From the NCBI GenBank assembly GCA_964106915.2, contig OZ066915.1: 64,000 bases of DNA; one strand, given 5' to 3'. Shown in pieces: positions 1-64,000 of the stretch. Below the pieces are notes generated by a model. It did not search any database and was not told where the DNA came from. It worked only from the letters and a program-made list of their open reading frames with translations. Source of the stretch: Podarcis gaigeae. Lineage: Eukaryota. Position numbers and translations under genes: made by a program. Each line of letters begins with the position of its first letter. Position 1 is the stretch's first letter.

Positions 1-500
1 TTAAAATATGTGGGGAAGGGTGGAGAGACAAAACCAAACTGAAAGACATGGCAAAATAAACAAGGTTTTGTAGTCACACTGAAATGCAAATAGATAGGTC
101 ATGAATCAGGCAGGCATCCTAGTGCTGGGAGCTTTATAGGCAGTTACTACTACTTCAAATTGTGCTAAGAAACAAACTGGGAAAGAATGCAGAGTTCTTA
201 AAGGGAAACCCTAGATGCAATCTAGGCTGCTCCGTTTTGCACCAACTGACATTTGCATGGACGGAATGTAAACTACTGGAGAAATCCACATCCATTGCTG
301 TGCCTACTTTTACACCTGGCTCCACCCACCAATGGGGTGCAGCCCCCACAGGGGACCCATGAGGGAATGTGATCTTCAGGCTGTGAAAGGCCTGCAATAG
401 GACATGATCACACAACCTGTCAGCTTAGACAGGTATCCTTTACCACACTGTGCAGAAAGAAGGATTCTATCCTACACCTTAAAAGCTACTTTATGATGAT

Positions 501-567
501 CATAGAATCAGAGAATTGTGGAGTTGGAAGGGATCCCATGGGTCATCTAGTCCAATCCCCTGCAATG
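501..567 (-). mobile_element. CR1-type LINE/SINE 3' terminal fragment
   Basis: catagaatcagagaattgtggagttggaagggatccc...ggtcatctagtccaatcccctgcaatg; the reverse-orientation copy at 46847-46913 ends in the ATTCTATG tail repeat typical of CR1. Confidence 0.7.
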
Positions 568-1486
568 CCAGAATCACAGCTATCATGGTATATAAAATTT
601 TTATACGATAGAAATTATCCAAGGCAGTAATCCTGGCTGGGTCAAAGCAGGGTAACTGCTGTCTTTGCCTGGTAGCCATTATGAATTCCCACAAGGATTC
701 TAAGATTTTAAGAGAAAGCACTGGGCATAGTAACATAGTAACGGAGGGAGCTGCCTTATACAGAGTCCATCTGTTTCAGTACTGTCCAAATTGACTGCCA
801 GCGGCTGCAAAGGGAGATGATTTCTGGAAACACATGTTCCCCTCATAGAAGGGGTATAGAGCCTGATAACTAGTGATTTACTGTCACAGTAAAAGTGAGC
901 TTCTTTCTGGCAGCTGAGCACAGGCATGGGCATGCTATTCTTAATTTTAAAAATGATTTTGCTAGTTACAGCACGAAGCAAACACCTACTTGCTCTTCAT
1001 TTGTTGTGCTGCGTTGGGTGTTGCAATCTATTACAGATGCAAATTGTCTCATGCTAGGCATAATTGCCAAATGTGGCAGAATTTTGGAATAGGTGCAATG
1101 AATCATGCTTAAAACGAGATAATGACTAATAGCTTATGAGCTCAGGGGAGGAAGAGAATAAAACAACAGAATTTAGATTGTAAAATCTGTGCACAATATT
1201 TGAAGAAAGCTCCATCCTCAAAGCATGTCTGTTAACATATTTCAGAGAATGGCACTTATATTACTGAAAGCCTCTGTGGTTGGTCTGTGGTAATTTTATA
1301 CCTCAGTAACTCTCTTCTTTTTGAAATTAAAAGTTTTGAGTCTATTCAAAACAACTGTTGAAAAGTCCAGTTTTTCCTCCCCTTTCTGATGGCACTTAGA
1401 GTCATAGTTATCAGAAGTAAACTTACTTTGTAATTTTTTAGTTATGAAAATATTAACATATGCTCCTAGGCCATTGTACAGAAATA

Positions 1487-1926
1487 CCGTATTTTTCGCC
1501 CTATAGGACGTACTTTTCCCCTCCAAAAATGAAGGGGAAATGTGTGTGCGTCCTATGGGGCGAATGCAGGCTTTCGCTGAAGCCTGGAGAGCCCCAGCGC
1601 CAGCCCCACAAGCTCGGGGGACAACGGGGAGGTGGAACACCGCCATCCCGCTGTCTCCCGATGTGGCTTGGAGGCTGACGGCGGGGAGACGCGTGCTTCT
1701 CCCCGCCGCCAGTCCCACAAGCTTGGGGGACAGCGGGGAGGCGCAGCGCACCTTCCCGCTGTCCCTGGTCCTGGTCTGAAGGCTGGCGGCGGGGTGAAGA
1801 GCACTTCTCCCCGCTGCCGGCCCCACAAGCGCCTGGGGGGGGGAATAATTTTTTTTTCTTTATTTCCCCCCAAAAAAACCAGGTGCGTCCTATGGGCCAG
1901 TGCGTCCTATGGGGCGAAAAATACGG
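1487..1926. mobile_element. Non-autonomous Tc1/mariner (Tc2/pogo-like) MITE, 440 bp
   Basis: Terminal inverted repeats (TIRs) CCGTATTTTTCGCCC.ATAGGACG / CGTCCTATGGGGCGAAAAATACGG; TA target duplication at 1485-1486 and 1927-1928; repeated GTGCGTCCTATGGG subterminal motif. Confidence 0.88.
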
Positions 1927-1959
1927 TAAGTCCCTGTTTACAGGTTCAGAAGCTATGAA

Positions 1960-3230
1960 GAAACAAAAGGGAAGGGAAGTGGAGCTGCACTATCTGAAAG
2001 AAGGAAAGCATTAAAAGACTACAATAATGAACTTTAGAGTAAGGAAGAAACAAACAAAAAAATCCAAATAGCACATCAAGACAGAAGTTTTAAAAAACTG
2101 TTTCTTCATGAGACAAAGGGGCAGGTCAAAAAAGTAAAGGGAAAATAGTCCTAGACATAAGAAAGAAAGCATGGGGATAAGAAATATAACCATATAATAG
2201 AGATTTAATTAAAAATATCAGTGCTTTATTAACAGAGGGACCAAAGAGAAAAACGGAAAGCAACAGATAGAAAAAGGGGCAAAAACATGAACAGATGTAA
2301 CCTTCATATCTATTCATATTCTTGCCCCTTTTTCTATCAGTATTCCTTCCTGTATTGCTTTATGTGAAGTTTAAACTTCTTTTATTAACCTTTAAGAAGT
2401 TTAAACTTCATGAAGCCTGTGAAGGGAAATATACAGAGAGGTATAAAATGACTGAAGAATTAGGAAAGAAAGCAGAAAACAGAAAACATAAATAATATGT
2501 TTAAACTGAGAAACAGGAAGATCACTGAACAAGACATTTTAGTAGTTAATACAAGGTAGGCTGTAGGTCTGAACAAGAATGTTAGCTGATATTAAGAACA
2601 AATTTAGAAATCTTATAGAAATAAAATTGGCAGAACTTAGGTAGACATGTGAACGGAAATAGAAAGAGATCAAAGATAACACCAAAACCCTTTAACTGTA
2701 GAAAAGACTGAAGGTTGGTGCCAATTGGAACTTTGAAAGAGAAGGCAAAGTATCTTTTGCACAGTGACATCCAGGCAGATACAGACAATTTGAAATAAAG
2801 TATTGGTAAAGGGGAGGACCAAACAATAGAGCTTGAAATCATTCGTATAACAGTGGCATATTGCAAGCCACAAGAATAAATTGGATTGCTAAGAGAAAGC
2901 ATATAAAGAGTGAAGAGAGGAGGGCTTAGAATAATAATTGAGGAAGACTTAAACGAAGCTTTTATGACACAGGAGTGAAAGCAGGAGTGGATGGTACTGT
3001 CCAGTACCAAAGAACTGTAAAAGAAGCAGATAATGATCACCTGTACCCAAAGCTGATGAAAGTACATACAGAGAATGCTGGTGTATTTCAGCATATAATA
3101 CCACTTTAGATTTTCCACAAAGCAATTTCACTAGAATGTTTGAGTCAAAAACCAGCTGAAAAGGACCATAAAAAATTAGATGAAAGAAAACTGTCACATT
3201 TAGATAAGATTAAGAGGAGCAGTTAAGTCC
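1960..3230 (+). mobile_element. Highly decayed LINE remnant (APE endonuclease-like trace)
   Basis: Strong A/purine skew. 2835-2954 reads in one frame IIRITVAYCKPQE*...GGLRIIIEEDLN, resembling the APE YxxP ... IIxGDxN spacing. Boundaries are approximate. Confidence 0.3.
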
Positions 3231-3562
3231 CGCCTGATCTAAATCAATTTTAGTAAATATTGGGCCCACACCACCACACACAATGTACCTCTTTTGTTTT
3301 CGTCAGGCATTGTCTTATCTTGCTTTAAAAATGCTAGCTTCCCAAAGCTGGGGGGAGGGGAATATATGTGGACATTTTTATGACTGTTGGAAACTAGCAT
3401 ATTCAAAGCAAGAAGAAACAATGCTTGAAGAAAGGTATAGGTAAGAGAAAAACAAATCAATATTTACTAAAATGGGAGAGGGAATTGGATCAAGAAGATA
3501 AGCAGTACATTGAAGTGAAGAAAAAATAGAAATAGCATCAAATGTTCGAAAATGAAGAATAA

Positions 3563-3743
3563 GACAGTGTCCACACTATACCTTTAAAGCACATTCCCCT
3601 CCCTCAAAGCATTCTGGGTACTGTAGTTTAACCTCCAAAGAGTTATAATTTACAGCAACCAGTAATAAACTTCAGAACTCAGAATACTTAGAGGAAAAGA
3701 ATGTGCTTAAAATTCACTATAAAAGTATAGTGTGTATACCGCC
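3563..3743. mobile_element. PIF/Harbinger-like palindromic MITE
   Basis: Imperfect TIRs GACAGTGTCCACACTATACCTTT / AAAAGTATAGTGTGTATACCGCC flanked by TAA on both sides (3560-3562, 3744-3746). Confidence 0.6.
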
Positions 3744-4850
3744 TAAAGAGATACAATAAAATTGAAGGAGTAAGAGGAATAATAGAACAGGAAGAAAAAG
3801 GAGGTGATGAAGAACAACCAACATAAATAACATTTCTGTTATTCATTCCTCATTACCTCTCTCTTCTTCTGACTGTAATATACCTCCCACTCCTTCCATT
3901 TTATTAAGTTACTTATTTGGTACTTAGATTTACTGAAATCATTTAGAGTTCTTTCCAGGGAACTAAAACTTTTAAGACAATGGTATTGGTGTACTTCTGA
4001 TCATAGTCTAAACTGTTTGAAATCGCATCATAAAAGGCAAAACCCACAGCATTTCATAGTGCATGTGAATGATTAAACAATACTATCTTGCAGAGAAGCT
4101 GAAATTTAACGATGTTCTAATAGGGCATGCAGAACAACTATGTAGTACTTTGGTCAAGCTGGATAATGTCATTCCTTGCTAGTTCAGAATGCTGTTGTCT
4201 AGCTGCTCTCCCTTCACATGTTGAATTCCCTTAACTGCTACAGGACAGCCCAGCCCTCGAAATATATTTAAGCTGGGCCAACATAATCAGGTTGTATGCA
4301 CATATTTTAATACTGAAACCAACTTGTGTCCTATTGCTTTAGTAGAGATCCTATAACTTTTTGATTTGCACAGAACTCATGTGAAACTGAGGTCCCACCC
4401 CTTTTGCAAATATAAATATTTATGCTGGAACAGGGAGGCTGAGGGCGTGGGCCAAGTGAGCAGAGAGGAAGGATCTGGCACTATGCAGAATTCTCTGGTC
4501 AGTTGCAAAGAACAGGCCAAGCAAGGAGAGGTGGCAAACATATTATCACAACAATCCCCATCTTCCCTCAGTCTTAGCAAGGCCTTTTGCATGTTTCTTT
4601 TTAAAAAAATGTCCCAGGGACTGATTCCTCGATGCCACCTTTTCATCTTCCTTTCTTCATTCCATTCCTTCATGCAACTAGTACCGTGAGATGTGACTGA
4701 CAGCTCAAAGGACTAGGCTGCTAAACCCTACTAATTCGGAGTATGATACCAGAAATAAATGTTGTTCTTTTTTAACTTTGCATGCTACAAGCTTAATGTT
4801 TGTGTAATTATACACTTTAAATCTGATAGACATACATAACTTAATTTACA

Positions 4851-4914
4851 TAATTTAATGTAGATAAATTAATGCAGATTAGCCGCTTGTGTAGGCACTG
4901 TTAATCCATACTAA
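4851..4914 (+). repeat. 64-bp perfect direct repeat, copy 1
   Basis: TAATTTAATGTAGATAAATTAATGCAGATTAGCCGCTTGTGTAGGCACTGTTAATCCATACTAA is identical to 5468-5531. Confidence 0.95.
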
Positions 4915-5467
4915 ACAGGTTATCAGAATTAAGAACTGCCCTCCATGGTTCCTCAAAATAATCAGATTGTGGTTGGACACTTGGAAGAGTAAAATAAACT
5001 TGCCAAAACAATCACATTTAATTTCTTGACTTTTAATGATATTAACTGATATGTTTCCACACAGTTGGTTTTTGATGCTTAAGTGTAAGCCAAATAGTTT
5101 CAGTTAATAACCTGCATGTTTGCCTGATACCTGTAAAACTATTAGATTGTTATAAAACAAGGGATGGAGGATCTGTTACCATGGATATTGAAATAAAATC
5201 AGATATTACTTGATTACCTTCTTAAACAGAGGCTGAAACAATGCCAAAATTTCAAGTAGGGGAGGGCTACAATGATTACTTAGTATTGGAAAAAGCTGCT
5301 GCAGTGCTCTTTAGTTTCCTCCCTAAATGCTACTCCTGCCAAAATGAAAAAAATGTGAATATGGAACTATTGTCTGCCTTGAAGACAGCCACTATCATCT
5401 TCCTTCCTACCCAAGCCCTGTAGCTCTCCGTGTCCAACAGAAAACATGGTAGTTTTATGCAATGTGT

Positions 5468-5531
5468 TAATTTAATGTAGATAAATTAATGCAGATTAGC
5501 CGCTTGTGTAGGCACTGTTAATCCATACTAA
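5468..5531 (+). repeat. 64-bp perfect direct repeat, copy 2
   Basis: Identical to 4851-4914. Confidence 0.95.
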
Positions 5532-7004
5532 GAGACTTAATTAAATGCAGCCTGTTTGGAGCAAGGTTAAATGTAAATGAGCAAACAACATTTTCTCTTT
5601 TTTTAAAGAGTATCTACCCAGGACCTTAGATACTTTTTGCAGAGGATTTGTGCCTGTTTGAAGAGAGATACATTTATACAATGTGAGAATAGGAGAAACC
5701 AAGTACAAAGCCATTTATCACGCATAAATATCAGAATGTGATATGGAAAGAAAATTATATAAGCTATTACAATGTAAGAAGAAAAATGGAAGGCTTGGCT
5801 TTTGTATTTTATGGATTTTAATGATTTACAGTGGCAAAAAATATACAAATCTGAAGATACTTTTATGTAGTCTCTGGGGTCTTCATGAATTCATGATACC
5901 AGATTTTGTCCTTCAGCACTGGACAGGTAGTTTTAAAAATGTGATAGTCAAAGTACTATAAATTATAAACATTTTAACAAGCAGATAAATTAAAAGGTTA
6001 CATTTTGAGTGACTGTGTATCAAAATCTCTGGGTTTTAAATATGCAATTATTACCCCAGCCCGCCCCAAGAGTTTACTTAAGTGTCTCAGATGAGCCCTT
6101 AATAATCCCTCTCTGTCCCCTGACCTTTACAGGAAGGAAAAAAGGGCCACTCTACTGCTATAGAAGCCCTATGTCTGAAATTCTGACTCAGTCGCTAAAT
6201 AAGCATACAGACAGAAGAAAAATGAGTAGTCATCTTGTTCAGAATCAGGGGAGAGAGAGAGAAAAAATTGCTACAGGGAAGAAAAAGAAAAGTTGTTTCC
6301 TAAAATAAAGATTAAAAAACCCAAGAAGAAATAATAAGAAGAAATAAGGCGATACTGAAACAGCAGCATATTGTGTAGCTAGGGTAGTGGTGGGTAGCTT
6401 GGTTCTGTTTTGTTGTTATTAAAAGAACTACATATGCATTCCTCATCTACAATTGCAAAACTGCTTTAATGATTGGAAGTGGGAGACGACTGCTTAATCC
6501 AGAGATGTCATTGGCACAAGCCAATAGGCAGCTGAAGTATGCAACATTTTGGACAATTCTAATAAGCCCTAGAAATAATCAAGTGCAGTGCATAACATGT
6601 AATATTTCTCTCTGTCTCCTCTGAAAGGTTTTTTCACATATAGTTTGAAGCCTTTACAACGAACACTGCAAAAGCAGTCTGACTAAAGCCCTCGTAGATA
6701 ATCTTAGTAATAATAAAGTACACATGCTATACTACCCACCACCCATTACCCTAAAAATCTGGTGCCCATTTTAAAAATGGGGTGGCGGTGGCGGCATGGC
6801 TGTCCCTAGCAGCTTCTGCATGCAAAGTGGGTGCTTTTCCACTGGCCCTTCCCTATATATTGGCCTTTTTAAAAAAACAAAAATGGGTTGGTACTATTAA
6901 AGTGATTTAACATAGGCATTTCTCGCTTGATCGCTTTCTAGAGTGAAAAAAATAGGCATGCTTTTAGTATTTTAAAATTCTGCCTTACCTCCTCCCATCC
7001 CCAG

Positions 7005-7065
7005 GTATTGATTACAAGACGACAACAATACTCCTGGATGGCCGTCGAATAAAGCTGCAGCTCTG
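7005..7065 (+). CDS. RAB40B: RAB40B coding exon 2 (61 bp)
   Basis: cccag|GTATTGATTACAAG...CAGCTCTG|gtaac; encodes [19 protein letters not shown]. Confidence 0.93.
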
Positions 7066-10000
7066 GTAACTTTGCATTATGTTCTCTGTTTGGATTGTGC
7101 CATTGTGCTTTGAAAACAGTTCATAGTGGACGTAATACTGCTTGGATGCGATGTCATATTTACTGTAAAGTTGACTACAAATATTTAATTCTTATAACAG
7201 TTAAGAACGGGTCATACTACCCACCAGCCTTTTTTACTAAAGAGCTATAGTTGAGGACAAGGGAGCAACTGTGAAATTAATGGGTTTCTCTGTATATATG
7301 CAAGGAACCTAAGTAATAAAAAATGATTGGTGAATATATTATAGGAGTACATAATCACCCATGTAGATTCAGTGGATGATCCTGCTGAAATGCATGATGT
7401 CCATGTGGTTTAGTGGTTAGAGTACTGGACTCGGACCTGGAAGACCAGGGTTCAAATTCCCACTTATCCATGACGCTCACTGGGTGATCTTGGACCAGTC
7501 TCTGTCTTTCAGCCTCACATACCTAACATACCTAACCTGGACTGTGTTTCCCTCCTAAGGCAAAGGGTAGAATACTAATAAAGAGAGCAAAACAGAAAGA
7601 CCAGATAAGAATTCAACAAGAACACTGTTATTCAGAATGGAAAGGTCTATGTATTTTTAACTGTATTTTACCTTCCACAGGGACACATCTGGGCAAGGCA
7701 GATTCTGCACCATATTTCGTTCCTATTCCAGAGGGGCCCAGGTAATCACAATTCTGCCATCTCTAAAATATGTCACTGTAAAGAATTAACTAAAAAGAAA
7801 AGAGCTACAATAAGAGGTGGGGGAACTATACTTACTTATTGTACTACTTGCTTTCAAAAATTGTTATACAATTTGTTGCTGCTGAATAAAGGGAGCATCC
7901 TTTGAGTCACCAGAAATAAATTATTTTAGAGAAATGTTCAGATTTGTTAAGTCCTCAGTCTGCTCCTCTTTTTCCTGGTTAAATAAAGGAACGGTTACAC
8001 AAAATTGTGTGATGTACTGTGTACCTTATCTATGTGTCAGGCTGATCTAATCTTCTTTATTCCCTCAGGGCGTGATATTGGTATATGATATTACAAATCG
8101 CTGGTCATTTGATGGCATTGATCGATGGATAAAGGAAATAGATGAGGTAAGACACATCTCTGAATGTTTCATATAATGCCTAAGAAAATGATTGAACTAC
8201 ATGATGACTGAATGAGATGGCTAGAATGTGGGTGGCTGAAAACTCATGACAAATCCACTTGAAGGTAGCCTAAAACCCATTTGAAAGAGTTTGCAGTAAC
8301 AGGGAGCTTTCTTTCCTGCCATCAAAACTATGTCACCTTAGAGTTGCTGTGGGTGGCAAATGGATACCTAACTGCATGTCTTGACTATCGAGGGAAGTAA
8401 TTGACATCTTGCTGTGACATGTGAGACATTTTGCAGATAAAATTGCTTATATCCTGTTTGCCTTAAAGTCATTCCCTTTCTCAAACACTATATTTGGACT
8501 TGGATGACACCAACTCTTGTCCAGTTCCTGATCTTCTTCTTATAACATGCAGCAGGTGGCCTGTCAGATGATTCCAAGCATTCCTGGTGCTCATTCTACC
8601 TTGATCAATAGCAGTTTGACTTCTGGCTTGGTTTTCAAACTGGGACTGCTGTAGTTGCCTTGGTGAATGATTTTCATCTTCAGTTGGTTGTGGTAACTCT
8701 ATCAGACACATTTGATATGATCGACCAGAAAGTTTATTCTTGAAACTTTTACATACCCATAATTCTATGTTGAAGGGTTGTTGTTGTTGTTTTAAAAAAA
8801 TACAAATTCTGCAACTTATATTTGGCAAAGCAATACATTTTTTTACCACCTGCTGATTCTGTTTGGTTATTATATTTTCTTGCATTGGGTTTTCTTGATG
8901 GAATCCACCTATAGCACAGCACTATGGACAAAGGGAATTAAAGAGTTGTTGTTACTGTTGTTGTTGTTAATGATCAGTATTTTGTTGAAGAAGAGGGTGA
9001 GAGACTTCTAAGCTAACATTTTGCTGTCTATCTTTACTTAGCATGCTCCTGGTGTACCCAAAATCCTTGTTGGCAACCGCCTGCATCTGGCCTTCAAACG
9101 ACAAGTATCCACTGAGCAGGCCCAGGCCTATGCTGAAAGATTAGGCATGACATTCTTTGAAGTAAGCCCACTCTGTAATTTCAACATCACAGAGTCCTTT
9201 ACGGAACTTGCAAGGATTGTGTTAATGAGACATGGAATGGACCGGCTGTGGAGGCCAAACAAAGGTAAGTTACACAAAATCATTTGCTTTATCTAACTCA
9301 TGAGCCAGCTCTGGGCCAGCAAGCCACAGGAAGTGGTCCACTAGCCCCATGAAGCTTTTATCTCCTCATATCAGTGTTGTGATGCTGAGCACAAGATGAG
9401 GAGCTAATCTTTAAAGAACAGGCAGAGAGAATTGAAAAGGAATAGGAAGACTTTTGCCCCACTCAAAGAGAGAGTGAGAGAGTGTTGTGTATGTGTTTGC
9501 GTGAGAGAATGCTGTGTGGTTGCAGATGTGGTGAGTGTGGTGTATATGTGTGTATGAGAGAGTGCTCTGTGTGTGCGTGCGCACATGCAGCATTAATATA
9601 CATTGGCCGTGCTGGGGAACTATGTTAAAAAACTAATGGTGGGGAGCAGTATGCAGGTTGTAGATTAGCCACCCTGCTGTAAACAGTATGACAACTGAGT
9701 GCCAAACTTGGAAGCACCCTTCCTCCCCACTCACTTCCCTTGTCTGCTTTGACCATGCTCAGCATTACATCTGTAATGCTGTAACCGGACATGGTTAACA
9801 TTTACAATTTCCAGAGAGTGAGTCATGCTAGTCTCTTGCAGCAAAAACAACAGTCTTGAACAAATTTATCACAGCAAAATCTTTCACTTCATCAGATGCA
9901 CAAAGGAAACCGGTGCTTCATATTACCTCAGGTGTGATGGATATGTTGGAAAGGCTTATAAATTGATATCTCTCCTTCTCTAAGGTGGAAGGAAGGAGAA

Positions 10001-10787
10001 ATTCTACCCCTAAATAATTTGAATAAGTACCTGCAACCTATACATGGGTTGTTAGAGAAAAGGAGGTGACTAAAGTGGATATTCAAGCACTGAAGTGCTG
10101 TTTACCTAAAATTTACTTCAGTGGGCCCCAGGAATTATGCTGCCATCTAGAGCTGGAGGTTGTAGTATGTATTTATGTATGTATGTATGTATGTATGTAT
10201 GTATGCATGTATGTATTTGGCTGTTTTTCTTTTCAGGGGGAGGGTTATGTGTTGTTACAATTTTTTTATTATTATTTTCTTCTTCCCCGTTTTCTCCTTG
10301 TTAAATCGTTGCAACATCACCTTTATTCATAGAGGCAAGCCATAGTTATGGGGATTCAAGGTAGAATTAGGAAGGAACTTCAGAAGCAGTGAAAAGAAAC
10401 AGAACCCGAGAGCTCTGAAAAATACAGTGAAGTCAAAGTTGTGCACTTGTGTCACCTTGTGGTTATTTAGAATCATGTTATGACTAATCTTCATGTTTTT
10501 GCTTCTTGTTTTAAGTCCTGAGTTTGCAAGATCTTTGTTGCCGCGCCATAGTTTCATGCACCCCAGTGCACCTTGTGGACAAACTTCCACTCCCTGTTGC
10601 CTTAAGAAGCCATCTCAAATCGTTCTCTATGGCCAATGGACTTAATGCTCGGATGATGCACGGACGTTCCTACTCTCTCACTGCCAGCAACAACAACAAA
10701 AGAAATAGTCTGAAGAAAGCCAAAATTATCCGTCCACTCCAGAGCCCTCCAAAACACTGCACGAGAAATAGCTGTAAAATCTCCTAA
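7005..10787 (+). CDS. RAB40B: Ras-related protein Rab-40B (5'-partial; coding exons 2-6: 7005-7065, 7681-7741, 8069-8146, 9042-9264, 10516-10787)
   Basis: Manual splicing at GT-AG sites gives [40 protein letters not shown]...[16 protein letters not shown]...[24 protein letters not shown]...RNSCKIS*. This is a Rab GTPase domain with the Rab40-type GNRLHL G4 box, a SOCS box and C-terminal [20 protein letters not shown] and adjacency to WDR45B favour RAB40B over RAB40C. The P-loop exon is not in the window. Confidence 0.95.
7404..7540 (+). mobile_element. tRNA-derived CORE-type SINE
   Basis: A-box TGGTTTAGTGG, B-box GGTTCAAATTCC, followed by CORE-like GGGTGATCTTGGACCAGTC. Confidence 0.7.
7681..7741 (+). 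CDS. RAB40B: RAB40B coding exon 3 (61 bp)
   Basis: ccacag|GGACACATCT...GCCCAG|gtaatc; encodes [20 protein letters not shown] (G3 box). Confidence 0.94.
8069..8146 (+). CDS. RAB40B: RAB40B coding exon 4 (78 bp)
   Basis: cctcag|GGCGTG...GATGAG|gtaaga; encodes [26 protein letters not shown]. Confidence 0.94.
9042..9264 (+). CDS. RAB40B: RAB40B coding exon 5 (223 bp)
   Basis: acttag|CATGCT...AACAAAG|gtaagt; encodes [22 protein letters not shown]...[11 protein letters not shown]. Confidence 0.94.
9468..9590. repeat. Degenerate (GA)n/(TG)n low-complexity tract
   Basis: gagagagtgagagagtgttgtgtatgtgt...gtgtgcgtgcgcacatgc. Confidence 0.75.
9812..9900 (-). mobile_element. Old Penelope-like terminal fragment with collapsed hammerhead remnant
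   Basis: Layout resembles the 14.0-14.17 kb and 24.5 kb copies; the - strand reads TGCAT-CTGATGAAGT-GAAAG with stem II deleted. Confidence 0.4.
10165..10216. repeat. (TATG)n microsatellite
   Basis: gtatgtatttatgtatgtatgtatg... Confidence 0.9.
10516..10787 (+). CDS. RAB40B: RAB40B last coding exon (SOCS box and CKIS prenylation motif)
   Basis: tttaag|TCCTGAGTTTGCAAG...TCCTAA; matches ORF-track 10524-10787 [33 protein letters not shown]...SCKIS. Confidence 0.95.
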
Positions 10788-11557
10788 GCCTCTGTTTGGA
10801 AAGGTTTGGGCCAGAGCCTTTAACACAAGGACTCATAGTCAGGTCTGTTGTATGTATTGCATTACAGAAACAGAACAAAAAAATTGCTAATTTAGAGTCA
10901 TTTGTTTTAAATAATGCTGCTTCCAGATGTGTGATGCACTCTGTGCAAACAAAGGGATGTGAAACTTTGCTGTTGGGTTTTTTATATATCAATTTTTTGA
11001 TGTGCATGAAGACTTTGTGTGTTTTATAAAGGGAATAATTTATCACACTACTCAGCTTTTGATGACACTAAATCTCAGAAGTGAGTTGTTTTAATTGCTC
11101 AAATATTGTTTAATCACTACATTTTATTCGCAGTTAAATAGAAATCAGTGTCAGTCTGTAGATGCAGGCCGTTTTTTAAACCACAATGTATTGTATACAT
11201 TGTAAAAGCTACAAACAATTATTTGTGATGTTGCAGTAGAGCATCTGAAAATGGTTTTGTACTGTTTCCTAAGTGATTTTGAAGCACTGCTTTGAGCTAC
11301 CAGTGTGTAAATGCAATATACACGAGATTTTCTCCCATCCATGTATAAAATATTTGATAAAAGTTTTGCTATGTTGTTTAGGGATTAAACTGTGGTTTAT
11401 ATGCTTATTTTTCTGGTAAATCTACATTTTTGTAAAGGATATTCTAGTGATCAGTTATATTGCAAAAAAGCCAAAGACATCAGATGTATTTGCCACATAG
11501 CAGTAAGAAAAATGTGAATTGAAAAGCTGCTTTATTGGGGAAAGGACGCTATTTAAA

Positions 11558-11563
11558 AATAAA
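11558..11563 (+). terminator. Candidate RAB40B polyadenylation signal AATAAA
   Basis: AATAAA ~770 nt after the stop, ending an AT-rich 3'UTR-like stretch, with GT/T-rich sequence downstream and repeat-derived DNA beyond. Confidence 0.55.
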
Positions 11564-11739
11564 ACACTTTTTAAAAGCTCTAAAAAGTGCTGGAGTGGTT
11601 TTTCCTAGTTAAATATTTTCCTGGTCTCCCAAGACTCTGTTGAGGTAATGACTTTCGTTTATAATTTGTTCATGACTTGATTAAAAGGTCATCTCCTACC
11701 AGTTTTGTCTGTGAAGTCAGGAAGATGCTTATACTGAAC

Positions 11740-11815
11740 AGCTGCCCAGAATGGCTGGGGCAACCCAGTGAGATGGGTGGTGGCAAATAATAAACTTATT
11801 ATTATTATTATTATT
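11740..11815 (+). mobile_element. L2-type LINE 3' end with (TTA)n tail
   Basis: gctgcccagaatggctggggcaacccagtgagatgggtgg...ttattattattatt; the same family occurs in reverse at ~50585-50820. Confidence 0.65.
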
Positions 11816-12157
11816 GGCTGATAGTTGGTTTTTAAGTAAACTGGGAGTATTTTTCTCATTGCTGTGCTGTTCTGTTTTCAACTTATTTTGGTTTAATATG
11901 GTTTTGCTTTTTATTTTTTATTGTACAGTTTGATTTGAACTGAAAACATTTCTGATGGTGTATTATTATATTTTTTGCTCTCTTTTTCCTTTACTGGGCA
12001 CAGTTCTCTTAAGAACAACTGCCCTCTGTTACCCCCTTGGCTGCCCCCACCATCTTCCAGGTGAACAACCAGAAGCCACGTGACACCATCAATAACACCT
12101 GTTGTTTCAGAGCTGCTACTGCAAGGGCAATATCATCTGCCTATTGCAATCTACTAT

Positions 12158-12905
12158 AGGAACATAAGATGCTGGACCAGACCAAAGGCCCACCTGTTCT
12201 CACAGTGACCAATGAGATGCCTCTGGGAAGTCCACAAGCAGGACATTAGCACAATAGCACTCTTCTCCACTTGTGCTCCTTAGCAATTCGTATTCAAAGG
12301 CATACCACCTCATGATACTGGAGGCAAAAAAGGCTATTACATTGATAGAAAAATTATGGAGAATAAATTATGGAGAATAAGGCGAAGTTAACTCTTAAAG
12401 TCATCCAAGTTGGTGGCCATTGCTACATCATACAGTAGCTAATTCCACAGTAGCTAATTCCACCCTTTTTGTAAATTGAAAAGCCCCAAGTGAAGTAAGC
12501 TTTCTGCATAGAGGAGTTGTTCTAGCCCCTTGATCTTATTGGTTGCTCTTTTCTGCATCTTTTCCAGCTCTGCAGTATCATCTTTGAGAAGAGCAGAATT
12601 TCAAGTACAACACACAAGATTTACACTTTCACTGAGCTATCCACCACAACCCCAAATATATTTCCTGCTCACTCACCACCAGTTCAGTGTATATGAGAAA
12701 TTAGGGTGCTGTTGTTTTTTTGCTCTAATATACATCACTTTACACTTGATTACACTGAATTACATTCACCATTTTAATGTCTATCCAGTCTGAAGAGATG
12801 GTCGAAAGTTCCTAACAATACATTTTTTCGTTTTTACCAGCCTACACAGTTTGCTGTCATCAGCAAAGTTGTTGACCTCATTGCTCGCCACCAGCTCAAG
12901 ACTGA
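12158..12905 (-). mobile_element. Degenerate CR1 LINE fragment
   Basis: 3' end motif ggaacataagatgctggaccagaccaaaggccc resembles the reverse complement of the 17.7-17.84 kb CR1 end; the - strand at ~12855-12870 encodes NFADDS (RT FADD). Confidence 0.7.
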
Positions 12906-13972
12906 ATATCTTAATTGGTACCCCTAGACAAAGCTACTCAGAGCTTTTCTTCTCTTGTCTTTTCAAATTAAAAACCAAAACAAATCCAGCCTTTAGCCCT
13001 CCTAGAAAGTAAGTTATGAAGCAAAATAGGCAGGTACCCAGTTTCTGTCAAATGAGCCAACCTGGCTACTCCTGCCAGTCAGTATTTTTAGCCAATGAGT
13101 GAAGTCAAAGCTGTGATTGATAAGTGATTTGTTTGAAAACCAGCAATACGAATTCCTGGAGTCGGCAGGATCCGCTGTTTCTCCGTCTCATGTTTGAAAA
13201 GCAGTATTCAAAAATAAAATTATTGCCAAGCATAAGCAAAACACACTTGCCAAGCCAACACATCACACCTCCATGTCACTTCATGTTCCTAATTGTGAAA
13301 GTGCTTGATGAAGAAGAAAGGGAGGAAATCGTTTCCTAAGCACAGTGAATCACAAATGAAACACCAGAACAGAAATTGTACTGTATATGGTAGTACTGTG
13401 TGTATGCCAGTGTGTTATTGAAACCAGTAATGTCCTTTGATTATATATGCCTTATGAAAAATCTGCGGTCTGAGCACTTGAAGGTTTATTCCTCAGCACA
13501 TTGTCTTAAGCACAGCAACATGTGAAGCATACTGTTATAGGTCTGTAGGTGCTAAATGCCCGGGTTTAATATATGTTGGAATATAATAAGAACTGGGATG
13601 TGAAAATGGCATGTCAGGCCCTTGTGTCTTAAAATGTGTATTAGGTTCTGCAGACACACTTTAAAGCTCCTGACATTAACATGTGAAAAGCTTAATGAAG
13701 GCAGACCCTGTGTGCTAAGTGGGTGCCAGCCATGGCTAACCCTGGAGAATCAACAAGTATAAAAGTTAATTAACAGGTAATTTCCTTGTGAGGTGAATGC
13801 CTGGGGACAAGCCATTTAGGCAACACAAAGGGGTGAAAAGGTAAGCCTCATTTGCAAATGTGTGGGCCTGGGCTGGATTTAGGTTTGATGAGGCCCTAAG
13901 CTACTGAAGGTAATGGGGCCCTTTATATGTCCAGCTGTCCTTTGTCAACAACAAATTGTTGCTGTTTTTTGT

Positions 13973-14003
13973 TTCAGGTAGTACCTGTGTTGGTCTGATG
14001 CTG

Positions 14004-14057
<54 letters not shown>

Positions 14058-14212
14058 CAGCATATATATATATATATATATATATATTTAATGTCCAGTA
14101 GCACCTTAGAGGCCAACTACCAGTAAGTTAGCTCAGGATATAAGCTTTTGTGTGCATGCACACTTCTTCAGACTTAACTGTCAGGGGTCCTTTACCTTTA
14201 AGGTGCAACTGG
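13973..14212. mobile_element. Chimeric insert: Penelope-like fragment + (TA)n palindrome + Sauria SINE 3' tail
   Basis: Bounded by the 12-bp direct repeat GCTGTTTTTTGT (13961-13972, 14213-14224). Shares gtgttggtctg / tccagtagcacctta / gtgtgcatgcacacttcttcag with 24509-24644; gtcaggggtcctttaccttta matches the 46.66 kb SINE tail. Confidence 0.7.
13998..14088. repeat. (TA)n microsatellite with 66-bp perfect palindrome
   Basis: ATGCTGACAA(TA)23TTGTCAGCAT at 13998-14063, followed by a second (AT)n run. Confidence 0.92.
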
Positions 14213-14293
14213 GCTGTTTTTTGTGTTGAATATATGCTATATGGTAATTTATGGACCTAATAGGTATCTAAAGTCATTTGCACAGAACAAATA

Positions 14294-14452
14294 CAGGTAC
14301 CTCGGGTTACAAACACCTGCTAACCCAAAAGTAGTACCTCGGGTTAAGAACTTTACCTCAGGATGAGAACTGAAATTGTGCGGTGGCAGCGGGAGGCCCC
14401 ATTAGCTAAAGTGGTACCTCAGTTTAAGAACAGTTTCAGCTTAAGAACGGAC
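14294..14452. mobile_element. TcMar-Tigger-like MITE fragment
   Basis: TA-CAGGTACCTCGGGTTAC start and repeated GTACCTCGGGTTAAGAAC; related to 62620-62773. Confidence 0.65.
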
Positions 14453-14679
14453 ACAAAACACTGTTGCTGTATGTAGGTGTTATTTTGTTTTTTTATCTTA
14501 TATTTTGGAAATGTACATCCAGTTCCCCTCCCCTTTAATTCCCTCCCTCCAGAGAGTGGGGCTCTAAACTATAGTTTGTTTAGCTTATACGTAAATCCGG
14601 CACTGGCCGTGCCTCATTCTCGAAGGAAAGACTACCTCTGGAATAAGAAGCACGTCTGCAACCCCTGGAATGGTGGTGA

Positions 14680-15860
14680 CTTTACTGGGGGCTGCGTTGC
14701 CCCACGTCCAACGGGCCTTTTGCCTCCTCGTAACCCCATTAGGATCCCTTACCTCTCTTGCAAGGGCAGCGAAGGCGACACGCGATGGAGACCGTGAGAG
14801 GCGCGAGAAGAGAGCGCAGTCCGTCGCCCACCTTTCCCGGTGGCGCCAGCCAGGTGAGAGTCGGGCTGCTGATCGTTAGCTTGGTACTCCGCCGGGCGGC
14901 CTGCCTTGAGCGACGCGCTCTGCGCTCGCAAAGAGGGGGACGGACGTAGCAGGCTGGGGAATGGAAAGAGCCAAGCCGAGAAAGGCGGCGGCGGCCGGCG
15001 CTCGACAATTCGGCTCTCCTCCGGTCAGCCTGGGAGGGCTCATTGGACGCGCTCGGTGCTCGGCGCGGCGCCTGTCTAGTCCGGAAGGAATCGTGGCGCT
15101 GCCGCCCCCTCAGGCCAGTGACCCTCCCCCGATGGTGTGAAGGACCCCCCCCCCCACGTCCGCGGCAGCGGCCTTCCCCGGAGTCCGGCGCCATGAACCT
15201 GCTCCCAGCCAACCCGCACGGGAATGGGTTGCTGTTCGCCGGTTTCAACCAGGACCACGGTAAAGACCCTCGCGGGGCGCCGGGGGTGGAGAGTGGGAGT
15301 CAGGGGTCCGCCCGCGGGGGAGGCGTTCGGGCTTGGCGGGTTCCTTTCCTCCCCCGTGTTCAGCGTCTATAATGAGGCGAGGTTGGGAGAGGCGAAAGTT
15401 GAGTTTCTCGCCCCCACCCAAATAATTCCAGGCCTTCCGACAGAAGGGAGGCGCAGGTCTCGAACCCGCGGCCAGCCTAGACGGATGCCTGGGCACAAAA
15501 AAGGGCGGGCGGGGAGGAGGGCTTTACCTTCCCTTCTTGGGGCGAAGAGAGGGGGCTGCCCTCTCCGGGCTCAGACACATATCCTCTTTCCTCCCAGCAG
15601 CTTGCCTTTGTCCCTTAAGTTTGCGTTGCTTGCCACTCTCTGTTAACGTTGATGGGTGCCCATACTTTCCCCTTTGGCCTCGTCTCTCCCCTTTCCATTT
15701 TCCGGCCTCTGGTTAGCGCGCTTGGGTGTTTATGGGGCGCAATCGGAGTCTGGTGTTTTGCAAAATGCGCGGGGAGGATCGGCCTCTGCCCAGAGACACC
15801 AAGACAGGGGAGGCAGTTGCTTCCATTCTCCTCCTTGCCTTCTCAGGCTTCCACGCGGAG
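14680..15860. promoter_or_regulatory. CpG island / WDR45B promoter
   Basis: Abrupt GC- and CpG-rich stretch spanning exon 1; inverted CCAAT (ATTGG ~15042), ETS-type CCGGAA at 15081, GGGCGG boxes. Confidence 0.85.
15193..15259 (+). CDS. WDR45B: WDR45B exon 1 (coding part)
   Basis: ggcgccATGaac Kozak-like start; [22 protein letters not shown]; donor G|gtaaag. Confidence 0.94.
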
Positions 15861-18800
15861 CCTTGTTTTGTCCTAATACAACAGTGCTTGGCCCAGCCCA
15901 GATGCTTTACCTCTTGTACATTGCCTCATCCTGTTTTCCTTTAGTCTTTCTCTTTAAAAACCTGCATATATTGAGCTCCTTGTTGGGCATGAGTGTCAGG
16001 CTTGCTCTCCTACTCAATGCCATTTTCACTGCAACTGATGCATAATTCAACAGTTCCCACAAGCAGATGCCAAAGCTGGACTTAGGGCTAAGATGTGTGT
16101 TTTGGCCCAGTTGTGCACTGAATCATTCTCTTCCTCAGATTGCTTTGCTTGAATTCTCATCAAACTGCAGCTCTTTGAGAGGTAGCTGCTTTCTTGGGCA
16201 TATGAATTTGCATGCAGAATTGAATGTCCTGAACAGTTTTATTGCTTTTAATCAAAGGGCACATAGCAGCAACATTATGACCTGCAACATCTCTTCTGTG
16301 TCCCACTCACAGTAAAGAAGCAAAATTTCTAGATACCCTAAATGACTGTGCCAAATGACTGGAACCAACTAGAAAGTAAGCAACCCTGAGGTTAATCTTG
16401 AGTAGCGCCCAGAACCTGATGCAAGATGTAATTGTTGTCATGCCAGTTGGGAGCAGTGACCATAGCACTATTAAATTAAATGTGCTTTGATTTCAAAACA
16501 GGAAACTTCCCCAAAGGGAGGAACTTGGTAAAAAGGAAGTTGAAAGGCAAAGTCAAGTGGGTTGGATCACTCCAAATTGCTGGGGACTTGTTTAAAAATG
16601 CAATATTAGAAACTCAGCTGGCGTGTACACCATAGATGGCAAAAAGTATCATGAGGGCCAAGAGAATGCCAGTTTGGTAATGTGCAGAGTCAAAGAAGCC
16701 GTTAGAGGCAAGAAGGCTTCCTTTAACAAAAGGAAGTCTTGTCCAAATGGAAGAGAACAAAAAGGAACCCAAAATGGAGTCTCCCAAGAATGGTTATTGG
16801 TGTTTATGCTTTATAACTTGTTCACAAATGATCAAGAGTTAGGAAGGGGTGAGCAGTGAAGTGCCCACATTTATTGATGATACTGAATTGTTAAGGGTCT
16901 TTAAAATGAAAACAGATTGTGAAGAGCTCCAAAAGTACCTTTCCAAATTGAATGAATGGTTGGTAAAATGGCAAATGCAACTCATTGTAAATGAATTGTT
17001 AGCACTGGGAACAATAATTTTACATATACGTTCATGGGCTTTGAACTAGTGGTGACTGACCAGGAATGAGACTTTGGGTAATAGTGGATGTCAGCGCAGT
17101 GTGCAGCAATTGTGAAAAAAGCCACATTCCATGCTAGGGGGGCATTAGAAAAGGAACTGAAAATAAAACTGCCAATGTCACAATGACATACAAATCTGTG
17201 GTACAACCACATTTGGAAAATTGTGTAGTACAGTTCTGGTCAGCTCACCTCAAAAAAGGATATTGTAAAGTTGGGAAAGATTCAGAAAAGTGCAACCAAA
17301 ATGATAAGGGGAATGGATCTTCAAGGGAAGGTTGCAGTGTTTGAGGCTTCTTAGTTTAGAGAAAAGGTGAATCAGAGGTGACATAGAAGTCTATAAAATT
17401 ATGCATGGCATGGAGAGAATGGACAGAAAAGCCCCCCCCCCCACTAGAACTGGTGGACCTCTAATGAAGCTGAATGTTGGAAGATTCAGAACTGATGAGA
17501 GAAAGTACTTCTTCACGCAGTACATCGTTAATATGTGGAACTCACTTCAAGAGGAGGCAGTGATGTCCACCAACTTTTGGATGGCTTTAAAAGAGGATTG
17601 GACAAATTCATGGAGGATAAGGCTATCAATGGCTACTAGCCATGATAACTGTTTCCCCAGTCGGAGGCAGTAATGTTTCTGAATACCAGTTACTGGAAAG
17701 CACTAGAGGGAAGAGTGCTTCTGAGCTCGGGTCCTGCTTTTGAGTTTTCCACAGGCATCTGGGTGGCCGCTGAAGTACAGGACGATGGACTTGATGGAGC
17801 ATTGGCTTGATCCAGCAGGCAGTTCTTATGTTCTTACAATTATCCCTAGTTAGTAGCAATCACAAATAGTTTGTCATTTTAATTTGTTAGGAAAGCTAGT
17901 TCAAATTGAGTGACTACACCAGTTATGTGCTTGCAAATTGAGGAGTGTCCTATGTTTATTGTGCTCCTGTTTGTTTCATAATTGTTTTTCTAAGAAAATC
18001 ACACTTGTTTAGGTGCACATTTAACATTTCATGTGTTCCCCTAAAAATACAGTGTGTGAGGCATCCCAAATTGATGTGGCCCTTAGTGAATGAGTTAGGA
18101 AAAATAGTCATCCTAGCTAGTGTTCTTTTTTTTCTGCCAAGAAAATAGGGTATGACTCACTAGAGTAACACAAGTTAGGGATCAACTTCCTTGTAGTAAA
18201 CCTCACCCAAGAAAAGCTTATGCTTTGCTGTTCTTTACCTTGAAAATATTTTATTGCAGTAATCTGAGTAGTCACTTCAGTGGAGTTTCATAGAATATGT
18301 AAGCTAGTAAAATGTTCATTCTATTTGCATCAGAAACTTTATATCATGTGGGTTGTATGGGCTACACCTACAGGATGCAGTTTCCTAGGGTGTTTGTTTA
18401 TAGGCTAGTAGAGTTGTTGGAATTCCAGCTTTTATCTTGGCAACAAATTCAGATGTGCTGGTTTTGACTTATAAAGCCTTAAACAGCTCAGGACTGCAGT
18501 ACCTCAGGGACCACCTCTCCCCGCATGAAATTATTTGACTCCTGCAATCATCACCCGAGGCCCTTCTTTGGGTGCCTCCCCCACAAGAGGTCTGAAAGGT
18601 ATCAACACAAGAACGGGCGTTTTATGTGGTGGCTCATAAATTCAAGGTTCATTCTAAACCATTATAATGAATAAAGTTTTAAACTGGCTGAAAGGAAAAA
18701 AATATTTAGATTGATGTACTTGATTGTGCTTCTTGGTAAACAAATAAATGGGGAAAATAATATGCAGTTACTATAAATGCTGAAGTAGAAGAACAGAAGG

Positions 18801-21800
18801 GGGCGGGGAAAGGGAAGACACATTTTTCTCAATAACTGGCATCGACTACAAGAAATAGGAAATGTGTGGTTGATAGAGCTCTCAATTTAAGCCTGTTGTG
18901 GGCCAGCCTGTTCAAAAACAAATTATACTTGGCAGAATGAGGACTCCCTAATCCCTATAAACAGCTGTGCAGGTTTGATCCTAAATAGCCAAGAAAATAC
19001 ATCAGGTTCCAGGCATCTTTATAGCTTTTAGTGCCAATTGCTTTTCTAAAATGTTCACAAATCCATTCTACTGCCATGGACACAACTGAATCACTGTAAT
19101 GCATTGGATCTGTACTTGCAGTTAGATTCCTGTATTGCCTGTTGTGACTAAGAGCATCTCTGGCAGGGAAGAGTCTTACTTGACCCTCTTAATGGGAGAT
19201 GTCTGGGACTTCTGTACAAAGAGCATGTGCTACTACTGAGCTGTTTTTTTCCTGTTGATACAGAGCATATATACTTGAAGTAGTAATCCTCTTCCTTTTT
19301 AGGGTGCTTTGCATGTGGGATGGAAAATGGATTTAGAGTGTTTAATGCAGATCCGCTCAAAGAGAAGGAGAAACAAGGTGAGATTCTTCCTCAATATACA
19401 TAGTTGTTCTGCTGTGCCTTTTTTAAAATCTTAAACCACGTGCTGTGCAATCCTATACCCTCAAGTAACTGTGCATAGAACAGAGACTTCACTTGCCAGA
19501 ATTTGAGTACAATTTTTAAAAACTTTGATCCAGTATAATATTGCTGTGTCCATAATGTGTGGTCAGAAGAAGGCTCTGAGCAAGCTTTTCTGATGATGAA
19601 GCATTGTCTTGAAACGAGGCACTCCAGGAGTAAAAAGTAAAAGAGGACTGACATCAGCTGCATTTTAACTTGGAGTCTTTGGAGAGAATCCTCTCGATAC
19701 ACAAAGATGTTACAGCATTAATAAACTTTTCTTTGCCTTGAGTGTTTAATTAAAAATGTCCCTTTTCCCTCTCCAGAATTTCTAGAAGGAGGCGTTGGCC
19801 ATGTTGAAATGTTGTTTCGCTGCAATTATTTAGCTTTGGTTGGTGGAGGGAAAAAACCCAAATACCCACCTAATAAAGGTAAAGTATTGAGCAGTAAGTA
19901 AGCAATAGCTTAGGGCTGAGTTCAGCACTGAACATTTCCAAGCAGCTTTAATGTAACTGGTGTTCAAGCAGATTTTATCGAAAACCTCCTGGGTAGTTTA
20001 AAATTTGAATAAATGTGGACTTAGCTGTCACCCTTCTCGAGTTGTGCAATGAGGTATCATTCCTTTTAATGCCAGGTGCTAGCTAGAGCAATCTGTGGCC
20101 TATTGTTTCCCTGTATTCAGGATAATTTGTGTTTTTCCAGATGGTCAAAGGACAAACAGATTTTGATAAGCAGCCATGATACTGCACTCCCACATAAACA
20201 GGAATAAAAAGCTATTGGCAGTAGCAGGTGGGGAGGGTGAAGAAGAGGGTAGACTAAGCTTCAGAATGCCATCATATAAGACTTGTTTGGATGTAGCTGA
20301 TGCTTCTATTTTCTCCTGCCCCAAACCAATTGTAACTGAATGCTAACTGTACAATGTCTAATTTTGACGATCTAAACTTGGGGTATGGTTTTTGTTTTTT
20401 TGCCAAGTGAACCAGTGCAGACTGGGTAGTCTGGGATGCAGTAGTTCCTCATGTAGCTAGACTTCCAAAGTGGCATCTCTGGAAGCACTTTGTAAGATTG
20501 CAGGGTGTTACTTTAAGACTAATAAGGCCATTTCCATTTCTGCAGTGATGATCTGGGATGATCTGAAAAAGAAGACCGTTATCGAAATAGAATTTTCCAC
20601 AGAAGTCAAAGCAGTTAAGCTGCGAAGAGATAGGTGAGTCTGGTCACACTCTGTTGTATGGAGAACTCCTTCTGTTTTTTCCCCAGTTTGGAGTTGGACC
20701 AATGTAGCTGGACATGATGCTAATTGGCCTGCCATTGCCTTCTCTTTCAGAATTGTGGTAGTTCTGGACTCTATGATTAAGGTTTTCACATTCACGCACA
20801 ACCCTCACCAGTTGCACGTCTTCGAAACCTGCTACAATCCTAAAGGTAAGTGTTATTCACTACATAAAGTGTAAGAGGAACAAAGAAAGATCCTGTGCTG
20901 TTCTTCTGTTTGCTATTGTACTCATGATAACTGATGCTGTCTATTTTGCACACCCTAGGACTTAACTGTATAAAAAAACTACTTGGACCTTTCTCATGCT
21001 TTGCAAGTGCTGTGATGCTGAGCCATAGCATCCTTGTCATCCCCATTAAGTGCAGTGGAAAACCATTTGTCTTCCATCTTCCCATAGTTTTCACGTTGGA
21101 TTTGGAAAAAAGAAAAAACATTGTTGGGAAATGCATTGTTGGAACATGGCATTTCAGGGCTAATTGTCAATTTTGGGTGGGAGTCAACGGTATGCTATGA
21201 TTAACATTCCATCACTGCGAGCATTGCAGTTTGTCCAACAAAACAGTTTCCCATCTCCTCCCCTGTGTACTGTTCTGAGGGTTCTCCCAATCACCTTGAG
21301 CCAATTCTGAGAGCCATGGAAGCAGGAGAAGGGGGGAAAGCCCTATTGCGCAAACGGAAGCCCTATTGCAGGGTTTGTGCTGATGGGACTCATTCGGTAA
21401 ATCCTGCCTTTTGCTTATACAGACATTGAGACTCATGGCTATGTGGTAGCATGAAGCTTCCTAGCTTGCTTTTTTGAGTGCTCCAAGTACTCTCAAAACT
21501 TATTTTCAGATGGAAGGTGGGGAGGACAGAGATGGTGGTAAAAATGCCTATTCCTCAATACTTTAAATTGTATTTCAGGTCTTTGTGTCCTGTGCCCAAA
21601 CAGTAATAATTCCCTACTTGCATTCCCTGGAACACATACTGGACATGTGCAGATAGTGGACCTGGCAAATACAGAGAAACCTCCTGTAGATATACCAGCT
21701 CATGAAGGGGTATTGAGTTGCATAGCTCTTAATCTACAGGGAACAAGAATTGCCACAGCATCAGAAAAAGTAAGTCAATGATTTTACTCCACAGTTGGCT

Positions 21801-24800
21801 AGAAAACAGCACAAGAGTCCTTAATGGTTTAGAATGAACCCTGAATTGTGTCATCTTGAGAGTCTGCGTGGCATTTTAATAGGTGCATTGTATAGTCTTT
21901 AATTTACTGTTAAGCCTACTGGGAAGACTGTATCATCTAACACAGAAGTTGAATTTATGAAAGTCTTGGCTTTAAAGTTTATACAGGAAGTTGGTAACCT
22001 TTGTGGTTGTAGTGATTACATTTGAAAATACGCATGCTGTTATTGCAAATATTGGTCAAGAGATAAACTCTGCATTCTCTGGCAGCCTGTAACCTGCATT
22101 GCTTCAAATAGGTTCCCTGGCTATTCGTTCCTCACTCAAACCTTTCATACTGCTGCCTCACTATTGCATGCCAGAATCTTCCAAAATATGTAACAAATGT
22201 GTTATATACTAGGTTCAGACTACTGTATACCGTATAAATCCAGTTCATGTAGACTTTCTCAATTTTCCTGTCAAAATACTGACTTTAGTGGCATTGATCT
22301 TGGATATATTCATGCAGATAAACCTGAGAGATTTCCAAATATGTGGGAAGGATAGCACCGGATAACAAAAATAATTCCATATGGAAAGGGCAAAGATGTG
22401 CAGCTACAATAGTGTAGGGTGGTGGAAAAAAGACAGAGCCATCATCTGGGAAGTGAACAGCTGTATCCTAATGTTGTGTTCTGGGAAGAACTTATGTAGT
22501 TTTTGAAAGGCTCCTCTCACATCTTTAATGTGTGCTGTTGCTTTTCAAGGGGACCCTAATAAGAATATTTGATACATCATCTGGGCATTTAATCCAGGAA
22601 CTGCGCAGAGGGTCTCAGGCTGCCAATATCTACTGGTAAGGTTTATTGTTTTGTTAATGTGTTGGGGGGATTGGAGGAATCATGCTTTGCCTTGATCATC
22701 AGCAAGATGAGGGAGTGGCTGTTGTACAAATGGGGGTTTCATGCTTTAAAACTCCCCCCCCCCCCATTTTCCAGTTAAGAGACATGAACTTCCTGTTTGT
22801 GAATAATTTTCTTCCATCTGTGACCTACTAATCATACAGCTGATACTGTCAGCTGGCTTTTCACATTAGCCAGTTCAGTGTTATATGTAGCACATCAGAC
22901 AAATATAAACATTAGCCTTGGTATCTGAAAATTCCTTGGGGGGAAATGTGACATCACAAAGGTAGAGAAATCAGCAGCAGTACAATTCAAGAGGAATTTA
23001 ATCCAATTGAGAGTTGAGCATTAAACAAAAAAGAAAAAAATGGGAGTGGGGGTTAAGTCTGAGAGGTAGCAGTGTATGAGATATACAATAAAGCATCAGT
23101 TCAAACATGTGAACTTTTCTATAGCTTTTAAAAGTTGGGGAAACAGGGATCCCTTAGTTCTATGTCCATAGGATCTTTGATTTCTGCACCTTTTTTCAAA
23201 CTCAGAATGAAAACTCAGAATTAAAGTAGCATTCATCCTGCAACTGTGTTGGTTTATGGAGGAACTAAGATACTAATTAAGAAGTAATTATGCCTCACCA
23301 ATATCTGTGCGCCCTTTTCATCAGCTACATGTATTATGGAGGAGTTAATGCTTTTTAAAGGTGTGAATATATTTCTCTCCCTCCCGTCTATGTGGTTTAC
23401 TTCTGGGGTGAATGCTCTTTCACTTTCTACCACTTCAGTTGCTGATGCTGCTTCACTCTGCATCAATACCTCATTGGGTATGTTGTTGCAAGGTGGCATT
23501 GCTTTAGATAACCTCCCCAAAACCTACAGTTAGAAACTCTTGTTTTTAAGATACTTGGGAAAGAGGTTGGCTTATAGTGTTTGAAAAGTTGCAGTATATA
23601 CACATAGGCATTTCTTTAAAAAGTAACTTATTCCATGACAGTGGTGATATAAGCAGACTTGTTTCTGACTTCTCCTTTAGCATTAACTTCAACCAAGATG
23701 CTTCTCTCATTTGTGTGTCAAGTGATCACGCCACAGTGCACATTTTTGCTGCGGAGGATCCTAAGAGGAACAAGCAGTCGAGGTAAGCAGCTGGGGCCAG
23801 TGTGATGATCGCTAGGCAAAAATGATTAGGTAACTTCATACAGGAAGAATGTATCAGTAGCTAAAATAAATAATTTAAATAATCACTGACCTAGCCACTG
23901 TGATCCACACGACGGTCACCTCCAGACTGGATTATTGTAACTTGCTGTACATGGGACTACCCTTGAGACTGACCCAGAAACTTCAGCAGGTGCAGAATGC
24001 CGCGGCGAGACTCCTTACAGGGTCCTCGCTGAGGGATCACATTCACCCGGTGCTATACCAGCTGCACTGGCTCCCGGTGGAGTACAGGATCAGGTTTAAG
24101 GTGCTGGTTTTAACCTTTAAAGCCCTATATGGCCTAGGACTCTCGTACCTACGGGACCGCCTCTCCTGGTATGTCCCACGGAGGACCTTACGGTCTTCAG
24201 ACAAAAACACCTTGGAGATCCCGGGCCATAGAGAGGTTAGGCTGGCATCAACCAGTGCCAGGGTTTTTTTCAGCTGTGGCTCCAATCTTGTGGAACGCTC
24301 TGTCACAAGAGACTAGGGTACTGGGGGACTTGACATCTTTCCGCAGGGCCTGCAAGACGGAGCTGTTCCACCAGGCCTTTGGCCAGGGCACAGCCTGACC
24401 CCCTCCTTTGGCAATCCTCACAGAACTCTAGCCCAATGGTTGCCATTAATCTGATTTGAACTAATTTTATAATGAAATGATTTTAGAATGTTGTATCATT
24501 TTACTGTTACAGATAGGTAGCCGTGTTGGTCTGCCATAGTCAAAACAAAACAAAAAATCCTTCCAGTAGCACCTTAAAGACCAACTAGGTATCTGAAGAA
24601 GTGTGCATGCACACGAAAGCTCATACCAAGAACTGACTTAGTTACATTTTACTGTTGTTAGCCGCTCTGAGCCTGGCTTTGGCTGGGGAGGGCGGAATAT
24701 AAATAAATTTTTATTGTTATTATTATTAAAATAATTGTTAACCTTAATACGTGCTGCTAGGAGTCAGTTTGCTTCAGTGCCTGAACTACTGGTTTGAGAT

Positions 24801-25538
24801 GATGCTGAAGAGAGCTTTCTTTCTTTTTCAGCTTAGCATCAGCCAGCTTCCTGCCCAAATACTTCAGTTCCAAATGGAGTTTTTCCAAATTTCAGGTTCC
24901 CTCAGGCTCTCCCTGCATCTGTGCCTTTGGAACAGAGCCGAATTCTGTCCTAGGTAAGAATCTCAAGTTTCACCAAAAATCAAACAAGGCCCCTCACTAT
25001 GCATATCCCAAACATAGCCTATGAATTCAAGCAGCTGTGCTCACAAACAAGCTTCTTAGAGGAATCTACCTCTGTCCTTGATGGGAGTGTGATTTATATA
25101 AATGGGTTTTAACTCCAGATTAATGTCATATGATTGCAGCCTAAGATTGTAAAAATGTTTAGATTGCAAGGAATGTTGAACACTCGAGATTGTTACTTGA
25201 GATCTCACGGAGGGCAGTTTAATGATTCATCAAGAACTATCTCGGGTGGGCCAAGCCATGTGCTAGAACTGATTGGCGTATATAGCGCAGGTCTTATAGG
25301 AGAACATTTCTTAGCCTGCAGGTAATGTGGCGTCTCTTGCTGCTCTCACAAGCAAAAGCTGTGCAGTGAAACACAATGTGTAAGCAATTGACTTCAGTTG
25401 CCAAACTGAAAACAGTATCTTTCTCTTGCAGCGATCTGTGCAGATGGCAGCTACTACAAATTTTTATTCAATCAAAAAGGGGAATGCTCCAGGGATGTCT
25501 ATGCTCAGTTCCTAGAAATGACTGATGACAAACTTTGA
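15193..25538 (+). CDS. WDR45B: WD repeat domain phosphoinositide-interacting protein 3 (WIPI3), complete, 10 exons, 344 aa
   Basis: Exons 15193-15259, 19303-19377, 19777-19878, 20546-20633, 20751-20845, 21579-21769, 22550-22635, 23681-23782, 24832-24953 and 25432-25538 sum to 1035 nt in one open frame: [35 protein letters not shown]...[13 protein letters not shown]...[12 protein letters not shown]. The PROPPIN LRRG lipid-binding motif is at 22601-22612. Confidence 0.97.
16400..17836 (+). mobile_element. Degenerate CR1 LINE (ORF2 remnants + 3' UTR) in WDR45B intron 1
   Basis: GSSDH endonuclease end, [27 protein letters not shown] remnant, [22 protein letters not shown]-terminus, TTCTTATGTTCTTA tail. 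Confidence 0.88.
18442..18636 (+). mobile_element. L2 LINE RT fragment
   Basis: gtgctggttttgacttataaagccttaaacagctcaggactgcagtacctcagggaccacctctcc is homologous to the L2 copies at 24.1 and 37.6 kb. Confidence 0.7.
19303..19377 (+). CDS. WDR45B: WDR45B exon 2
   Basis: ttttag|GGTGC...CAAG|gtgaga; [24 protein letters not shown]. Confidence 0.94.
19777..19878 (+). CDS. WDR45B: WDR45B exon 3
   Basis: ctccag|AATTT...AAAG|gtaaag; [33 protein letters not shown]. Confidence 0.94.
20546..20633 (+). CDS. WDR45B: WDR45B exon 4
   Basis: ctgcag|TGATG...GATAG|gtgagt; [28 protein letters not shown]. Confidence 0.94.
20751..20845 (+). CDS. WDR45B: WDR45B exon 5
   Basis: tttcag|AATTG...TAAAG|gtaagt; [31 protein letters not shown]. 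Confidence 0.94.
21579..21769 (+). CDS. WDR45B: WDR45B exon 6
   Basis: tttcag|GTCTT...GAAAAA|gtaagt; [17 protein letters not shown]...[10 protein letters not shown]. Confidence 0.94.
22550..22635 (+). CDS. WDR45B: WDR45B exon 7 (LRRG motif)
   Basis: ttcaag|GGGACC...TACTG|gtaagg; [28 protein letters not shown]. Confidence 0.94.
23681..23782 (+). CDS. WDR45B: WDR45B exon 8
   Basis: ctttag|CATTAAC...TCGAG|gtaagc; [33 protein letters not shown]. Confidence 0.94.
24509..24644. mobile_element. Penelope-like element terminal fragment with internal inversion
   Basis: 12-bp TSD CATTTTACTGTT (24497-24508, 24645-24656); second half is inverted relative to the collinear copy at 14095-14173; carries the hammerhead motif. 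Confidence 0.75.
24588..24627 (+). ncRNA. Minimal type I hammerhead ribozyme motif (Penelope-associated)
   Basis: GGUAU-CUGAAGA-A-GUGUG(CAUG)CACAC-GAAA-GC-UC/AUACC: conserved cores, 5-bp stem I (GGUAU:AUACC), 5-bp stem II, palindromic AGCU minimal stem III. Activity is not demonstrated. Confidence 0.7.
24832..24953 (+). CDS. WDR45B: WDR45B exon 9
   Basis: tttcag|CTTAGC...CCTAG|gtaaga; [40 protein letters not shown]. Confidence 0.94.
25432..25538 (+). CDS. WDR45B: WDR45B exon 10 (coding part, stop TGA)
   Basis: ttgcag|CGATC...CTTTGA; [34 protein letters not shown]. Confidence 0.94.
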
Positions 25539-26407
25539 CTGAACTGATGGAAATTTGTAGGTAGGGGGAAAGGATATCTGGAACCCCGTCCTGCTTATTC
25601 TCCCTTTCCTGAAGAGATGGCCTCTCACTACCTTCAGTCAACTGTGCTGCTCAAGATGGGACAGATGACTTTAAGAAGCCCAAACCAGTATGGACAGAGC
25701 AAGGCAGAGGACTACTACGTTAACTGTCAACAGCTGGTTTTAAATGTTAAGTTTTGGCTGCTGTTGTTCCTTCAATTTTTTCCCCTTTTTTAAAAAAATG
25801 TTTCCATAGCCTGTGCCTATTGGGTTTCTCTCTGTAATTAAACTGTGAAGCTTAGTGCCTGCCACTCCGTAAGACTGAAGGGGCAGGAGATTACTAAGGT
25901 TTAAACAGTGAATGGGACATGTCAAAAGTACATACAGATTTGAGTTCTAGTACGGTGCTTAAGGGGGTGGCAGGAAATCTATACCAGCAGTTTCTGCCTT
26001 TGTAAAATGTCCTTTTCCTCCTATCTTCTAATACACAGAAAGGAATATTATAGCAAGTTGGCTCTTAGTTGCACTTGCTCTGACATAGATAGAATGCTCA
26101 TGGTCCTTGTTTTCATGCTGTTATAAATAGATATTAACTTGTTTGTCATTTGTCAGAGGTGCCAAAAGAAATCCATAGCAAACATCATTAAAGTACTGTT
26201 GGCCTAAATAACCATTCTGCAGGGCAGGAAGTGGCATAGGACAATGTTGAGATGTTGGGAAAGTGACAGCAAACAGCTTAGATATTGGAAATAACCATTC
26301 CAGACACTTCAGTTCTTGATCCATTGGTATTTGCACTTAGGTTGTGCTGGGGAAGTTCTACAAGATAATCTGTAATGGTCAAGAGGGTAGTATACTGAAC
26401 AACAAGA

Positions 26408-26526
26408 AGGGGGAAAGTGTGACCCTCCAGATGTTACTAGACTTCACTGCCATCAGTGCTAGCCAGCATGGCCAAGGATGATGAGAGGTGTAGTCAAACA
26501 GCTGGAGGGCTGCAGCTTTCCCACCT
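26408..26526. mobile_element. Palindromic hAT-like MITE in predicted WDR45B 3'UTR
   Basis: gggggaaagtgtgaccctccagatgtt...gactt / gtagtc..acagctggagggctgcagctttccc inverted arms; relatives at ~33060-33125 and ~50333-50458. Confidence 0.65.
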
Positions 26527-26884
26527 TATAGCCTGTAAGAAATCCCTATCATACAGCAAGCTTATTATGTGTTCGGAACAAACTAAGCCGCTGTCTCTCT
26601 GAACACTAAGTAGTACATCAATCACAACACTATATTTTGGGAAATGAGGTATTTGGACACATAATTTGAAGTTACCAATATCATCCCCTTAAAACACAAC
26701 TTCAGTTATTAGCTCCCTTGATTTCATGCATACTTCAAAATTAATTGAAGTCTTGGTTCAAGTTGAAAAGTATTGGAATTTGTCATTTAACTAAAACCTA
26801 TATTCAGATGTCAGTTTGCATGTTGCTTTTAAATGTGTATTTAATCATGGAAATTGTTTTGCACACCTTTTGTAATTTTCTTTA

Positions 26885-26890
26885 ATTAAA
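26885..26890 (+). terminator. Candidate WDR45B polyadenylation signal ATTAAA
   Basis: ATTAAA preceded by TGTA/T-rich elements, ~1.35 kb after the stop, immediately before a MITE. Confidence 0.45.
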
Positions 26891-26936
26891 GTGACTTAAT
26901 TTGCTGTATTCATTTTATGGTAACAGAAGTTCTGTA

Positions 26937-27149
26937 AAGCAGTACCTCTACTTAGGCACACCTCTGGTTACGTATCCTTCGGGATATGCACGTGGCAAAC
27001 CCGGAAGTATTTTTCTGGGTTTTGCCGCATGCACAGAAGTGTTCTACCGCGCCACGCGCATGCGTATAACAGGCACCTCCAGTTGCAAAAACCTCAGGAT
27101 CCGACCGGAGCTCCAGAATGGATCCCATCCACAACCGGATGTACCACTG
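26937..27149. mobile_element. TcMar-Tigger-like MITE
   Basis: TA|AAGCAGTACCTC ... GATGTACCACTG|TA termini, CpG-rich interior. Confidence 0.7.
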
Positions 27150-29192
27150 TATATGGGTGCTAGTTCTGTCCTTTGTTTTATTTAAATTACCTAAATAGCT
27201 CAAGATCAATTAGGAGTAGGATGCATGTAATCTATGGCGCTAATAGATTGTATCCAACAATGTTGCTGAGATTTTAAATTAGTGGACCAGTGATGGGAAA
27301 CATGTTTGTTGAGTCTAAGTGGACAGTCTGTATAAGGTAGTTTTCTCTTTCCTACCTATGCCTCTGGCCAAATTCTTTGACACCAACTTCCAATTCTTAT
27401 CATTACCTTTTGTTCTAGGGATACCCTTTTATTATATAGTTTTTAAACAGTAATGTTGTTTCTTTGCTGAAATCCATCACTGCCAGACCCTTGCCAAATC
27501 TCATAAAACTCAGGTAGAGAAGTAATGTTTGCAGAATTTTTCAAAGAGGATAGGTATGCTGAAGCAAAATAAAAAGGAAGTTCAGTTCCATCACCCACAG
27601 GTTGAAGGTAACATTTTTTTAAAAATCCCAGTAGTTATTAACACTAGTTTGTCAATTGTAACAGCATTTACTTCACACACATTTAAGGCTTAAAAAATGC
27701 TCAGTCTTCTGTATTTCATCTTCCATGACCCTCACTGTTATGCATATTGTATATAAGCATGCCTACCTCTGCCAACCCTAGGATAATATATCTTCCAAAG
27801 TAGACTTGTTTGAAAGCTTATAATGTAATACACTTTCACTCCACCATCCTATGAATGTTCAGGAAAAGAAACTTAAGTGTGACATTTGTGTGTATGTATG
27901 TTTCATTTCTCACCAATGCCATATTCCCACTTGACAGATTAACCTTCTCCTGCTACTGTTAAAATGAGTTGAGAGGTCTCCCACAGCACATGAAACAAGA
28001 TTCGATGGACCTTCCTCTCCAGTAGGGGCTTGTCTGACTGGTTTTGAAAGAAATGCCAATTAGACTACTTACACAAACACAAGTACAACCTAGAACAGCT
28101 ATTAATAGTTAAATGCATATGCCATTTCTCTGCACCTGAGCCTTGGCCATGGAAAACACTAGCTAAAATCGCGTAAAGGAAAGTCAAATTCTGATGAAAA
28201 ATAAGCACTGCTCAGTGCAGAAACAACTTTTAGCAACTGTAGTAATGGTAGTATAATCCAAACACTAGTAGGTACATCAGCTAACTGCAACATTGATATG
28301 GTAAAAGACGGTGCCATGCTGCTCAGAAATTACCCAGAGCTCCTTTTCTGTGCAACACCGTTGGGGAAATATATAAACCCAGATGTTGATATAACTAGCA
28401 GGCATTTGCTCATGTGACTCAAATTGCTCCGGGGGGTGGGAAGACTGATTTTGCATTAGCTATTTCATCCAGGCAATTGCCCACTTGGTCCAAGTGTGTT
28501 CGGAAACCTAAAATGGACTTGTATTAAATTTTCTTCTGCAAAAGACATCAGCACCAGTCTCAAGTAGCAGTCACACAAGGAGACAGCTGCTATGTCAGAG
28601 AGCCATAATATACACTTCAATGAAATCCTAGTATTTTTTGTGCAATTACTTGTTTACAAAGGTGACTGAAGTAAAAGCTTCACGTATTACATATAATAAG
28701 GGAAAGTGAGTAAGACAAGCAAAGATAAGACACCATTGGCAGACAGGGTAGGAAATAATTTCTGTATTTGGTAATACTTTGTTTATGTTATTACTTCCAA
28801 TGCCTATCCTACTCATGCCCTCCTGTTTCACTTGTCTGAGCCCTGGCAATTGGCATTTTGACACTTTAAAGTTATATCTAAGCTTTCCCCAGTGCTCAAA
28901 TAGCTTAGCATTACTTAACCAAGTTTATGGAATGGAAATGCAAGCATTACTAGAGTACCCTGCCCATGGAAGAAGGGGTAGGTCAACAGCAGGTAAGTTT
29001 TAAGATTCTTATATTGAAGGCTATCATTCTATGCATCCTTACCTGGAACCATGGCATTTTGACAGATGTGCATAGGACGGCGATGTAAATCTTGTTCCAA
29101 GATTCTGTGTCCTACACTGACTATTTTGGGTGCATAAGAAAACTTCCAAGTGTGAATAAATTTTGACTGACTTAAGAATTTCACCAGATTTT

Positions 29193-29198
29193 TTTATT
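29193..29198 (-). terminator. Candidate FOXK2 polyadenylation signal AATAAA
   Basis: TTTATT on + strand, ~1.9 kb beyond the stop, at the end of an AT-rich 3'UTR-like block with no obvious repeats; an alternative signal lies at 29818-29823. Confidence 0.45.
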
Positions 29199-31078
29199 CA
29201 AAAACTTGCAGCAGTTTGCCTAATACTCATGAAATAGTAGGTTTATAACCAAATGTTTTGCCAATAATTCAGTTTAATTATTTCTAAATTAAGTGACCAC
29301 AGCACAAAAAGTAGAATGCTGCAGTTACATAAATTCTTTTGCTTTACCCAGCTTATAGTGGCTGTTATAAATCCAGCTAGTGTACAGCATTTTTTCATAA
29401 TCTTTTAATATGTATTATCCAGATTGACACTGTGACAGCTCTACTGTGTGGGGTTAACATGATACTTGGTACAGATTTCTCATATTTGGTCTTCAGATAA
29501 ACAGTTTTCAAAAACTGACTAAATATAAGCCATTCCAAGCCATTTCAGTCCATCATGAAAATACAGATTCTTCTCAAAATGAAAAAATATATATAAATAA
29601 TGGTATTGCCAAAAAAGGGCAAATCAAAGGTTCAAGCCAGTCTTTACCTTTAACTCACCTTAATATGAAGGGACAAGACAGCATGTGAATGAAAGACAAA
29701 AAACAGTCTTAGCTTTTAGTTCAGTACTGAAATGTAAGATGGATTCTACAATCACAACTCTGAGAAGTATCCTTTAAAATGTTCAACTGCAGAACACACA
29801 CTTTAAAAAAAACCACATTTATTATAGTATGGTAGCCACTGTTAGAAAACCTCAACAGCTACTCTTAATGCAGACCCCAGAAGGTCTGTGCAGGACATCA
29901 AAAGTTAAAGATAAACTCATCAGATTAATTTCTACTGGTGGGCGCTTATGCTGAAAAATATTGGATATACCTCTGACAAGTTTTTTTATCTCTTTTTAAA
30001 AGGACTTGTGATAAAGAATTTTCTCTTTTCTAAATGAAGAACAGTCTGCCATTTTAAACATACACAATATTAAGCGAGACTCTTGTTTTACTTTAGACTG
30101 GAAAAATAAGCCAGGGACAATCAAAGTCAACACAAAGTAACAAACAGCAAAAGGTAGCAAGAAAGAGAAACAGATAAGTGCAGCTCTGGTCAAATTCATC
30201 ATAGCAGTTCTTTAACGTCAGTTAACGGCTCATTTACACTGTATTTCTAATCAGTAACATGCAAGCCCAAAGAAGCATTTGATCACTACACAAGGTAATA
30301 AAATCTGATTAAATTTTATCAGGCAACTGCTAAAATATGAAAATTTGCAGATGTAACAAAGTAGCTTTATCTGAACTTTAACAGGACAAAATTAAATCAT
30401 TCCATTGGTTAAAAAACCCTACATTCAGTTTTACCAAACAAAATTTCACATGAAAAGTACTGTGTGATTCCAAAGTTTCTGGAGTAGAAATGGAGTGATT
30501 TGAAATGTCAAAGACCCCATTATTTTGAAAATAAAATGAAAGTACACATCAAAAATTTCTAATTCCACATGTGAACAACAAAATACTGCATATCTACCAA
30601 CAACTGCATTGGGTAGGTCATTATGAAAGGCTAGCTGCCAAGATGTAGGAAATGGCTCCTTGCCTCTGTTCCCTTTGAGGAATATACAATCGTTTGAAAT
30701 CCAGTCACATGAAGTACTTATCATGCTGTGATATACTGAAATACTCAATCCTTAAAGTAATCCAATAGAGCTTTTTAAAGTTGCAGACTTCCAACTTTTG
30801 TATCTCTCCTTATCTATAAAGAGTCACTTCAGAACGGCAAGGAGGAGTGGGGGGAAAGGGGTCACAGCCTCTGGAACAAGATGTTGGACAGTTTGGTTTC
30901 GATTTTTAAATTAAGGAGTTCTAAGGCCACCTGTGTTTTTTTTCTCAGTGCTGAAAGTTGAAGTCACAGGGCCCCTTTCCCCACCATGTGAGAACATGTT
31001 CAATATTTTTAGGTGTTTCAATGTCTCCTTTTGGCACCACGGAGCATCATTCTAAAAAGAAATATTCCTCTTAAGTTC

Positions 31079-60940
<29,862 letters not shown>

Positions 60941-62619
60941 CGCGGAATGGATTATATATGGATATATGCACACTGTATATGTTTTAATTGCTTTGAGCGG
61001 GCGGTGGGGAATCAGATGCCTGTTACTCCCTGCTCCGGGAATTGCTGTCCAGAAAGAGTGAATAGTATCTTACGCTTGTAAACAGATATATAAATTCTAG
61101 AGGCAGCTCATATCATCTTCAGCACATAAGCATGCAAATTTGAAATAAGCAAAGGAGGCAACTTTCACTGTTTTCTTACTCAAGGGAAAAGTCCCATTCA
61201 TATATATTTATATTTTTGTAGCATTCAACTTCATATACAGTACACTACCCTGACAAATGGGATGCCTACACACAGTGTCATCTCCCCACCGCCGCCACTA
61301 CCACCCACTGATTATTATTATTGTGGGAAAGATAAGGGCAGCATTTGTGTGTCACCCTCAGCTCCATTACCATTCTGATAGTTCTCACTGGAGGCTAATA
61401 ACCAAACAGTGTGTCTCATTCTACACCGACTACTTACAACATATTACCGTTCTTCCTTTTCAACCTACTAGAGATCAATTCTATTTCAGGCTAGCTGTAG
61501 TGGAACGCATGATTGTCATGCAAAAAGGTCTGAAGTTCAAGCTAATGTGACCCTAGAATGCTCCAGAGATCAGGCACCTATCCCAGGCCACTCACTGCCT
61601 GCTGTAGCCGGAGGAGAAACTTACAAGAGAGAGAGAGAGAGGTTTTGATAAGGGTCTTAATAACGGCAGATGCATGCAGGTGGTGATTGTCCTTGAGCTA
61701 TGCTGATCCACTCCTAAACCTTTTGAATGTTAAAATTTAGGACTAGCACCTTGGTGATGAGTTGTGTTCCTTATATACCTAACCGCCACTTTAGTCTCAA
61801 ACTTGTAATGTTCTACATACCATTAATACCGAAGTTTTAAATAATTTTCTCACTGATTCGAACACTTTCTCTCTGCAGGTTGCCCAAGTGTAGCACATTT
61901 TCTGTCAATATTTTATTCAGCAAATAAAAATGCCTTTAGAACTAAATTTGCTTCTAAAATTTTTATATTTTGTAATGGGTTGTTTTAAAGGTTGTTTTAA
62001 TGATTTTTAGCTTAACGCTTAGTTTTTTATATGAACCCTAAACCAAAATACTGAGGGTTGTTGGGGTTTTTTTTCAAAAATAAAAGAATCTATCTTCAAT
62101 AACATAGCTGTGCATTTTAATAGCTCTCCAACCTGACTGGGTCTACAGAATGCATTAGTGGAACATTGGTAACACAATCCTAGCAATGCAATCATACACA
62201 TGTTGACTCAGAAGTTAGTCTCAATGGGACATCCCCAGGCAAGCAAGTTTAATATTGCGACCTATTTCTACATAGGATTTGGATACATTATACCCTGTTG
62301 AATTCCATAGGTCCTAGGCAGGAGATCTCATTCTGAGTATTTCCAGGGCAGCAGTGTGATGTTGCAATCCTAGGCACACTTCTTTAGAATTGAAATCAAT
62401 TGAACTTACTGAATTCAGATTGCCTTTACTTGCAAGGCCAATTAAAAGGAGTAGAGTTGAACCTTCCCTAAATATTAAAAACAATTCAATTAAAAACAAT
62501 TCAAAGTCATATTACTGAATTCCCAACACCTATCTCCTTTAGTATAATGGAAAGTATGTTTAATTGTGGGTTTAGCTCAAACTAAAAAGAAAATTATACA
62601 GCTCTTGTGTATTCTAATA

Positions 62620-62773
62620 CAGTCATACCTCGGGTTACAGACGCTTCAGGTTGCGTTTTTTCGGGTTACGGACCCGAAGTGCCAAATAGCAACCCACGCG
62701 TGCGCAGACGTGCCACTGCGGGTTGCGAACGTGCATCCCACACGGATCACGTTCGCAACCAGAGTGTCCACTG
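62620..62773. mobile_element. TcMar-Tigger-like MITE
   Basis: TA|CAGTCATACCTCGGGTT ... AACCAGAGTGTCCACTG|TA; CpG-rich. Confidence 0.75.
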
Positions 62774-64000
62774 TATACAGTACAAGCAAACATTTCTACT
62801 TCCCCGACCAAATAATTTTCCATCCCCAGGCACACTGTTCTGGGGGTTCTCCTGATCCTCCGCAGCTGATTTGGGGTGGAGCACATCAGGAAATAAAAAT
62901 AAAATAAAAAGCCCTTTTGCATTAGCAGAACTCCTTGCACTGGCACCCACTAGTGCAACTGTTTTGTTAAATCAGAGTCTAGAGATGCTGTGACTCAGTT
63001 CACCTGATTTTAGAATTTCATCAAGGTGTCTGAAGTGTCCCATGATTTCTGCAAACTGAACTGGAGCTCATAAAGTGCTCTCGCTCAATCCCAAAGACCA
63101 GTTTGAAATATTCTGAATAATGCTAGTATTCCAAAAAAGCCATTCAGATTTTAAAAGCCTCACAAAACAATCTGCTTTGGTGCTGTCATTGCACAATTAT
63201 AAGTTAGTTGTTGTATGAGCTAAGGATTGCATTTGCAGGATTTAGGTTGTAGTGAGTGCTGGGATATTACATTATATTAGATAAGCTCACACCTAGGGAG
63301 AAACCTACCTGCTCTCTTTTTATGTTCTAAGAAAGGAGGAACCACAACTTAAAGTATTTGTATGTGCAAGAGATTAGTCTCAAATATGTTTTAAAATGGG
63401 GCTTTTTATCAAACATGGGCCATGTTTGCCAATAATGGGATTCAAAGGGCTTTATCCTGATTTGTTTCCACAAAGTTTGCATGGAGGCTACTAGTGTCTG
63501 GTCTTTATTGGACATTCCTTTTAATTTGTTTGCAAGGCAGATATATAACGCAGCAATCATCCTGATTTGCTTGTGAGGTACTTATTCATCTTCTCTGTAA
63601 TCATTCATTCATCCATCCCACACTTCATGGTGCTTTCCCACTCACATTCCTAACTGCAAAAAAGCATCTCTCTGTATTTTTTAAAGTTTATTTGTTGCAG
63701 TAGGGTGACAAAGCACATTGGATTAAATTGCACAAGCCTAATTTTCTGGTGTAGGCTTATATCCTTCCCACAAAATAGTGACAGTCTGGAGATACCAAAA
63801 TATTATGAGGGACAGGAGCAGGAAAATAGAGCATATGAGACTTTATACTAAGTCAAACTACTTCTCTATCTAGTGCAATAAGGACTGGCAGCAGGCCTTC
63901 AGAGTCTTGGGCAAAGGCATTCCAGTCACCTTCACTACATGATCCTTTAACTGGAAATGCCCGTGATGCAGCACAGGATTTTCTGCATGCAAAAGCCTGC

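Follow-up and report, generated by a model that had tools for sequence, protein, structure and literature searches.

When a self-cleaving motif turns up on the sense strand of an intron, the question arises whether it cuts the pre-mRNA that carries it. We consider this question for intron 8 of WDR45B in Podarcis gaigeae (assembly GCA_964106915.2, contig OZ066915.1), within a window of 64 kb (the whole stretch of DNA that was analysed) in which a minimal hammerhead ribozyme had been predicted. Our reading, to which we assign a probability of roughly 0.88, is that intron 8 harbors a young, 136-bp, doubly truncated EN+ Penelope-like element (PLE) insertion with its family's standard hammerhead, likely a passive passenger that causes no appreciable cutting of the pre-mRNA.

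Host gene and location of the motif

The host gene was recognized as WDR45B by an open frame of 344 aa, assembled from ten coding exons with AG/GT boundaries, the sixth of which matches WIPI3 in the PDB upon translation (E 3.7e-37). This exon model bears out that the hammerhead lies on the sense strand of intron 8 (Table 1), and the predicted cut after C24622 falls 209 nt before the intron end, in agreement with the distance of about 210 nt to the exon 9 acceptor given in the original prediction. Four RNA runs of a related organism, of each of which 6-12% was read, all contain reads that join exons 8 and 9 (1, 7, 1, and 3 reads).

Two further observations, both made from translations, concern the surroundings. 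RAB40-family exons lie upstream of WDR45B at about 9042-10784 (+) in the window, and by synteny we take this gene to be RAB40B. Intron 1 of WDR45B contains a decayed, presumably CR1-like, LINE 3' remnant at about 16600-17700 (+).

Table 1. Features of WDR45B intron 8 and of the insertion that it hosts (positions in the window)
Feature	Position	Strand	Basis or remark
WDR45B exon 8	23681..23782	+	exon 8-9 joint in related-organism RNA reads
WDR45B intron 8 (1,049 nt), host of the insertion	23783..24831	+	exon model and RNA reads
Older LINE 3' remnant	23879..24496	+	tail resumes at about 24657-24725
Left TSD, 12 bp	24497..24508	+	direct repeat
Inverted arm (pseudo-LTR tail in antisense)	24509..24587	-	92.7% over 82 nt to element L113
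Junction G	24588..24588	+	T in the parent pseudo-LTR; completes the fifth stem I pair
Minimal type I hammerhead	24588..24627	+	sequence, loose-pattern search, and folding
Sense arm with hammerhead	24589..24643	+	55/55 identical to both L113 pseudo-LTRs
Right TSD, 12 bp	24645..24656	+	direct repeat; one untemplated A before it (24644)
WDR45B exon 9	24832..24953	+	exon model and RNA reads

Sequence and predicted fold of the motif

Every part of the motif sits where it had been predicted, both catalytic cores being intact: GGTAT (24588-24592) is followed by CTGAAGA (24593-24599), A (24600), a 5-bp stem II with a 4-nt loop (24601-24605/24610-24614), GAAA (24615-24618), GC, TC (24621-24622), and ATACC (24623-24627). 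All of the minimal hammerhead core (CUGANGA...GAAA...UH) is preserved. Stem III is replaced by a palindromic AGCU, loop III counts zero nucleotides, and stem II together with its loop (24601-24614) forms a perfect 14-nt palindrome. Set beside the feature list in PMC4209133, the motif also displays the extra base 9/10.1, the G10.1-C11.1 pair, the palindromic 15.2-16.2, the missing loop 3, and a helix I of 4-5 bp; the minimal, dimer-type architecture originally described is thus confirmed.

Stems I and II are predicted in five contexts ranging from 40 to 532 nt, with pair probabilities of 0.53-1.0 and 0.90-1.0, respectively. The fold of the 76-nt stretch is not unusually stable relative to shuffled sequences (z -0.96). 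A looser hammerhead pattern matched once in the window where 0.07 matches were expected (5 of 100 shuffles matched), and a general descriptor returned no second hammerhead on either strand of the 64 kb. The Rfam hammerhead models, a check suggested along with the prediction, matched no hammerhead family in the window or in two narrow stretches, and thus not at the motif either, which we take to mean that the minimal form falls outside the models.

Anatomy of the insertion

The motif belongs to an insert of 136 bp that is bracketed by a perfect 12-bp direct repeat and interrupts the tail of an older LINE. Over long alignments the LINE remnant is 80-89% identical to other copies at fetched loci, and in DNA contigs other LINE copies join 24496 to 24645 without the insert. 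Its translation has no match in Pfam, and from that translation we take it to be of the L2/CR1 type. Contigs across the locus itself, from four DNA runs of four organisms, all break inside repeats, the 24496-24645 joints among them being those of other LINE copies.

Within the insert two arms lie head to head. The inverted arm begins at the distal tail end of the family, and the sense arm stops 51 nt past C3. Most copies have tail ends well beyond that point, and the landmarks that follow C3 in the family, namely the first ATG at 94 and the tail at 125, also lie beyond the intronic sense arm. Direct pseudo-LTRs, an inverted 5'-truncated arm, a tail, and a TSD, which are the hallmarks of EN+ PLEs, are all present in the family. 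The original prediction had the motif sequence exactly right; it missed the TSD, the second, inverted arm, how many copies exist, and the non-parental nature of the fifth stem I pair.

The parent element and its copies

A protein search of the own genome yielded four open frames of more than 900 aa (L113-L116). L113 is laid out as pseudo-LTR, ORF, and pseudo-LTR, with the hammerhead in both repeats, 3,010 nt apart (positions 574 and 3584 on the element strand). Its ORF of 910 aa encodes an RVT_1 domain (438-586, E 9.5e-12) and, at the C-terminal end, a GIY-YIG domain (808-856, E 7.8e-06), and a DKG motif is visible in the translation. Since the arms match L113 (Table 1), the Penelope-like origin of the intron 8 motif that had been proposed is established, with the motif present in both pseudo-LTRs of this genome's own element. 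The intronic copy must be young, because its sense arm is identical to the intact element at all 55 positions. L113-L116 are near-identical to one another, and L113 has retained both pseudo-LTRs; this near-identity, along with the open frames, suggests a family that may recently have been, or may still be, active.

Genome-wide, 1,591 exact copies of the 40-mer were counted, versus 0 for the reversed control, and a 20-nt core pattern that leaves out one base at one upstream place has at least 12,668 copies. We sampled the first 100 places listed for this core, which amount to 80 stretches in the first 5.6 Mb of contig C1 and contain 106 cores. All core bases and the cleavage triplet are kept in 81 of these, from which, extrapolating from one chromosome end, we infer about 9,700 intact cores genome-wide. 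With so many, an intact sense-strand copy in some intron is to be expected many times over.

Other members of the family deserve a mention. In some insertions (loci L073, L038/L039, and L072) the hammerhead, or its 3' half, is repeated in short tandem arrays; as candidate cis-dimers of natural origin, these would lend themselves better to an activity test than the WDR45B copy. The window holds a single further relative, an older Penelope-like fragment (14094-14172, minus strand; 81% to L113) that precedes the WDR45B start codon. This fragment has kept its 5' core and stem II, and its G12 has become A.

How the short two-armed copies may form

The native pseudo-LTR has an Inr-like TTCAGT that continues directly into the 5' strand of stem I, with a TATA box 30 nt upstream of it. 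The native upstream sequence is kept in 42 of the 106 sampled cores, and the other 64 are 5'-truncated. In 58 of the truncated cores the break point falls within 8 nt of C3, in 40 of them 4-6 nt upstream of it, and 37 carry an inverted arm. TSDs of 10-16 bp flank 22 of 30 sister copies. The 3' extents form two clusters, at 70-79 (54/106; a variable T run ends the measurement) and at 120-129 (28/106), as expected for two start sites flanking the tail.

These observations can be accommodated by the following scheme. The element protein would cut both target strands, and each target end would prime reverse transcription at an internal site of element RNA that is uncleaved. The two cDNAs would then extend to the 5' end of the RNA, which likely lies just upstream of the ribozyme, at the TATA/Inr-like site. 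Joining of the two cDNA ends head to head would finally yield one antisense and one sense arm. The RNA start at stem I and the head-to-head joining are the parts of the scheme that we infer from the copies; in the RNA runs of the related organism, no pile of read starts was seen at the start of stem I.

The truncation pattern fits the mechanism published for PAc, the Poseidon element of Anolis carolinensis. For PAc, uncleaved RNA is reported as the main insertion substrate, with both target strands cut and extended, and the shortest active template has to include the first 172 nt of the ORF (PMC11167929). Inverted arms and tails are described as standard for PLEs (PMC8557442, PMC3846280), and self-priming on an antisense template has been put forward as another route to head-to-head repeats (PMC3846280). 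The TATA plus Inr-like layout is not universal among PLEs, since the D. virilis promoter is reported to be TATA-less and internal (PMC2377424).

A recurrent G at the junction

The five-pair stem I of the original prediction (GGUAU:AUACC) stands insofar as all five pairs are present. The parent, reading GUGUAU, has only four, and the intronic copy reads GGUAU because of the G at the insertion junction. With its additional pair, stem I of this copy is predicted to fold more reliably than that of the parent. The G is no peculiarity of WDR45B: among non-native junction bases it accounts for 1,512 of 2,385 (63%).

Several sources of this G were considered. Directly before AGTGTATC, at the Inr-like A, the preceding base is G in 34, A in 46, and T in 20 of the 100 matches listed (hand count), and the 34 do not support cap copying at that A. 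A native G-bearing subfamily is rejected as well: GGUAU was absent from the first 100 of 2,906 TATA-linked matches (some loci counted twice), and the upstream flanks of the 30 G-form copies examined are unrelated. Microhomology with stem I fails as a general source: of the 69 G cases within the 100 matches listed, a single one bears the full TTCTT signature (hand count). Two candidates are left. The cDNA end may fold back on its own stem I complement and gain one base by extension. Alternatively, an RNA may start at that very G and have its cap copied, which also fits. We slightly favor the fold-back, because the G excess is specific to the pairing position. We found no description of a recurrent junction G in the main texts searched, and it may be in print; PMC13000458 holds no passage on cap copying.

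Does the motif cut the pre-mRNA?

Probably it does not. Lacking loop III, the motif would depend for cleavage on a second RNA as its partner and probably also on the element protein, and neither would be supplied in cis. The intron 8 copy has no downstream element sequence in sense orientation. The suggestion that the motif could cut the WDR45B intron therefore finds no support, given that it is one of thousands of young copies, that the pre-mRNA has no second motif, and that the downstream sense sequence is absent. Published work also opposes it: a lone minimal hammerhead of S. mansoni gave no detectable cleavage and its dimers little (PMC4209133), and the PAc hammerhead of the anole did not cleave without protein, nor were RNA-seq reads reported to end at its cut site (PMC11167929). 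The caveat attached to the prediction, that a lone minimal copy might be inactive, describes the most probable state.

The RNA data point the same way, though weakly for this copy. None of the four runs shows a pile of read beginnings or ends at 24622/24623 among the 100-370 family reads over the site; these reads come from other copies, which is why the result says little about intron 8, and the RNA depth in the unique part of the intron is about zero. Standard RNA libraries lose 5'-OH and cyclic-phosphate ends.

Genomic junctions provide a different record. About 84 lie exactly at the cut site (55 of the 100 listed, out of 153 matches; hand count), the remaining 45 listed being point changes at C17. 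For comparison, 27 of 77 matches are junctions two bases downstream, and about 34 are estimated two bases upstream (30 of the 100 listed, out of 114 matches; hand counts). The cut site thus exceeds these two neighboring positions about 2.5-3 times, with microhomology to stem I explaining about 20 of the 55. As junctions go, this amounts to a few per cent of the 2,385 at the stem I start, a rough figure, as the patterns differ in subfamily coverage. The excess may reflect cleavage that occasionally takes place in vivo. Like the more reliable stem I of this copy and the strong pairing predicted between element RNA and the antisense arm, it speaks against the passenger reading. In Xenopus, according to a preprint, introns contain fewer related retrozymes than expected, though 42-44% still overlap introns (10.64898/2026.07.22.740005).

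Alternative explanations

The rival that survives best is cleavage in trans. Here, element RNA would anneal to the antisense arm of about 80 nt and thereby tether its own hammerhead, perhaps with protein, so that a small share of the pre-mRNA is cut in cells expressing the element. Co-folding of the insertion and nt 1-138 of the element RNA predicts a long duplex (-173.5 kcal/mol versus -26.8 and -27.9 for each alone), the motif core is intact, and the modest surplus of junctions that the genome shows at the cut site would suit such an event, as would the weak cleavage reported for dimers of PLE minimal hammerheads (PMC4209133; PMC6765202). However, the predicted hetero- and homodimers pair via the 14-nt palindrome of stem II (-28.0) and not via the 4-bp AGCU stem III (-14.9 with both stems II formed); the 14-bp duplex prevails because stem II and its loop are palindromic. 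Such a dimer is not the active fold (pseudoknots are outside the model), and it could be either a docking step or an inactive trap. Moreover, the splice acceptor lies just 209 nt past the cut, a distance that is transcribed in seconds. The CPEB3 ribozyme, with a half-life of 2-3 min, is reported to have 9,931 nt to the next exon (PMC10919898). Finally, element-sense reads are no scarcer by the ribozyme (44% and 40% at 24635) than in the tail (37% and 38% at 24557) in two stranded runs, a weak, multi-copy measure. On balance, we regard trans cleavage of this pre-mRNA as unlikely.

A broader version of the same idea can be formulated for the whole family. With an estimated 10,000 or so intact hammerheads, many of them intronic and many with an antisense arm able to hybridize to element RNA, the RNA-protein particle of an expressed element might dock on these arms and cut host pre-mRNAs such as that of WDR45B in trans, across the whole genome. 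This is a speculative proposal to which we give little credence; if it held, PLE carriage would come at a new cost, the cutting of host pre-mRNA in trans.

Domestication, with the ribozyme regulating how WDR45B is spliced, as a counterpart of the conserved amniote intronic hammerheads or of the CPEB3 ribozyme, strikes us as very improbable. The sense orientation, the intact core, the predicted folding in context, and the nearby splice acceptor are what one would look for. On the other hand, about half of random insertions fall in sense, and an intact core needs no selection since it is the norm in this family (81/106). The identity of the sense arm to an intact element marks the insertion as young, and a match to an Rfam hammerhead, a stable stem III, and a visible loop-loop contact are all missing.

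A chance look-alike, which would suit the fold z-score and the missing Rfam match, is refuted by the 1,591 exact copies, by the location in both pseudo-LTRs of an element with RT and GIY-YIG domains, and by the presence of all listed features of the published minimal motif (PMC4209133). A non-LTR retrozyme is ruled out by the single motif and the lack of a tandem unit.

Comparison with known systems

The passive PLE insertion that we favor resembles the metazoan PLE minimal hammerheads described by Cervera and de la Pena (2014, PMC4209133), which are reported for turtles and snakes among others. Both are of type I with a conserved core, the extra 9/10.1 base, G10.1-C11.1, palindromic 15.2-16.2, and a short helix I; both reside in pseudo-LTRs and occur mostly as lone truncated copies. 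They differ in that the family sequence is new, that the 5-bp helix II and its loop form a perfect 14-nt palindrome, and that the fifth stem I pair is a junction product here.

PAc (Frangieh et al. 2024, PMC11167929) is likewise a reptile EN+ PLE with a hammerhead, whose internal RT starts define the tail and whose insertion extends both target strands; an equivalent course would account for the short two-armed copies in this genome. The PAc ORF begins inside the ribozyme, whereas here the first in-frame ATG lies 94 nt past C3. The insertion also follows the canonical PLE unit of head-to-head inverted arms, a tail at one end, and a TSD, with an inverted 5'-truncated copy and a tail of 30-40 bp (PMC8557442, PMC3846280), except that both arms are tiny and the ORF is absent. 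According to the same sources, the pseudo-LTR of A. vaga Pen2a has a TATA box and an Inr-like site too.

With the amniote intronic hammerheads of RECK, CTCL, and DTNB (PMC6155905) and the HDV-like ribozyme of CPEB3 (PMC10919898), the WDR45B motif shares a sense-strand location in a host intron, self-cleavage being a prediction in our case. The former are conserved across lineages and drawn with tertiary contacts, and the CPEB3 ribozyme is conserved with a measured half-life, whereas the WDR45B motif is recent, high-copy, and minimal. Judged by its sequence, it is a PLE minimal hammerhead on every feature examined and not a conserved amniote intronic hammerhead.

Significance

As a feature of WDR45B, the motif matters little, being a random copy of a known repeat class: the insertion is everyday debris of a transposon, of minor mechanistic interest on the side. 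The family, on the other hand, is a convenient natural dataset for what PLE hammerheads do. From its thousands of young junctions it can be seen that most of the RNA that was copied had not been cleaved, since 5' ends pile at the start of stem I and not at the cut site. The junctions also reveal a G that is added time and again and supplies stem I with its fifth pair.
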